IMG/VR virus record: IMGVR_UViG_3300034072_000926
Span: 248,001-312,000 of that record
Strand: one strand, 5' to 3'
DNA length: 64,000 bases
Shown here: positions 1 through 64,000 of the stretch, piece by piece
Numbering within the stretch: position 1 is the stretch's first letter
How the letters are laid out: every line of letters begins with the position of its first letter
Translations under genes and position numbers: made by a program
The notes under the pieces: generated by a model
What the model saw: the letters and a program-made list of their open reading frames with translations, nothing else
What the model was told of the DNA's origin: nothing
Database searches by the model: none

Positions 1-23
1 GCAGGGAGAATTGCGTTGTGTCA

Positions 24-533
24 CTATCCGATATGTTTCCAAGTTTTCCTTGATTTTACGTTCTTGATTGTAGAAACATTAACCGAGAATTTATCAGCCA
101 ACTGAACATTCGTTAGATTAGAATTCCTAATAAAACGGATATCATTTTCTTTGAGGACCGAACAACCGTTTCTTTCTCCGATTGCATTCCTACCTCGAGC
201 AATACAGTCATCAGAATTGTCTTTATGCGTTCCGATAGATAAATGAGATGGTTTCACACATGATGGATTATCACAGGAATGTCGAATGAGCATTCCGATA
301 GGTATGTTTCCGTTATGTGCTTCGTAAGACAATCGATGAGCAAAGATTTGCTTCCCGTTCAGGATTACAAATCCATAACCTTTTCTATCACGAGAGCCTG
401 TCCAGATCAAGCAATCGTTGACCTCTTTAGAGTTTAGATCTATTCTACATTTAGGAGAACAGACTTTCTTAGTCGAGTTGCTATTCACTTGCATTTCATT
501 AGAACATACAAGACATTGGACAGTGTAAGACAT
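24..533 (-). CDS. HNH homing endonuclease (N-terminal Cys cluster, HNH_3-type core, C-terminal HTH)
   Basis: CxxC..C..C N-terminus; 'CLIWTG..DRKGYG..AHRLSY..IRHSCDNPSCVKPSHL..GTHKDN'; HTH-like C-terminus. ATG at 533 preferred over track GTG at 563. Confidence 0.9.
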   Translation of the reverse strand: MSYTVQCLVCSNEMQVNSNSTKKVCSPKCRIDLNSKEVNDCLIWTGSRDRKGYGFVILNGKQIFAHRLSYEAHNGNIPIGMLIRHSCDNPSCVKPSHLSIGTHKDNSDDCIARGRNAIGERNGCSVLKENDIRFIRNSNLTNVQLADKFSVNVSTIKNVKSRKTWKHIG

Positions 534-544
534 CGATCTTGAGA

Positions 545-647
545 TTGAGGAGGTGGGGGCCACGCAAACCCCCGCAAGCTGCTCTGGAACTACCGTTCCT
601 GCGCGAAGAAAGGAATCACCTCCTCAAGAGTAAATTGGGCAGCTTGC
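545..647 (-). ncRNA. Candidate pseudoknotted structured RNA upstream of HNH gene
   Basis: Interleaved perfect helices 545-555/617-627 (11 bp) and 574-582/639-647 (9 bp), plus internal hairpins. Confidence 0.5.
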
Positions 648-649
648 TT

Positions 650-670
650 TGTGGGGCACTAGGCCCCACA
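650..670 (-). terminator. Hairpin directly after the clamp gene stop
   Basis: TGTGGGGC-ACTAG-GCCCCACA, 8-bp stem; no U-tract, so role uncertain. Confidence 0.4.
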
Positions 671-674
671 CTCA

Positions 675-1430
675 TTACTTCTTGCGAGCAGGAAGAATGA
701 ACTTGTATTCGGCAACACCCGAAGCCATCGTGATCTGCAGAGCGCCACGGCTCGAGAACTGAAGCTTGAGGTTTTCGTCAGCACCCAGCTTGAGGATCTT
801 CAGCACTGGATCAATGCCCCAGTGAAGATCGCCACCCAGGTCACCCGAGACATCGTCAGCGATGGTTAGGTAAGCGCGGTGCATGGACGAACCTTCGTCG
901 CCGATGTAGAAGCGCAGCTCGTTCTTGCCTTCTTCGTTCTTGACGGTCTTGACCATGAAGAAGTTTTCGAAGGTGCTATACAGACCTGCAAGAGCCTGCA
1001 GTTCCTTGAGCTTGCTGGCCGAAGGATCAACCTCGACGTCCCAGGTCGTGCCCAGGAACTTAGCCTGGTCAGGAATCAGATCCTTCGACATCAGACGGTA
1101 AGCTGCATTGCTCTTGGTGTTCTTGTTGTTGAACACGATTTCCTCAGGGGTATCAACGCCACCACGATCGCGACGCTTAATGTCGACGGTCACCCCGTCG
1201 CCCTTGTAGAGAGCACTGGTAACCAGACCCTGCAGAAGACCAAGCTGCGACAGACCGAATTCACCCTTGAGGGCTGGTTCGACGGTGGTCAGCTCGCCCT
1301 TGACAATGACAGTGCGATCATTGTCCATAGCTTCGATGATGGTCTTGTCATCAGTGCCGGTGATCTTCACCGTGTCGATGAAGCCAAGGCCACCAGTGTG
1401 CCTTACGATGTCCTGAAATGTTTCACGCAT
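675..1430 (-). CDS. Probable DNA polymerase sliding clamp (gp45-like)
   Basis: 251 aa, beta-rich, close to polB, clamp loader in same window; resembles jumbo-phage clamp family from memory. Confidence 0.55.
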   Translation of the reverse strand: MRETFQDIVRHTGGLGFIDTVKITGTDDKTIIEAMDNDRTVIVKGELTTVEPALKGEFGLSQLGLLQGLVTSALYKGDGVTVDIKRRDRGGVDTPEEIVFNNKNTKSNAAYRLMSKDLIPDQAKFLGTTWDVEVDPSASKLKELQALAGLYSTFENFFMVKTVKNEEGKNELRFYIGDEGSSMHRAYLTIADDVSGDLGGDLHWGIDPVLKILKLGADENLKLQFSSRGALQITMASGVAEYKFILPARKK

Positions 1431-1465
1431 TAGGGAGTTTATCCTTCTATTTGGATGTTTAACCT

Positions 1466-1494
1466 AATCTAGCAATTAGGTGAACGAACGTCAA
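1466..1494 (-). promoter_or_regulatory. Sigma70-type promoter
   Basis: TTGACG-N17-TAGATT (GCTAGATT) upstream of 1430 start. Confidence 0.55.
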
Positions 1495-1497
1495 TAA

Positions 1498-1800
1498 TTA
1501 GATCACCCTGACTTCGCATTGTCCACCGAAACGGCCCTGTCCGTCCGTGTAAACCGCAACTTCGTAACCCTCAGAATCGAGAGTCTTTACGAAGTCACAG
1601 AATGCAGTCATCTTGTCAGCTGGGATGATCCAGTTTGCTGCCTTCACATTGTTGTAGGCAATCATATACCCGGCCCAGCTGAGCTCAGGGAATTCAGCGA
1701 ATAGGAGTTCTCCCGTTCGCCGTTCACTTGAGGACAACTCTTCACGCGAAGGTGCCTTAGTGCGATTAATTAGGAGAACTCTATTCATCTTATTCCTCAA
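1498..1800 (-). CDS. Hypothetical protein
   Basis: 100-aa ORF with 4-nt overlap to polB stop. Confidence 0.7.
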   Translation of the reverse strand: MRNKMNRVLLINRTKAPSREELSSSERRTGELLFAEFPELSWAGYMIAYNNVKAANWIIPADKMTAFCDFVKTLDSEGYEVAVYTDGQGRFGGQCEVRVI

Positions 1801-4800
1801 AAGCTAAAGAGATCATTGAAAGTCGTGTCTTCGCGGGTCTCACTGAGGTCCCACTTCAACACACCAATCAGGTTGTTGATCTTCTTGTCAATGATCGTGT
1901 CTTCCATCGACGCAGAGTCGAAAGGAAGTTCCTTATACCACTCCGGAATGTTGAGCTCGTCGATTGGATAGGCAACGCTGTCCATCTTCAACGGGTTTGG
2001 CTTCAACTTGCAAACAATAACCTTCTGACCATCGCTGATTTCCATTGCATAATGGTCATTGTAGAGCTTGCGGAGAGTGTTCCAGTGGATAGACGCTTGA
2101 ACGTGTCCAGGAACCCTAACCTTTTCCTTCGGGCCGGATTTCAGAATATCTTTCTTGCCATCACCTGCGGTTAGGCGGTCAACATATCCCGTAATACCGT
2201 TCACCTTCTTCGGCGTTCCCTGAAGATATCCAGGCAAAGCACGGAAGTCCTTACGGAACTCACGAATCATATCAAAGATCAAATCCTTGCTTCCTCCGTC
2301 TAGCAGAGTGGTAATGATCTTTTCAAGAAACTCTTGCATAATCTTTGGCGTATCAGCGCGCTTGAGATCCAGACCAACGGCCTTGATCTTACCAGGCTTA
2401 CCATTAACGTCAAGACGCACCCCATCCTTGTCATACATCAGAAGAGCATAACGCTTCTTAGTGATGAACAAACCACGGCTTGCAATTAGTTCTCGACCTG
2501 CCTTAATGATTGCACCGCGTTCAAGACCAGTATTGAATGCCTGATCCATGAAGGGTGGGAAGCTATCGTTGACCTCGTCACCGATACCATCATAGAGACT
2601 GATCATTGCCTCACGACTTTCCAGCATCGAAGCCAACTCTGGATCTGCCTTCAGCATGTGATATGCGGTGAAGTAAACCGAGTCAGTATCGTTGTATAGA
2701 ATTGCATCACCACGAACGTCATAGACACCAGTGATGATTTCGTTGGCCTTGCTGCTCATGTGCTTGGTAATCGTTCGACCCGTCAAGGTAACCGACTGAC
2801 CAATACGAGCGTCATAGAAACGACAACCCTCATTGAGAAGCGCACCATATAGGGAGTTCAGGAGGATCTTACGAGCCTGCTGACGCTGATTCCAGAATAC
2901 TTCGTGTTCTTTGGCTTCCTTAAAGTGTGATTCGTTGATGAAGATTTTGCCATCATCAATCCTAATCGCACCTTGCTCAATTAGGCTTCGGAGCGAACTG
3001 GCATCCTTGGCTTTTACAAAGTCTGCCAATTCAGCAAAGCTGGCAGTTTCGGTTGCATACTGAGACATGATTGCGTCAATGAATTCAGTATCGATGGAAT
3101 CACCCTTCTTGAGAGCAAAACCCTTGGACTGTGCTGCTGCTTCACTGTAGACAGTTTCTTTGAACTGCATTGCCTTACGTTCGGAATACCAGCGAGCCAG
3201 AAGGCCCGGAATGACTGCCTCAACGTCAGTACGGAAGATCGTTCCATTTGCAGTGATGCAGTAGGGATTGCCCTGAAGGAAGATATACTCATAAAGCTGA
3301 GCACCGGTGACTTCTAGGGTGTTGCCATCCTCAAAGTCAACAACCATCTTCTCATCTGTGCGATCAGCGACCATCTGGTATTCGAGAGTGCTGAACAAGC
3401 CTTCCCAACATTCTGGACCAGGAGTACCCTGAGCCAGACGACTGTCGATGAGCGCGTTAGTGCGCTGAAGCCTGATCTGTCCAACGAGAGTCTCTGGGCC
3501 CATGTTAAGCGCACGGAGCGCAGATGGATACAGGGAGTTAATGTCGCAACATGCAATCTCATCATGCAGGCCAATCTTCGGCTTTGCCACGTATGCGCCG
3601 ACAACTGGTCGCTTACCATCGGCAAACTTGAAAGATGGGGTGCCATCTTCATTCTCTTCGTCGTCATTGTCGAAGTCATCATCAACATCGACTTCGAAGT
3701 CTGCGCGCTTCCTGTTTGGAACGCACATGCCACGACTGTGGGCTTCATTGATGATCGACTGCTCAATTAGAGCCACCGAACCCATCGTGGTTGGCAAGAG
3801 AACAGTATTTGCGTGAGCAATCTGATTTGCTAGACCGATGAAACGCTTCTTCTGGTCAATCTTATAGAGTAGAAGAGTGTCCTGGCGGTTGTATTCGAGG
3901 AATAACTTGAAGTCCCTCTTGTAGAGGTTGTCCAGGGTGCCGTTGTAGGCAACCTTATTTTCCTTGACCTCAATCTCACCCACGTAGTCTAGACGATAAC
4001 TGTGGAGTTCCTGAGGATTATGCTTCTTGTAAAGCTCAAGATAGTCAAGGTGAATACGACCAATCAGGTCATATGTATTGTGCTCTTTCTTGAACTGGGT
4101 GTACTTCTTCCGGCGAGGACGCTGGTTCCAAAGGCACATCCTCTTACTGTGGTCTTTGCCCATCAATCGCTCGATGCGGTTCACCACGTAGGGAATATCG
4201 AAACCCTTGGAGTTCCATCCGCTCAATACGTCCGAGTCCTCAATGAGGTCTAGGAAGATGTCAAGCATCTGAACTTCGTCATTACACAGAATAGTATTTG
4301 GTAGACTCTGACAGATCGCTTCTGCGGCTTCCCAAGTCAGGTGATCCTTATCGGATTCTGGCAAGTTAGGCTTTAGGCAGAGAGTGTATAGTTCGTTGTC
4401 TTGAGAGCGATGGACTGAGATAGCTGTGATTGCGCTGAACGGATCATCCGGACGAGCGAAGCCTCGCTGAGGATCAAAGTCCACCTCAATATCGAAGAAA
4501 GCCAGATTCAGTTCTGGCGATTCAGCGCCTAGATAGTTCTCCTCGAGACAACGAAATACCGGATTGATATCGCTCTCGTAGGTCTTGCGACTACCCTGCA
4601 TCCTTAGTTCAGCTTGGAACTTCTTATGCGAGGTGTAGGAACTTTTGGAAACTGGTCGACCCCACATGTCTTTGTAGCGGCCGGCGCGAGGATCTTCATA
4701 GTAGAAAACATAATTGGCAGGTAGCGAACGAAACACTCGCTGACCATCAATGCGCTCTACGATGAGAATCTCGTCCTTTTCTTTGTCGTGCATTGCATCA

Positions 4801-4811
4801 ACGTAGGACAC
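1797..4811 (-). CDS. polB: Family B DNA polymerase with 3'-5' exonuclease
   Basis: ExoI FFDIEVD, ExoII GWNSKGFDIPY, ExoIII YNRQD; motif A DINSLYPS, motif B KILLNSLYG, motif C YNDTDS. Confidence 0.97.
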   Translation of the reverse strand: MSYVDAMHDKEKDEILIVERIDGQRVFRSLPANYVFYYEDPRAGRYKDMWGRPVSKSSYTSHKKFQAELRMQGSRKTYESDINPVFRCLEENYLGAESPELNLAFFDIEVDFDPQRGFARPDDPFSAITAISVHRSQDNELYTLCLKPNLPESDKDHLTWEAAEAICQSLPNTILCNDEVQMLDIFLDLIEDSDVLSGWNSKGFDIPYVVNRIERLMGKDHSKRMCLWNQRPRRKKYTQFKKEHNTYDLIGRIHLDYLELYKKHNPQELHSYRLDYVGEIEVKENKVAYNGTLDNLYKRDFKLFLEYNRQDTLLLYKIDQKKRFIGLANQIAHANTVLLPTTMGSVALIEQSIINEAHSRGMCVPNRKRADFEVDVDDDFDNDDEENEDGTPSFKFADGKRPVVGAYVAKPKIGLHDEIACCDINSLYPSALRALNMGPETLVGQIRLQRTNALIDSRLAQGTPGPECWEGLFSTLEYQMVADRTDEKMVVDFEDGNTLEVTGAQLYEYIFLQGNPYCITANGTIFRTDVEAVIPGLLARWYSERKAMQFKETVYSEAAAQSKGFALKKGDSIDTEFIDAIMSQYATETASFAELADFVKAKDASSLRSLIEQGAIRIDDGKIFINESHFKEAKEHEVFWNQRQQARKILLNSLYGALLNEGCRFYDARIGQSVTLTGRTITKHMSSKANEIITGVYDVRGDAILYNDTDSVYFTAYHMLKADPELASMLESREAMISLYDGIGDEVNDSFPPFMDQAFNTGLERGAIIKAGRELIASRGLFITKKRYALLMYDKDGVRLDVNGKPGKIKAVGLDLKRADTPKIMQEFLEKIITTLLDGGSKDLIFDMIREFRKDFRALPGYLQGTPKKVNGITGYVDRLTAGDGKKDILKSGPKEKVRVPGHVQASIHWNTLRKLYNDHYAMEISDGQKVIVCKLKPNPLKMDSVAYPIDELNIPEWYKELPFDSASMEDTIIDKKINNLIGVLKWDLSETREDTTFNDLFSF

Positions 4812-4903
4812 TTAGATTCTCCTTATTCTTATGTTCTTGGGTGCTTATTTACCATAACACCTATTCGATCTAGAATGCGATATTCAGGTGAACTAGAAAC
4901 AAG

Positions 4904-4929
4904 AACGGGTGACCCGAAGGTCACCCGTT
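4904..4929 (-). terminator. Rho-independent terminator
   Basis: 11-bp perfect stem AACGGGTGACC, UUCG loop on minus strand, followed by CTTGTTTCT. Confidence 0.8.
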
Positions 4930-4938
4930 TGTAGGCGC

Positions 4939-5193
4939 TTAGGCGCGGCCGACGGCGGCGAGGACTTCCTCGACTTCGTTGACTGCTTCCTTCTCGCTCT
5001 CCAGCGATGCCTTGTAGGCATAGCGGATTGCCTTGTTGATCACAGCAGGCTTGAGGTTCAGTTCCTCAGCAACAGCCTTGACAGTGTCCTTGAACGAACC
5101 CTTGAGGTCTTCAACTTCCTGAGTGATCTTCAGACCTTCGTCGATGATGCGCTTCAGCTTCTTGGCATCTTCGGCAGTAAGAGTGGTGCTCAT
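4939..5193 (-). CDS. Small dsDNA-binding protein (T4 DsbA/GapR-like)
   Basis: 84 aa helical, 'LKRIIDEG..EVEDLK..KDTVKAVAEELNLKPAVINKAIR'. Confidence 0.6.
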   Translation of the reverse strand: MSTTLTAEDAKKLKRIIDEGLKITQEVEDLKGSFKDTVKAVAEELNLKPAVINKAIRYAYKASLESEKEAVNEVEEVLAAVGRA

Positions 5194-5255
5194 TTTGTTC
5201 TCCTTGCGAGCGTTTGTAAACTCACATTACGGAACACCACTCTCCTATGTCACTA

Positions 5256-6020
5256 TTATTTCCACCTTTTTACGACACGGAGGCAACGAGCGGTCTGGTC
5301 ATAGAGAACATCTAAAGCGCCAGGATCCAAAATAGCATCCTTATGCACCGCTGAATAACTCATGCTCTGTGAGGGAGCCTCAGGGGCAGGAAGGCCGGAT
5401 TCTTTCGCATCCCTCTTGGCTTTCTTGTAAGCGGCTTCAGTTTCTGCCAGAGCTTGGTCCATATCGTCAACCAATTCATCATTGGTTCCCTTAACAACCA
5501 TCATCCTCTTGCTTGCGATGAAGTCAATGACCTTGGCATAATCGTCCAAGTTGTCAAACTCGATGATAGCAACTGTTCGCTCATCATTGTTCACAAAATC
5601 CCAACGACGCTTTAGTGCTTCATGGGCTTTGGTAACGAAACTTGCATCGGCAAAATTGATATAGGTGTCAGTCTTAGACATCCAAGGAATGCCCTTATAC
5701 ATCAGCACACCGAGAGCAGCATCTAGCTCTTCACTGGTCGCAAACTGAATCGAATTGTCTGGAATACCATCTGCCGAAGATTCTTCACTACCCATGTCAT
5801 CCATCGCAGCATCGAGATCAACCTCGACTTCATCTTCTACGACTTGTGGCTTTGGAGACTTCTTGGCACGAGTTTCGAGTTCTTTGACCTCGGTTGCCTC
5901 CAGTGCCATTTCTTCTGATACGATTCGGATTGCGCTTTCGAGCAATTCGCCCTTAGTCATATGACGGGCAACACGGAACTGGGCCTCGGTCACTAGGGCT
6001 TCAAAGATTAGATCTTTCAT
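5256..6020 (-). CDS. Acidic hypothetical protein
   Basis: 254-aa ORF, GGAGG RBS, TAAATA box at 6046-6051. Confidence 0.75.
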   Translation of the reverse strand: MKDLIFEALVTEAQFRVARHMTKGELLESAIRIVSEEMALEATEVKELETRAKKSPKPQVVEDEVEVDLDAAMDDMGSEESSADGIPDNSIQFATSEELDAALGVLMYKGIPWMSKTDTYINFADASFVTKAHEALKRRWDFVNNDERTVAIIEFDNLDDYAKVIDFIASKRMMVVKGTNDELVDDMDQALAETEAAYKKAKRDAKESGLPAPEAPSQSMSYSAVHKDAILDPGALDVLYDQTARCLRVVKRWK

Positions 6021-6048
6021 GGGATACCTCCTAAAGGTTATCCCGTAT

Positions 6049-6321
6049 TTACAACTTTAAGGGAATCATTCCTGCCCAAGTGATCTTGAACAACATAGCA
6101 TCCTGTGGATCTGCAAACCAAACACCATCGTCGTGCGGATTGACATCTCCTTTGCAATTATCAAGGAGCCATTCTCTGATGTTATCGTCCCAGAACACCG
6201 CAAGCTGATCATCATGCTTTTGTGTCATCTTCCGACGAGGAGGAAGACCAAGATCTTCCCAGAATACCGTTACACTTCGAAGCGTAATGACAATCGGATC
6301 AAAGTCCTCTGACTCACTCAT
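6049..6321 (-). CDS. FKLxW-family small protein
   Basis: 'IREWLLDN...WFADPQDAMLFKITW'. Confidence 0.75.
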   Translation of the reverse strand: MSESEDFDPIVITLRSVTVFWEDLGLPPRRKMTQKHDDQLAVFWDDNIREWLLDNCKGDVNPHDDGVWFADPQDAMLFKITWAGMIPLKL

Positions 6322-6743
6322 CCCCAGGCCAACTTGAACATTGCTGCATCACCCTTACGGCGGAATTTATAGCGGTAGGGATTGATCTTGATGTAGCCGG
6401 CTTTCGAACAACTGGCAACCCATTCAGCAATCTCTTTGCGAATGTCTTCGGGAGACTCGCCTGCAATCTCACGATTCGCTAGTTTCGGAGTGTCGGCGGT
6501 TATCACAGTCCCATAGAAGACAGACCACCAAAGCTTCGGGTTCCGCTGCTTCATGAACATACCGGTCAGAAACAATATAAACGGCATTGCCATAACCCAT
6601 AGGTCAGGAGTCTTCATAGGATTGCCCATGAGCACACCGATACTGATTGGGATATAGAGCCCGGCCGAAACCGCAACAGTGCTCATAAAGAGTGGACCAC
6701 CATCGCTGGCCATGATCCACTCTTTAAAGGACGTCTTAGCCAT
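6318..6743 (-). CDS. Membrane protein with C-terminal FKLxW domain
   Basis: Two hydrophobic segments then 'IAEWV...KFRRKGDAAMFKLAW'. Confidence 0.75.
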   Translation of the reverse strand: MAKTSFKEWIMASDGGPLFMSTVAVSAGLYIPISIGVLMGNPMKTPDLWVMAMPFILFLTGMFMKQRNPKLWWSVFYGTVITADTPKLANREIAGESPEDIRKEIAEWVASCSKAGYIKINPYRYKFRRKGDAAMFKLAWG

Positions 6744-7165
6744 TACCAGCTGGCTTCTACCGTGATCGCGATGATCTCGCCATATTCGGTAGTGACCTTG
6801 CCCTTGAGGCTCTTGCGCTCATCGGCCCAGAAGTCGTTCTCATATTCACGAACTTCGCGATCCGTGCCACAAAGCTTGTTGCCCTCGTCGTCTTCGCTGG
6901 GACGATGAGTGGACAGACGAGTCCAATTCGAGGCTTCGAAGATTGCTGGCCAGAACTTCTGCTGCATTTCGCCGCTCTGTTCCTTGGTCACAATGTTGAA
7001 CTGATTGCGGACCAGTTCAGGCTCGTCCTTGATCTTGTCCATCAGAGCCTGGAGACATTCCGAACTCGTGAACTTCTTGATCTTGCCGTCTTCATCGTCG
7101 CCGAAATAGCCGCCACCGAGGCCAGTAACGCCGATCCCTGCAATTGGATGAATGATATTGCTCAT
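6743..7165 (-). CDS. Hypothetical protein
   Basis: 140-aa ORF translationally coupled on both sides. Confidence 0.75.
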   Translation of the reverse strand: MSNIIHPIAGIGVTGLGGGYFGDDEDGKIKKFTSSECLQALMDKIKDEPELVRNQFNIVTKEQSGEMQQKFWPAIFEASNWTRLSTHRPSEDDEGNKLCGTDREVREYENDFWADERKSLKGKVTTEYGEIIAITVEASW

Positions 7166-7434
7166 ATTTGCCTCCTGTAATCTGGCTTATGGATGCGCTT
7201 CAAATCTCGCACAACATCATCCAGAAGCCCCAAACCCAGTATAACAAGAATCATACCATAAAACAAGAATCCCCAGGTCGGTGCATTGCCCTTAAAGGCA
7301 GACCAAGCAAAGAGAACCCCCTTGCAGCAGAACCCATAAAGTGCAAGGCTTGCGAGGAGAGAAACGAACCCTCTGATCCGTTCCTTCCTTCGCAGCTTTT
7401 TACGCAGTTGGCCTACTGTGAGCATCAGCCCCAC
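7162..7434 (-). CDS. Small membrane protein
   Basis: Basic N-terminus and two hydrophobic helices. Confidence 0.65.
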   Translation of the reverse strand: MGLMLTVGQLRKKLRRKERIRGFVSLLASLALYGFCCKGVLFAWSAFKGNAPTWGFLFYGMILVILGLGLLDDVVRDLKRIHKPDYRRQI

Positions 7435-9416
7435 TTGGCCTTTGCTTCGACAATGCTGATCACATTGTCGCTGCCGATGAGCTGTCGAGCCTTGACCAGC
7501 TTGCTCGAATTGCCAGTGGGGTCCTTGGCCACGAGGTAGGTCGTATCCTTGTTGATCGAGCTGCCGATACGACCGCTACGGGCTTCAATCTTGGCCTCGA
7601 GTTCCTTGTCACGAATGCCGGTGAAGACTACCGTCACGCCATCGAGGTCGCCACCAACAACCTTTTCCTTGGGAGCAACGAGCGTATAATAGCCGTCGAT
7701 GTCGTCGAGGAATGCACGGAAAGCCGGCAAGTTGTCCACGATGGTAGTCGCAATGGTCGTGCCGAAGCCTTCGACCGCGGCGATTTTCTTAGCCAGTTCC
7801 GCGTTGGGAGTATCGACCAGAACCACTTCGTTGCCCAGAGCCTCAATGAGCTTGGTCATCTTCCGGCGCCCGATGCCGCGACCGAGCAAGTTGGACGACC
7901 CGGCGAGGATGCCCAGTTCCACGTTGGCCAGCTTTGCCTTCAGACCTTCATAGATCTTCTTGCCCGCCGAATCACCAACAGCCGCCTTCAGTTCAGCTTC
8001 AGTGGCCTTGATGATCGCCGTCGGATTGGTCAGACCGGCATCGAAGAGCTTCTCGATGCTGCCCTCGCGCAGATGAGCCGTATCCAGTCCACCGCTGCCG
8101 AACATTGCAGCGATGATCTCCAGCTGAACAGCCTTGTTGTTCGAGGTGTCGGTCATAACCAGATCGACCTGACCATCCGTCCATTCCATCGGACCGAATT
8201 CGCTCTCAAGCGGTTCCTGCCAGACCGAAGCCGGTTCGACAACCTTCTGGATGAAGGGGATCACATCGCCGGAGCGCGTGATCTGAATCTTGGCGCCTGG
8301 GCCAATCAGCTTGTCGCGAATGAACTTGGCGTTGAAACCGGTTGCGTAGGTGATCGTTACCCCGACGAGATCGACGGGCTTGATTTCCACACGCGGCTTG
8401 AGATAGCCGGCCTTGCTGGGGTTCCAGTGAACCTTGACCACTTCAGCGATTGCCACGTTGTCGTCGCTGCCGATTTTGAACTTGCGCGAATACATGGGGT
8501 TGATCGACGAACTGTTGCGACGCAGGTTGTCTCGCAAAGTCGCATCATCGAGATCGATTACCAGGCCGTCGATTGCCGTCTTGGTTTCCGCACGACGCTT
8601 TGCCAGCAGAGCGGTCAGGAATTCGTCGGTGAGTTCACGACCATATGCCGTAACATACGGAGTAACTTCGTAGCCTGCCGCTTCCAGTGCCTTGAACTGT
8701 GCCAGCTTGCCCATCTTGGGCGAGACAATCGAGGTCGCGATAACACGAACGTTATCGTAGAAGTCCTTCGGACTCTCGCTTGCGTTCATGCGTCCCGCAA
8801 CATAGTTGCGAGCATTCTTGTAGACGCGACCACCATCGGCTTCGGCCTGTGCCTTCATTGCCGCGAAGGTTTCATCTTCCATGATAACTTCGAGGCGTAC
8901 GTCGTATCCACCGATGTTCATAACATCCAGCGAGCGGGGCATGTTCTTGATGCGCTTCATGTGTCGCGTGATATCCGCGCCCTGGAAGCCATTGCCGCGC
9001 GAATAAGCAATTCGGAGTTCGCCGTCCTTGGCATGACAGTTGAGAGCCGAAGTGCCGTCCTGTTTGTCCGAAATGACGAACAGTTCGTCTTCCCAACCGT
9101 TCGACTGGATCCACTTGATCGTGTCGCCCTCATAGACCTGGTCCAGAGAGCCCATCGGATGGGGAAGGTCGATTTTGCCGCCACGCACATCGGAGCCGAC
9201 TGCCTCGAGGAACTTGTTCTTGGGATCGATGCTCTTCAGCATCTTCTCGAGCTCGTCATATTCGGCATCGCTGATGAACGATTCGCCGTCGCCGTTGTGA
9301 TATTGATCCGACGCCTCGGTCAGAATGTGGACGAGCATATCAGGGGTGGCTTCAATCTCACCGCTGATGATCTGCTGGGATGCTTCGACCGCATCGAAAA
9401 GCTGAACCGTGGTCAT
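7425..9416 (-). CDS. ligA: NAD+-dependent DNA ligase
   Basis: Ia domain 'YHNG..ISDAEYDEL', motif I KQDG, 'SRGNG..G.DIT', IDGLV, OB 'TRSGDVIP', HhH, C-terminal BRCT 'VFTG..INKDTTYLV'; no Cys4 zinc finger. Confidence 0.95.
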   Translation of the reverse strand: MTTVQLFDAVEASQQIISGEIEATPDMLVHILTEASDQYHNGDGESFISDAEYDELEKMLKSIDPKNKFLEAVGSDVRGGKIDLPHPMGSLDQVYEGDTIKWIQSNGWEDELFVISDKQDGTSALNCHAKDGELRIAYSRGNGFQGADITRHMKRIKNMPRSLDVMNIGGYDVRLEVIMEDETFAAMKAQAEADGGRVYKNARNYVAGRMNASESPKDFYDNVRVIATSIVSPKMGKLAQFKALEAAGYEVTPYVTAYGRELTDEFLTALLAKRRAETKTAIDGLVIDLDDATLRDNLRRNSSSINPMYSRKFKIGSDDNVAIAEVVKVHWNPSKAGYLKPRVEIKPVDLVGVTITYATGFNAKFIRDKLIGPGAKIQITRSGDVIPFIQKVVEPASVWQEPLESEFGPMEWTDGQVDLVMTDTSNNKAVQLEIIAAMFGSGGLDTAHLREGSIEKLFDAGLTNPTAIIKATEAELKAAVGDSAGKKIYEGLKAKLANVELGILAGSSNLLGRGIGRRKMTKLIEALGNEVVLVDTPNAELAKKIAAVEGFGTTIATTIVDNLPAFRAFLDDIDGYYTLVAPKEKVVGGDLDGVTVVFTGIRDKELEAKIEARSGRIGSSINKDTTYLVAKDPTGNSSKLVKARQLIGSDNVISIVEAKAKWG

Positions 9417-9460
9417 CTAAACTCCTTGTGTTTCCGATCTATATCACGTGATAACACAGG

Positions 9461-9853
9461 TTATTCAGAAGTCAAGCGGATTAGTTCTTTCTGGAGGGTT
9501 GCCATAGGCAAGTGCTTGGAAAGGCTGTTAAGGAGTATCCTACGATACCATAGATTCCATTCAAGGGCATTTGCGGAAAGAGCGGCCGCTTCAATAGCCT
9601 CGTCGGCTTCTTGGCCTTGAAGATTGCCACTTGATATACGCATGGCTAGGGAGAAGAAATCCCCAAAGGTAAAAGTGCCTGGCTCGGTATCTTCAGGATC
9701 GAGCGCAGGCACATTTGAGATATTAAATGACAGAGATGTTGCTAGATCGAGTCCGATCCAGAATTCCTCACCATCCTCCCATGCCTCATTGATTGTTTGA
9801 ACATGATCGGCGGTATTATCCATCAGTGAGAGAACAATATCTATAGGCTTCAT
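9461..9853 (-). CDS. Protein resembling only the N-terminal domain of phage ATP-dependent DNA ligase
   Basis: 'EWNLWYRRILL' and preceding helices recalled from jumbo-phage ATP ligases; no KxDG. Confidence 0.45.
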   Translation of the reverse strand: MKPIDIVLSLMDNTADHVQTINEAWEDGEEFWIGLDLATSLSFNISNVPALDPEDTEPGTFTFGDFFSLAMRISSGNLQGQEADEAIEAAALSANALEWNLWYRRILLNSLSKHLPMATLQKELIRLTSE

Positions 9854-9860
9854 TGTTCTC

Positions 9861-10460
9861 TCACTTAATCCATTTATTCAAATCATTTCTACTCACTACC
9901 ACATAGCCTTGTTCGACAAGCATGTTCATGAACAAATGTGGCAATTCATAATCGACATTTCGATATTGTTCTGGTAGGTCTTCCCATGGGCGCATAAGCG
10001 GGTGTTGTTTACTCGTCTTATCTTCCTTCAAACCAAATGACCAACCTCTGGCCGAACGTGCTTCATACCAGCGTTGGTGTTGGTGCTTAGCCAGCGTTAC
10101 ACAAAGAGAGTTGTAATCGTCCTCGTCCATTACAACAGCGTCAGCTGGACCTTGACGCGCGGATTTAACATCTTCAGAACTTGTTTCAATTTCGCCCTCA
10201 GGATATGCAGATTCAATTATAGCCGTTTCATCTTCGGTGAGGTCACGGGTTAGTGGAATTTCATAATAGTGGGTGCCACTCTTTGTTTCTTTATGAACCA
10301 TAAAGACTACATCGGGGTCACCTTGAGGATTTGTTGTCTGCACACTGGATTGAACCCCAGATGGCAGATTGTTCTTTACACAATGATACCACGCGATAGC
10401 CTCCTCTTTCGAGAGAGGCTCGCTTGTTTTTAGTCGGATGAAGAGTGGAATCTCTGTCAT
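9861..10460 (-). CDS. RyR-domain protein
   Basis: 'LAKHQHQRW..GWSFG..KQHPLMRPWEDLPEQYR'; start moved to ATG 10460. Confidence 0.75.
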   Translation of the reverse strand: MTEIPLFIRLKTSEPLSKEEAIAWYHCVKNNLPSGVQSSVQTTNPQGDPDVVFMVHKETKSGTHYYEIPLTRDLTEDETAIIESAYPEGEIETSSEDVKSARQGPADAVVMDEDDYNSLCVTLAKHQHQRWYEARSARGWSFGLKEDKTSKQHPLMRPWEDLPEQYRNVDYELPHLFMNMLVEQGYVVVSRNDLNKWIK

Positions 10461-10461
10461 G

Positions 10462-10998
10462 TTAATACTTATCAGGCTCCGCATCTGGATTATCAATTCC
10501 TGCCGCAGTTGTCTGATCAACAGCTGGATTATTACCACCCGTTACGTTGACCTGAGTCACTGGAGTAGGATTTGGATTCAGCTGGCTTGGCACATAATAG
10601 GTAGGAACCATCGTCGGAGTATATGGAGAACGATCGCTCTCACCCGACTGACGAATGCTCTCAATCTGTGCGCTACCACGAGTCCATGCCGCAACACCAA
10701 GAATTGCACCGAAAGCAACGTGGAAGAGACCACTACCCTGCATAGTCAGAGGTTGCCAAGGCGTCCTGTTCTGGATTAACGCAACTGCAATCTGTGGATC
10801 CAAGTCCTTAATCGCAGCGGCCATCTGTGCCATGTTTGCACTCTTGAAGCCCATGAAAGCAGGGGCGACAATAAAGTCGAATACGCAGATTGCCAAATAT
10901 ACGACGGCGGCTGCTGGTCGCCAAGACCTATTCAGCCAGCCTTCGCCCTCTTCCAATGGATCGTATGGATCCTTCTTAATTTGCTTCTTCTTTGCCAT
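10462..10998 (-). CDS. Putative holin (3TM/GTA-holin-like)
   Basis: 'WRP...YL.IC.FDF..P' and 'WQPLTMQG.GLFH.AFGAILGVAAW.R'. Confidence 0.55.
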   Translation of the reverse strand: MAKKKQIKKDPYDPLEEGEGWLNRSWRPAAAVVYLAICVFDFIVAPAFMGFKSANMAQMAAAIKDLDPQIAVALIQNRTPWQPLTMQGSGLFHVAFGAILGVAAWTRGSAQIESIRQSGESDRSPYTPTMVPTYYVPSQLNPNPTPVTQVNVTGGNNPAVDQTTAAGIDNPDAEPDKY

Positions 10999-11069
10999 GA
11001 TAGCCGATCTCCCATTTGGGTTACCGGCTATTTATGGTAAAACATTCAAATGTTATTCAACTCCGAATA

Positions 11070-13433
11070 TTATAATGTTGCTAGGTTGAAATAATCAATC
11101 GAAGCCAATATATTATTGGTTGTCCTGTTATAGAATCCTCCAATGCCCACGTGTGTTGGTCTAGCTGTTAGCCAAGTCGCTTGTTGTTCCGAACCTAATG
11201 TTACCCAATTTTTACCATCTCGGCTAACATATCCATATATGGTAGTGCCTATAATAGAAAGCCTCAACCACTCCCAGTATGTAGATGCCGTATTTGATGC
11301 GATAGTAGCACTGTATGTTGATGGAGCCGCAGTTCTAGTGAAAGTAACATTCAAAGAGGCATTGAATTCATTTTGGATATTAATTAGCCTGTTATTAGAA
11401 GAATTAAAAAATCGTAATCCAAAACCGGCATAATTGCTCATAAGTGTCGTAGTATTATGATGTATGGTAACCTGACAGTTACCAGTGGTCGGCAGTTCAA
11501 ATCCTTTACCAATTTGAACATCGCCAGTTGCTGGTGTACCTAAATCTATACAAAGGCCTACTTCATTGTCATCTGTCAACGTCGGAGCAGTATTGCCCCA
11601 AGTGGTTGTAAAAATAGATGAAGTCGGCGGGCTCCAATACCAAGGCTTGCTAGATCCTGTGCCACTGCTATCCTTGGCTATCCAAAGATTGGATATACTA
11701 TCAAATGTTAGAACTTGTCCGTGTGTCGGAGATAAGATACTTGTATCAGTTAATGAGGTTAAATTAGCAATTTCCCAACTTCCGTTTTTTCGCAAATATG
11801 ATTTATTATCATTTGCGGGATCAATCATCGAAGAATTCGGATCAAAGATTTCAACCCATGCATCAGATGTGCCAGGTTCGTCATTCGTGCCAGGAGTCAA
11901 GCAAAGCCAGGTTTTGCCATTGTGATCAGCGGTGTCTCCGTGTTGATACGCATTAGCAGCAACCATGTCAGGATAGCTGATTGTGGAGAAGTGAGTGTTC
12001 TGGAATCCAGACTGATATGCACGGTCACTGGTATAACGGAAACGAACAGTATGAGTGCCAACTGTGAGATTTTCTACTCGTTCCAACCAAACATCAGTGT
12101 GGTTCAGATAGTTGTATTTCTCAACACCATCGATCAGGAGTCGGAAACCATCATACCCTGGTTCACCCTGAGATTTGAATCGAACAGTGAGAGTCTTATT
12201 CTCTTCAGTTGCAATCACAACAAATTCTAGCCAATAATCAGCAAAGTTGCCGAGATTGTCAGAGTTACCGAAACGTAATGCCTTAGTCGTCGATGGACCA
12301 GCATCCGGGTCATCTACGATCGAACCAGGAGTGTTATTATTCCAAGTGAAATTAGAAGGCAATACCATGCTGTCAAAGGACTGTGTAATGGTTGCACTTG
12401 TTAGACCCCACGATGGGTAATGGACCGTTGGATTGGTGTCACTACCTCCGCCACCTTCTGGTGGGTCAATCCATGCGGTATTAAAGTCTTCGCCGTTTAC
12501 CTTCGAAAGAAGCTGTCCAGTGTAACCGCCGACTGGAACACCGTTGCCGTTGGTGCCATTGGTTCCATTAGTGCCTGCCGGACCTTGAGCACCCGTGTCA
12601 CCCTTGTCACCCTTGTCGCCCTTTGGACCTTGGAGGGTTTCCATTACAATCCACTCTACGCCATCCTGTGTAGAGTTGACTGCAAGAACATCACCTGCAT
12701 GACCGGTCATATCTGGATATTCAGCAGAACCTCCGCCTGAGGCATCCTGCCAAGTAGCATCACCATTCATATTTGAGTTCTTAGTTAGAACTTGACCAGT
12801 GGTGCCGCCATCAGGAACACCATTGCCGCCGGTCTGATCTGCCCAGATAACATCTCCGGAAGTTGCAGAAGCCTTAGTCAATACCTGACCCTGGTTACCA
12901 CCATTAGGAAGTTCGGGCGAACCTTCGCTACCTGCTGGAAGATCCAACCAAGCAAAATCACCATCAGTCGCAGAGGTCTTACCAAGGAACTGACCCTGGT
13001 TACCACCGAGCGGAACAGTATAGTCGCTCAAGTAGTCAGGAGTTACCCAGATAGTATCGTAGTTTGCACCAGATGCCTTAGTTAGCACCTGTCCTTGAGC
13101 GCCGCCTGCTGGAACACCTTCACCGTCAACACCATCAGTTCCGTTTGTTCCATCAGCGCCGCGATCACCTGGATCGCCCTGGACACCACGTTGTCCGGTT
13201 TCGCCCTGTGGACCTTGATCGCCAGTATCACCCTTGACACCCTTAAGGCTGGCAATCCATTGTGCTTCGGTTCCTACAAAGCCGAGTTCAACGGCAGATT
13301 CATAAGCAGACTTGCCAGCAGCTTGGGTTCTAAGAACACGCCAAGCAACGCCAGTCCATTCCCATGACTTTAGTCCAACCGTATGGATTTGACCAACAGT
13401 TGGATTGGATGGGAAATTAAGTTCAGCCATCAT
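11070..13433 (-). CDS. Virion fibre protein with collagen triplets and C-terminal lectin-like domains
   Basis: Gly-X-Y runs, about six 'VPxGGxxGQVLxK..W' repeats, beta-rich C-terminus. Confidence 0.75.
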   Translation of the reverse strand: MMAELNFPSNPTVGQIHTVGLKSWEWTGVAWRVLRTQAAGKSAYESAVELGFVGTEAQWIASLKGVKGDTGDQGPQGETGQRGVQGDPGDRGADGTNGTDGVDGEGVPAGGAQGQVLTKASGANYDTIWVTPDYLSDYTVPLGGNQGQFLGKTSATDGDFAWLDLPAGSEGSPELPNGGNQGQVLTKASATSGDVIWADQTGGNGVPDGGTTGQVLTKNSNMNGDATWQDASGGGSAEYPDMTGHAGDVLAVNSTQDGVEWIVMETLQGPKGDKGDKGDTGAQGPAGTNGTNGTNGNGVPVGGYTGQLLSKVNGEDFNTAWIDPPEGGGGSDTNPTVHYPSWGLTSATITQSFDSMVLPSNFTWNNNTPGSIVDDPDAGPSTTKALRFGNSDNLGNFADYWLEFVVIATEENKTLTVRFKSQGEPGYDGFRLLIDGVEKYNYLNHTDVWLERVENLTVGTHTVRFRYTSDRAYQSGFQNTHFSTISYPDMVAANAYQHGDTADHNGKTWLCLTPGTNDEPGTSDAWVEIFDPNSSMIDPANDNKSYLRKNGSWEIANLTSLTDTSILSPTHGQVLTFDSISNLWIAKDSSGTGSSKPWYWSPPTSSIFTTTWGNTAPTLTDDNEVGLCIDLGTPATGDVQIGKGFELPTTGNCQVTIHHNTTTLMSNYAGFGLRFFNSSNNRLINIQNEFNASLNVTFTRTAAPSTYSATIASNTASTYWEWLRLSIIGTTIYGYVSRDGKNWVTLGSEQQATWLTARPTHVGIGGFYNRTTNNILASIDYFNLATL

Positions 13434-13441
13434 TTTCTCCT

Positions 13442-13621
13442 TTAGGCGATCTCTACCCAGACAGGCCCATTAGTATCTAGGATGTAGATATAGATGGCCA
13501 TTGACTCGGGATCGAACCAGACTTGATTGATTTCGGGATTTTCAGGTGCTTCGGTCGAAACACTGAATGGTTGTTTTAGGGCAACCAACAATCCAGTAAT
13601 TTGTTTCATTTGGAGCTGCAT
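13442..13621 (-). CDS. Small virion-associated protein (59 aa)
   Basis: ATG 13621 with AGGGG RBS and TAAATA box at 13675; 'APENPEINQVWFD' motif. Confidence 0.6.
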   Translation of the reverse strand: MQLQMKQITGLLVALKQPFSVSTEAPENPEINQVWFDPESMAIYIYILDTNGPVWVEIA

Positions 13622-13685
13622 GGATGATCCCCTAGATATGGTTAGAGCGTGGAAAGAACTAACTCTCCACGCTCTATTTAATCGT

Positions 13686-14456
13686 TTAGGATGCGAATGC
13701 GTAACGTGCCGAAACCACATCACCTGGATCAAGATCGTAAGGCAGAGTGTCGAGGTCTAGGACCAAGTTACGACCGCTTACGGTGTATTGATTGCTCTCG
13801 ATACGCTGACCATTCACTTCAACAGTGATCGTGCCTGCCTGTGGAGCATACTCGAAGAAGTTGTTGAGAGTGTAGGTGCCAGTTGCAACGCTGTTACCAG
13901 CATATTCAACTGCCGTGTCACGCATGTTAACACCTGCACCGCCTAGACCAGTAGCACCGATGTAACGGTGACCTACGAGCCATAGCGAAGTGATACCAGC
14001 AGGAACAGTGTTAACAAAGCGCAGGGTGCCTGCTGCATAGTCAAAGACCCATTCCTGGCCGTTGGTGCCGCCGTTGAGCTTGTTTGCAGAAACGCTTGGA
14101 TCGTTCTTGTAAACTTCAACGAGGTAACCTGCGTCAAGTGCTGGTGGAATCCAGTTGGTCAGACGAGTTGCTGCATCACCGAAGGTGTCAGTAGCAAGCC
14201 ATGCTGCCTGTCCGGAAACAGTCGAGTCAGCAGTCATCTGCAAAGCTGCGGCCTTCGAGTAATACTCAAGAACCGAAGTCGAAGCAGCTGGCGCAGGAAC
14301 TGGGACGTTCTCGGCCATGATGTTATTGCTGTAGACTGCACCATTGCTACCAATGGTTTCTTCGAAGCCTTGCTTGCCCGAACCACCAGTGTTGGTTACG
14401 TTATAGATCGTCTTCTTCCAGAGGAAGTCGACCTTTTGGGTATCGGAAATAGCCAT
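13686..14456 (-). CDS. Virion structural protein
   Basis: 256 aa in fibre cluster; C-terminal 'VEVNGQR..YTVSG..GDVV..Y' module. Confidence 0.7.
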   Translation of the reverse strand: MAISDTQKVDFLWKKTIYNVTNTGGSGKQGFEETIGSNGAVYSNNIMAENVPVPAPAASTSVLEYYSKAAALQMTADSTVSGQAAWLATDTFGDAATRLTNWIPPALDAGYLVEVYKNDPSVSANKLNGGTNGQEWVFDYAAGTLRFVNTVPAGITSLWLVGHRYIGATGLGGAGVNMRDTAVEYAGNSVATGTYTLNNFFEYAPQAGTITVEVNGQRIESNQYTVSGRNLVLDLDTLPYDLDPGDVVSARYAFAS

Positions 14457-14469
14457 TAGTCAATCCTCC

Positions 14470-16206
14470 TTATGCGATGGACAGCGCAGTGATTTCCTGC
14501 GAGCCAGTTAGCTTGAAGCGGACGAAGATAGCGTTGTCGGTCGCAGAGGACGACGAAGCAGTACCAAAAGTCAGCGTGAAAGTCTGAGTGCCAGTCTTGG
14601 CAGGTAGAGTACCAGCTGCACAACCTGCATCAGTATCACCCGAACGTCCTGGAACACCTGCACCGCTGTAAAGTGCCGAACCGTTCCACCAAGCGCCGTT
14701 GATCGAAGCTGGCTGAGCAGTCGAAACACCTGGAAGTGCAATCCAGACATCCGAGTAAGTTCCCGTTACAGTGATTGCAATCGAGCTCTTACCAGCAGCA
14801 TTGAGACGATATGTCACATACTGGCTAGCGGACTTGCCCGAATAGTCGATACCGACTGGCAAGTAACCGGTGGTGTAGTTGGTGCGATCGCTACGGATTA
14901 CGCCGCCAACAATTGCTGCTTCGTGGAGGAAGTCAGCTGCCGAAAGATCCTGAGTGTTATCCCAGTTCACAGTCGAGGCAGTTGCACCCGAGAAAACAGT
15001 TGCCGCAGGAGTGTCAGTGGTTGCGGTGTTGCCGAGGCTTACGCGCTTCACAGTGCCAATCGCAGCATCGTCGATACCCGCACCCGAACCGACCCAAGTG
15101 ATCAGGTTAGTAGAGTCAGTGCCATTACCCGAACCGTTTGGATTGGTTGCAGTCAAGACTAGCTTTGCAGAACGACTCTTAACATTAACACCAGTGCCGC
15201 CAATGTTGAAGTTCTGAGCAGCCATGTTAAAGGACAGAGTATCCTTTGCTAGGATGCTTGGCAGGCCGCCCTGACCAGCAGTGAAGTTCACAGTAGTGCC
15301 TGGACCGGAGATCGAAAGAATCGTGCCCGAAACATAAGTTTCACCAGCAAGATTCGAAGCGGTGCCTGCAAGCGAGACGACTGCACCAGTGGTGTAGTGG
15401 TCAATACCCGACTTCTTAACAACGGTCTTGGTTACTTCTGCAGAAGTAAGAGCGCTGATTGCTGGGTTCGCGGTCAACGAGTCACGGACGAATCCGAGAA
15501 CATTGGTGTTACCCGAAAGAGTGTGACGAAGCTGGAAGGTGTTGTAACCAACAGCCGCAGCGCCACCAACAATCTGAGAGTCGAAGGACTGGAAGAAACC
15601 ATCAGGTGCTGCGCCGCCGCCAACTGCGGTGCCGCCCCACTTATTGTCGGTGATACGTAGAACACCGGTGGTCTTTGCATCGCCAGTAGCTTCGGTCATG
15701 GTCAGGGTTTCGCCACTAACTGCCGAGCCATCCTTCCAGTAAGAAACAACACCAGCGGTGCCATCGCCCAGATCCTGAAGGATCGCAGTATCAGCGGTTG
15801 CTGCAACGATACGAACAACCGACGAACCGGCTGCTGGAGCATTGACAACGCTGTTAGTGGTGTAGCCCGATGCTGCCCTCTGTGTGCTGTTGGTAGTCGA
15901 CAGTGCGAGCGTACCAGAGCTCAGTGGAGCAGGAGCCGTTGGGAGAAGAAGTCCAAGGACTTCGTTGATCGAGTCGATTGCGCTCGAAACTAGAGTAGTT
16001 GGCTGCAGAGCAACTGCCGGAGCCTTACCGCCATCATAGCGGGACTCAGTGTAGCTACCGTCTTCTGCTGGGCCGAGATAGGAATTAGCACCGGATGCCG
16101 CTTCAGGAACAACCCACTGGTTGTTGCCTTCACCGTCTGTCATCAGGACTGCGCCTTCTGGCTGACCATCAGAGGAAATCTGCTTGATTTTAATCTTGGA
16201 CATCAA
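14470..16206 (-). CDS. Virion structural protein (G/T/A/S-rich, beta)
   Basis: 578 aa, GGAG RBS, inside fibre cluster. Confidence 0.7.
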   Translation of the reverse strand: MMSKIKIKQISSDGQPEGAVLMTDGEGNNQWVVPEAASGANSYLGPAEDGSYTESRYDGGKAPAVALQPTTLVSSAIDSINEVLGLLLPTAPAPLSSGTLALSTTNSTQRAASGYTTNSVVNAPAAGSSVVRIVAATADTAILQDLGDGTAGVVSYWKDGSAVSGETLTMTEATGDAKTTGVLRITDNKWGGTAVGGGAAPDGFFQSFDSQIVGGAAAVGYNTFQLRHTLSGNTNVLGFVRDSLTANPAISALTSAEVTKTVVKKSGIDHYTTGAVVSLAGTASNLAGETYVSGTILSISGPGTTVNFTAGQGGLPSILAKDTLSFNMAAQNFNIGGTGVNVKSRSAKLVLTATNPNGSGNGTDSTNLITWVGSGAGIDDAAIGTVKRVSLGNTATTDTPAATVFSGATASTVNWDNTQDLSAADFLHEAAIVGGVIRSDRTNYTTGYLPVGIDYSGKSASQYVTYRLNAAGKSSIAITVTGTYSDVWIALPGVSTAQPASINGAWWNGSALYSGAGVPGRSGDTDAGCAAGTLPAKTGTQTFTLTFGTASSSSATDNAIFVRFKLTGSQEITALSIA

Positions 16207-16226
16207 GAGCTCCTTTATAGGCGAAA

Positions 16227-16252
16227 GGGAGAGGATGTTTCCACCCTCTCCC
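16227..16252 (-). terminator. Terminator-like hairpin
   Basis: GGGAGAGGGTG-GAAA-CATCCTCTCCC on minus strand. Confidence 0.7.
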
Positions 16253-16260
16253 AGTAATTA

Positions 16261-18480
16261 TTAAGCGGCCTTGGTGTAGCTTACCGACAGGGTGTCGCCA
16301 GCTTCATAAGGATAGCCATTTGCCGAGTCGACCAGGGTAACAGTCTGTCCGGAAACAGTGTAACCTGCCTTCTTGAGCTTCACGCCGTTCATGTAAACTG
16401 CGACGTCACCGGTTGGGGTGTTGTCGAGAGTGAACGAAACGTTCGCAGCAGCAGCTGGAGCATAGTCTTCCTCAACCGATACGGTTGCACCCAACTGAGC
16501 AGCAGTTACATACTCAATCTGCTTCGAAGTGCCATTCCAACGCAGGAACATGCCATCTGCTGGAGTGCCAACCTGGCCAAGTGCCGAGAAGTTGATCTTC
16601 GAAGGATCCAGGTCAATCGAAACGCCAGCGATGACTGCGCCTTCGCCACCGGTGATCACGATTGCTTCGTCTGCCGACTCTAGGTCTGCAAGAGCAGCAA
16701 CGCCAGTACCACCATTAGCAACAGGAACAACGCCGCTCAGTGCAACGGTGAAACCAGTGTCAGTCGAACCAGTAACAGCGATGTTCTGGCCGGCCAGGAC
16801 TTTGCTGTTGGTGTTGTCGATGATGTCAACGCCACCAGTGGTGTTGAAGACCAGACCGTCCTGCGACTTAACGAAGAAAGCTTCGCCTTCTTCACCGACC
16901 TTGAACCAACCATCAGCGCCTACCTTATAGTAGTCACCAGCGTCCTTGCCACCAGCTGGCAGGGTCGAGAGGTCAAATGCGTTCTCAGCATCTGCACCAC
17001 CTGCAGTTGCACCCGAGAGCAGACCAACATAGTTGAAAGCTGCACCCAGAGCGTCAACGCGAGCGTCGAGGGTTGCAATGTCAGATTCAGCAGTGGTCAG
17101 AGCAGCATCGAGACCTTCGATTGCAGCCTTGAGGGTTGCGCCAGCAGCATAGTGACCGTTGTTCGCATAAGCGTCCAGATCGCCATTTGCGTTCAGACCA
17201 ACAGCAGCTTCAATCGCATCAACTTCTGTCTGCAGATTAGCAACGCCGCCGCTGCTAAGAGCAGCAATTGCGTCCGCGTTTGCCTTAACGGCTGCGTCCA
17301 AGAGAACGTCTGCACCCTTGAGGGTGGTTGCCGAACCTAGGTAGGTAGTGCCAGTTGGAGCAACGTATGCACCAGTGACTTCTAGACCAGCACCTGCCTG
17401 GGTTGCATCGACTTCTGCCTGAAGAGTCGAAACTGCGGTGCCGCGAGTAACTTCTTCAGCCTTCAGAGCAGCGTCCAGCTTGCCGATAGCCACAGTGTGG
17501 TTATCTGGAGCAACAGCAGGAACAGCTGGAACCGCAGGAACATAACCCTCTTCGCCTTCAACGCCTTCTGCTGGGATTTCAGCCGAACCAGCCGAACCCT
17601 GAACGATATAGTTACCGTTTGCATACAGGTTTGCGGTGCCGTCTGCCTTCGAACCAACAGTGACTTCCAGAGCATCTAGCTCAGTCTGCAGAGCAGTGTC
17701 AGCAGCGGTGCGGTCAGAAATCTCGTCAGCCAGGTCAGTCTGCAGAGTAGTGATATCACCCTGTGCAGTTGCCAGGTCTGCTTCAACAGTATCCAGACGA
17801 CCGTCAAGTGCATTGTCAGCTGCCGAACGAGCAGCTTCTTCAGCAGCAAGAGCAGTGTCGACTGCCATGATGGTGTCCATGACCGAGGTTGCCGCAGCAA
17901 CACCAGCATGAGCCGAACCAGCGTTCTTGGTTTCGTCAAACGCACCAGTCGAAGTCAGACCAACCGCATCTTCAATTGCGTCAACTTCGTCCTGCAGGGA
18001 CTGTAGCGAAGTGCCTTCGCCACCGCCCGACAGTGCGTCCAACTGAGCCTGAAGGTCCTGTTCAGCAGCAGTTGCGCGAGCAACTTCGTCAGCCAGGTCA
18101 TCTGCGACAGCCGAAACAGCCGTAGTGCGGTCTGCGATTTCAGTAGCGAGATCAGCTACAACATCGTCAATACGACCACCAAGGGCAGTATCAGCGTTGG
18201 TGCGATCGGTAATTTCCGTTGCGAGATTAGCAGCGGTAGTCGATGCCAGAGCCTTTGCTTCGATCAGCGCAGCAGCGACGTCGGTAGCAGTGAAGGAAGC
18301 ATCAGAGAAGGTGGTGTCAGCGGCTGCTACCTTTTCGTAACCAAGTTGGCCGCCTGCCAGGACCTTTAGGACCTGACCAGCGGTACCCTTGGAAAGAACA
18401 GTACCATTGCCGCTAGCGCCACCAATTAGCAGATCGTCTTGATTAGAAAGCTTGATCTGCTTTGCGCGTAGCTGTGCCAT
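16261..18480 (-). CDS. Long coiled-coil fibre/whisker-like virion protein
   Basis: 739 aa with extended Ala-rich heptads, Pro-rich hinge 'VPAVPAVPAV', C-terminal beta module. Confidence 0.75.
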   Translation of the reverse strand: MAQLRAKQIKLSNQDDLLIGGASGNGTVLSKGTAGQVLKVLAGGQLGYEKVAAADTTFSDASFTATDVAAALIEAKALASTTAANLATEITDRTNADTALGGRIDDVVADLATEIADRTTAVSAVADDLADEVARATAAEQDLQAQLDALSGGGEGTSLQSLQDEVDAIEDAVGLTSTGAFDETKNAGSAHAGVAAATSVMDTIMAVDTALAAEEAARSAADNALDGRLDTVEADLATAQGDITTLQTDLADEISDRTAADTALQTELDALEVTVGSKADGTANLYANGNYIVQGSAGSAEIPAEGVEGEEGYVPAVPAVPAVAPDNHTVAIGKLDAALKAEEVTRGTAVSTLQAEVDATQAGAGLEVTGAYVAPTGTTYLGSATTLKGADVLLDAAVKANADAIAALSSGGVANLQTEVDAIEAAVGLNANGDLDAYANNGHYAAGATLKAAIEGLDAALTTAESDIATLDARVDALGAAFNYVGLLSGATAGGADAENAFDLSTLPAGGKDAGDYYKVGADGWFKVGEEGEAFFVKSQDGLVFNTTGGVDIIDNTNSKVLAGQNIAVTGSTDTGFTVALSGVVPVANGGTGVAALADLESADEAIVITGGEGAVIAGVSIDLDPSKINFSALGQVGTPADGMFLRWNGTSKQIEYVTAAQLGATVSVEEDYAPAAAANVSFTLDNTPTGDVAVYMNGVKLKKAGYTVSGQTVTLVDSANGYPYEAGDTLSVSYTKAA

Positions 18481-18508
18481 AGTTTGTTATTCTCCTAGTT
18501 GATCAACT

Positions 18509-19597
18509 TTAGGATTTGTAGATGAAGAACACTTCATCATCTACGTCGACCCCATAACCGGTTTCAACGGGGTCGAAGTTCAACACCTTAGACACGGGGT
18601 CAAAAGTGAAGTTCTCATTTTCGATACCATTGATTGCCATGTAGAGAACCTCTAGTGCATCGTCTGGAATCGTGAATGTGGTCTGACCGGCAGTCACATT
18701 CTCAACGTCATATTTATATGTTTCCGAGTCCTTTGGTGGCGGTGGAATCGTAATTTCTGCTCCACGTTCCAACATAATTGCACGGTTTGGTAAGTCCAAT
18801 TGCAAGTAGACTGGGATAGCATTGCTGGCTGGTTTCTCGTTCGTTAGAGCACCAGGTTCATTAGGATCAAGGTAGAAAATGTCACCATGAGCACCCCATA
18901 GAGGTGGATTGACATCGTTGATCAAACGACCTAGTGGACGATAGGCAAAGTAATAGAGTCCAGGGACTCCTACTTCTGTAACGATACCAATGGCGCGATT
19001 GAAGTTTGCCGCATTTACTTTCTTGTATCCGTAGTCAGTTTCAAAGTCGGCATAAATCACGTCTCCTACCACGAAGCCGTGAAGTTCTTGGCGGACTAGA
19101 ACAAACTCCTTGAGGCCGTTACGAGCGAAGAATCGAGCCTGGAGATCCTCGATTGTCTTGGTTGGAAGGTAGAACTCTTCAATCGGACCCAGGATGGGCA
19201 TACCCTCATTGTTGAGTCGGAAGAAGAAGCCCGGCTCCTGTGTTACGAGGCCATAACCCTGTAGGTTAGGATCGGTAAACAAGTTCCAGCGCTCATAGTC
19301 CTCGACTACAGCTTCGACCTGGAAGTCGTTCTGATTCTTGATCTCGATGATGACCACGGCCTTGCCGTTGATACCCGAGGCGAACCAGTCGCCAACCTTG
19401 ATGTCCATACCAGTGAAGTAATTGGGCGTCAGAGTGGTGTGGTTAGAATGTTGCTGAGGAGTGATATTGAAAGTGATGTCCCATCGGTATGCGTAACCGA
19501 TGTAGGGATCACTCGTATTATCATTCTCGCTCCAGAAGGCGTTCTCTGAATATGAGTCGAAGAACGCCTTCAAGAGGAATGTAGGAGAAACTGGCAT
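18509..19597 (-). CDS. Virion structural protein
   Basis: 362 aa, GGAG RBS, cluster context. Confidence 0.65.
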   Translation of the reverse strand: MPVSPTFLLKAFFDSYSENAFWSENDNTSDPYIGYAYRWDITFNITPQQHSNHTTLTPNYFTGMDIKVGDWFASGINGKAVVIIEIKNQNDFQVEAVVEDYERWNLFTDPNLQGYGLVTQEPGFFFRLNNEGMPILGPIEEFYLPTKTIEDLQARFFARNGLKEFVLVRQELHGFVVGDVIYADFETDYGYKKVNAANFNRAIGIVTEVGVPGLYYFAYRPLGRLINDVNPPLWGAHGDIFYLDPNEPGALTNEKPASNAIPVYLQLDLPNRAIMLERGAEITIPPPPKDSETYKYDVENVTAGQTTFTIPDDALEVLYMAINGIENENFTFDPVSKVLNFDPVETGYGVDVDDEVFFIYKS

Positions 19598-19608
19598 CTA
19601 TAATCTCC

Positions 19609-22191
19609 TTAGACCAGGGTAATGCTGATACGAGCCTTACCGTTTGCAGTAGAACCCGACTGGGTCGCACCAAGAGCAGCCATCGAGAACGAACCCTGCA
19701 AGGCACCGAGTGTGATGCTGAAGCCTGGCGAAACCTTGTAGAGGTAGACGCCGCTGCTGTTGGTGCCAAAGCAACCAACGATGCCTGGCCAGCCTGCAGC
19801 CGTGTAGGTTGCATCCAGGGTGTTGTTACCAGTCCTCGTGACAGTCAGACCAGAGGATACATCGCTGAAGCTCAGGATAGCACCACTGCCGTCGAAGTTG
19901 ACCACAAAGCTGATCACGTTGGTGCCACCGCCAGTTCCTCCACTGCCGCTACCAGCAGCAATATCAACCACAGCTTCTGTGCCGCTCTGAGTTACCGTGA
20001 CACCTGAACCAGTGAACTTGATCGCAGTTGGGTTGGAGGCAATTGTTGCATTCTCCCACTTGACCGCGGTGATGTTTCCGTTCGTGCCCGCCGGACCAGT
20101 TGCGCCAGTTGCACCAGTATCACCCTTTACCTGACCAACGTCGGCAGTGGTCGAATCGCTGTAGGTTAGGATCAAGCGACCTGAACCGTTTATAGCCGAA
20201 GAAGTAATTCCACGGCCATCCGTGCCAGGTGTTCCTGCTGCACCGCGAGCAATACCAGCATTGATAGTGGTCGAGTCGCTCATCGACAACACGAGTTCAC
20301 CCGAGCCATTAATTGCTGCGGCCAAAACATTGCGTCCGGCTGGACCAGTTGCACCTGTGGCACCTGTTGCGCCAGTAGGACCTGCATCACCAGTATCACC
20401 CTTTGGACCAGCTGGGCCGGTCGCGCCAGTAGGACCAGTGTTACCAGTATCACCCTTTGGACCCTGCGGACCTGCTGGACCAGTGATGTCACCTGCGTCA
20501 ATGGTAGTCGAATCGCTCATCGAAAGGATGAGATGTGAGTTGGTTACTGCCGCACTGGTTACGTTACGGCCAGCCGGACCCTGTGCGCCCTGTGGACCTG
20601 TTGGACCTGCATCGCCAGTATCACCCTTTGGACCCAACACACTACCCGAAACCACAACCGTCGAGCTGTCGTTCATAGTCAGAGTCAGAGTCGAACCAGT
20701 AACACTTGCACTTGCGACACTCGTTCCCTGTGGACCAGTATCACCTGTGTCGCCCTTAGGTCCTGCTGGACCAGTTGCGCCGGTCGGACCTAGAATGCTA
20801 CCAGAGACGTTGATTGTAGAACTGTCGTTCATTGTCAGGACCAATGTGGAACCCGACACGCTTGCGCTCGAGATACTTGTTCCTGCTGGACCAGCCGGAC
20901 CCTGAGGGCCGGTATTGCCAGTGTCACCCTTTGGACCAGCTGGACCAGTGTTACCAATTGGGCCCTGTGGACCAGTTGCACCAGTATCACCAACAACCTT
21001 GCCTACGTCAACTGTTGAAGTGTCGGCGTAGGTTACAATGAGGTGACCTGATCCATTGATGGACATCGAGGAGACTTCTCGACCGCCGCCGCCAGAACCA
21101 CCAGTCGAAGTGATCTTGATACGACGATTACCCTGAGCGTCCATGTCATTCATGGAGATCTGGATGCCTTCGCCCTGTTCGAAGATCAGGAACTTCTGAG
21201 CACCATAGGAATTTGCCGACGACGTTCCGGTGTTCCAGATACCAATAGCTGGACCTTTAGCCGAGAGTTCGACGCTAGTGCCGTTGCCGCTGTCTGCAAC
21301 TAGACCATCGCCGATGATAAGCTGAGCAGGGGTCCACGTCTGAGTTAGCTCGCCTGGATAGACGACCTCAAGTGGATTGCTAGGAGTTGTTCCGCCGCTT
21401 TGTTCGACATCAACAAATACCTTAGAAAAGTCACTGCCCTGACGAACAATTACACCTGGGCCAAATTCAAAGCCAGTGATAGAATCGTTCTGATACTGCT
21501 GGAAATTACCACTGTCGTCTTCGACAGTGCTGTCCTGACCAGTAACATCTAGGGTCGACCAAACAACCTTATGACCTGGGCCTTCACCGGTATCAACTTT
21601 CAGACCCATTCCAAATTCGATCATGCCAGTGTAGCTGCTGGTTTCTAGACCATCGCCGTACACCATAAGACCAGGAACGTGGACAATCGCTGTTGAATCA
21701 GAGTCATCATCGGTGAGAAGTTCGACACCTTCGCCGGTGAATACTAGATTGGATACTGGTTCGATCGTTGGGTCATCAACAAATCCGCCTTCTTCGTCAT
21801 AGACGCGTTCAGCAACAATTAGAGTTCCGCCTGCTCCTGGAGGACCGGCAGGACCCTGTGGGCCGGCAGGACCTTGAGGACCGGCGGGACCAGCTGGACC
21901 CTGTGGTCCAGTAGCGCCGGTGTCGCCCTTATCGCCCTTGGCTCCCTTTTCGCCATTACCTGTCGAGACAATTCCGCCGCCACTGTTAATGGCAATTGCG
22001 CTCGAGACAGGCGCGCTTGGAGCCTTAATGTATTGCTTACCATCATGAGCACCCGATTCAATACGGATATCATTCGAGGTCTGACCCATATCTTCGCCAG
22101 TGTAGCCGACGGTCGAGGTGTTAGTGGTAGGAGTTGTAGCACCTGGAATGGGAAGGTAGGTGCCTGGATTTTCAGGTGTAGGTCCGGCCAT
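19609..22191 (-). CDS. Collagen-like tail fibre protein
   Basis: Gly-X-Y segments alternating with six ~30-aa 'SAxVxGSxLxLTMxDSxT' units. Confidence 0.8.
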
Positions 22192-22244
22192 GATCGATCA
22201 TCCTCTAAAACTGGAGTTCCAATATTTAGCCCTTTTCGGGCGCT

Positions 22245-22673
22245 TTAACGTGCCAGGACCACCTTGACCACGTTACCGTAACGGGGGAGAACATTAGGGT
22301 CCTCTTCAAACAGAATGTCTTCTAGATAACTGCGATCCATACGAGCGCGCAGCCAGAGGGCATTGATCTTGAAGGAGCGACCAATCACCATGGTATCTCC
22401 GCCAATATCAAAACTACCAGTTGGTTTGAGTGGATTTAGGGGAAACTCAACATAGGGAGTTTCAGGCTGCAAGGCAATAGGGAACCAATCCTCTTCAGTC
22501 GGAGCGGATGCTAGGCTTGCTTCAATATAGACACGACCAGTGAAATTAACTACCTGGATCGAAACTGTGTGGAGACCATCGCGGTGCCCATACCAACCAT
22601 CTGCCCTACAAATAGGTCCAGTTAGGTTTGCAAACTCTTGGCTGTTCCCCATCATAACAGTGGTGTTGGGCAT
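22245..22673 (-). CDS. Conserved hypothetical (likely virion) protein
   Basis: ATG 22673 with GGAG RBS and TAAATA at 22697-22702. Confidence 0.65.
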   Translation of the reverse strand: MPNTTVMMGNSQEFANLTGPICRADGWYGHRDGLHTVSIQVVNFTGRVYIEASLASAPTEEDWFPIALQPETPYVEFPLNPLKPTGSFDIGGDTMVIGRSFKINALWLRARMDRSYLEDILFEEDPNVLPRYGNVVKVVLAR

Positions 22674-22744
22674 GGTCGATCTCCTTTTTACCCGCATATT
22701 TAACGAATAATGACTTTCACCCAACACTCCAGTTAATTAGGTGA

Positions 22745-23527
22745 ATGAGCATATTTTCAAAGATGATGGGTCTGATAGGACTACAATCGGTTACAGTTTA
22801 TGAGGATCTGATTCCTCACGACAATACTAACCTGTTCTATACGGTAATTGATATCCCTGAGGGTCCGGGAGTGGAAAAACTCAACTGGATCCTAGAACAG
22901 TTGCCGCCTCTTGACCTCAAAGCAGGGCCGTGGGTTGCAGGCGGCGCAGCTCGTCGACTACTAGAGGGTCAGCCACTAGAAGGTGGAGATGTTGATATCT
23001 TCTTCTCTTGTAGGAAGTCTTTCAAGATCTTCTGTCAGCATCTGGAGAGTTATCAGTTGGTCATTTCGACCGAACGAGCAAAGACCTTTATGGTGCAAGG
23101 GATCAAGGTTCAGGCAATTTGTCGCCAGACCTACATCACAGTTGAAGATCTCTTCAAGGATTTTGATTTCAGCGTCTGTCAGATTGCCACAGACGGCAAG
23201 AAGATTGCTATCTCGAATCAAGGTCATCGAGATATGAAGGAACGAGTCCTTCGATTTGCCCCAGGTGGGAAGGTTGCTCGTCAGACTGTCATCAAGCGAA
23301 TGACCAAATATCTCGCATACGGATTCATTCCCGAACCAGGTCTCTATGAGACTATGGTCAATAGCGGGTTGTTAGGTGTGAGCAGTTATTCGATCTTTGA
23401 AGGCTCAGAAGCTGATTCGTCAAACTATGATATTCCGGAAGGTGAAGAATTGCCTCCGGTTGATGTTGAGGAAGCCAATGCAGAGTTTCTGCGTGATGCT
23501 GCCCTCCGTCTAGGGATTGAAATCTAA
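22745..23527 (+). CDS. Class II nucleotidyltransferase head domain (CCA-adding/poly(A) polymerase-like)
   Basis: 'WVAGGAARR..GDVDIFF' and 'DFDFSVCQIA'. Confidence 0.7.
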   Translation: MSIFSKMMGLIGLQSVTVYEDLIPHDNTNLFYTVIDIPEGPGVEKLNWILEQLPPLDLKAGPWVAGGAARRLLEGQPLEGGDVDIFFSCRKSFKIFCQHLESYQLVISTERAKTFMVQGIKVQAICRQTYITVEDLFKDFDFSVCQIATDGKKIAISNQGHRDMKERVLRFAPGGKVARQTVIKRMTKYLAYGFIPEPGLYETMVNSGLLGVSSYSIFEGSEADSSNYDIPEGEELPPVDVEEANAEFLRDAALRLGIEI

Positions 23528-23970
23528 TGACCGATCTACAACAATTCATCAAGACCAATTGTGTCTGGAGTAAGCTATCTGAGAAGCCCGTAGTGCGTCA
23601 ATGGAAGCATCTAGAGCTAGTCTTTGTTCACGGATACCCTATGACATTGAGGGCGTTCTACATCCTTTGTAACAAGGCTGTGTTCGGCAATACTCTCTAT
23701 CTGCGTGGGAAGATTTGGAACGAACTACATGCAGAAACGAAACTGCTCTGTAGGGGAATGAATCACAATCTCATCGAAGGTCGTGAGGCGTTCAGTATCG
23801 TTGATGGAATCAGAGCCGCTATTGGATGGGACAAGAATACGGCCAAGGCAAGTCTAGGATATCATTACAATACCGAACCCACTAAACCAGTCCAGCATTG
23901 GTTGGAAGACGTAGAGCGACAGATCGCCGCTCTACGCGGTGTTACCCTTCCAGGTCCACAACTTCGATAA
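23527..23970 (+). CDS. Hypothetical protein
   Basis: 147 aa, TAATG coupling to upstream gene. Confidence 0.7.
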   Translation: MTDLQQFIKTNCVWSKLSEKPVVRQWKHLELVFVHGYPMTLRAFYILCNKAVFGNTLYLRGKIWNELHAETKLLCRGMNHNLIEGREAFSIVDGIRAAIGWDKNTAKASLGYHYNTEPTKPVQHWLEDVERQIAALRGVTLPGPQLR

Positions 23971-24124
23971 GAAGCTTCGTGCCCTGTGCTTCGAAGAAGA
24001 GCTGCTCTGCCATAAGCATCAGCGCTTCTTTCATTTCCGGAGTCAGGATAACTTCCTGAATCTCTCCGTCCTTGAGAAGCTTGCTCAGCTTAACAACGAC
24101 AATCTCTTCATGCAACTTAGCCAT
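23942..24124 (-). CDS. Small hypothetical protein
   Basis: GGGAGG RBS and TAAATA at 24152-24157. Confidence 0.6.
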   Translation of the reverse strand: MAKLHEEIVVVKLSKLLKDGEIQEVILTPEMKEALMLMAEQLFFEAQGTKLLIEVVDLEG

Positions 24125-24158
24125 GATCGGCCTCCCAATTAACTGACTATATATTTAG

Positions 24159-24389
24159 TCAGGATTTGGAAAGCCTTTTCAGCAGGTTATCGAGGTTGTT
24201 CTGAATGACCTGCATCTGAGATATCAAATCATTCACGCTGTTCTGTAGGTCACAAGCCTGCAAGGTCAGCATCTCTTTCACAGCCGAGAGGTTTGTGATC
24301 TGCGTCTTGAGCGCTTTGATCTCCTCGTCCTTCGCCGCAAGTTCTTCTCGTAGCTGGGCAGGCGTCTTGAAATCAATGACGTTGCTCAT
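24159..24389 (-). CDS. Small coiled-coil protein
   Basis: 76 aa heptad pattern, GGAG RBS. Confidence 0.65.
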   Translation of the reverse strand: MSNVIDFKTPAQLREELAAKDEEIKALKTQITNLSAVKEMLTLQACDLQNSVNDLISQMQVIQNNLDNLLKRLSKS

Positions 24390-24455
24390 ATTTTACTCCG
24401 GCCCGAAAACCTGGCGGGTTTTTGGATCCATGCAAAGAACTTATCCATTCAACCC

Positions 24456-24575
24456 TCACGAAGCAACAGAGAACAAAAGCAAGATGGATGCGAAGATTAG
24501 GACGAATACTAGACAACCGAAAGCGATGAATACCCTTGCGGCTATTTCGAAAATCCTAGCGAAGAAGTCGCCCAT
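24456..24575 (-). CDS. 39-aa single-TM micro-protein (not in ORF track)
   Basis: MGDFFARIFEIAARVFIAFGCLVFVLIFASILLLFSVAS; TAATG coupling. Confidence 0.45.
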   Translation of the reverse strand: MGDFFARIFEIAARVFIAFGCLVFVLIFASILLLFSVAS

Positions 24576-24961
24576 TAGAATTCATCATCCTCGTCTTCTT
24601 CCGGACGGCGGTTCTTTGGCTTACGACCACGACGCTTGCCGAGGATCGCTTTGCCGCCATCTGCCGTGACATTGTAGACATCAGCAAAACGAACCGGGTC
24701 CATTCCGTCGATGGTCTCTACGGCTTCTGCCAGCACGTCAGTGGGCTTGCCCGAACGTAGGTCAGCAAGTCGGAATACAACCTTGCCATCTTCACGAATA
24801 GTTGTGCCGATAATCGAAAAGTCGTTGCTCACCAACACGGTGTTTACTGAACACAAACCCTTAGCGAAATGCTTTGCATGAACCTCAGTTCCGGCAGGCA
24901 GAACACCCTTCTTGACCAGAGCTTCGGCTAGTTTATTTTCCATTTTGAAACGACTCCACAA
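24575..24961 (-). CDS. Hypothetical protein
   Basis: 128 aa, basic then acidic tail 'KRRGRKPK..EDEDDEF'. Confidence 0.7.
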   Translation of the reverse strand: MWSRFKMENKLAEALVKKGVLPAGTEVHAKHFAKGLCSVNTVLVSNDFSIIGTTIREDGKVVFRLADLRSGKPTDVLAEAVETIDGMDPVRFADVYNVTADGGKAILGKRRGRKPKNRRPEEDEDDEF

Positions 24962-25050
24962 CGTACCGATCTCAGGACGCCGTTTCGATCTATGTCGTTT
25001 CTGTATATTGCTTGTTTAGCAGTTTCGAGAAGTTAATCAAGTGTCAAGGT

Positions 25051-25084
25051 GAGCACTAGGTGAGATTTTTCTCACCTAGTGCTC
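25051..25084 (-). terminator. Terminator after clpA
   Basis: 15-bp perfect inverted repeat GAGCACTAGGTGAGA with 4-nt loop. Confidence 0.7.
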
Positions 25085-25091
25085 ATAGTTT

Positions 25092-27434
25092 TTACGCGAT
25101 TTCAGTGAGTTCCAGAACGTCTTCGACTGGAGCCGAACCACTGACCTTCAATGCATCGCCATCTACATCCAAGTGGGCAATGCCACCGGACTTCAACAGA
25201 CCGAAGAGCATCAGTCGGCTAAGTGGCTTGCTGACTTCATTCTGAATCACGCGAGCCAGAGGACGCGCACCCATCTTAGGGTCATAGCCCTTACGAGCCA
25301 GGTAGTCCAGTGCAGCATCAGTTGCCTCGATGGTAACACCCTTCTCCTGAGCCTGCGAGTTCAGCTGACCCATGAACTTCTGCACGATGCGAATCATGTT
25401 CTCGCTCTTGAGCGCGTTGAACTTCACAATCGCATCCAGTCGGTTGCGGAACTCAGGGGCAAACATCTTCTCAATGACCTTGTCATCGTTGCCAGCAATC
25501 GAGTTGCTACCGAAGCCCAGGTTATTCTTCTGGAGTTCACTTGCACCGGCGTTGCTGGTCATGATCAGGATCACGTTGCGGAAGTTCACCGTCTTGCCTG
25601 CACTGTTGGTCAGTTCACCATTGTCCATGACCTGCAGGAAGATGTTAAAGATGTCCGGATGAGCCTTTTCGAGTTCGTCGATGAGAAGCACACAATGCGG
25701 GCTGTTCTCAACAGCATTGGTCAGAAGACCCGAACCCGAAGCACCATCGCCAAAGCCCACGTAACCCGGAGGGGAACCGATGAACTTGCTGACGCTGTGC
25801 TTCTCCATGTATTCCGACATATCGAAACGATGAAGAGGAATATTGAGTGTCTTGCTCAACTGCTTCGCAAGTTCAGTCTTACCCACGCCGGTCGGACCAG
25901 CGAAGAGGTAGTTACCCTGAGGCTTGTTGGGATCGCGCAGACCAGCACGGCTCAGAAGAACCGCATCGACGACTTCGTCGATTGCCTGATCCTGTCCGAA
26001 AACCACACCATAGAGGTCACCATGCAGACGTTCCAGCTTCTCGGTCTCGTCTTCCTTAACCGAACGAGCAGGGATCTTTGCAATGCGACTGACTTCTTCC
26101 TCGATGAGTTCGACCGTGATCTGTGTCTTGCGGTCGGCCTCAGGCGCAATGCGCTGACGAGCACCAGCAGCGTCGATGACGTCAATGGCCTTATCAGGCA
26201 GCATCTTGTCAGTCACATAGCGGGCAGTCAATTCGACCGCTGCATCAAGGGCAGCATCGTCGTAGGTGATGCCGTGATAATCAGCATAGACCTTCGAAAT
26301 ACCAGCGATGATCCGCTTTGCATCAGCGATGCTTGGCTCGGCAATATCCAGCTTCTGGAAGCGACGCAGCAGAGCGCGATCCTTCTCGAAATGCTTGCGA
26401 TATTCCTCATAGGTTGTGCCACCAATGCAACGCAGCTTACCCTTTGCCAGTGCAGGCTTCAAGAGGTTTGCAACGTCGAGTGCGCCATTGCTTCCGGCAC
26501 CTGCACCCATCATGGTGTGGATTTCGTCGATGAACAGGATGATGGGAACCTGCTTCTCTTCACTGACCTTCTCGAGTGCTTCGAGAATCTGCTTCACACG
26601 CTCTTCCATGTCACCACGGAACTTCGTGCCGGCCATCAGTGCGCCGATTTCCAAGCTGTAGACAGTTGCACCCTTGAGAGCATCTGGGACATTCTCTTCG
26701 GCAATCATCTTCGCAAGACCTTCGACAACCGCAGTCTTACCAACGCCGGGTTCACCGACGATGACCGCGTTGTTCTTGGTCCTACGAGCAGTAGTGAGGA
26801 TCAGGCTTGCAACTTCGGCTTCACGACCAATCAGAGGGTCAATCTTGCCCTCAAGTGCCTGCTCGTTGAGGTTGACACAGAACTTGTCCAGCAGGCGTTC
26901 GTTCTTGGACTTCTTAGGGCCCTTGTCTTCACCGCCAGGAACGTCTTCGTCATCCTTGGTCTTGACCTCGCCGGTCTCTTCTTCGTCAAGAAGATCGTCA
27001 TGAGCAACAGCCTTCTTCACGTCGAAGATGTCCAGATTCTGCTTCGCGAGGAAGTAGCAAGCAAAATTGCTCTCCTCAGCATTCTCTTGCATGATTGCGA
27101 TGAGAATGTCGATTGCACGGAAATCATGACGACCGCTGAACAACACCTGGCTAACAGTGCGCTGAACAACTCGGGCAAGGCTCATAGTCTGACGGGGTGG
27201 CTGTCCATTTGCCTTGCCGAGAACGCCGGCGTTAAAATGAGCAACCAAGTCAGCGCTCAATTCGGGCATGTTTGCCCCGAGTTCAGAGAGCACTTCAATG
27301 ACCCGATGGTCCTGAATGACAGCAGCCAACAGGTGTTCCAGGGTCAGGTATTCATGATCATATTTCATCGCAATGTCTTGCGCCTGATCGATGATCTGCT
27401 GGGCCCGGGTCGGGTCGTAGTCTTCCATGGCCAT
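25092..27434 (-). CDS. clpA: ATP-dependent Clp protease ATPase subunit ClpA
   Basis: Clp N-domain 'HEYLTLEHLL', Walker A GEPGVGKT and GPTGVGKT, 'FIDEIH', LGF docking loop, no M domain. Confidence 0.95.
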   Translation of the reverse strand: MAMEDYDPTRAQQIIDQAQDIAMKYDHEYLTLEHLLAAVIQDHRVIEVLSELGANMPELSADLVAHFNAGVLGKANGQPPRQTMSLARVVQRTVSQVLFSGRHDFRAIDILIAIMQENAEESNFACYFLAKQNLDIFDVKKAVAHDDLLDEEETGEVKTKDDEDVPGGEDKGPKKSKNERLLDKFCVNLNEQALEGKIDPLIGREAEVASLILTTARRTKNNAVIVGEPGVGKTAVVEGLAKMIAEENVPDALKGATVYSLEIGALMAGTKFRGDMEERVKQILEALEKVSEEKQVPIILFIDEIHTMMGAGAGSNGALDVANLLKPALAKGKLRCIGGTTYEEYRKHFEKDRALLRRFQKLDIAEPSIADAKRIIAGISKVYADYHGITYDDAALDAAVELTARYVTDKMLPDKAIDVIDAAGARQRIAPEADRKTQITVELIEEEVSRIAKIPARSVKEDETEKLERLHGDLYGVVFGQDQAIDEVVDAVLLSRAGLRDPNKPQGNYLFAGPTGVGKTELAKQLSKTLNIPLHRFDMSEYMEKHSVSKFIGSPPGYVGFGDGASGSGLLTNAVENSPHCVLLIDELEKAHPDIFNIFLQVMDNGELTNSAGKTVNFRNVILIMTSNAGASELQKNNLGFGSNSIAGNDDKVIEKMFAPEFRNRLDAIVKFNALKSENMIRIVQKFMGQLNSQAQEKGVTIEATDAALDYLARKGYDPKMGARPLARVIQNEVSKPLSRLMLFGLLKSGGIAHLDVDGDALKVSGSAPVEDVLELTEIA

Positions 27435-27934
27435 TAGTTCTTCCTTTCGCGCTTATCACGCTTTTTCTTTGCCATATCCAGCGTCAGCTTGCTGACCTTG
27501 GACGTAAAGCAAACACCATCCAGATGGTCCAGCTCGTGTTGGAAGCACCTTGCCGCAATGCCGGACAGTTCTTCTTCAAAGAACTCTCCCTTTGAGTTTT
27601 GGTAGCGCACCGTCACGATAGCTGGTCGTTTGACTTTGAAGTATAGCCCAGGGAAACTGAGACACCCCTCTTCAGACATAACCTGTTGTTCTTCACTTGC
27701 GGTCAGAATTTCTGGGTTATAGAAGAAGCGGGCTTCATCGTCGATCTTCATCGCAAAAATGCGATACAAAAAGCCCATCTGATTGGCCGCGAAGCCAATA
27801 CCACCTTCCTCGTCCATTAGACGAGAGAGTTCAGATTCAATATCCTCGGAATTCGCTGGTGGATTCTCGAAGTCCCATTCGGAACTCGGAACGTAGAGAC
27901 TCTCGGCCCCATCGGTCTGAAGGTTGAACTTCAC
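27434..27934 (-). CDS. def: Peptide deformylase
   Basis: GIGFAANQ, EGCLS, QHELDHLDG. Confidence 0.95.
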   Translation of the reverse strand: MKFNLQTDGAESLYVPSSEWDFENPPANSEDIESELSRLMDEEGGIGFAANQMGFLYRIFAMKIDDEARFFYNPEILTASEEQQVMSEEGCLSFPGLYFKVKRPAIVTVRYQNSKGEFFEEELSGIAARCFQHELDHLDGVCFTSKVSKLTLDMAKKKRDKRERKN

Positions 27935-28289
27935 TTAGCAACGCCCTCGCATATTGTTCGATCTGGGTGCGAGCCATTGCCGTAACGTGTCTGCAATCGG
28001 CAACCTTAGGTTCACCGCCAACGAGTCTAGCTCGTTGGACATACACTATATTATCATGCACGAAATCTCGGGCAGATACAAGAGCAAAATTGAAATCTGT
28101 AATTAAAGATTGATCAACCCTGCCACCTCGGTCGGTCGAGTTGCGTTCAAGCAATCGACGGAAGTCCAATGCCCAAGAGCCATATTCTTGTTCGACCTTA
28201 TCACACGCACGAATCACAGTCTGGTCAGAAGTCTGAGCCATTGCTGGGACACTTGAGAGCATAAGAATCAAACCGGCTAGTAGTCGCAT
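27837..28289 (-). CDS. Putative exported protein
   Basis: Signal-peptide-like MRLLAGLILMLSSVPAMA-Q; GGAGG RBS; 3' end overlaps def by 98 nt. Confidence 0.6.
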   Translation of the reverse strand: MRLLAGLILMLSSVPAMAQTSDQTVIRACDKVEQEYGSWALDFRRLLERNSTDRGGRVDQSLITDFNFALVSARDFVHDNIVYVQRARLVGGEPKVADCRHVTAMARTQIEQYARALLSEVQPSDRWGRESLRSEFRMGLRESTSEFRGY

Positions 28290-28332
28290 TGAACCTCCTT
28301 TCGTCCCATAGATAAAAGGATTAGGTTAGAAG

Positions 28333-29178
28333 TCAAGCTTTTCTTTTCGCCCTGATGGCTTCAATGGCTTGACGATCCTCTTCATCAAGCTTTTCAGGAG
28401 TGAATGCAATTTCTACCATCATGTCTCCGCGACGACCATCGCCGAGTGGCATACCTTTACCAGCAGCCCTCAAGGACTGACCGGGATGAATACCCGCCGG
28501 GACGCGCATCTTGATCTTACCGCCCTCAATCGTTGGGATTTCGACTTCGGTTCCCAATAGCGCATCGAGATATCCGATGTTTACATTTGCGACTAGATGG
28601 TGTCCCATACGAGTGAAAGTAGTGTGAGGCATGACGTTGATCTTCACATATAGATCACCGGCTTTCACATTCGACATAGAGTCATCACCCTTGCCTTGGA
28701 ATCTCAGACGAATGCCGTCCTGGATACCTGCTGGGATTTTGATCTTGATGCTCTGCGTTTCCTTGTTGGGAAGATTGTAGGAGATCTCTGCTTCGCGTCC
28801 TGTATAGCTCTCTTCAAGGGTAATCGTGTAGTTGAGCACAATATCACGATTGCGAGCATCTTCAGGATACGGGTTTCTCGAACGACGAATATCTTTGAGG
28901 ATCTCCTCAATGTCAACTTCTGGGCGAGGTTGATTGGACCAATGAAAGTTTGGATTGGGACGAAATCCACCGGTCCTCTGTGCATCATACTGGGAACGCT
29001 TGTTTGCGTCCTTCAACACATCATAGGCTTCGCCGACTTCTTTGAAACGAGCCTCTGCCTCTTTGTTGTTCGGATTGGTATCAGGATGGTTCTCCTTAGC
29101 CAACTTGCGATAGGCAGACTTGATCGCTGCTTCATCAGCCGTGACTGGAACACCGAGGACCTGGTAATAATCTTTCAT
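28333..29178 (-). CDS. dnaJ: DnaJ-class co-chaperone (CbpA-like, no zinc finger)
   Basis: '[19 protein letters not shown]' J-domain, C-terminal 'GDLYVKI'. Confidence 0.92.
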
Positions 29179-29265
29179 AATCTCTTTCTACAGATAGAAA
29201 TGCTCTATGTCAAAATTGACTAAACGGTTTCCGAATAATTATCAACGTAGATAAAGGAGAAAAAG

Positions 29266-29604
29266 ATGGACGATCTGTTCGGTAAGGTATTTCAGACCAA
29301 TCGCCAGCGAGTGATGGACATTTTCGACCGTCGTATGCTCAAGCTGGGTGAAGAGTATGGCGAAGCATGTCAGGCCTACCTGAGTGTTTCGAGTGAGAAC
29401 AACAGCAAGAAAAAGTCGTGGGATGATGTCCGTGAGGAACTCGTCGACGTCTTAGTGGTCACCCTTGATCTACTCTGTCACACTATGCCCGATGAAAAGG
29501 ACATGACTGAGGAGGAAAAACTCGCTAGTGTGACTAAGATTCTTAATCGCAAGCTTGATAAGTGGGCGAAGAAAATTAAGAAAAGTGAGGACACAAGCAA
29601 GTGA
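29266..29604 (+). CDS. MazG-like NTP pyrophosphohydrolase
   Basis: 'KLGEEYGE...EELVDVLV'. Confidence 0.7.
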   Translation: MDDLFGKVFQTNRQRVMDIFDRRMLKLGEEYGEACQAYLSVSSENNSKKKSWDDVREELVDVLVVTLDLLCHTMPDEKDMTEEEKLASVTKILNRKLDKWAKKIKKSEDTSK

Positions 29605-29918
29605 AATATGTTCTGGCCCAGAAGCCTGAGAAGCACAATGGAGGAGTGTTCTTCGAGCACGAGATCCATTTCGTTCTTGAAGGCGACGGAGCCCGATTCA
29701 GTTCCACAAGACTGCGCGCACAGGTCGAAGCTTTTATTGCTGAGAACATAGGCGCCAAACACTCTGATTTCAGGGTTTCAGTAAGTCTGCGATGGAATCG
29801 CGAAGCAAAAACTATCAGCAGCTACGGCCAATATCATATGAGCGCAGTTGCTACCGTCAAGGCTAGATTTGTGGACAAGAACAAAGCTTTGCGTTTTAAG
29901 CTGTCCTGGCCTCATTAA
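29601..29918 (+). CDS. FKLxW-family protein
   Basis: 'RFVDKNKALRFKLSW'. Confidence 0.7.
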   Translation: MKYVLAQKPEKHNGGVFFEHEIHFVLEGDGARFSSTRLRAQVEAFIAENIGAKHSDFRVSVSLRWNREAKTISSYGQYHMSAVATVKARFVDKNKALRFKLSWPH

Positions 29919-29958
29919 AATATTGATATTTTCCATGCCGTGATGCTTTAGCCGCGGC

Positions 29959-30489
29959 ATGGAATATCGATACCAAGAACCACCCGAAAAACACAACGGC
30001 CAGAAATGGTTCGGCCACGAAATTCACGTGAAGGTTGTTCCTGCACGGAAGACAGAGCTCTTCGAGTTCGTGGAAAAGATCGCCGGCGAAAAAGGCACCG
30101 GTTTTCGGGTTGTCGATATAAATCACAAATGGTCTTTCAAACGAATTGAGGATGTCGTTATACGCTTTGTGGATAAGAACTCCGCATTGCTGTTCAAGTT
30201 GACTTGGGATCCATGTCCCGAACCAGAAGATATCTTTGAACAGTTGAAAAAGATCATGGCACAATTTCCGCCCATCACAAACCATACTGCGATCATGAGT
30301 CGGCGATATCCTACTATTGATCAGTATGCGGACATATATCCAACATCGGTAGATCCTATAGTCTGGTATAAGGATTATAAAGAGCACCAGAAAACCTACT
30401 GGACCAAATCCAGAAGGATTAAAGCTGGTGATACCATCATGGATTTCAGCGAACTAAGAAAGAGGCTAGACGGTGGAACTGAATCGTAA
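29959..30489 (+). CDS. FKLxW-family protein with C-terminal extension
   Basis: 'RFVDKNSALLFKLTW'; N-terminus paralogous to 29601 ORF (QKPEKHNG / EPPEKHNG). Confidence 0.75.
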   Translation: MEYRYQEPPEKHNGQKWFGHEIHVKVVPARKTELFEFVEKIAGEKGTGFRVVDINHKWSFKRIEDVVIRFVDKNSALLFKLTWDPCPEPEDIFEQLKKIMAQFPPITNHTAIMSRRYPTIDQYADIYPTSVDPIVWYKDYKEHQKTYWTKSRRIKAGDTIMDFSELRKRLDGGTES

Positions 30490-31075
30490 TCGTCCTGACC
30501 GGCCGCATCAATCCGGAAAGAAACGTCATTTCAAAGACGGTTTTGATCTCTGGATTAAGAAAGAGCGTATCGGCGAACTGAGGAAGCTTCTAAAGGGTTG
30601 GGACCTCAAAGCTGAGAAAGATTATATCTTCTCAGTAAAGTCCACCTATGATTTTGATAGGATGAAATCCTTCGGCGGAGTAATCTGCATGGAAGCTGTC
30701 ATCTCGTTCAAATCTTCTGACAAGGCCACACTGTTTAAGCTCAGCTGGGCAGAATGTGAACCAACCCGATCTGATAGGGTGCGCTATCTCAACAAGGTCG
30801 TCTTGCCAGTCATCCGAAGGGTGATGCCGAGTATCATCGCGCATGACATCATAGGTGTTCAGCCAATGACAACACCGGCGGCCCAGGTTCACTCTTTGAA
30901 GGTGAAATACGGAACAGGCACCCCGCAACCGCAACCGCCACCGCAATCGCAATCCAAGAGCAAGCTGGAGAAGATGCTAGATGATGCCCGAGAGGAATTG
31001 AAGAAAGCCGCGGGCGCCACGTCATCCTCTCCCAACCACTCTTTCTCTCTTATCCGACCTGACGAAACGGAGTGA
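30473..31075 (+). CDS. FKLxW-family protein fused to a major-capsid-protein (Gol-like) segment
   Basis: 'SFKSSDKATLFKLSW' followed by 'IRRVMPSIIAHDIIGVQPM'. Confidence 0.75.
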   Translation: MELNRNRPDRPHQSGKKRHFKDGFDLWIKKERIGELRKLLKGWDLKAEKDYIFSVKSTYDFDRMKSFGGVICMEAVISFKSSDKATLFKLSWAECEPTRSDRVRYLNKVVLPVIRRVMPSIIAHDIIGVQPMTTPAAQVHSLKVKYGTGTPQPQPPPQSQSKSKLEKMLDDAREELKKAAGATSSSPNHSFSLIRPDETE

Positions 31076-31263
31076 GTCTGTGTCGGATCGCACCTCTGGT
31101 GTTTTCTTAATTGAAAATATTCTAAATCCATGTTATCTGGGTATACCCGCTGGGCGGGTACATCTAGACAACCTGCTTTTGTATGTTCTATTAAGCAAAT
31201 ACCGGAGTGGCGTTTATATAGTACGGAAGAATCGCTCAGAAAGAAATCAGAAAGAACAGCCAC

Positions 31264-31746
31264 ATGACAGACCTAATAACCACTCCCCATATCTATTGTG
31301 ACTTCGATGGAGTCCTAGTAGACTTCGAACGAGGTTTCGAGATGCAATATGGCAAGCGACATGATTCCGTACCTGAGTTTGTTATGTGGAAGATCATCAA
31401 GAACAATATGAGTCACTGGGAACAACTCCCAGCCATGCCAGGTGCTCTACAGCTCTGGGCATATATCGCTCGCTACAATCCAACGATCCTCACTGGCTGT
31501 CCTAGCTCTGGAATGCAGCAAGCTGCCGAAGGCAAAACCATCTGGAAGAATCGTGAACTAGGTGAGCATGTTCCGATCATAACCTGTCTATCGCGTTACA
31601 AGCCCAAGCACATGAAAGCTAAGGGCGACTTCCTCATTGACGATATGCAGAAGAACATCGACCGCTGGAATGAAGCAGGCGGTGTTGGTATCCTGCATAC
31701 CTGTGCGGCTTCTACAATCGAAAAGCTCAAGGAGCATGGTCTATGA
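31264..31746 (+). CDS. HAD-family 5'(3')-deoxyribonucleotidase
   Basis: 'IYCDFDGVLVDF' and 'LIDD..KN..W..AGG.GILH'. Confidence 0.85.
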   Translation: MTDLITTPHIYCDFDGVLVDFERGFEMQYGKRHDSVPEFVMWKIIKNNMSHWEQLPAMPGALQLWAYIARYNPTILTGCPSSGMQQAAEGKTIWKNRELGEHVPIITCLSRYKPKHMKAKGDFLIDDMQKNIDRWNEAGGVGILHTCAASTIEKLKEHGL

Positions 31747-32201
31747 ACCAGAAAGATTTCGTCCTCACTCTGATGATCATCATTGCCTGTATGGCCGCTT
31801 ATTGTCTCTTTCTCCATCTGAAGATGGAGGGAATGAAACTTGATAAAGGACGTCGTCAGCGAGTGTTCAGCGGAGATCAGGTCGGAGGCAACATTGACAT
31901 TGCCGGGCGTCATTTCAAAGGCAAAAATGTCGTCATCAAAGGAAACAAGGTCTTTGTTGATGGTCGAGACGTGTCTGAATACTTCGATGAAGGTCAGATT
32001 GTTGAGATCAAACTCACAGGTCCATTGGAGAGCTTGACTACCAGTGCGAATGTGACTTGCAAAGACGTCCAGGGCAACGTGAATGCTAATGGCAATGTTG
32101 TGTGCGGCGATGTGCGTGGTTATGTTAAGACAGACGGAAACGTGACTGCTAAGGATATCACGGGCGGCGTAAAAGCCGGCGGCAATGTAATTTATGGTTG
32201 A
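31743..32201 (+). CDS. Membrane-anchored protein with beta-helix-like repeats
   Basis: N-terminal TM helix; 'NVTCKDVQGNVNANGNVVCGDV' repeats. Confidence 0.65.
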   Translation: MNQKDFVLTLMIIIACMAAYCLFLHLKMEGMKLDKGRRQRVFSGDQVGGNIDIAGRHFKGKNVVIKGNKVFVDGRDVSEYFDEGQIVEIKLTGPLESLTTSANVTCKDVQGNVNANGNVVCGDVRGYVKTDGNVTAKDITGGVKAGGNVIYG

Positions 32202-32225
32202 CAAACCGAACTAGCCTGCTATAGG
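32198..32225 (+). promoter_or_regulatory. Sigma70-type promoter overlapped by a hairpin (32208-32237)
   Basis: TTGACA-N16-TATAGG with upstream TG. Confidence 0.55.
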
Positions 32226-32362
32226 GTGGGCTAGTTCAACAAAGGAATTTGTCATGATTATATGGTGTCAATATTGGAGATCGGCAGGGTCCTAATACAC
32301 GATACCATATCTATGGCGTGATTGGCCACCCTGCGAGGAATAACCTTTCAGGGTGGTTTATC

Positions 32363-33253
32363 ATGGGCGGAAATGCTTTTCCGGGTCTGCAGATGGTGCG
32401 GGTCCGAAGGGAGGATGTTGCCTCCACAGTTGATCATGTCGTTCAGGCTCTAGCAATGCCTGATTTCACTCTCGCATACGCGATGGACAATCTCATGGGA
32501 AGTGCTGGTAAACAGGACGACTCTGGAGACCTTGACTTCGCGATGAACAACAAGCCAGCACGGTTTGTTGGAGAGCCCGAACTTCCTGTGTTCAAACTTC
32601 GTGAAGTTGCGGAGAGAGCACGAGCAGTTCTGCCTCAGGGACACGTGAACACAAAGACATTGAAGGGCGGACAGTTCCAGACTGCCTTCCCAGTTGCTGG
32701 TGATCCCACAAAGGGATATGTTCAGGTCGACTTTGTAGCAGGAAATCCTGAATGGTTGAAGTTCAGTCACTTCTCACCGGGTAAGGATTTCAGCCCCTAC
32801 AAGGGTGTCTTAGTGTCCACAATGTTGGGTGTGCTCGCTAAGATGCGAAAGGACTTTGAGCTCTTCAGCGGGGATCTACGGGTTGCTCGCGTGGGTCTAA
32901 GGTTCGATCTTGAGAAAGGACTCTCACGTTCCTGGAAGATGCAGAAGCGCGAAGGAAACGGCATGTCGTTTGTTTCTGCAGACGAATTTGAGACTGCTGT
33001 TGCAACTTCTCCGCGTTTCACACGTTTAGAGAATGTTACAGCGCCTGACGAGGTTCTGCAACTGCTGTTCGGGATGCCAGTGACTCATGAGGAAGTTAAC
33101 ACTTTCGAGAAGTTGGTAGCGAAGGTTCGGGAAGTGCTACCGGACCGTTTTGAAGAGGCGCGTGAGCGTTTCCTAGAAGCGGCTTCAAGGAGTGCAGCGA
33201 AGAACGACTATACGCTGGAAGGTCTCTCAAACTTGCCAGTGTGGTCACAGTAA
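32363..33253 (+). CDS. Pol-beta superfamily nucleotidyltransferase-like protein
   Basis: 'MGSAGK..SGDLDFAM' (GS..DxD) and 'VQVDF'; ATG 32363 preferred. Confidence 0.6.
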   Translation: MGGNAFPGLQMVRVRREDVASTVDHVVQALAMPDFTLAYAMDNLMGSAGKQDDSGDLDFAMNNKPARFVGEPELPVFKLREVAERARAVLPQGHVNTKTLKGGQFQTAFPVAGDPTKGYVQVDFVAGNPEWLKFSHFSPGKDFSPYKGVLVSTMLGVLAKMRKDFELFSGDLRVARVGLRFDLEKGLSRSWKMQKREGNGMSFVSADEFETAVATSPRFTRLENVTAPDEVLQLLFGMPVTHEEVNTFEKLVAKVREVLPDRFEEARERFLEAASRSAAKNDYTLEGLSNLPVWSQ

Positions 33254-33255
33254 AG

Positions 33256-33320
33256 AAGAACACCTAAGTTGTCGAGCATGAGGGACCCCCGCCTCTCTAG
33301 ACTCCAACTTAGGTGTTCTT
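33256..33320 (+). terminator. Long hairpin/terminator after NTase gene
   Basis: 16-bp perfect IR AAGAACACCTAAGTTG/CAACTTAGGTGTTCTT followed by TTCTCTT. Confidence 0.6.
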
Positions 33321-33388
33321 TTCTCTTGCGCTTCTAGGGTAAACCTGTTACAAACAGAGAGCTTAAGAACACAAGAGATACAGGAACG

Positions 33389-33748
33389 ATGGCTCGTCGT
33401 AAAAGAAAAACCTCATATCGTTTCTCACTATCTATGTTCCTCGTAAACAGAACCTCCAAAGTTGATCGCAGGCGTCGTCGTCGCATTCGTCGTTCGAAGA
33501 ATCATTGGCGGACGATTGACAAGCTTACCTACTCAAAGATCCTCATCACGGATATTGAACGGGTATGGCTTGAGCTGAACGCACCCACGGCAACCATTAC
33601 CTATGAACGGGCTCCCAAATATAAGGAGAGCATCGCGTATCGGAAGGGTTATTGGCATGGCTATGTCTATGTCGTGCGTTTTCCTGAATCGATTTCTGAC
33701 AAGGCGATCACATTCAAACATACTTGGTGGAACAAGAAATGCCTGTAA
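33389..33748 (+). CDS. Arg-rich protein, divergent FKLxW family
   Basis: 'VRFPESISDKAITFKHTW'. Confidence 0.65.
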   Translation: MARRKRKTSYRFSLSMFLVNRTSKVDRRRRRRIRRSKNHWRTIDKLTYSKILITDIERVWLELNAPTATITYERAPKYKESIAYRKGYWHGYVYVVRFPESISDKAITFKHTWWNKKCL

Positions 33749-34041
33749 AGCCAATTGCCATCGAATGTGATATAAAGACTTTGTCTCAGGAAGCTCGTGA
33801 TTGGCTGTGGGAAGGCTCGACCGATCTCTGTTGGATTCAATCAGATTATCGGATTGAAGATCGAGAAGTCACTCGAGAAAGTGTTATCACTAATCCTGTG
33901 CCACAACATCTTATGAGTCCACATCTTATAGCTTGGTATTATAGGGCGGATGATACTTCCTTCTGGCTCACGATCAAGCATGATGCGGTGATGTTTGCTA
34001 GTCCCTCTGATGCAACCTATTTCAAGTTGACCTTCCTATGA
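33724..34041 (+). CDS. FKLxW-family protein
   Basis: 'MFASPSDATYFKLTF'. Confidence 0.7.
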   Translation: MVEQEMPVKPIAIECDIKTLSQEARDWLWEGSTDLCWIQSDYRIEDREVTRESVITNPVPQHLMSPHLIAWYYRADDTSFWLTIKHDAVMFASPSDATYFKLTFL

Positions 34042-34340
34042 AGCCCTTATTCTATATGCTCGCCAAGCATGGTCCTTGGTTACATCATGTCAGGATCTCA
34101 AAGTCTGTTAACTTCGTGAGCGCAGTTGAATGGCTAACGAAACAAGGCAAGAAGCAAGATATTGATTACGAAATCTTGATTGAGAAGATCGAGCATCGTA
34201 ATACACAGATCGTTCAACCTGGTAAGACCTCGGGATCGAAGCAATTCACTAATCCAACAGTGAAAGCAATCGAACCAATTCTGTTTTTCAATGACGCAAG
34301 TCTTGCCAGCTATGTGAAGCTTACGTGGGGTGGTCGATGA
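34038..34340 (+). CDS. FKLxW-family protein
   Basis: 'FFNDASLASYVKLTW'. Confidence 0.7.
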   Translation: MKPLFYMLAKHGPWLHHVRISKSVNFVSAVEWLTKQGKKQDIDYEILIEKIEHRNTQIVQPGKTSGSKQFTNPTVKAIEPILFFNDASLASYVKLTWGGR

Positions 34341-34723
34341 GTATCCTGAAAGCCTTTACGCATCCTGATTTTATCAAGGAAGCCAAAGAACTCATCGAGA
34401 GCTATTCTATCCTTGATAATGATGCATTTGACCTTGGATCAGAACTCCAAGCTATCTTGCTTCGACAATATGAATGGGAATTTGAGGACGAGATCAAAGA
34501 CCATCCCTATGGGATAGGAATCCCCAAGTTGGGAACCTATGATTTTGCCCAAGAGGTAGAGCTTGAACTGCTAGAATGGCTTGACAACACCTATCCCAGA
34601 GACGATTACATTTTCATGCCTCTGTCTGCTTATGGCAAATATAAGGATAAGTGGAATTGGATCTATTTCAAGAAAGCATCACAAGCTGTTCATTTCAAAC
34701 TAATCTGGTTTGATTACTTGTAA
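34337..34723 (+). CDS. FKLxW-family protein
   Basis: '[15 protein letters not shown]'; ATGA coupling at 34337. Confidence 0.7.
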
Positions 34724-34932
34724 CGGAAACTGATACGTCCCTTCGAAACATCGTAGGGAGTCATTTCTACCTCTACTCGATCGCCGAGTAGGACATTGAT
34801 ATTGTTCTTACGCATCTTGCCCGAGATATGACCGATAATCACAAAGTCATTCTCGAGCTTGACACGGAACAAAGCATTAGGAAGGACCTCGATGATTTGG
34901 CCCTTCATTTTCATTACGTCTTGCTTTGACAT
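34714..34932 (-). CDS. infA: Translation initiation factor IF-1
   Basis: 72 aa '[43 protein letters not shown]'. Confidence 0.95.
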
Positions 34933-34963
34933 TATTCCTCGCAGATGGGATACCCAGGTATAT

Positions 34964-35368
34964 TTAGCCTGAGACCGTGATCGTCTGCACTTCGATGGTG
35001 TCATCATTCATCATCGGGATAATCCACCACAGATTAGGAATAAGGTTCTCGGGAAGGTCGTAGGTCTCAACGACTTCCACGACTTCATCGGTCATCGTGC
35101 GCAGGTAGGTCATAGCCTCCGTATTGTGACATGAGAAGAAGTGAACCTTGTAGTCTGGACCCTCAAGAGTGATTCGATGATCCCAATCAATGTCCACGCC
35201 GGCTTCTTCGATGAACTCGCGCTTCATAGCATCATAGGCTGTTTCGCCGAATTCAATCTTGCCACCAACAGCGTTATAGAGTCCAGCTTGCCACTCTGGA
35301 CGGTTCTTTTGGATGAGGGTGACACGATCACCCTCATCGCTATAGAGAAGACCTGCGACGTATTCCAT
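34964..35368 (-). CDS. NUDIX hydrolase
   Basis: Nudix box [23 protein letters not shown]. Confidence 0.9.
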
Positions 35369-36009
35369 TACTTCGAGTTGCCTGCACCGAGGATCTTGAT
35401 CTCATCGCAAACGCCGAGGTCTTTAGCTTCCTGAGCCGACAGCCAAACATCATGGGCAGGAAGCAGACGTTCCAAGACCTGTGCCTTGGTCAAGCCAGTG
35501 TGCTTCATGTAGTGGTTCAGCATACGCTCCTGAGTGAGTTCAAATTCACGAACAGTAGCAAACAGTTCGTGCGACTTACCGCGAGAACCCCACGACCATT
35601 CATGCGACAGAATCGAAGTATTGGGAGTGAGAACGCGATGACCCTTTGCACCGGCGATGAAAGTGAGGAAGCCACAGGAGCCAATCATACCCAGGCCCAT
35701 AGTGTGGACGGGGATTGCGCTGCCTTCCATCGCGTCGATGATTGCGAATGCGCTATTGACTTCACCGCCAGGACTGTTGATGATCAGGGTCAGGTGATCA
35801 TACTCCTGACGAGGAGCAAAGTTTGCCTCGAGAATCCAGGTCACAATCTTGTGAGCATTCTCAGAATTGAAACCGCCGCTCAGGAAATAGACGCCCTTGT
35901 CACGCAGGGTGGGAGCAAAATTCGGCGGGGTGGTTGCCATTACAGTAGTTGCCTCGGGCGTTTCCTTCTCGATGACAACACCTTTTTCAGCACCAGTCTT
36001 CTTAACCAT
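35368..36009 (-). CDS. clpP: ClpP serine protease
   Basis: 'INSPGGEV', Ser in GSCG, His in LSHE, Asp in HDVWLSAQEA. Confidence 0.9.
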   Translation of the reverse strand: MVKKTGAEKGVVIEKETPEATTVMATTPPNFAPTLRDKGVYFLSGGFNSENAHKIVTWILEANFAPRQEYDHLTLIINSPGGEVNSAFAIIDAMEGSAIPVHTMGLGMIGSCGFLTFIAGAKGHRVLTPNTSILSHEWSWGSRGKSHELFATVREFELTQERMLNHYMKHTGLTKAQVLERLLPAHDVWLSAQEAKDLGVCDEIKILGAGNSK

Positions 36010-36119
36010 ATAAACTCCTAATACGCCCTTGTGGGCTGCATCTTTGTTCTTAAAGGGGCGGAGAAGAGTTTGTCAGTATTTTATTTGCAGAAGTTAATTC
36101 TGCCTGCTAGTCGGTCTCT

Positions 36120-36473
36120 ATGATGCATATTGTCGTTATCCAAAACTCAAACACTGGTCGATTCCTCCTAAAGAAAGAAAACGACGTCTGGAACTGGCCA
36201 TTCGTGGAAGAATGCAATCCAGAAGAACCGATGCTCTTTAATAGTCTCACGGTTTGTGAAGCATTGACCAACGTCGGCGTGGATAACATGCTCATGGATT
36301 TTGTAGATTATCCGAAGGATCAATTGTTCTTCATCTATATAAGAGATGAGAACCTAACCCCTGATGTTGCTTGGCATTACCTCTATGAGTTTCCTGAGAA
36401 CGTTTCGACGTTCATCGAAGAGGTTTGTGATCACGAAACTTTCATAAAGAAAGCAATCTCACCTGCCTTGTAG
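36120..36473 (+). CDS. Hypothetical protein (possibly degenerate NUDIX-like)
   Basis: 117-aa ORF. Confidence 0.6.
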   Translation: MMHIVVIQNSNTGRFLLKKENDVWNWPFVEECNPEEPMLFNSLTVCEALTNVGVDNMLMDFVDYPKDQLFFIYIRDENLTPDVAWHYLYEFPENVSTFIEEVCDHETFIKKAISPAL

Positions 36474-36520
36474 AAAATGGTTGCAATAAGGAAACAGTCT
36501 AGCTATAAGTAAGACATAAC

Positions 36521-36605
36521 GCGCCTGTGGTGAAATTGGTAGACGCGCTGGTTTTAGGTACCAGTATCGAAAGATGTGGGGGTTCGAGTCCCTTCAGGCG
36601 CACCA
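36521..36605 (+). tRNA. tRNA-Leu (anticodon UAG), CCA encoded
   Basis: Acceptor GCGCCTG/CAGGCGC, anticodon loop TT-TAG-GT, long variable arm, GTTCGA, ACCA end. Confidence 0.95.
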
Positions 36606-36648
36606 CCCTTTAAAGCTTTAGATCGGATTACCGTTAGAAGGCTTTAAG

Positions 36649-36792
36649 ATGTCGAGCGATACTATTCTGCACGTTGTCAGCGCGTTTGCATTTGCTGGCA
36701 TGATCTACTGGGGTTGGTCACAGATTCCTCCCGAAGATCCTGAAATCGTTAAGGCCCGCGCCGAACACGGCAAGGTCGATTTGAACGACTAA
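36649..36792 (+). CDS. 47-aa single-TM protein (not in ORF track)
   Basis: MSSDTILHVVSAFAFAGMIYWGWSQIPPED...; TAATG coupling to next ORF. Confidence 0.5.
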   Translation: MSSDTILHVVSAFAFAGMIYWGWSQIPPEDPEIVKARAEHGKVDLND

Positions 36793-36920
36793 TGGACACC
36801 GTCCATAAAGTCTTGTTTGTGGTGTTAATCAGTTTAGGTGTGTTTCTCATCTGGGCAACATATCAATTAATTAAACCCACTACGTTCTATAATATCGATC
36901 CTTCTGAGGACGATATTTAG
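36792..36920 (+). CDS. 42-aa single-TM protein (not in ORF track)
   Basis: [29 protein letters not shown]... Confidence 0.5.
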
Positions 36921-36924
36921 AATT

Positions 36925-36998
36925 GGTCCCGTAGCTCAGCTGGATAGAGCGTCTGCCTCCTAAGCAGAAGGTCACTGGTTCGAATCCAGTCGGGATCA
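36925..36998 (+). tRNA. tRNA-Arg (anticodon CCU), no encoded CCA
   Basis: Acceptor GGTCCCG/CGGGATC, loop CT-CCT-AA, GTTCGAATC. Confidence 0.93.
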
Positions 36999-37006
36999 CA
37001 GATCGA

Positions 37007-37732
37007 ATGAAGATCTTCCCCGAAATCACATTTCATCACTTTCCCAAAGATAGGTCTTTGGTTGAGAAGGTGATTCGTAAATTCTACATTCCGGAATTTG
37101 CAAGGTTTCGTTCCATCGGTGGATATGAGAAATACTGCCGTAGGATGAAGAAGTCCTTTCCTGTCCGTTGGTTTATCAGCGATAGTCTACCCGACTTCTG
37201 GCACTTCAAAGTCAAACAGCCCTACTATAATGTAAGGGCTTGGTATCGTTATCGGTTCACCGAAAAGTATCATATCGTAAAGCTAGACGTCAAACCTGGC
37301 TATATGGATCCTGATGATCGCATCTTGCATGTGAACTTTCAGATCCTCAAAGACTTTGTTGAGATTGAGTTGGGTGCGATGCATGATGCATCAGAAGCCA
37401 AAGACAACGGCAAGATTCTAGGTTCGTTTTCTAAACTTTACCGAAAGTATAAGAAGAAGAACATTCGCAACCCGGAGGGCGGTGTTCAGTATTTGGATTG
37501 GGAGATTGCTGAGTCAGGTTCTTCCCATCAGGCACACGCGGCTGCTGAGAAGAAGGCAATTTACCTGTGGTGGACTGAAGAACGCCCTAATCGTCTTGAC
37601 GTCTATGATAATCCATACATGGATAATGAAACCAACTACAGGGCTATGAATCGTCTCGAGAGTTTCTATTACGAACAAGACCAAGAAATGCTAAAGCGTT
37701 TGATTGATATCAGAAGTAGCATTTGGATGTAA
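37007..37732 (+). CDS. Hypothetical protein
   Basis: 241-aa ORF between tRNAs. Confidence 0.75.
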
Positions 37733-37762
37733 AAAGATATTGCAATGCAGATTATCCATGTG

Positions 37763-37770
37763 TATAAATA
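37763..37770 (+). promoter_or_regulatory. T4-type late promoter upstream of tRNA-Pro
   Basis: Perfect TATAAATA 32 nt before the tRNA. Confidence 0.55.
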
Positions 37771-37801
37771 AACACATAGAGCAGCACATTGCTTTATACC
37801 T

Positions 37802-37875
37802 CGGGGAGTAGCGCAGTCTGGTAGCGCGCTTGCTTTGGGAGCAAGATGTCGCAGGTTCGAATCCTGTCTCCCCGA
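37802..37875 (+). tRNA. tRNA-Pro (anticodon UGG), no encoded CCA
   Basis: Acceptor CGGGGAG/CTCCCCG, loop TT-TGG-GA, GTTCGAATC. Confidence 0.95.
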
Positions 37876-37964
37876 CATAGTTGAAGTGGTCCCACTGACG
37901 CAAGTCATGCACCCTCAACCCTCCTAGGCCAGTTGGTCGGATTAGTCCCACCCATTGAGCTGGA

Positions 37965-37992
37965 AAAAGCCGAGCCGAAAGGTTCGGCTTTT
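37965..37992 (+). terminator. Rho-independent terminator
   Basis: AAAAGCCGAGCC-GAAA-GGTTCGGCTTTT then CTCTT. Confidence 0.85.
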
Positions 37993-37995
37993 CTC

Positions 37996-38023
37996 TTGAC
38001 TAGTCTGTCAATCCTGCTACCAT
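37996..38023 (+). promoter_or_regulatory. Sigma70-type promoter
   Basis: TTGACT-N16-TACCAT (TGCTACCAT). Confidence 0.45.
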
Positions 38024-38029
38024 CCCCCT

Positions 38030-38305
38030 ATGTCTTTTGTTTACAAGCCATATAGAAGGGATTCATCCCTCGACAGTAAGCCTTTCGTTAGGATCGAACT
38101 CCTTGTTGATGTCGTCGAATTTGAGGGTCTTGTAAACTGGCTTCACCAGAGAAATTCTAGAGCCTTCCTCAATGGATGGACTACTGACCAATGGCTAAGA
38201 AGTTTCAATCTCTATATACCAGATAGCGGCGTTATAATCTCTCTTGAGAGAGAATTTGCCAAAACCTTGGTTCTTCGTTTTCCATCAGTGGTCTTGACAA
38301 ATTGA
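38030..38305 (+). CDS. Hypothetical protein
   Basis: 91-aa ORF after promoter. Confidence 0.6.
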   Translation: MSFVYKPYRRDSSLDSKPFVRIELLVDVVEFEGLVNWLHQRNSRAFLNGWTTDQWLRSFNLYIPDSGVIISLEREFAKTLVLRFPSVVLTN

Positions 38306-38327
38306 GCAAAGGTGCTACGACTTTGGT

Positions 38328-38615
38328 ATGGATTATGAAGTCGTCTATACAGATCATGTGATGCATCTCACAGACGAAGAGACTGATCGTTTCTTCGATG
38401 CCTTTGATAAGTCAGATGACGACTTGCCTTTCTATCTCCACAACGCCCGTCACCGCTTCATAAAGCAAGATCTGTATGACTGGCTGGAGAACAATGTTGG
38501 CCAAGCTGGTTATGATTGGACACATATCAAGGGATTGACCCGAGATTGTCGTTCAATCAAGTTCAGACAACAAAGTCACGCAATGCTGTTTAAGCTGACG
38601 TTTGGAGGGAAATAA
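38328..38615 (+). CDS. FKLxW-family protein
   Basis: 'LYDWLENN...KFRQQSHAMLFKLTF'. Confidence 0.75.
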   Translation: MDYEVVYTDHVMHLTDEETDRFFDAFDKSDDDLPFYLHNARHRFIKQDLYDWLENNVGQAGYDWTHIKGLTRDCRSIKFRQQSHAMLFKLTFGGK

Positions 38616-38875
38616 TGGGTAAGACTCACAAGATTGAACGTGCTCGTGCTCTCAATGTCGCTCAGGGACGTCCACACAAGGAAGTGGATTTGATTCCAAC
38701 TGGGATGCCGGAAGGACTTATCGATACTCGCACTGGCATCGCGCACGAACGTCACATTAACAATGGCGGTCAGCGTTATGGCAATCAGCGCAAGATGCGC
38801 GCCAAGATGAAGGTCGACGAAAGGAAAAAGGAGCGCAAAGAAAGAAACCGCGCTCCTTTAGATTTGGACGATTAA
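38615..38875 (+). CDS. Basic hypothetical protein
   Basis: 86 aa, TAATG coupling, GGAGG RBS. Confidence 0.7.
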   Translation: MGKTHKIERARALNVAQGRPHKEVDLIPTGMPEGLIDTRTGIAHERHINNGGQRYGNQRKMRAKMKVDERKKERKERNRAPLDLDD

Positions 38876-39291
38876 AGTTTCTTAATCATGAGTGGACCTG
38901 AGTTGGTTTCCTTCATGATCTGGTATCCTGATCTTTCATACCAAGACGTGAGGTCAAAACCCTCACTCTGTGATTCGTGAACATCTGCTATTAGCAGAAC
39001 AATCTGAGCACCATGACTTGAAGCTTCTGATTCGAAAGATTCTAGGAGGTCATTGCCCATTCCAGTTCCTCGAGAATCTTCTTCGACGTTGATATTGTTG
39101 AGCATTGCAATCGTCTGATATTGGCTGCGAATGTTTTCGACAATTTGGTCATCGTAGATATCATATCGAGCAAGCCAATTTGGAAGCTGTTCTGCCGAAC
39201 TATCTACGGTATATCCTTCAACGCTTCCACCATCAAAGTCGAACTCGATTGAGCTAGGACCTTGAGATTCAAATATCTCATTCCAGCGCAT
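38872..39291 (-). CDS. GNAT-family acetyltransferase
   Basis: 'LNNINVEEDSRGTGMGNDLL' motif A, 'WYERSGY'. Confidence 0.8.
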   Translation of the reverse strand: MRWNEIFESQGPSSIEFDFDGGSVEGYTVDSSAEQLPNWLARYDIYDDQIVENIRSQYQTIAMLNNINVEEDSRGTGMGNDLLESFESEASSHGAQIVLLIADVHESQSEGFDLTSWYERSGYQIMKETNSGPLMIKKL

Positions 39292-40031
39292 TATACAATC
39301 CTAAACAGTGCAACTTCGTGGAGGGCATTCGCGACCAGCAAGTGTTCTCCACGCTGTTCAACTAGCCAGAAGTCACCCAACATCCTCTGAACCCTACGAC
39401 AGTTTGCATTCGCGGTTTCATCGAGACGGGTTGCGGACATCATAGCTGCGTTATTCTCATAAACAACATCGTAGCTACCATGATCAACAAACTCAAGCTC
39501 TACGGATACTCCACGAGCTTCCATAGTAGCAATCTTTCCCTCTACGACAAGATTGTCTAGATCACTTGCACGGAAGAATTCCGTGAGGTCTTCTGCGATC
39601 TCGTCTTCGTGACCTTTATGGTCTTCGAGGGATTCTAGACGAACATCCTGCTGAAGAGTCTCGAGAGTTACTGGCTGAACAACGCCAGTTTCATAGAATG
39701 TGCCTTTCCAGCTTTTAATGCCCGTCAGACCATTCAAACTATCAAGCATTGCCACGACCTTCTTGGGAAGGTCAGCATCCCTGAGAAGTTCTACAAATAC
39801 GAGATAATACCCTTCCTCATTAGGAGCGGGGCTCACATCAGTATCTAGAATTGGAGTAGCGCCCTTCTGGATGAAACGGTTCAAGTCTTGAGCTGGTTCT
39901 CGGTCAATGACGAAGAATGCGATAACAATCGAGTCGTCATCCAACTTGCTGTCATATTCATCAATAGAGATGAGAGGGAAGACTAGTTCTTCCAAGTCGC
40001 CTTCTTTGAGACCTTCAAAGAGATTTTCCAT
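39291..40031 (-). CDS. Conserved jumbo-phage hypothetical protein
   Basis: 'ISIDEYDSK...LDTDVSP..EGYYLVFVE'. Confidence 0.75.
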   Translation of the reverse strand: MENLFEGLKEGDLEELVFPLISIDEYDSKLDDDSIVIAFFVIDREPAQDLNRFIQKGATPILDTDVSPAPNEEGYYLVFVELLRDADLPKKVVAMLDSLNGLTGIKSWKGTFYETGVVQPVTLETLQQDVRLESLEDHKGHEDEIAEDLTEFFRASDLDNLVVEGKIATMEARGVSVELEFVDHGSYDVVYENNAAMMSATRLDETANANCRRVQRMLGDFWLVEQRGEHLLVANALHEVALFRIV

Positions 40032-40582
40032 TATAGACCTCCAGTCTCAGATTCGTCTTCCTCTGCGTCTGGTTCGGCATCACCAGCATCATCAGTGAAA
40101 GCATCAGTCTCATCAACGTCTTCGTCACGAGCGTCCGAGACATTCTCAATGTCAACAGCTTCGTCATCAACGTGCATTTCAAGATCAGAGTCATCAAGTT
40201 CTTCGATAAAGCGACGCGGGATCTGAACATCAACTAGCCAGATCTCTTCCTGCTTCATCTTCGGTTTGTTATTAGGCTGAAGGTCGCTAGGAGTTTCAAT
40301 CTCAACTGCGACTTCTTCCTTGGCCTTACGGAAGACAACCTTTGCGCCATGCTGTAGGAGACGTTCAGCACCGGCGGGATCAGGCATCTGCTTGTAGGCA
40401 TATTTGAGAGTCATCGATACCCAGTAACGACGAATATTTGGACCTTCAACAATCTCACCATCAATCCAGTTCTTGAACACATATAGGTCAAGCGAGTCCA
40501 GAAAGTCTTCCATCTGTATCAAGACGTCCGTAAGGCTGTCTGAGTCACTTAGACGCTTATAAAGATTAGGATTTGCTGGCAT
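40031..40582 (-). CDS. Conserved jumbo-phage hypothetical protein
   Basis: 'LDSLDLYVFKNW..GEIVEGP..MPDP.GAERLL', acidic tail; TAAATA at 40605. Confidence 0.75.
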   Translation of the reverse strand: MPANPNLYKRLSDSDSLTDVLIQMEDFLDSLDLYVFKNWIDGEIVEGPNIRRYWVSMTLKYAYKQMPDPAGAERLLQHGAKVVFRKAKEEVAVEIETPSDLQPNNKPKMKQEEIWLVDVQIPRRFIEELDDSDLEMHVDDEAVDIENVSDARDEDVDETDAFTDDAGDAEPDAEEDESETGGL

Positions 40583-40663
40583 TATTGTCTCCTTAATTCC
40601 GTTCTATTTACCAAAATGCTCAAAAAGGTAAATAGGATATAGAATTCTGATTGGAGCCAAGCT

Positions 40664-41128
40664 ATGCGTCTTTGGGAACTATTCAGCGACCTTAATGAAC
40701 GAAACCTGAAAGATATTGAACGCGATCTAGATTCGCAGGTCTATCAACCAGCAGAAAAGGTTTCGCAAGGTAAGCCTGTCATCGACCTCGATCTACTAAG
40801 CAGTCCACATTTTATTCAGCGAGTAAACCAGCGCGCAGGTAATGCTGGTGTCTCTCCTGAGGAGGTGGAAGATCTCTTCCGTGCAGGTCGTGAAAAGTTT
40901 AAGGTCGAAATTGGCCAGGCTTCCCGCAAAGATAATTTCCAGGACACTGGTTCACACATCGATTTCTATGATCCAAAGACCAAGCTGATGGTTCCTACTA
41001 TCGTTCAGCCAAATCCGAATTGCAAGCCAAATAGCCGTGGTAAGGTTGTATGTCAGACACCTAATGGCACTGAACCAAAGAACAGGCTAGTTGCAAAGAC
41101 AATGTTTCGTAAGGGTGTCGACGATTAA
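40664..41128 (+). CDS. Hypothetical protein with capsid-targeting-like N-terminus
   Basis: MRLWELFS..; 'HFIQRVN', 'LVAKTMFRK'; TAAATA at 40629. Confidence 0.7.
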   Translation: MRLWELFSDLNERNLKDIERDLDSQVYQPAEKVSQGKPVIDLDLLSSPHFIQRVNQRAGNAGVSPEEVEDLFRAGREKFKVEIGQASRKDNFQDTGSHIDFYDPKTKLMVPTIVQPNPNCKPNSRGKVVCQTPNGTEPKNRLVAKTMFRKGVDD

Positions 41129-41775
41129 AAGCTGATCATCTTATTGAGGATAGTTGCTATATCCTCAATAGAGACATCGTCGAACTTGTCCCAGTCGACA
41201 CGCATTACTCGGCCTTCCGAGATTTTCAGAACCTTCAGATTAAACAGACCTAGAACGAGGATCATATCTCGTTCATGAATGCTCGACAGACGAGCATCTT
41301 TTTCTAGCATCTTCGCTAGACCCTTACGAGTCCGGTTCCATCGGATGCGAATACTCTCTCGACATTTCTGCCAGCTTTCGACCATGCGCTTCGAATGTGC
41401 ATCGAACTCTCGAAGCTTCATTTTTTGCTCACGATCATACTGAGCTTTGCGCCGGACGATATTATCCTCTTCGGATTTAATGGCCTGATCAGCTTCTTCA
41501 CTATAGATTCGAACCGCCATGAGATAGCGGCGATAATAATGAAGCAACATACCGGTTTTATCGTTCAGCATCGCGGAACGACCGTTCGTTTCGAGGATAT
41601 CAAGCTTGTAGGGCTCAAGGCCAAGGAGGTCAGCTAGACCTCCTTTCCTCGTATAACCTGCACTGAAAGGCTTGGGCTTCTTCTCTACTAGCTTATCCTC
41701 GATCTTGGAACTGCCGAACTCTAAGCGTCCGGCAATATCCTCGAGGAAGTCATCAGAGAAGAAGGGATCACTCAC
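41125..41775 (-). CDS. Hypothetical protein
   Basis: 216 aa, charged helical. Confidence 0.7.
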   Translation of the reverse strand: MSDPFFSDDFLEDIAGRLEFGSSKIEDKLVEKKPKPFSAGYTRKGGLADLLGLEPYKLDILETNGRSAMLNDKTGMLLHYYRRYLMAVRIYSEEADQAIKSEEDNIVRRKAQYDREQKMKLREFDAHSKRMVESWQKCRESIRIRWNRTRKGLAKMLEKDARLSSIHERDMILVLGLFNLKVLKISEGRVMRVDWDKFDDVSIEDIATILNKMISF

Positions 41776-42269
41776 AGGTTAGTGATCTTGTTGTCTTGCT
41801 TCTGGCCCTGCATCTTGAAATAGACCAGTTTGCTCTTCAGTGCCTTGAACTCTTCTTCCTGATTGTTGACGATCAGGTCGACGAAACGCATGTCGATGCT
41901 ACCCTTGTCCATCATTTCCTGATAGAACTTGATCGAGCTCTCAAAGTCGGGCTTGCTGTGCGTCGAGTTCCAGAAGACGCCCATTTGCAGGTTGTTGTAA
42001 ACGGTCTGACCGATTTCGGTGAGTGCCTTTTTGATCACCCATTTGCCGTCGACCATGACGGGTTCCTGAACTTCGATGAGGGCTTTGTAGATGCCCTGGC
42101 TTGCCAGCTCTGCATCATATATCTCACTGGCAATGTCCTCGGCGGAATCGCCGTCAGTGAGATCTGCGATCTTGTCCATATCGATGGTAAGATTCTTCTT
42201 CCCTTCGGCGACGAGGCTTAGGGTGCTGTGTTCCCGCTCGAGGGGACGGAAGTGAGATGCGTTTGTCAT
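41772..42269 (-). CDS. Hypothetical protein
   Basis: 165 aa, coupled to downstream gene. Confidence 0.7.
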   Translation of the reverse strand: MTNASHFRPLEREHSTLSLVAEGKKNLTIDMDKIADLTDGDSAEDIASEIYDAELASQGIYKALIEVQEPVMVDGKWVIKKALTEIGQTVYNNLQMGVFWNSTHSKPDFESSIKFYQEMMDKGSIDMRFVDLIVNNQEEEFKALKSKLVYFKMQGQKQDNKITNL

Positions 42270-42365
42270 GCCACTCTTTTAGCATATAAGGTGAGCTTGT
42301 CAACTAAAAGAAAACGGCCCGAGGATATTTCCCCGGACCGTCTCAATTTCTATACAGGATTGCTC

Positions 42366-43163
42366 TTAGATTCCTTTGTTGTCGCCATAAATGCCAAGGA
42401 GTTCCTTGACCACTGGGTGACGCTCAACATCCTGACGAGCAAACTTGATCACATCAATATGCTTCGAACCCTGAAAACGATTCAGGAAGTCCGCAAGACC
42501 ATTGTCTGCGCCACGGTCGCTCTGCGCCAAGTCGCCGGTGACTACCATCTGCGAACCTTCACCAATACGGGTAAGGATCGACAGTAGGGAGTTTGGCGTA
42601 GTGCCCTGCGCTTCGTCAACTAGGATATATGCGTTCTTGAAGGTACGACCACGGATGAATGCAATAGGCACCATTTCAATGATGTTCTCTTCCAACATGG
42701 TCTGAATCTCAATCTGAGTGTAATATTCAGCAAACACGTCGAGAACTGGCATCATCCAAGGAGTCATCTTCTTCAAGATGTCACCTGGGAGGTAACCAAT
42801 GTCCTTATCGTCAACTGCTACGTTTGGACGAGTGATAACAATCTTCTCTACAAGACCTGCCTTGAAGCACTTGATCGCGTGTAGGGTTGCAAGAAGAGTC
42901 TTACCGGTTCCTGCTGGGCCAACAGCAAATGTCACATATTTGCTGGAATCTTCTAGGCTTGCTAGGAGATTTTCCTGAGTCAGGTTACGTGGGACAATGT
43001 CCACGCGCTGCTTCTTTGGCTTTTGAGGGAAGTTTAGCTCAATAACATTCGAGGTGCGATCCTGCTGCTGGTAACGTCCGCCACGGGCGCTTGGAGCACC
43101 AATGTTACGGTCTGCACGAGGATTAGCGCGATTTGCGCCCTTAGCACGGGGTTGTTTAGCCAC
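42366..43163 (-). CDS. phoH: PhoH-family ATPase
   Basis: GPAGTGKT, 'ITRP', 'GYLPG', 'RGRTF', 'DEAQ', 'TRIGE..GD..QSD'; GTG 43163 with GGAGG RBS. Confidence 0.95.
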   Translation of the reverse strand: MAKQPRAKGANRANPRADRNIGAPSARGGRYQQQDRTSNVIELNFPQKPKKQRVDIVPRNLTQENLLASLEDSSKYVTFAVGPAGTGKTLLATLHAIKCFKAGLVEKIVITRPNVAVDDKDIGYLPGDILKKMTPWMMPVLDVFAEYYTQIEIQTMLEENIIEMVPIAFIRGRTFKNAYILVDEAQGTTPNSLLSILTRIGEGSQMVVTGDLAQSDRGADNGLADFLNRFQGSKHIDVIKFARQDVERHPVVKELLGIYGDNKGI

Positions 43164-43257
43164 TTTCGACCTCCACAATGAGGGTTGTTATTGCGGGCTG
43201 CTCGAAAGTATTTAATGGTTTAGGTTTCTGAAAAGTGCGTATGTTAAGTCATGGGAA

Positions 43258-43279
43258 TGGGCCACTAAATAGCGGCCCA
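43258..43279 (-). terminator. Terminator-like hairpin
   Basis: TGGGCCGCT-ATTT-AGTGGCCCA on minus strand. Confidence 0.5.
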
Positions 43280-43285
43280 CCCTAC

Positions 43286-43930
43286 TTACATTGCTGCCTG
43301 ATTACCTGGATAGGTCCTAGCAACAGGGAATGGTTCCAAGGCTTCTGGATCATAGATCTTCTCATAGATCTCATGCCAATCATCAACTCTTGTTACACGA
43401 TCATCGCTATATTGCTCATTGTGCTTATAGTTGATCAGGAAACTCTTGTGTCCATGATCAGCACCGGCGCTGGCGTGCTTCATCTTGTCTTCAACCCAGA
43501 AGGTTGGCTTATAGCGAGCCAAATGACCTGCCTTACTGGAAGCCAAGCCTACACAATGAAGTGCATCAAAGACCCCGAATCCAAACACGTCGTTGAGATT
43601 CTGCCAACGACCTTCCCAAGTCTGACGATCTTCAGCACATGCGGTGATCGCTACAAACTTGAAGCCTTCATCATGTAGCTTCAGAACATTCTCGACCACA
43701 CCAGGCAGTGGCTTGAAGTGATTCCAATACTTTGGATCGCCGTTGAAGATGCGAATCATTTCACGCGACTCTTCGAGGGTCGTGCCAAGCCATGCTTCAA
43801 CATGCCAGTAGTCGGTTAGATTACCCAGTGCATCGCGATGTTCTGGATAGGTTTCACGAACCCATGCTTCGAAGGGCGATGCCCAGTCGAAGAGCACTTC
43901 ATCGCAGTCAGTCAGGATTACTTTGGTCAT
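43286..43930 (-). CDS. HAD-family phosphatase/nucleotidase
   Basis: 'ILTDCDEVLFDW', 'AITA', 'WVEDK'. Confidence 0.8.
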   Translation of the reverse strand: MTKVILTDCDEVLFDWASPFEAWVRETYPEHRDALGNLTDYWHVEAWLGTTLEESREMIRIFNGDPKYWNHFKPLPGVVENVLKLHDEGFKFVAITACAEDRQTWEGRWQNLNDVFGFGVFDALHCVGLASSKAGHLARYKPTFWVEDKMKHASAGADHGHKSFLINYKHNEQYSDDRVTRVDDWHEIYEKIYDPEALEPFPVARTYPGNQAAM

Positions 43931-44201
43931 CTAGTTCCTCTGGCTTCTTGGGACCAATCATAAGATTGTAGATGCTGAACTCTTCAGTCCCAGTTTCCCT
44001 AATCCTAACATCTACCCTCAGTTCGAAGGCAGCAATAGACTCAGGCGTATTGTTGTTCTCGTCACAACGAACAGCATATTCCTTTACTGAGATATCCTGA
44101 TTGAGGAACTCGTAGAAAGCATCAACTACTTTGCTACGAGTTGCCTCATCATTCAACTCAAATCGGAACTGGTTCAGAACCCCGTAGAGCTTACTCTCCA
44201 T
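43908..44201 (-). CDS. Stand-alone tail-sheath C-terminal-like domain
   Basis: 'FELNDEATRS..EYAVRCDENNNTPESI..E'. Confidence 0.7.
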   Translation of the reverse strand: MESKLYGVLNQFRFELNDEATRSKVVDAFYEFLNQDISVKEYAVRCDENNNTPESIAAFELRVDVRIRETGTEEFSIYNLMIGPKKPEELDDQSNPD

Positions 44202-44586
44202 CGGTGACCTCAGGAGCAGCTTCCTTCTTCGTGGAGAAGCGGTCGATGAATACCTGAACCTTCTTGAGGTTCATAGGATCCTTCTGAATCCAAGTAGTCA
44301 GCGCAGCCTTGACATCATCGAAGTGACGAGACACAAACATATTGATCAGCTTCTCATGTTCCAGTTCTTGATCCCGGCACATTACAACCTTGTTTTCAAA
44401 CAAGTCGATAATCAGTTCGGCAGCTCGCATCTGCTTGTTCGAGACACGATCAACGATGACCATGTTCTCAATGGGTTCCCACTGAGCAGTTTCGCCAAAT
44501 CCCTTGACCTGGCTCTTCTGACCAGCAGCCAAGACGTAGGTGTAGCTGATGATCATGAATGGACGATTGCGTAGATAGTTAGACAT
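44191..44586 (-). CDS. Hypothetical protein
   Basis: 131 aa, coupled operon. Confidence 0.7.
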   Translation of the reverse strand: MSNYLRNRPFMIISYTYVLAAGQKSQVKGFGETAQWEPIENMVIVDRVSNKQMRAAELIIDLFENKVVMCRDQELEHEKLINMFVSRHFDDVKAALTTWIQKDPMNLKKVQVFIDRFSTKKEAAPEVTDGE

Positions 44587-45085
44587 TCTTTACCTCAAAA
44601 ATTTCGTAGGGGAGTTCAACCCATTCTACGCCTGCTTCCTCGAAGCGCCTCTTGCTCTCCGAGAGGATTGGTGCCCAACGGTCAGCCTTATCAGGCGGAC
44701 AAGTAGGGGCGACTACTCGTGTAATACCGGCCTGGATCATATGGACCGCGCAGCGATCACAAGACAAAAAGGGCCATGTGTAAAGGGTGTTACCACGCAC
44801 ATTATCATGTGCGCTTAACACCGCGTTCATTTCACAATGCACGATGAAGCTGTATTTGACCTCACGATCCTCATAGCGTTCAGGGGTGTCCTCAATACCA
44901 CGAGGGAAGCCATTATAGCCGATGCTCGCTACCGAATTGTCAGGTCGAACAATGACAGCACCAGTCTGAGTGCTAGGATCTTTGGACCAGCTCGCAACTA
45001 GGCGAGCTAGTTCAACATAACGGATATCCCACTTGACCTTGCTATTTTGAGCGTCTAGGACTTTCTGGATATCTACATCAATCAT
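44579..45085 (-). CDS. dCMP deaminase
   Basis: 'SKDPSTQTGAVIV', 'GYNGFP', HCEMN, 'CDRC..IQAGI'. Confidence 0.92.
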   Translation of the reverse strand: MIDVDIQKVLDAQNSKVKWDIRYVELARLVASWSKDPSTQTGAVIVRPDNSVASIGYNGFPRGIEDTPERYEDREVKYSFIVHCEMNAVLSAHDNVRGNTLYTWPFLSCDRCAVHMIQAGITRVVAPTCPPDKADRWAPILSESKRRFEEAGVEWVELPYEIFEVKNV

Positions 45086-46020
45086 AGTTGACTCAGTTCC
45101 ACAAGAGTGGCAGCCAAGTTGATTTCAGCATCGGCCGAGATAGCGTGATTGCGAAGACCAGCAGCGATGATGATAATTGCCTGACTCTGAGTTACTTCAT
45201 CAGCGCCGAAGAGATGCAGGTTCTTATACATGAAGCGGAAGATATCTTCGTAGTCGTTAATGTCAGCCTTGCTGACAATCAGCTTACGAGCTTCAGTGAA
45301 GTGACGAGCCTTAAACAGTTCAACAGCTTCTTCCATATAGTTGAGGCTAGTTGCGCTGGCTTCCTTCAGAGGAGAAAGAACACCACCAGTAGTGTGCTGG
45401 TCAAGCAGGTTGATGCACTTGCGAAGATCAGGATAGGTGTTTGTGACATAGAGCTCAAGGTCATTTATGTCGTAGGTCACATTTTCCATAGTCAGGATCT
45501 CAAGCGCACGACCGAAGAAGCCTTCCATGTCCAGTGCGTCGAAGTGAATACCTTGCATCCTCGAGTGCAATGCGCCCATGATCTTATGAGGCAGGTTGCA
45601 GGTAATGATGAAGCGAACGCTATCGGCGAACTTCTCCATTTCGTTACGGAGGATTGCCTGTGCGTTCTGAGACAGGTAGTCGCCTTCGTCGATTAGAACG
45701 ACCTTGTAGTCGCCATTCGGGAAGGTAGAACAGAAGCCGAGAACCTTATCCTTCAGAATATCAACGCCGTTTTCACGCGAACCGTTGAGCTCAAGGATGT
45801 CATACTTGTTCACGCCAAGCTCGTTGAGCATCAACTTCGCAAGCGTGGTCTTGCCCACCCCTGGCGATCCGCTGAGGAGCAAGTGAGGGAAAGGAATGAT
45901 TTTACCCTCAGGGTTCTTAACCCAGTTTTCAATTTGTGCGCGGATGTGATCATTCTTGAACACATATCCGTCCAGCGTATTAGGGCGATACCGCTCAACC
46001 CAAAGATCTGGTGTGGCCAT
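45082..46020 (-). CDS. Clamp loader AAA+ subunit (RFC small/gp44-like)
   Basis: 'WVERYRP', GSPGVGKT, 'LIDEGD', SRC-like 'LHSRM', 'PDLRKCIN'. Confidence 0.92.
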   Translation of the reverse strand: MATPDLWVERYRPNTLDGYVFKNDHIRAQIENWVKNPEGKIIPFPHLLLSGSPGVGKTTLAKLMLNELGVNKYDILELNGSRENGVDILKDKVLGFCSTFPNGDYKVVLIDEGDYLSQNAQAILRNEMEKFADSVRFIITCNLPHKIMGALHSRMQGIHFDALDMEGFFGRALEILTMENVTYDINDLELYVTNTYPDLRKCINLLDQHTTGGVLSPLKEASATSLNYMEEAVELFKARHFTEARKLIVSKADINDYEDIFRFMYKNLHLFGADEVTQSQAIIIIAAGLRNHAISADAEINLAATLVELSQL

Positions 46021-46100
46021 GTTTGGCTTCTCCTTAATTTGTATCGCTACAATAGGTGAAAACAGGCCAAAACGTCAATTTATCTTTGAGCTAAATGGAA

Positions 46101-46134
46101 GCCCGCACAAGCCCTCATGGGAGCCTATGCGGGC
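46101..46134 (-). terminator. Terminator hairpin
   Basis: 14-bp stem with three G-U pairs on minus strand, followed by TTCCATTT. Confidence 0.65.
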
Positions 46135-46190
46135 GCATTAGTGTTTGATTAAACTGGGCTTTTATAGACAGCCGCAGGGTATCTCAGATG

Positions 46191-46466
46191 TTATTCGCCA
46201 CCCCAGGATAGTTTGAACAACATTGCATCTTTCTTATTCTTAAAATAGAAAGCTAGACCGCCATAGCCTGCCCACTGACCGGCTGCGAAACGACCGTGGA
46301 TCATTTCGCCCTCGCACCATTCAATGGCCTCATTCACGCGAACGCGATAAGCCTTGGTATCAGTATATCCATACTGATCTTCATTGAAGTCAGAGGCCTT
46401 CAAAGGCATAAAGATACTATGCCACCGATTAACCATCAACGGATTGAATTCTCTCTTGATTCCCAT
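46191..46466 (-). CDS. FKLxW-family protein
   Basis: 'AIEWCE...YFKNKKDAMLFKLSW'. Confidence 0.75.
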   Translation of the reverse strand: MGIKREFNPLMVNRWHSIFMPLKASDFNEDQYGYTDTKAYRVRVNEAIEWCEGEMIHGRFAAGQWAGYGGLAFYFKNKKDAMLFKLSWGGE

Positions 46467-46776
46467 CTGACCAACGAAGCCTGTAAGCTTCTTCTCCCTG
46501 TTCAGTCTTAAATTCCAATTGCAAGCGATACGCTCTTGGATGGTCTTCTGTCAAGTTATCCAGATAAGTGTAGGAAACTCGAAAGGCTATCTTTGATTCC
46601 TTTAACCAAGTCATACGCTCATTCACTAATGTGTGGAACCTTTCATCCTCCCAGATGAAATTATGAAGGTCATGCCAACTACAAGGTGTGAACACTTGAT
46701 AGACAGCGCATGGATAGAGATATCTAGTGATCAACCCGCGTTCTCGGGTATCAACCTCTATTGCATCGATTTTCAT
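46429..46776 (-). CDS. Divergent FKLxW-family protein
   Basis: 'EFKTEQGEEAYRLRW'. Confidence 0.6.
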   Translation of the reverse strand: MKIDAIEVDTRERGLITRYLYPCAVYQVFTPCSWHDLHNFIWEDERFHTLVNERMTWLKESKIAFRVSYTYLDNLTEDHPRAYRLQLEFKTEQGEEAYRLRWSDGNQERIQSVDG

Positions 46777-46780
46777 TGGA

Positions 46781-47002
46781 TTATCCGTGGCTCAACTTAA
46801 ACAGGAGCGCATCAATCCTATTATGGAATGAGACAGTTAGGGTGCTGCAATCATCACAGTCTAGTCCGCGATGATACCATTCATAGGATTTGATCTTAGG
46901 TCTATTGAATGCAACAAAGTCATTCAGAGACTCAAAGTGGTTGTGATCACGAACAATCACAACCACTTCGGGTGGATTAGAGTGGGCATTCATCCTGAAC
47001 AC
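46781..47002 (-). CDS. FKLxW-family protein
   Basis: 'SFHNRIDALLFKLSH'. Confidence 0.65.
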   Translation of the reverse strand: MFRMNAHSNPPEVVVIVRDHNHFESLNDFVAFNRPKIKSYEWYHRGLDCDDCSTLTVSFHNRIDALLFKLSHG

Positions 47003-47321
47003 CCAAAATACCCTTGACGTCTACGCGCTGAACGTAGAATACATCTTCGTCGCTGCCTTCTGGAATAGCAGTCTCGATGCCATAGGTCCAGCGACCATGT
47101 TCAACGAGAATCCACTGACCTTGTTCGAGATCAGTATTCTCAGAACCGACCTTCCAGACTTGACACCAACGAGGACGGATGCCTCGATCCTTGCCGTTAT
47201 CGTCAAGGATGATGACTCCGCCTTTGGAAACCTTGTCGCCTTGTTCCATATTGATCACAAGAACGTGATCCTTGATGGGACGAAGATCTCCACTGATCTT
47301 GTTATAAACTGTGCTTGGCAT
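46977..47321 (-). CDS. groES: GroES-like co-chaperonin
   Basis: 'LRPIKDHVLV...KVSKGGVII..V..VG'. Confidence 0.8.
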   Translation of the reverse strand: MPSTVYNKISGDLRPIKDHVLVINMEQGDKVSKGGVIILDDNGKDRGIRPRWCQVWKVGSENTDLEQGQWILVEHGRWTYGIETAIPEGSDEDVFYVQRVDVKGILGVQDECPL

Positions 47322-47347
47322 AACTTCTCCGGTTGTAACCGAAGTCC

Positions 47348-47725
47348 TTAGTCATCGCTGTCTTTGATTAGCCTGCGACCCTTCTTCGACATCAGACCAT
47401 CTGGCTCATCGTTCTCCGGATACGCTGGAGCAGGCTTTGCTGCACCGGTGATCCTTGACATTGCCTGTTCTGGTGTCTCGAAGACATCTGGCACAGCTGG
47501 CTTCAACGAAACCTGTTGTGCTGCACCTGGGTTGCGGTTATAATAATCGCGAGCGATTTGTTCCCTACGGACTTCGATCTGGCCATTACGACCCATAATG
47601 TCCCCGCGGGCATTCATCCTTGCGTTACCAAGAGCCTTCATTTCCTCGTTAGCAGAACGCATTGCGTCCATATCAACAACCCTGCCACGCATGGAAACGG
47701 CTGGTTTTCTAAAGTTGCGAGCCAT
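47348..47725 (-). CDS. Conserved jumbo-phage hypothetical protein
   Basis: 'GRVVDM..AL.GN.RMNARGD..G.NG'; TAAATA at 47755. Confidence 0.75.
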   Translation of the reverse strand: MARNFRKPAVSMRGRVVDMDAMRSANEEMKALGNARMNARGDIMGRNGQIEVRREQIARDYYNRNPGAAQQVSLKPAVPDVFETPEQAMSRITGAAKPAPAYPENDEPDGLMSKKGRRLIKDSDD

Positions 47726-47777
47726 GTTGCTCCTCCTAATACGACCTATGCTCTTATTTATGCGTAGTTTTCTGTGC

Positions 47778-48314
47778 TTACTTTAAGAACTCTCTCACAT
47801 CGAGATCGAACTTGAGGCTGTCAACTTTATGAACGCCAATGAGGTATAGGATATAGCTCGCAACACTCGAACCACGACCCACACCCCATACGATGCCACG
47901 TTCCCTAAAGCTGGCGATCAGATAGATCAAAACCTTGAGAACTTGTGTCATTTCACGCTCCTCAAATAGCAGCCATTCTTCTGCCACCCGAGTCATCTGA
48001 ACTTCTGTCTCACAACGTTCAATCAGCCATTCCAACACGTCAATGCTCTTGAAGGGTTCGGGAACAAACCATTCACTCTGGAATGAGGCATCCCATTCCT
48101 CAACTGAAACACTTGGTTCCTGATAGATAGGAATCTGATCCTGTGGATGATCAAGTTCCTTGCAAAGTTTGTTGAAACGATGAATGTCAGGGTTGTCGAT
48201 GGCTTGAAGCTCTCCCGACAACTCTTGACCTTTCATCAACAGGTCAATGAGGCCATTCTTATCGAAAGCCACATTGCCCCATTGATCTAGCTGACGACCG
48301 TCAAGCTCTTTCAT
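47778..48314 (-). CDS. Short DNA polymerase III alpha (DnaE)-like fragment
   Basis: 'GIVWGVGRGSSVASYILYLIGVHKVD'. Confidence 0.8.
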   Translation of the reverse strand: MKELDGRQLDQWGNVAFDKNGLIDLLMKGQELSGELQAIDNPDIHRFNKLCKELDHPQDQIPIYQEPSVSVEEWDASFQSEWFVPEPFKSIDVLEWLIERCETEVQMTRVAEEWLLFEEREMTQVLKVLIYLIASFRERGIVWGVGRGSSVASYILYLIGVHKVDSLKFDLDVREFLK

Positions 48315-49012
48315 TCCGTCTTGCCTCCGTCAATCACCTTGGGACGGAACTCAGGACGAACAACCACATTACTGGTCGTTTGCGGCAAAGCCATCTGTTC
48401 AGCAATAAAGCTCAGACTATACGCCCACATCGGCGGTGTGCTAATGTCATCTTCCTCGTCTGGACTGATATCCAGGGTTGATGCATCATTTCGATTCCAC
48501 CAGGACTTGCTGAAATAGTTTCTCTCGCCGAGCCATTCTTCATCCGTCGGGAAGGTCTCGCCAGGAGTCCCGCCAACAAACATGAATGACAACCCGCGTC
48601 CATCGGACGATTCAATTTCACAGCTATGAAAATCAAAGGCGCCGTTAGACAATGCCTTGAACTTACAAAGGAAGAGTTCACACAAGAGCGCGTCTGTTGG
48701 AACTTCCGGAGTGAGGATGATCATATTAGTGGTCTCCGGTCGGGTTTCTCCCATGAAACAACTAATAGCCCATTCATTATCGGCATCGATGATAATGGAC
48801 TTGTCTATAACCTTCTTAACCCAATAGTCCATCTTGGCGAGAGCTATTTCCATTTTGGCGGAATAGTCATCAGTGTCTTCTCCCAAGGTGCTAACATCGA
48901 CCTTGAGTTTGATGGTTGCTGGGGAGAGTTTCTGTCCGATGATACGGGTAGCCTGGAACTCATGGCGCAGGCTTACGAACAGATGATTAGGTAGAATGTC
49001 TTCTTCGTCCAT
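48311..49012 (-). CDS. Conserved hypothetical protein (possible QueD/T-fold-like)
   Basis: 233 aa, coupled to the DnaE fragment; fold is a guess. Confidence 0.7.
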   Translation of the reverse strand: MDEEDILPNHLFVSLRHEFQATRIIGQKLSPATIKLKVDVSTLGEDTDDYSAKMEIALAKMDYWVKKVIDKSIIIDADNEWAISCFMGETRPETTNMIILTPEVPTDALLCELFLCKFKALSNGAFDFHSCEIESSDGRGLSFMFVGGTPGETFPTDEEWLGERNYFSKSWWNRNDASTLDISPDEEDDISTPPMWAYSLSFIAEQMALPQTTSNVVVRPEFRPKVIDGGKTE

Positions 49013-49027
49013 TTTAGTCCCATTGAG

Positions 49028-49178
49028 GACGCAGGACTCTAGGCGCGGAAAGCGCGATATGAGGTAATTGCTGGGCCCAGCAACACAACTACAAGATTTG
49101 AGCAGCCCTGTTGAGCATCCTGTTGTCGTTCGTTGTATTTAGTGCCTTGCAGTTAAGCCTCACCTAGTAGCCTGCGTC
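49028..49178 (-). ncRNA. Candidate multibranch structured RNA
   Basis: Nested helices 49028-35/49171-78, 49039-43/49163-67, 49060-64/49158-62 plus internal hairpins. Confidence 0.5.
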
Positions 49179-49230
49179 GTAATCAAAGCTATCTTAGCAA
49201 ATAGGATAGACAGGAGTCATTATGTGAATA

Positions 49231-49596
49231 TCACTTCTTGCTAGGCTCGAGGTATTCTTTGTTGAATGTCGGCGTTGGCAAGGTCACATTCTTAGTAACA
49301 GCGGGCTTGACAACCTTAGTGTTGGTGTCTTCAACCTCACTCTTACTCTTTACGAAATCAGGATCCGATTCAGTAGTTTCAGGGAACATGGCTTGCATGG
49401 CCTCGAACTGCTGCTTCTTCATGCGCTCCATTTTCTCTTCCTCAATCATCTCCAACATCCAATGAAGTTGGTTGATGATCTCAGTGCTTGAACCCCACAT
49501 ATGCGCCTTTGACAGGCGCTTGTGTAGAGCTGAAGTCTTTTCGAGCAACTCGTCGTCGCTCATATCCTTAAAAGAGAGAAATGGATGATCAATCAA
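49231..49596 (-). CDS. Hypothetical protein
   Basis: 121 aa 'MIDHPFL..MSDDELLEK'. Confidence 0.7.
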   Translation of the reverse strand: MIDHPFLSFKDMSDDELLEKTSALHKRLSKAHMWGSSTEIINQLHWMLEMIEEEKMERMKKQQFEAMQAMFPETTESDPDFVKSKSEVEDTNTKVVKPAVTKNVTLPTPTFNKEYLEPSKK

Positions 49597-49997
49597 AGGT
49601 CGCCTTCTTTCCTGTTCTCGCTGCGCGAGATTTCGAACTTGCCGCCTGGATAACGAGCTTCCAGCTTACGGACGTTCTCTTCAATAATATCGTATGGATT
49701 GAGGTTCAGAGCCATACAAGCATTTGCCCAATACCACATCACGTCACCAAGTTCACGCTTCATGTGAAAGATGTTGTCTGCGTCATATGGCTTGCCCTGG
49801 AACGTGATCTTCTTCACGATTTCCATAAACTCGCCAGCTTCTGCCGACAGACCATCAGCCGCAGTATGGAGGCGTTCCACGTTGCAACCCTGCTCATACA
49901 GTTCTTCGATACGAGCTAGGAACGCAGCCTTATCCTTAGAGGGCTGGCTAGTCACACCGTCGACGAAAGTCAGGTATTGCTCGAGAAAGTTTTCCAT
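49593..49997 (-). CDS. MazG-like NTP pyrophosphohydrolase
   Basis: 'GLSAEAGEFMEIVKK..RELGDVMWY..N..KL.ARYP'. Confidence 0.88.
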   Translation of the reverse strand: MENFLEQYLTFVDGVTSQPSKDKAAFLARIEELYEQGCNVERLHTAADGLSAEAGEFMEIVKKITFQGKPYDADNIFHMKRELGDVMWYWANACMALNLNPYDIIEENVRKLEARYPGGKFEISRSENRKEGDL

Positions 49998-50053
49998 TAG
50001 GTTCTCCTATTTCTTATTTAGGATGACCATAGCAAACCTGGTGATAGAAGTCA

Positions 50054-50419
50054 CTAATTGGCAACCACATTCATGGGCGGCCTACGACGCTTTCCTTCAA
50101 TGGATCGCAACACCTCAACTGACATTGTATCAACCCTGGCAGGTGTGGTAGCTTTTGGTATCGCGACCAAACACTCGATCGAAATCGTATGAGCACGAAC
50201 TGGCCCAGGAGGCATACCCTGTAGGGATTCGACCTGTAGAGCATGTCCGCGAACCGAGCCAGGAGGCATATCGAGAAGAGACTCGACCTGAACCGAATGA
50301 GCTTTCACTGGAGGATTAGGTTCAGAGCCAACGACATTTACATCAGCGTGAATGGCAACCACAGGAGAATTCATCTCCTGTAGCGTTTCAATCTGAACTC
50401 CAGTTACATTCTGGGTCAT
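50054..50419 (-). CDS. Small repeat protein, likely virion
   Basis: About five 'HxVQVESL'-type repeats with PPG hinges. Confidence 0.6.
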   Translation of the reverse strand: MTQNVTGVQIETLQEMNSPVVAIHADVNVVGSEPNPPVKAHSVQVESLLDMPPGSVRGHALQVESLQGMPPGPVRAHTISIECLVAIPKATTPARVDTMSVEVLRSIEGKRRRPPMNVVAN

Positions 50420-51444
50420 TACTTCTTAATCTCGTAGCCTGCCTGAATTGCATTGACACTTGTAATATCCCAAGCAGTTCCAGTTGCTGGATTCAAATTC
50501 TCAATACGATTCATGTTGAGGTGATTCGTAGGCAGATTGTAATTGGCACTGGTTGTCTCAGTTGAACCGCTCTTCACAATTGTTGCTAGTTCACGAGTTT
50601 CTGCATCAGTCTTTGCAGCCCAGACATTGAGCTGGATTGCATCAATCTTGTCCGGATTAGTGGTTAGATTGCTGAAATTATACATGTCCTTTGCACCGAG
50701 AGCAGTTGCACTCACATAGTTATTTGCGCTTACAAGTGTCTCATTCAACATGGCATAATTAGAACCGGGGGTGCTTGGAGTGAATGCAACCGTAACATCT
50801 CCATTTGGACGCAGAGTTTCAATGCGGCGCTCGCCGATACGAGTCGCTTCATTGATGACGTAGAGGTCGTCGATGATATATCCCGATTCGTTACCTGCGT
50901 TGAACTGAATACCATTTACGCCATATGCTGCGGCGTTCTGGGTGTTGCCATTAAAGTTCAGAACTTCGACACCGTCAATGAATAGAGTTGCTCGACCGGC
51001 AGAAGTATGTCCAACATATTCTAGTTCGAAGAAATGCCAGTCATGTGTGTGAATGATGTTTGGTTCACTCTCGGCTACCATTGTGTTACCACGCCATAAA
51101 CGAAGCTGACCAATGTTGCTGACACTAACTGCAAACTGAGAAGTCTGATTATGCAGAACACTGAACATTTGACCTTGTCCTTCAGCACGAGCAACAAAGT
51201 CAGTCTTGTAAGCAAATGCAAAAGTCGCTGATTGCTGGAAGACATTTCCGTTGAAAAATCCACGGATCTGACAACCAAATGCCGTGTTACCCAGGTTCAT
51301 ACCCTGACCGCCATAACGACCTTCAGAGAAGAAGATGTTGCTCGGATTGACGATTACCCACTTACTGTGAACACCTGGACGAACTGATTGGTTGTTTGCG
51401 GAATCGTAGGAATCGAAACCGTCCATGAAAATTACGTCAGCCAT
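50419..51444 (-). CDS. Virion protein with LamG/concanavalin-like fold
   Basis: 'MDGFD.Y', 'WHFFELE..LFIDGVEV..IDDLYV'. Confidence 0.7.
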   Translation of the reverse strand: MADVIFMDGFDSYDSANNQSVRPGVHSKWVIVNPSNIFFSEGRYGGQGMNLGNTAFGCQIRGFFNGNVFQQSATFAFAYKTDFVARAEGQGQMFSVLHNQTSQFAVSVSNIGQLRLWRGNTMVAESEPNIIHTHDWHFFELEYVGHTSAGRATLFIDGVEVLNFNGNTQNAAAYGVNGIQFNAGNESGYIIDDLYVINEATRIGERRIETLRPNGDVTVAFTPSTPGSNYAMLNETLVSANNYVSATALGAKDMYNFSNLTTNPDKIDAIQLNVWAAKTDAETRELATIVKSGSTETTSANYNLPTNHLNMNRIENLNPATGTAWDITSVNAIQAGYEIKK

Positions 51445-52646
51445 TAGTAACGATCTCCCTTGAAGCTGATTACGAGGTCTGCAATCGTCCCATCAGCTTG
51501 AGCTGGACCAACGATCTTAATCTCTTGATTTGCGGGAACATCAATCTCCCCGATCACACTACTTACCATGGTTGCCGCACCTACGGTATTGATAGTCCAG
51601 ATACCTACCTGCTGTCCATTGATCCAAACTGTGCAGGCAAAATCCTCAGTTGGATTCACTCCACAGGTGAACAAGCATCCATCGAAGTCAGCACTGAGCT
51701 TGTGAGCCCTTGGTGCCCTCCAGCGATAGATTGTCTCGCCATCAAGTGGCTGTCCATCAAAATAAGCACCATAGTCATAGGCAAACTGATCTTGAACTGT
51801 CGACGCAGGCTCACTTGCGCCGCTTTCTACCCACTGACCCCCGTCGGTGTCCTCATAGAACAGATAGAAACTCCCATCGGTCGTATTCCACCAACCGTCT
51901 CCCTCTTGCGGGGCGGGGCTTGTAGGGGGAGTCTCAGCAAAGGTAATCTTGTTACCGCTCTCAGGAATCACAACATTCGAGAATTCGATCTTACCAGTTG
52001 TCGCATTAACGGTTAGGAACTTGCCGTTCGATCCCACGTAGGTATCTGGCGTATCAGTGAGGCTTAGGAAGTCCTGAACGCTAACTGGGACATTGGCAAA
52101 TTCAACTCGACCTGAGATTGCATTGACTCGAAGAAACTTTCCATCATGACCAAAATACGAGTCAGGAGTGTCAGTGAGTTCAAGGAAGGAATAGTCTGTT
52201 TCTGAGATATCTTGGAAGACTAGGCGGCTATTTGCTTCATCAACAACAGGGACTTTGCCATTCTGACCAACATAGGTCGACGGGGCATCAAGGAGATTTA
52301 CGAAGCGATTAACACCGCCCGTGCCAGTAATGAGGATAGAGTCATTCTGTTCAAGAACCGCAACACCGTCGCCGCCGAGGATTCGTCTGAAGCTGTAGGT
52401 CAGTCCGTCACGTTCTTTACGTGCGAAACTTCCTGCTCCTGCACCAATGTTCTGAATCTTGATGTCTAGGTTGACAGGAACATTGCTCACGTAGCTATTG
52501 TCTACCACGGTGCTGCTTCCACTAAGGAAGTCACCTGTGCCAGGTTGAATCCTAACAGTGTCTGTGCCGCCCGTTCCAAAGGAGGAGCCGTCAAGATTAC
52601 CAATGCTACGTCTAGAAGCGTTCCTAGACGGTTCCTTATAAGCCAT
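51444..52646 (-). CDS. Virion fibre-associated protein
   Basis: Three 'FLxLTDTPxxYxGxxGKFLxVN' repeats, 'GDGWW..FYL.Y..WVE'. Confidence 0.7.
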   Translation of the reverse strand: MAYKEPSRNASRRSIGNLDGSSFGTGGTDTVRIQPGTGDFLSGSSTVVDNSYVSNVPVNLDIKIQNIGAGAGSFARKERDGLTYSFRRILGGDGVAVLEQNDSILITGTGGVNRFVNLLDAPSTYVGQNGKVPVVDEANSRLVFQDISETDYSFLELTDTPDSYFGHDGKFLRVNAISGRVEFANVPVSVQDFLSLTDTPDTYVGSNGKFLTVNATTGKIEFSNVVIPESGNKITFAETPPTSPAPQEGDGWWNTTDGSFYLFYEDTDGGQWVESGASEPASTVQDQFAYDYGAYFDGQPLDGETIYRWRAPRAHKLSADFDGCLFTCGVNPTEDFACTVWINGQQVGIWTINTVGAATMVSSVIGEIDVPANQEIKIVGPAQADGTIADLVISFKGDRY

Positions 52647-52694
52647 AGAAACCCTCCGATCTAACTTGAATATTTATTGGGAGGGTAGGCTTTA

Positions 52695-53741
52695 TTAAAC
52701 CGACTTAGCCTGCATTGTGATATTCACAGGCTCACCAGGTGCGGGTTCTGCTAGAGTCTGGCTATTGTCAGTCTGCCAAACAACCGTTGTCTTGGTGTTT
52801 GCAACCGAGATCGAGAAGTTGCCAGTAATCGAGAGATCTGTTGAGTCCGTGACCTTGACTGTGAAGCTGTAAATGGTATCTTCGGTAACTTCAGCGAGTC
52901 GACCAGAGATAACACCAGTTGTCATATTGAGAACTGCACCACCCGGTAGAGCACCGGCGATGACTTCATACTTCACGATATTGTTGTCAGGATCTTCGGC
53001 AGTGATTGGGATACTGATATCAGTATCTTCTGCGAATGCACCCAAGTTACCGGTCTGGGTCGTCCATGTGGGTGGATTGGTTCCTACGACAGGTGGCTCT
53101 TCGATGGTCTCAATCAGTGGGAAAACTGTGATATTGCGAAGACGACCATTGAAACAACGAATCTTCGAACCATTAAGACTACTCGTGCTAGTATAAGTCC
53201 AGTCTGCACCGAAACTCATGCCGTTTGAGGTGTTGTATGGCTGTGTTGCTGTTACATCAAATGCAGTAGTTCCATTCACATACCCGCGACAGCGAAGTTG
53301 GCCAGTCAGGACATAGAACATGAAGCCAATGCGATACCAACGCTTGGTCATGTAGTTTGAGATTAGCGTCTGATTAAATTGGTAGCCGTTATTATCGTAG
53401 GAACATTGGAGTGTGACGTTGGTGGCCTCCTGCAGAATCAACCATTCGCCCCATCCCCCGCCAAAACCGTCGCCGTTAGTGGCAATAACCTTACCACTAC
53501 CAGCTTCCATGAATACATCCATTTCGACCGAATAAGGAGCAACAGTCTGTAAGAGATCCTGGTGACTATAACGAATTGTCTTTGTTCCATCGAACAACAT
53601 ATAGTCGTCAACAGTTGTTGGCTTTGGCGCACTAGCGATTGCAGTAAAACCAGACGAGGACAGATTGGTATTGCTGTTAGTCATACGAATTCGTTCGTTA
53701 GACCTGTTGTAAAGATCGTATGGAACGAATTGAGGAATCAT
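52695..53741 (-). CDS. Virion protein with LamG-like and Ig/cadherin-like (He_PIG) domains
   Basis: 'GALPGGAVLNMTTGVISG..YSFTVKVTD'. Confidence 0.75.
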   Translation of the reverse strand: MIPQFVPYDLYNRSNERIRMTNSNTNLSSSGFTAIASAPKPTTVDDYMLFDGTKTIRYSHQDLLQTVAPYSVEMDVFMEAGSGKVIATNGDGFGGGWGEWLILQEATNVTLQCSYDNNGYQFNQTLISNYMTKRWYRIGFMFYVLTGQLRCRGYVNGTTAFDVTATQPYNTSNGMSFGADWTYTSTSSLNGSKIRCFNGRLRNITVFPLIETIEEPPVVGTNPPTWTTQTGNLGAFAEDTDISIPITAEDPDNNIVKYEVIAGALPGGAVLNMTTGVISGRLAEVTEDTIYSFTVKVTDSTDLSITGNFSISVANTKTTVVWQTDNSQTLAEPAPGEPVNITMQAKSV

Positions 53742-53744
53742 CTG

Positions 53745-54467
53745 TTATTCTCCGGTGTCTTCTTCTGGTGTCCAGTCTGGATGCTCTGCAAGCCAATCTG
53801 GATCTTCGCTATTCTTGATACCATCTTCGTCATCATCGCCCTCAGGGTCAAGTTCTGGTGGGTTAGGATCGAATATATTGATATTTACACACTTTGGTTC
53901 AGCGATCTGTCCACGGTCAGTTATCACAGTATAGGAGAATGCATCGTCCCCGATGAAATTGTAACCTGGAATGTATAGGATACTCTTGCGATCAGGAGTC
54001 AACATTGCCTCGCCATATAGAGGCTCGGTAAGGATAATAGGTTCACAGTTATAGGCAACCTTGGCCTGGCCAGGTGTCGTGTTCTTGGTCTTTGCACCTT
54101 GTTCGTTAGAGACCCTGACGAAATAGCTTTCGTCCATATTATAATAAAATTCCTGTTCTGCTACCACCTTAATGAAACCCTCAATAGGTTCCATGAATGT
54201 GATAATATGGTCTTCTACTTTATAGACTCGGGTCTCACCAAAATCCAAAGTTTGATTAACGACACGAAAACCATCCTGCCAGATCTCTACCCATTCAGGA
54301 CTGCTAGGAATCCAGGGGAGTTCGATTTCGGTTGTTGGTCCATCTAGTGTCACGCTGAACACTTGCGCATTACGCTTCAAATCTTGATCGGTGATCATTT
54401 CCACCTTCAAGGTTTTAACATCCACAAATGGCTGAACAAAGCGACAATTAACCTGCGATGCTTGCAT
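53745..54467 (-). CDS. Virion protein with Ig-like domain and acidic Ca-binding-like tail
   Basis: 'Y.PGYNF.G.DAFSYTV.TD', 'DDDEDGIKNSED'; start at TAATG overlap. Confidence 0.7.
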   Translation of the reverse strand: MQASQVNCRFVQPFVDVKTLKVEMITDQDLKRNAQVFSVTLDGPTTEIELPWIPSSPEWVEIWQDGFRVVNQTLDFGETRVYKVEDHIITFMEPIEGFIKVVAEQEFYYNMDESYFVRVSNEQGAKTKNTTPGQAKVAYNCEPIILTEPLYGEAMLTPDRKSILYIPGYNFIGDDAFSYTVITDRGQIAEPKCVNINIFDPNPPELDPEGDDDEDGIKNSEDPDWLAEHPDWTPEEDTGE

Positions 54468-57400
54468 TAGCCACCTCCAATTAGCCAAGCCACAACAGTG
54501 AATCCTGCATTCTTGACCTCACAAACAAGTCCAGTGTCGCGCTTAACAATGAAGCTGAACGAACCCTCCGGCTGCTGATAAACCTCATATGGCTTATCCT
54601 GACTGTAAAGGATTGCTGCCTCTTCTGCTGCGTCTTCAGTTTCAAAACCACCAGCTGTTGACACGTTTGAACTTGCACTGTAGAGCTCAGGGGTTGCCTT
54701 TGCCTTCACTTCCTTAGATGCAACCGAAACTCCAGCATACATTACAGATGGGCTATAAACAGCCGCCACCGAAGCAGTAGGAACAGGTTTCGATTCAATG
54801 ATCACTTCTATTTCGTTATCGACAGTATCGGCGGTTCCGAAGATATCCTGATATTCGAGATGCTTGTAGGAACGCACCCAGCCGGCATTATAGCCAAGAT
54901 GTTGAGCAGCGAGTGGCTTGAACCAAATACTATCTGCTGTCCAATATGGATTCTCTTCGTTTACATACAACCATTCAGGCTCGTAGATACGATCAGATGG
55001 GTCATTGAGATATGCGTAGAACGGAGTCACACGAGTAGGCAATACTGAAGCTTCAAAGTCGAAGACTGGAATGAAGATCTGATACGAAGCCGCCTTACCG
55101 AACGACATTTCGTGACTGTAGACTGGGATTACTTCAATATCAGTATTCTCAAAGTTCTGGAACCCATATACTGGATCCTTCTCGTCTTCACTAGCAATCA
55201 GCTTTTGATTCTCGAAGAGATGCTTAGGAGACTTAGTCTGTGTCTCGATTGACCTGAAGGTAGAAAGCCTTGCAGTTCTTTTGGTCTGTGTATCAATAGA
55301 CCTACTAGGACGCATCTTTTCAGTAGCGATGATTCGACCATCAGTGGCCGAGGTAGCACCAAACGCCAAAGTGCTAATCGCAGAGCGAATGTTAGCATAA
55401 ATGATCGTGCGATCGACCTTAGCAATTGGAACAGAGGCGGTGTTATAGGCACCCTTCGATGCGTCCGCTTCTGCACGAGTTCCTATCATCAATAGTGGAT
55501 TCTTAACAGGTCCAAATCCAGTTTGGTGACGAGAGAAGTAACCACCTGAAGAATTAGTCTCCTTCTGAGTCGTAACTAGAGGGATGATATTTCGTTCGGC
55601 CGATTCACTTGGATGCTCCCATACCTGTAGCCAATCAGTGTCAACGGGATGAACATCAGACAACGGAGGCATGAATTGTCCAAGGGTAGGATCAATGTTT
55701 AGGAAGCCAAATTCATATTCCGTTTCACCGTCGGACAGAAGAGTCTTTGCCCACTGGGTTTCGAAGAAATTCTTAACATTGTATCGAGCCTGAACAGTAT
55801 CACCATTCTTCACAGTTGGACGCACTTCGAAAGGACCACCATTGACACTGAATGTCATACGTGGATGGAAGATTTCAATGGAATAGCCTTCAGTCAAGCC
55901 GAGGACTTCTGGGAACAAGTCACCGTCATATTCGAAGTCTGGAATACCATTGTGAACGATGCCGAAGTCCATTTCGTCGGGAACATCGTCAACATAAGAG
56001 AAGCTGCGAACAATGTAATTTGTTCCAATTCCGATCAGAACAGTGTCACGGCGGTCATACCAGACTCCGGATGCCCTAACGTGACGAATCGTAATCTCAT
56101 CGCCTTCGGTCAATTCAACAGGGAAGCTGAGTTCTTCATCATTCCTTGTTACCTTGACATTCGTATAATTGGGGAGATCAAACGTATCAGTTGAATCGAC
56201 CGTGATAGTGGAATAGGTTTCTAGATCACCAAAGTCCCTATAACGCTGTGTATCCTTGATAGTCTCAGCCGCAGTATTCACTACGAGAGCATATTGGGCA
56301 TCAGCAAAACTCAGCATTCCGTAATAGCTATTCAGGCCGGTTGGGACATCGATCGTGATTGCCAAAACATCGCCAGCATTGACACGCGTCAAACCGTCGT
56401 GAGTAACCCCGTTGACAGTCATAGAACCATGGCTAATAGCAATGGGTGCATTGTCCACTTCCTCAGGAACAACCACGTTAAAGACGGCCTGTGCAGTCAT
56501 GAAGATATTTGGAATATCAACATAACGGCTTACAAACTCGCCTGGGATTGCATTCACTTTCATGTCATAGGCAAAATAGCCGACGATCATGACAAGATTG
56601 GTACGTCCTTCAGTGGATCGACCATACATTGCAATCTTAGAACCCGCGTTCACAATACCATCAGTGACCTTCAAGCCATTTAGCAACAATTGTGCATTTG
56701 GCGAGACATAGACTGGTAGGTTTTCACCAAGTGTCGAGACAGTGAATTCACCCGAACCTACATCGACTTCGGTCGGGGTATTCTTAGGTGTTGGATTGAC
56801 ATTATAGACTGGTGGATTCGCGGGGATGACCATTTCGTAATCATCGAAACGAGTCGACGAGAACAAATTATCCCCGCCTGGGACTGAGAAGGTCGAATCC
56901 CTAGAGAATGTCCTGTATGCTGGGTCTTCGTCAACACTTGTGAAGATTGCCGCATCATGAGAAGATGCAAAGGAAACTGAGAAGGAGTTCCTTCCCGCTC
57001 TTGCATACATTGGAATCCTGTCACCAGTGTCGATGGTCTTGACTAGATCAAAATTAGCATCATAGACCCTAATAGCCCATTCGGTAGGAACGGGAACGAT
57101 ATACTGGTTCTTGAACTTGGTTGGCCTCCCAACCATCTGAGCATGATAGAGGACTTCAATGCCAGTCGGAGTGGATTTGTAGACATTACCCTTGTTGGTT
57201 GTGAGAATGAAGCCATTACCAATAGCTTCGCCACCGTAGACAGTTTCATCTACGAGTGCGATCGTCCTACCAATTGCGTTGATGTCAGACATGATGTTCA
57301 GGAAGTTTACGCCACCGACGAATAGCGTCACGGTATCAGAGAAGATACATTTCGCATTGGTCATTACGGCTGTTCCGTTTGTCTTTCCATAACTCTTATC

Positions 57401-58006
57401 GATACGACAAATTACGCCATTTTCCATAAGCCAGAACTGTTCCCAATTCTGCGATCCGTTATTCCACACGATGGTGCCATCTAGCGCACCATTAGGTTCT
57501 GATCCTTCACTGATCTGGTTACCATTGAGTGCATAATAGTTAACCTTTTTAGTGCCATTGTAGAATGGACCTTCGAAGAACACCACGAGATCCTGATTAA
57601 TCTGAGTGCTACCCCAGCTGGAAGAATTGATAGGAGTCTCGGTGCCGTTCGGGCTAACCATCTGGTGATAACCAGAGTTATTGGTTCGTGGCAAATCAGT
57701 TGGAAGGAAATTGATAAACCGACTCTTCAACGACAAGCGAGTATCGCCAGAATTGGCCACAACTGCAAAGCAAGACGGAGAATCATTATAGGTATAGTCA
57801 ATGAATCGGTGACTCTTAGCAGCAGGAGCCACTACGTCGATCTGGATAGTATCACCGGAGACTAGATTGATTGGGCGAGCAGAAGTTGCTGTTCCGTTTA
57901 CACGAACAGGAAATGAAGACGCGACATCAATGACACAGGTTTCATCTGCGACAAACGAAGACGTTACTGTAGAATTGGGTGTTGCGATTGAAATGGAATT
58001 GAACAT
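54467..58006 (-). CDS. Large virion structural protein
   Basis: 1179 aa, beta-rich repeats, cluster context. Confidence 0.75.
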   Translation of the reverse strand: MFNSISIATPNSTVTSSFVADETCVIDVASSFPVRVNGTATSARPINLVSGDTIQIDVVAPAAKSHRFIDYTYNDSPSCFAVVANSGDTRLSLKSRFINFLPTDLPRTNNSGYHQMVSPNGTETPINSSSWGSTQINQDLVVFFEGPFYNGTKKVNYYALNGNQISEGSEPNGALDGTIVWNNGSQNWEQFWLMENGVICRIDKSYGKTNGTAVMTNAKCIFSDTVTLFVGGVNFLNIMSDINAIGRTIALVDETVYGGEAIGNGFILTTNKGNVYKSTPTGIEVLYHAQMVGRPTKFKNQYIVPVPTEWAIRVYDANFDLVKTIDTGDRIPMYARAGRNSFSVSFASSHDAAIFTSVDEDPAYRTFSRDSTFSVPGGDNLFSSTRFDDYEMVIPANPPVYNVNPTPKNTPTEVDVGSGEFTVSTLGENLPVYVSPNAQLLLNGLKVTDGIVNAGSKIAMYGRSTEGRTNLVMIVGYFAYDMKVNAIPGEFVSRYVDIPNIFMTAQAVFNVVVPEEVDNAPIAISHGSMTVNGVTHDGLTRVNAGDVLAITIDVPTGLNSYYGMLSFADAQYALVVNTAAETIKDTQRYRDFGDLETYSTITVDSTDTFDLPNYTNVKVTRNDEELSFPVELTEGDEITIRHVRASGVWYDRRDTVLIGIGTNYIVRSFSYVDDVPDEMDFGIVHNGIPDFEYDGDLFPEVLGLTEGYSIEIFHPRMTFSVNGGPFEVRPTVKNGDTVQARYNVKNFFETQWAKTLLSDGETEYEFGFLNIDPTLGQFMPPLSDVHPVDTDWLQVWEHPSESAERNIIPLVTTQKETNSSGGYFSRHQTGFGPVKNPLLMIGTRAEADASKGAYNTASVPIAKVDRTIIYANIRSAISTLAFGATSATDGRIIATEKMRPSRSIDTQTKRTARLSTFRSIETQTKSPKHLFENQKLIASEDEKDPVYGFQNFENTDIEVIPVYSHEMSFGKAASYQIFIPVFDFEASVLPTRVTPFYAYLNDPSDRIYEPEWLYVNEENPYWTADSIWFKPLAAQHLGYNAGWVRSYKHLEYQDIFGTADTVDNEIEVIIESKPVPTASVAAVYSPSVMYAGVSVASKEVKAKATPELYSASSNVSTAGGFETEDAAEEAAILYSQDKPYEVYQQPEGSFSFIVKRDTGLVCEVKNAGFTVVAWLIGGG

Positions 58007-58026
58007 CTATATCACCCAAAGAAATA

Positions 58027-58054
58027 ATCTGGGGAGGATTAGCCCTCCCCAGAT
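58027..58054 (-). terminator. Rho-independent terminator
   Basis: 11-bp stem ATCTGGGGAGG, then TATTTCTTT on minus strand. Confidence 0.75.
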
Positions 58055-58061
58055 ACTTAGC

Positions 58062-59369
58062 TTAGTCGATGCCGCCGCCCTGTTCCAGGATCATGACGCG
58101 CATACCGGTGTTAGCTGGACCGTTTGCGTGAAGTGCCCTGTAGGTTCGAGCAGCCGATTCGCCGTAAACAGTTAGTTCAACCGAAGTATTCTGCGAGACA
58201 ACGTCTGCTGAAGTGGTTGCCATCATGTCTAGTTCGTGCGGGTAACGATAGCGTGAGGAATTCAAACGGGATGGGAAAGTAATGATATATTTGCCATCTT
58301 CCGAAAGAGAAACCTGGTTCTCAATGTTCAGAATTGCTTCTGCGTCTTCTGAGTCTACTGAAGCGTCGATTCGCGAGCTTGGACGCATGATGTCCGATTC
58401 ACGAACCACAAACCTCCAGAACTTGTTACCGACTGCATTAACACAGAACACTGGTGCCTTACCGTCAATAACGGTTTCACCAGTGGTGCGATCAACTGGA
58501 CGCTGAACTAGAACCCAATTGAAATACATCGAACCTTCCTGGGTGGTCGATTCTTCCCAAACACCAAGCCAGAAGCCGCGGTTAGTAATAACCAGGCGGT
58601 AGGACATTGGATATCCGAATGGGTTAGCAGAACCAATACGCTTGGTGCGGTTGATGAAGCACTTTAGGACGTTATCCTTCGAGTTATCATCGGTAACAGT
58701 AGCACCGGTAATGGAAACAGTAGCATCAGGTACCCACCTGAGGTTTTCGTTATCCAGGAAGTCTTCCTGCATGTATCCGCCTGCATTAGGGTTTTCGTCA
58801 CCAGCAACCCTATAACCAGTTACAATGCCCTTTGGAATGTAGGTGCCATCCTCTTCAAGACCTTCGTTAGCCTCGTAACCAGCAATGGTTGCACCCTTAG
58901 AAACAGTAGGCGAGGGCTTTGTTGTTGGATCGGTTGATGGCTTAGTGATTGGATCCAACGTAGCGTTGGTCAACTTTGCACCGGTGGTTCCGATGACATC
59001 GACTGGCTTCCAACCTGCACCCTTGGTAGGATCACCTGCAGCAAGTTCCTTATAGATAGGAAGCTTTTCAACATCATAAAGAGTTGTTGGCGAACCAGTG
59101 TGAATCAGAACCTGATGAGCACCCTGAATATCAACACAAACTCGCCAAGGCTGCTTTGTTGTGATCGCGCTACCATTGAGAGGATCGACCGTTGGACCTG
59201 CTTCCATGATAACACAGAAGTTTTCACCGGCCGATGCCTTATTGAAAGTTGGTTGACCATTAGACTGGTCAACCAGTGTGAAACCATTTGCCAACATATC
59301 GACAATAACTTCTGCAGCTAGTTCAGCGCCAGTAGCATAACCGTGGCGCTCAATTACAAAACCTGCCAT
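58062..59369 (-). CDS. Virion protein, paralog A
   Basis: MAGFVIER.GY..; 'YRLVIT.RGFWLGVWEE', 'RYRYPHELD' shared with next gene. Confidence 0.8.
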   Translation of the reverse strand: MAGFVIERHGYATGAELAAEVIVDMLANGFTLVDQSNGQPTFNKASAGENFCVIMEAGPTVDPLNGSAITTKQPWRVCVDIQGAHQVLIHTGSPTTLYDVEKLPIYKELAAGDPTKGAGWKPVDVIGTTGAKLTNATLDPITKPSTDPTTKPSPTVSKGATIAGYEANEGLEEDGTYIPKGIVTGYRVAGDENPNAGGYMQEDFLDNENLRWVPDATVSITGATVTDDNSKDNVLKCFINRTKRIGSANPFGYPMSYRLVITNRGFWLGVWEESTTQEGSMYFNWVLVQRPVDRTTGETVIDGKAPVFCVNAVGNKFWRFVVRESDIMRPSSRIDASVDSEDAEAILNIENQVSLSEDGKYIITFPSRLNSSRYRYPHELDMMATTSADVVSQNTSVELTVYGESAARTYRALHANGPANTGMRVMILEQGGGID

Positions 59370-59389
59370 TTTATTCTCCTATTGAGCTA

Positions 59390-60391
59390 TTAGATGCCAC
59401 CGCCGGACTTGAGGATAAGAACCCTCATGCCGATGTTATTGCCACCGTTTGCGTGAAGTGCCATATAGACACGATCTGAAGTCTCACCGTAGAAACGAAG
59501 TGGAACGTCACTATACTGAGAAACAACGTCTGCCGAAGTGATACCCATGATATCTAGTTCGTGTGGGTAACGATAGCGAGAAGTGTTCAGACGACTTGGG
59601 AAAGTAACGATGTATTTTCCATCCTCAGACAGAGACACCTGGTTCTTCGTATTGATCACCTGTTCCGAGTCATTGGTGTTAGAGTCAGCGGGACGACGCT
59701 TACCTGGACGAGTAATGTCCGATTCACGAACAGTGAACTGCCAATACTTGTTACCAACAGCGTTGACGCAGAATACAGGAGCCTTACCAGTGGACAAAAC
59801 AGTTCCAGTGATACGGTCAACTGGTCGCTGAACTAGCATCCAGTTGAAGTTGGTTGCGCTTTCAGTGGTGATTGCTTCTTCCCACACGCCAAGCCAGAAA
59901 CCACGAGGAGTGATAACCAAACGATAAGAAAGTGGATAGCTGGCACCCTTGTCCGCAACACGGGTAACACGGTTGATAAAACCTTTAGTAGCATCGTCGG
60001 CGGTTGGAGAGTAGACACCTTCGACGGTCAAACCGGTCGAACCAAGAGCATCACCAACACCTCCGATGATATCAGTAGCAACTGTAGCACTCGAACCGAG
60101 TTCAGTAGCAACCTTACCTTCATTAGTAAGCTGAGTTGGGGTAGCGACATATACCATCAAACGCTGTTCGTGCAATAGATCAAAAGTCACACGCCAAGGT
60201 TGAGTAGCGTTGAGTGGATCAACATTTGGACCTGCTTCGAGGGTTGCTCGAAATAGTTCAGTTCCGGTGGAAGGAATTTCGCCAGTGGGGAACTTCTTGA
60301 CGAAGCCATTTGCAATCATATCTGCGATCACTGCCCTAACGAGAGCGCCGGCGGTCGTATAACCGTTACGCTCGACAACAAAACCAGGCAT
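59390..60391 (-). CDS. Virion protein, paralog B
   Basis: MPGFVVER.GY..; same motifs; TAAATA at 60422. Confidence 0.8.
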   Translation of the reverse strand: MPGFVVERNGYTTAGALVRAVIADMIANGFVKKFPTGEIPSTGTELFRATLEAGPNVDPLNATQPWRVTFDLLHEQRLMVYVATPTQLTNEGKVATELGSSATVATDIIGGVGDALGSTGLTVEGVYSPTADDATKGFINRVTRVADKGASYPLSYRLVITPRGFWLGVWEEAITTESATNFNWMLVQRPVDRITGTVLSTGKAPVFCVNAVGNKYWQFTVRESDITRPGKRRPADSNTNDSEQVINTKNQVSLSEDGKYIVTFPSRLNTSRYRYPHELDIMGITSADVVSQYSDVPLRFYGETSDRVYMALHANGGNNIGMRVLILKSGGGI

Positions 60392-60439
60392 CTCTTTCTC
60401 CTTTATAGGAATTTCGTAACCTATTTACCGCTCTACCAT

Positions 60440-61147
60440 TTATGGTGTAACAGTATTTTCTTCCTCATCTTCGGCTGCTGTCTCTAGTGGAACATAGGTC
60501 AAAGTTAGAGTCACTGGACCTTCATCCTCTCCAACATTTGAAACTGTGAAGTAAATGTCATTCTTCGCAGGATCTTCGAAGTTAGCAAGAATAGAATAGT
60601 TGCGAGTGCGGAAGATAGTCCCATCGGCAAGTTTCTGGCTACCATCGTCGGTCAAATGATCCTCAGTAGCTAGGAATTCGTATGGATTTGGATCGTCCTT
60701 TGCAGCGGTGCTGAATGCCTTAACTCTTACTGGTCGGCTAACAGTAAGCCTTAGAACGATCACAGAAGTGCCTAGCGAAAGAGGAAATTCTACTTCGCTA
60801 TCAACAGCAAGAGTTTCAATAGTATGGATAACTACTGCTCGCCTCTGGACATCTCCAGGAGTGCCCGTGCCGTCATCGCCCCCGCCAAGCTTGAGCTCTT
60901 CCCAAGTTGCTGATTCAGTAACATCTGGAGTCTCAGGAGTAATCTGAACCAGGGTTGTGACTTTCCAAATCTTTCCATCATCGACCGTAAGGCAAAGCGC
61001 ACCTAGTTTAAGGTTCGAGATTGGAATAGAATCTCGATCCGTAATATCATTACGAACTTGGAGACCACCTTTTAGGTAGATGTCCTCCATCATATAATAA
61101 GTCTGGCCATTTTTTGGAGCAATATTACTGGCTAGCTGAACTGCCAT
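60440..61147 (-). CDS. Virion structural protein
   Basis: 'LASNIAPKNG..EDIYLKGG' N-terminal module, cluster context. Confidence 0.7.
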   Translation of the reverse strand: MAVQLASNIAPKNGQTYYMMEDIYLKGGLQVRNDITDRDSIPISNLKLGALCLTVDDGKIWKVTTLVQITPETPDVTESATWEELKLGGGDDGTGTPGDVQRRAVVIHTIETLAVDSEVEFPLSLGTSVIVLRLTVSRPVRVKAFSTAAKDDPNPYEFLATEDHLTDDGSQKLADGTIFRTRNYSILANFEDPAKNDIYFTVSNVGEDEGPVTLTLTYVPLETAAEDEEENTVTP

Positions 61148-61158
61148 AGCTGATCTCC

Positions 61159-62484
61159 TTAGTTAATCTGCCAGTGTGTAGAACCGAGGTTGTTATAATC
61201 GGTTCTGAAAAGGTTATATTGGACCGAAGATCCGTTGATGGTCAGTGTTACAACTCGAGGAACTGATCCAGTGTAGGCACCGTTGTTTGCCCACATTGCA
61301 CCGCCCCATCCGCCACCGAGCAACCCGGAGTCCCTATCGAGGAACTGCTGGTCGCTAGTAATACCGAAGCTCACCGGTGCTGCATACCAACCATACTGAC
61401 CAGAACCGATATTAACATCAAACTGGGTCGCCCTTGCAGTGGCTCCGACGGTTAGAGTTTGAACAAATGCTGCCCAATCAATTGCACTGTAGGTACCCGA
61501 CGGGATAGCAGCAGCACCATAGAATGCAGTTAGTGCGGGGGCCACGATGGTCACATTTCGAGTTGCAGTAACGGTCTGACCCTTGAAGGTGTAGCTTGCA
61601 CCAATGACACCAGAGGCGTTCGAACCTACAGTAGACGCAGTCAATACGTTAGCATTCAAGGTTCCGATTGAACCGCTCTGAATTGCAAAAGTAGTTGACG
61701 ACGTCACAACTTGAGTTGAACCATCGTTGAAAGTAGCGGTAGCGGCATAGGTTCCGGAACCTGCACTGTTGATGCTGGTAGGACCGCTTATTGACAAGCT
61801 AACAACTCTGAATGCGCGAATCTGCACGTCAGTTGATGCCGTGAAGTTCTTACCTGCACTGTCAGTATAGTTGGCGGTAACAGTTACAGTGGTGTCTTCA
61901 GCAACATCTGCTGCGGTCAATAGACCTGCGTTAGTAATTGTGCCAACACCCTGGAGACCAAGAGTATAATTGGCCTGAACAATCGCCGAGGTCTGAAGAA
62001 GTAGATCCAAGTATTCAACTGGAAGGCTGACTGACTTTGTTCCGTAGACGTATGTTGCAGGAGGCTGAACGAAACGGAAGTCCTTGAGGTTCAGCATTTC
62101 TTCAATCATTGCGCGAACAAGATCATAGTCTACTACACCAGCAGGACCCTGCGGGCCAGCTGGTCCAGCTGGACCCTGTGGTCCAGTATCGCCGCGATCG
62201 CCCTTAGGACCCTGTTCGCCAACGGTTACTGGAATTTCTTTGATGATAGTAGCAGCCGGAACGCTAGTTACTGACTTACCTGCACCAGTATAGAGTTTAC
62301 CATCGTTGGCTGTTGGATTAACAACAATCTCATTCGAGGTTGCTGCTGCCTGGCTCTGCGAGGTATTCTTCGTGGTGATCTTGGTAGAATTTTCCGCATC
62401 CTTGTTGGAAGGATCGGTATTTGTAGGTTGACCTGGAACGGGAAGATACGTTCCTGGATTGCTCGGAGTTGGGGTGTCAGCCAT
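61159..62484 (-). CDS. Fibre protein with short collagen and Ig-like domains
   Basis: Gly-X-Y run, 'ISGPTSI..Y.ATATF.DG'; N-terminus shared with 22191 gene. Confidence 0.75.
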   Translation of the reverse strand: MADTPTPSNPGTYLPVPGQPTNTDPSNKDAENSTKITTKNTSQSQAAATSNEIVVNPTANDGKLYTGAGKSVTSVPAATIIKEIPVTVGEQGPKGDRGDTGPQGPAGPAGPQGPAGVVDYDLVRAMIEEMLNLKDFRFVQPPATYVYGTKSVSLPVEYLDLLLQTSAIVQANYTLGLQGVGTITNAGLLTAADVAEDTTVTVTANYTDSAGKNFTASTDVQIRAFRVVSLSISGPTSINSAGSGTYAATATFNDGSTQVVTSSTTFAIQSGSIGTLNANVLTASTVGSNASGVIGASYTFKGQTVTATRNVTIVAPALTAFYGAAAIPSGTYSAIDWAAFVQTLTVGATARATQFDVNIGSGQYGWYAAPVSFGITSDQQFLDRDSGLLGGGWGGAMWANNGAYTGSVPRVVTLTINGSSVQYNLFRTDYNNLGSTHWQIN

Positions 62485-62523
62485 ATCGATCTCCTGGATG
62501 AGGATTTCTGATATTTAGCTGTC

Positions 62524-62787
62524 TTACTTCTTTGGGGTCACGCTCGAGAATGCGGGATTGGTTACCTTGTGCATTGCCCCACAAGTCGCGCAATAAAACT
62601 CCACCTGTCGGAAAATCATGTTCTCAGACTCGAATGAGGTCTTTGTATTGCACTTCTGGCATGTGAAAACCCAAGGCCCTAAAAGCATCTGCGGATTGTT
62701 TTTGACCGTCGAAACGGCGGGCTTCATGGCTAAATCGCCCCTTGATGCTTGAACAGCATTAGGAAAATGGATAATATTGTTGTCCAT
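62524..62787 (-). CDS. Zinc-ribbon protein
   Basis: CQKC..CATC; TAAATA at 62827. Confidence 0.7.
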   Translation of the reverse strand: MDNNIIHFPNAVQASRGDLAMKPAVSTVKNNPQMLLGPWVFTCQKCNTKTSFESENMIFRQVEFYCATCGAMHKVTNPAFSSVTPKK

Positions 62788-62935
62788 AGCCTAAATCACT
62801 CTTTACTCCTACTGGCTGCTCCCAGATATTTAGTGAGTGATTTCCAAAAGATTTCCATACACTTTTATTCCCAATCTAGGTGCTATAGGAATATTGCAAT
62901 CCTGAGATACGCTCGCTAACAAGGTATCGGAAAGG

Positions 62936-63187
62936 ATGTTTATGGAAGTCTTTATCAAACTCGGAGTGCTCTTCGGTTGCCTATTCACTTCGGCACTCTT
63001 TGTCGTTATGGTAGGCTGCATTCTGGTCCTAATTCTACTCCAGTGGCCTATATGGCGAGACAAAGCATCGCCGCTTTGGGCACGCTGTCTGATCTCCGTT
63101 GGTCTATTGGCTTCAACGTCAATGGGCGGCTTTTTGACCTACAAGACAGCACTCGTGATCTGGGATATGATGCAATATCTCCGATAG
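62936..63187 (+). CDS. Small membrane protein
   Basis: Two or three hydrophobic helices, GGA RBS. Confidence 0.6.
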   Translation: MFMEVFIKLGVLFGCLFTSALFVVMVGCILVLILLQWPIWRDKASPLWARCLISVGLLASTSMGGFLTYKTALVIWDMMQYLR

Positions 63188-63193
63188 TCTGAC

Positions 63194-63221
63194 TTGACAA
63201 CAGGTCATTAGGCTTTATAGT
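63194..63221 (+). promoter_or_regulatory. Sigma70-type promoter
   Basis: TTGACA-N16-TATAGT. Confidence 0.6.
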
Positions 63222-63251
63222 CGATTGAACACTTAACAGGTGAGATCGACT

Positions 63252-64000
63252 TTGGACCTTTTGAACCTTATATGGCGTGATCTTCATAACGCCCGTATCT
63301 GGAAAGATGCTCCGGTTCTCGCCCGAGATATCTATAAGGATCATTACGCTAACTATCGGCGCATCTTCCATCGTGCTCGTCCTTTTAACCTCGATTCTAA
63401 GGCGCTTCGGGTCGCCATCGAATTGTCGATGGAAGGCCCGGAGAAGATGGCGGATCGTCTCCTTCTTGCACGACTACCCTTTCCCGAAATGTGGATCGAA
63501 TTTGATCTACACGACAAGCTATTCATCGGCAACGAACTAGGCATCAGTCCCGGTCCGGCCGAAGACACCCCAAGTCGTATTGGCTACCTCTTGCAGGAAG
63601 ATCCTGGTGATCATCTTCGCTGGACTGCAACCACATGGGTGAGTGTAGATAGCATCCGTCAACCGGTCCATAAAGCGCATCGTGATGAAATGCTCACAAG
63701 TGTGGCCATGAATGCGTGGATGATCGACACTGAGAAGCGAGCAATCCCTGAACGAATTGGCGCGATCAATGGTGTAACTCGCCAAGAGATCGAGAGCGCA
63801 ATCAGTCTCAATATCAAGAACGGCGACTATACCAAGGATGATGCTTGGAGGGCTTTTGCTCATCTGGGATGGGGTTATGGCTCCACAATGGATGATGTTA
63901 AGGAAGCCTATGATGGTATTGATCCTATGCGCGTTTTGGGACAGGTCCCTCTGCTTCAGAACTCGATCAACGTCGGATGGGAGCCACTGAGCTATCAGAT
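63252..64000 (+). CDS. Hypothetical protein, truncated by window end (not in ORF track)
   Basis: TTG start with AGGTGAG RBS; open to 64000: MDLLNLIWRDLHNARIW..LARLPFPEMWIEFD.. Confidence 0.7.
   Translation, partial: MDLLNLIWRDLHNARIWKDAPVLARDIYKDHYANYRRIFHRARPFNLDSKALRVAIELSMEGPEKMADRLLLARLPFPEMWIEFDLHDKLFIGNELGISPGPAEDTPSRIGYLLQEDPGDHLRWTATTWVSVDSIRQPVHKAHRDEMLTSVAMNAWMIDTEKRAIPERIGAINGVTRQEIESAISLNIKNGDYTKDDAWRAFAHLGWGYGSTMDDVKEAYDGIDPMRVLGQVPLLQNSINVGWEPLSYQ

What the first reader, a model, noticed from the sequence alone, without database searches (positions are those of the whole stretch)
49013..49180. 150-nt multibranch RNA with a self-complementary GGGCCC loop and a switchable RBS
Seen: a 218-nt gap contains nested helices GACGCAGG/CCTGCGTC (49028-35/49171-78), CTAGG/CCTAG and TGAGG/CCTCA (3' strands contiguous), a GCGC hairpin, an ACAA/TTGT arm, and the perfect palindrome TTGCTGGGCCCAGCAA (49068-83), which as RNA is a 5-bp stem with a self-complementary hexaloop. 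On the minus strand the GGGA RBS of the 49012 gene can pair (49016-20) with 49034-38 or 49027-30, both part of or adjacent to the outer helix, so the folds are mutually exclusive. Inference: an undescribed riboswitch-like leader for the T-fold-like/DnaE-fragment operon, or a stand-alone RNA that multimerises by loop kissing.
Basis: partly seen in the sequence, partly recalled or inferred. Interest (0 to 1): 0.7.

Follow-up and report, generated by a model that had tools for sequence, protein, structure and literature searches.

The report
Conserved jumbo-phage leader RNA with antisense loop
The gap holds a real, evolutionarily conserved folded RNA at the start of a late phage transcript, and one exposed loop is complementary to, and co-varies with, the first 8-11 bases predicted for two other late messages of the same phage, which points to RNA-RNA cross-talk rather than a metabolite switch.

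Summary
The RNA is on the minus strand. It is single-copy in a 465-kb Atu_ph07/Phosso-like jumbo phage and matches no Rfam family.

The conserved core (49144-49062) has three parts:
- a T4-type late promoter, TAAATA;
- a 12-bp stem (P2) holding a mini-hairpin and a 7-nt bulge, UGCUCAA;
- the palindrome, which folds as a 6-7-bp stem with a GGCC tetraloop (P3), not a hexaloop.

A covariance model finds this core ahead of the same T-fold gene in 14 further fetched loci (about ten distinct phages). Of all base-pair cells, 97.8% pair, and 14 of 23 pairs show double changes. Divergent forms occur in Atu_ph07, Phosso and others.

New result: the loop GGGCUGCUC is complementary to GAGCAGCC(C) placed exactly 5 nt after TAAATA, the predicted +1, at the phoH-like gene and a Zn-ribbon gene. 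The loop and these sites change together in L011 (GCCGCUC/GAGCGGC) and Atu_ph07 (GCUUCUCAC/GUGAGAAGC). Most other differences are G·U-compatible.

Best reading (about 0.5): a late-mRNA leader with an antisense loop. A riboswitch or a kissing dimer has no support. The RBS switch is inconclusive.

The parts
49136..49141 (-). T4-type late promoter motif TAAATA (CTAAATAC here). The predicted start of the late transcript is about 49130.
   Evidence: Of 126 TAAATA copies in the genome, 79 lie in the 12% that is intergenic, mostly 20-35 nt before a start codon. The motif is invariant in every relative of the element and is TATAAATA in Phosso and L059. Atu_ph07 encodes a homologue of the gp55 late sigma factor. 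The +1 position is inferred from T4, not mapped.
49085..49129 (-). P2: a 12-bp stem (49129-49117 with 49097-49085) that encloses mini-hairpin P2a (49116-49113 with 49108-49105) and the bulge.
   Evidence: MFE folds of ten leaders. Covariance-model alignment A8: 10 of the 12 P2 pairs change on both sides.
49098..49108 (-). Conserved exposed motif GGGCUGCUCAA. The bulge UGCUCAA (49104-49098) is unpaired; GGGC is the 3' strand of P2a. This is the proposed antisense seed.
   Evidence: Invariant or nearly invariant across the clade. It is complementary to the sites at 43195-43203 and 62814-62821. Among all leader 8-mers, only those of this motif have complements beside a TAAATA.
49067..49084 (-). 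P3: the palindrome, folded as a 6-7-bp stem with a GGCC tetraloop (49077-49074), directly abutting P2.
   Evidence: The stems vary (UUGCUG, GUUACUG, UGGCUG, GGUUG, UAGCU, GGCU, AAAUUCU) while GGCC is constant. G·U pairs occur in L008 and L011.
49043..49055 (-). P4: a small G+C-rich hairpin of variable sequence.
   Evidence: Present with different sequences in L004-L007, L055, L071, L105, L110, L059 and in metatranscriptome contigs. Absent in L133 and L008.
49158..49178 (-). 5' strands of the outer helices (GACGCAGG, CUAGG, UGAGG in RNA sense). They lie upstream of the late promoter, so they are present only in read-through transcripts.
   Evidence: They covary with the 3' strands: GACAUAGG/CCUAUGUC, ACGUAGGAAACA/UGUUCCUACGU, GAUGCAGAAUACG/CGUAUCCUGUAUC, GGACGACGAG/CUCGCGUCC. 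No terminator lies between the upstream gene and the element.
49028..49064 (-). 3' strands of the outer helices: CCUGCGUC 49035-49028, CCUAG 49043-49039, CCUCA 49064-49060.
49010..49030 (-). Translation start region of the T-fold gene: SD GGGA 49021-49018, ATG 49012-49010, and a local hairpin GUCC (49030-49027) with GGAC (49020-49017) that overlaps the end of the outer helix.
   Evidence: equivalent hairpins in L004-L008, L133. Accessibility calculations are inconclusive.
48311..49012 (-). First gene of the unit: a 233-aa protein with a QueD/PTPS-like T-fold, followed by a 178-aa DnaE-like fragment (47778-48314).
   Evidence: AF2 mean pLDDT 85. Foldseek hits QueD/PTPS at E 2.5e-5 with about 10% identity. 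No His or Cys is among the invariant columns. Pfam DNA_pol3_alpha matches the neighbouring gene.
43195..43214 (-). Partner site C: TAAATA (43214-43209), 5 nt, then GAGCAGCCC (43203-43195). This is the predicted 5' end of the late mRNA of the PhoH-like gene (GTG at 43163).
   Evidence: The equivalent site lies 3.6-7.6 kb downstream of the element in every relative with enough flank.
62814..62832 (-). Partner site A: TAAATA (62832-62827), 5 nt, then GAGCAGCC (62821-62814). This is the predicted 5' end of the late mRNA of an 87-aa four-Cys Zn-ribbon protein (62524-62787).
   Evidence: It is less constant than site C: one mismatch in L008 and absent in L011.

Best explanation
The element is the structured 5' leader of a late transcription unit in a T4-related jumbo phage. 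The unit carries the T-fold protein, a DnaE-like fragment and a GroES-like gene.

Shown:
- A gp55-type late promoter motif (TAAATA) sits inside the element.
- About 5-10 nt after it begins a conserved two-hairpin module: P2, which displays the bulge UGCUCAA next to a mini-hairpin, and P3, which carries a GGCC tetraloop.
- After the module come a variable hairpin and a small hairpin over the Shine-Dalgarno sequence.
- An outer helix pairs sequence upstream of the promoter with sequence just before the SD. Only transcripts reading through from the upstream genes can form it.
- The displayed motif GGGCUGCUC(AA) is complementary to GAGCAGCC(C). That sequence occupies the predicted first 8-9 nt of the late mRNAs of the PhoH-like gene and a small Zn-ribbon gene on the same strand. 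The motif and these sites have changed together in diverged phages.

Inferred:
- The leader, or a fragment processed from it, base-pairs through this loop with the 5' ends of those mRNAs. The geometry is loop to 5' end, as in IS10 RNA-OUT/RNA-IN. The logic is that of leader-embedded phage antisense RNAs such as P1 c4 and P4 CI.
- This pairing couples expression of the three late units.
- The direction of the effect is unknown. One possibility is activation of phoH, by releasing a weak pairing between its 5' end (AGCC) and its start-codon region (GGCU).
- P3 is most likely a structural or protein-binding hairpin.
- The outer helix adds T4 gene-e-style discrimination between read-through and late transcripts.
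For: Structure:
- Folding z-score -3.45.
- The same P2/P2a/P3 architecture appears in independent MFE folds of ten leaders.
- Model R1 gives 79-101 bits in window, L004-L008, L133, L055, L071, L105, L110, L059, L112 and L095, and 31 bits in L011.
- In alignment A8, 97.8% of cells pair against 34-52% when the partner is slid. 14 of 23 pairs change on both sides, and 0 of 500 shuffles reach any of the measures.
- The element is single-copy in the genome.

Promoter:
- TAAATA is enriched in intergenic DNA and positioned before start codons.
- A gp55 homologue is encoded in Atu_ph07.
- T4 late promoter biology is as reviewed in PMC3014915.

Trans complementarity:
- In the own genome, both complements of GGCUGCUC that lie beside a TAAATA sit at offset 5. 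Random 8-mers give two or more such hits at a rate of 3.5e-4.
- There are two sites per genome at TAAATA+5, on the element's strand, in G002, G003, G009-G011 and Phosso. G001 has both once a U at position 7 is allowed. Reversed-pattern controls give none.
- Cognate changes: L011 has GCCGCUC with GAGCGGC; Atu_ph07 has GCUUCUCACAU with AUGUGAGAAGC and GUGAGAGGC.
- G·U-compatible differences occur in L004 (both sites), L010, the Phosso group and Atu site A.
- An automated scan of 40 loci finds the phoH-side site in every locus that has the element and enough flank.
- The two element-less relatives whose phoH leaders I read start differently: GUGCGGCA and GCGCGCAC.
- The motif always lies in the P2 loop or bulge, although its distance from TAAATA varies from 20 to 33 nt.
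Against: - No transcript ends are mapped, so +1 is inferred from T4.
- There is no direct evidence of RNA-RNA pairing.
- Only two clearly independent compensatory events (L011 and the Atu lineage) support trans covariation. The rest are wobble-compatible transitions.
- L008 site A has an A·C mismatch, L008 site C has a bulged A, and L011 has no site A.
- Full pairing must open P2a and part of P2. Cofold gives only about -7 kcal/mol net and does not separate cognate from non-cognate pairs.
- The target site is 30-40 nt upstream of the start codons, so a simple RBS block is excluded.
- A dsDNA motif recognised by a co-evolving protein would give the same co-variation.
- Metatranscriptome contigs hold the core but do not prove transcription.
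Confidence: 0.5

Rival explanations
1. The shared motif is a double-stranded DNA operator. A phage DNA-binding protein, for instance the Zn-ribbon protein whose own promoter carries the site, binds GAGCAGCC at +1 of two late promoters and binds the inverted copy in the leader DNA. The sites co-vary because the protein's specificity drifted. The RNA structure would then be an unrelated stability or translation element.
For: Identical motifs sit at a fixed promoter-relative position at two promoters. One of those promoters belongs to a small Zn-ribbon protein, which would fit autoregulation. The variants are genome-specific. RNA-RNA energies are unimpressive.
Against: - The leader copy is always inverted.
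- It lies at a variable distance (20-33 nt) from its promoter but always in the loop of a covarying RNA stem.
- Differences between the leader copy and the target copies are mostly G·U-compatible: about six such differences against one mismatch and one bulge.
- In the Phosso clade every target carries U where the leader carries G.
- The complementarity starts at the predicted +1.
Confidence: 0.2
2. The element is a purely cis-acting leader. The P2 bulge and the GGCC loop bind a protein or a small molecule, either autogenous control as with T4 gp43 or gp32, or a riboswitch. This would control translation or stability of the T-fold/DnaE-fragment operon. The complementarity to other leaders would be incidental.
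For: Loop nucleotides are conserved within covarying stems. An SD hairpin lies downstream. T4 has a precedent in a hairpin operator upstream of the gene 43 RBS. The downstream protein has a pterin/7-deazapurine-enzyme fold.
Against: - No match to any Rfam riboswitch or leader.
- The architecture is two simple hairpins without a junction pocket.
- The T-fold protein lacks the conserved His and Cys of QueD/PTPS.
- This model does not explain the genome-specific co-variation with the sites at TAAATA+5.
Confidence: 0.15
3. The main function is T4 gene e / soc / I-TevI-style control that depends on the transcript. Read-through transcripts would form the outer helices and hide the ribosome-binding site. 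Late transcripts from the internal promoter would lack the 5' strands and be translated, or the reverse. This reading is compatible with the best explanation for the core.
For: A late promoter is nested inside a covarying outer helix whose 3' strand abuts the SD. There is no terminator upstream. In the window, L007 and L071 the SD is predicted to be less accessible in the long form: 0.24-0.33 against 0.48-0.60. The T4 precedent is described in PMC3014915.
Against: - In L005, L133 and L059 the prediction is reversed. In L004, L055, L105 and L110 there is no difference.
- The far-upstream anti-SD partner is not conserved.
- The model does not explain the sequence-invariant P2 bulge and GGCC loop. 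These persist in phages that lack the outer helix (Atu_ph07, and L137, where a terminator hairpin precedes the promoter).
Confidence: 0.25
4. The element is a stand-alone RNA that dimerises through the self-complementary loop of the palindrome.
For: GGCC is self-complementary and invariant. Metatranscriptome contigs cover mostly the core.
Against: - The loop is only 4 nt in the CUGGCCAG variants, too constrained for a canonical kissing complex.
- No terminator follows P3 or P4.
- The element always lies directly ahead of a gene, with an SD.
Confidence: 0.05

Closest known systems
IS10 RNA-OUT / RNA-IN antisense pairing (own knowledge)
   Same: The loop of a stable stem-loop is complementary to the extreme 5' end of the target mRNA.
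   Different: Here the two RNAs are encoded 4-14 kb apart on the same strand, so the system is trans-encoded. The complementarity is only 8-11 nt and does not reach the target's ribosome-binding site. The antisense loop sits in an mRNA leader.
Phage P1/P7 c4 and P4 CI leader-derived antisense RNAs (Rfam C4 family; own knowledge)
   Same: A structured RNA embedded in a phage transcript leader carries exposed loops complementary to two other sites on phage transcripts.
   Different: There is no sequence or structure match to the C4 model. The targets here are the 5' termini of separate late mRNAs, not sites within the same operon. Processing into a free RNA has not been shown.
T4 gene e / soc / 49 / I-TevI translational control by nested late promoters (PMC3014915)
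   Same: A TATAAATA-type late promoter lies inside a helix. Long early or middle transcripts can therefore fold it, while late transcripts lack its 5' strand. The helix ends next to the SD.
   Different: The outer helix does not itself cover the SD. The predicted effect on accessibility is inconsistent. A 65-nt conserved module that T4 lacks lies between the promoter and the SD.
T4/RB69 gene 43 translational operator (PMC3014915)
   Same: A small hairpin with a conserved loop lies upstream of the RBS of a replication-module gene in a T4-related phage.
   Different: The sequence and architecture differ. The downstream protein is a T-fold protein, not a polymerase. No protein partner is known.
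HIV-1 DIS-type kissing hairpins (own knowledge)
   Same: A hairpin has a self-complementary G+C loop.
   Different: The DIS has a 9-nt loop with a 6-nt palindrome. Here the conserved loop is a 4-nt GGCC.

Membership tests
Any Rfam 15 family (riboswitches, leaders, sRNAs, ribozymes, C4 antisense RNA) | Match to the family covariance model | tested here: not met
   cmscan with permissive filters on 48800-49450 gave only two snoRNA hits, at E 3.9 and 6. At gathering threshold the whole window gave only three tRNAs.
Riboswitch (as a kind) | A ligand-binding aptamer whose fold changes with a metabolite | not testable with these tools
   This needs in-line probing or a binding assay. The architecture is two plain hairpins.
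Riboswitch (as a kind) | An expression platform with mutually exclusive folds that involve the SD or a terminator | tested here: inconclusive
   A local SD hairpin overlaps the 3' strand of the outer helix. Predicted SD accessibility in the long versus the short RNA is inconsistent among 13 phages. There is no terminator.
T4-type nested-late-promoter translational control | A late promoter (TATAAATA-like) inside the inhibitory structure | tested here: met
   TAAATA at 49136-41 lies between the 5' strands of the outer helices and P2. It is conserved in all relatives and is a genome-wide promoter-like motif.
T4-type nested-late-promoter translational control | The helix of the long transcript sequesters the SD or AUG, and the late transcript is open | tested here: inconclusive
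   the long form is less accessible in the window, L007 and L071, more accessible in L005, L133 and L059, and equal in L004, L055, L105 and L110.
Trans-acting antisense RNA (seed pairing) | Complementarity to targets, conserved and co-varying across genomes | tested here: met
   Runs of 8-11 nt in every genome that has the element and enough flank. Cognate variants occur in L011 and Atu_ph07. Other differences are G·U-compatible.
Trans-acting antisense RNA (seed pairing) | The seed is displayed single-stranded in a stable structure | tested here: met
   UGCUCAA is the unpaired bulge or loop of P2 in all folds.
Trans-acting antisense RNA (seed pairing) | Physical pairing and a regulatory effect on the target | not testable with these tools
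   Cofold energies are modest and not specific. EMSA, RIL-seq and compensatory mutants are needed.
Kissing-loop dimerisation hairpin (DIS-like) | A loop large enough (at least 6 nt of palindrome plus flanking bases) to form an intermolecular helix | tested here: not met
   Relatives with CUGGCCAG leave only a 4-nt GGCC loop.
Intrinsic terminator / attenuator | A G+C-rich hairpin followed by a U tract | tested here: not met
   No terminator-like site in 48900-49400. The tails after P3 are not U-runs in most relatives.

The most novel reading that the evidence does not exclude
Atu_ph07/Phosso-like jumbo phages run a small RNA-RNA regulatory network among late transcripts. A conserved two-hairpin module at the 5' end of one late mRNA uses its exposed loop to capture the 5'-terminal 8-11 nt of the phoH and Zn-ribbon late mRNAs. 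The partners co-evolve. The pairing changes the stability or translation of one or both partners, for example by opening a closure between the 5' end and the start codon of phoH mRNA. This would be a trans-acting mRNA-leader antisense system in a lytic T4-related phage. I did not find one described for T4-related lytic phages in Rfam 15 or in the few papers I looked at.
Probability: 0.45. Interest if true: 0.75.

Novelty: new variant of a known kind. Interest (0 to 1): 0.62.

Why it matters
Structured regulatory RNAs of jumbo phages are almost unexplored. This motif is supported by covariation and is absent from Rfam. It occurs in the 15 loci matched by the covariance model, plus divergent forms in about nine further loci (roughly 15 distinct phages), in soil and wastewater phages, including two cultured ones (Atu_ph07 on Agrobacterium and Phosso on Sinorhizobium). 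Direct experiments are therefore possible.

If the loop-to-5'-end pairing is real, lytic T4-related phages coordinate late genes post-transcriptionally through mRNA-mRNA contacts. It would also give the first regulatory handle on phage PhoH, a very widespread phage gene whose function is unknown.

Even if the DNA-operator rival is right, the work defines a late-promoter-proximal operator and its regulon.

Tried and rejected
- **Rfam, both thresholds:** nothing.
- **tRNA or tmRNA in the gap:** none.
- **First protein-pattern scan of IMG/VR with a single protein:** found nothing. Alignments were needed.
- **DNA pattern GGCTGCTCAA...CTGG..CCAG in IMG/VR:** mostly chance hits. Besides the three phages already in hand, seven further loci proved real once scored with the covariance model.
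- **A second copy of the element, or an sRNA gene at window 43209:** rejected. That site is the 40-nt leader of the PhoH-like gene.
- **A conserved upstream ORF in the leader:** rejected. The AUG in P2 is absent in L008 and L133, and the frame shifts in L005 (sequences).
- **A pseudoknot between the GGCC loop and GGCU of the motif:** not conserved. Atu_ph07 and L137 lack the partner.
- **An invertible segment between the inverted 9-mers:** rejected. Leader and sites have the same relative orientation in all assemblies.
- **Restriction-site avoidance:** GGGCCC is under-represented (32 found against 102 expected), but this explains nothing here.
- **RNAduplex and RNAcofold cognate versus non-cognate energies:** not discriminating.
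- **Duplex z-scores for the outer helix:** modest, -1 to -3 in the core clade and not significant in L133, L008 and L011.
- **SD accessibility, long versus short transcript:** inconsistent.
- **Metatranscriptome contigs:** they show the core in RNA libraries with different flanks, but give no strand or ends.
- **A partner site for the reduced L198 leader:** not found in its 33%-complete contig.

Full report
**Setting.** The window is bases 248001-312000 of a 465-kb IMG/VR virus record. Its nearest named relatives are Sinorhizobium phage Phosso (469 kb) and Agrobacterium phage Atu_ph07 (490 kb). Genes around the finding are on the minus strand. In order they are a MazG-like gene (49593-49997), a 121-aa ORF (49231-49596), the 218-nt gap, a 233-aa ORF (48311-49012), a 178-aa DnaE-like fragment, and further on a GroES-like gene. 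The 233-aa protein has no Pfam or PHROG match. Its invariant residues include no His or Cys, so it is probably not a QueD-type enzyme.

**The observation.** The gap folds better than all 200 shuffles on either strand. Nothing in Rfam 15 matches, and no tRNA lies in the gap.

**Conservation.** The T-fold gene was used to fetch syntenic loci from IMG/VR, JGI metagenomes and a 5.8-billion-protein collection.
- Where the gene is preceded by a gap, the gap contains in order: (i) TAAATA; (ii) a stem, P2, enclosing a mini-hairpin and an unpaired stretch with CUGCUCA; (iii) directly abutting it, a hairpin, P3, whose stem varies but whose centre is always GGCC.
- The distance from TAAATA to the GGCC centre is 56-66 nt in all but Phosso (79 nt).
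- Among the closest relatives the core is nearly base-for-base identical, while the adjacent protein is only 58-71% identical and the flanks differ.
- A covariance model built from seven sequences scored 79-101 bits in 14 loci and 31 bits in L011. It recovered seven further loci among 119 mostly spurious pattern hits.
- On the resulting alignment 97.8% of cells pair, against 34-52% when the partner is slid. 14 of 23 pairs change on both sides, and no shuffle reaches the observed values. That alignment is fitted to the model, which flatters it. However, independent MFE folds of each leader give the same architecture.
- Frequent G·U pairs fix the strand as the gene-sense (minus) strand.
- Divergent but recognisable versions occur in Atu_ph07 and its relatives (L012, L164, L165, L168), in the Phosso group (L001, L181, L190), and in L010, L137, L161 and L169. 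L198 has a reduced version without P3.
- In a large sister clade the T-fold gene overlaps the upstream gene, and there is no element.
- The element is single-copy in its genome.

**The TAAATA is a promoter motif.** Of its 126 copies in the genome, 79 lie in the 12% that is intergenic. They are mostly oriented toward a gene and sit 20-35 nt before its start codon. Atu_ph07 encodes a homologue of the T4 late sigma factor gp55. T4 late promoters are TATAAATA, and Phosso and L059 carry exactly that here. In L137 a terminator-like hairpin with a U-run immediately precedes the motif.

The conserved module is therefore the 5' end of a late transcript with an unusually long leader (about 90-195 nt). 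Placing +1 six nucleotides after the motif is an inference from T4 and is not mapped here.

**The outer helices.** In relatives both strands change together. Examples are GACAUAGG/CCUAUGUC; a 14-bp version in L005; ACGUAGGAAACA/UGUUCCUACGU; GAUGCAGAAUACG/CGUAUCCUGUAUC; and GGACGACGAG/CUCGCGUCC. No terminator separates the upstream gene from the element, so read-through transcripts can form this helix and late transcripts cannot.

This is the layout of T4 genes e, soc, 49 and I-TevI. Predicted SD accessibility in the long versus the short RNA differs in sign between phages, so I cannot say which form is translated better.

**The new lead.** While listing TAAATA sites I saw GAGCAGCCC, the exact complement of the conserved GGGCUGCUC, 5 nt after a TAAATA at window 43209. 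This is the 40-nt leader of the PhoH-like gene.
- A second copy, GAGCAGCC, again 5 nt after a TAAATA, precedes an 87-aa four-Cys Zn-ribbon gene at 62524-62787.
- Of all 8-mers in the leader, only those of the loop motif have complements beside a TAAATA. A random genomic 8-mer has two such hits with frequency 3.5e-4.
- The arrangement repeats in every relative that has the element and enough flank. One site lies 3.6-7.6 kb downstream (phoH). Where the contig reaches, there is usually one site 9-17 kb upstream, or about 1 kb upstream in the L008 and L011 lineages. The sites are on the element's strand, at offset 4-5, and reversed-pattern controls give no hits.
- Where the loop differs, the sites differ to match. 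L011 has loop AGGCCGCUC and site GAGCGGCCU. Atu_ph07 has loop GCUUCUCACAU and sites AUGUGAGAAGC and GUGAGAGGC.
- Other differences are nearly all G·U-compatible. L004 site C is GAGCAGUCC and site A is GAGCAGCU. The L010 loop is GGCUGCUU. The Phosso-group targets are GAGCAGU, opposite G in the loop.
- The exceptions are L008 (a bulged A at phoH and an A·C mismatch at the Zn-ribbon gene) and L011, whose Zn-ribbon leader lacks the site.
- Two relatives that lack the element start their phoH leaders differently.
- In Phosso a further complementary copy (GAGCAGUGCC) lies in cis after P3.

**Interpretation.** The motif always sits in the loop or bulge of a covarying RNA stem, although its distance from the promoter varies from 20 to 33 nt. 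Complementarity begins at the predicted +1 of the targets, and mismatches are wobble-biased. On these grounds I favour RNA-RNA pairing between the leader loop and the 5' ends of the phoH and Zn-ribbon late mRNAs.

The geometry resembles IS10 RNA-OUT/RNA-IN. The logic resembles the leader-embedded antisense RNAs of P1 (c4) and P4 (CI). The element is not a member of those families, since it fails the Rfam model test.

What the pairing does is unknown, because the site is 30-40 nt upstream of the target start codons. In several phoH leaders the 5' AGCC can pair with GGCU at the start codon. Antisense capture of the 5' end could therefore activate translation. That pairing is only 4-5 bp and may be incidental.

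Thermodynamic models give a modest net gain (about -7 kcal/mol) and no cognate specificity. The case therefore rests on comparative evidence, with only two clearly independent compensatory events.

The main rival is a dsDNA operator for a co-evolving protein, possibly the Zn-ribbon protein itself. It predicts the same co-variation and cannot be excluded without experiments.

**Expression data.** Three wastewater metatranscriptome runs carry short contigs that match only the conserved core (about 49066-49142) and then diverge. Their downstream flanks form P4-like hairpins of different sequence. This widens the family and is compatible with expression. Contigs carry no strand or end information, and DNA carry-over is possible.

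**Verdict.** The riboswitch and kissing-dimer readings are not supported. The nested-promoter design and SD hairpin are real, but their effect is unresolved.

Noticed in passing
whole genome G000; for example window 40605/40629 (G000 288605/288629), also G000 69150/69171 and 140726/140741: TAAATA behaves as a genome-wide late-promoter motif: 79 of 126 copies are intergenic. Several occur as back-to-back divergent pairs inside inverted repeats (CTATTTACC...GGTAAATAG), which suggests compact bidirectional late promoters.
   Followed up: partly
window 43262-43283 (minus strand), just upstream of the phoH late promoter; the same in L004 and, with another sequence, in Atu_ph07: A G+C-rich hairpin (UGGGCC...GGCCCA) carries TAAATA of the opposite strand in its loop. 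It may be a terminator combined with an antisense late promoter.
   Followed up: no
window 62524-62787 (-): An 87-aa protein with two CxxC pairs (Zn-ribbon), conserved in Phosso, L008 and L011 relatives. Its late leader carries the same 5' motif as phoH. It is a candidate regulator.
   Followed up: partly
window 48311-49012 (-) and 47778-48314 (-): A T-fold (QueD/PTPS-like) protein without the catalytic His and Cys always precedes a 173-178-aa fragment that matches only the start of the DnaE palm domain, usually adjacent but with one or more small genes between in some relatives. The published 'DNA polymerase III alpha' of Atu_ph07 (gp316) is this short fragment, not a full polymerase.
   Followed up: partly
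window 49212-49233 (minus strand) and homologous places in L004-L007, L055, L071, L105, L133: The gene upstream of the element ends in a conserved tandem stop, TAATGAC or TAGTGAC. In several phages a C-rich anti-SD-like stretch follows, which can pair with the SD of the T-fold gene in read-through RNA.
   Followed up: partly
L001 3290-3315 (Phosso leader, after P3): Phosso carries an extra cis copy of the target sequence (GAGCAGUGCC). In MFE folds it pairs with the loop motif, as if the trans partner had been internalised.
   Followed up: no
window 36521-37876 (+): A cluster of three tRNA genes, Leu(TAG), Arg(CCT) and Pro(TGG), lies on the strand opposite to the surrounding genes.
   Followed up: no
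L137 1100-1240: In an AT-rich relative the element (terminator, GATAAATA, P2 with GGACUGCUCAA, P3 AGGCUGGCCAGCCU) precedes an extra small gene inserted ahead of the T-fold gene. The element therefore marks the head of the transcription unit, not the T-fold gene itself.
   Followed up: partly
genome G000: GGGCCC is three-fold under-represented (32 found against about 102 expected). GGCC and CCGG are mildly under-represented (about 0.7 of expectation).
   Followed up: no
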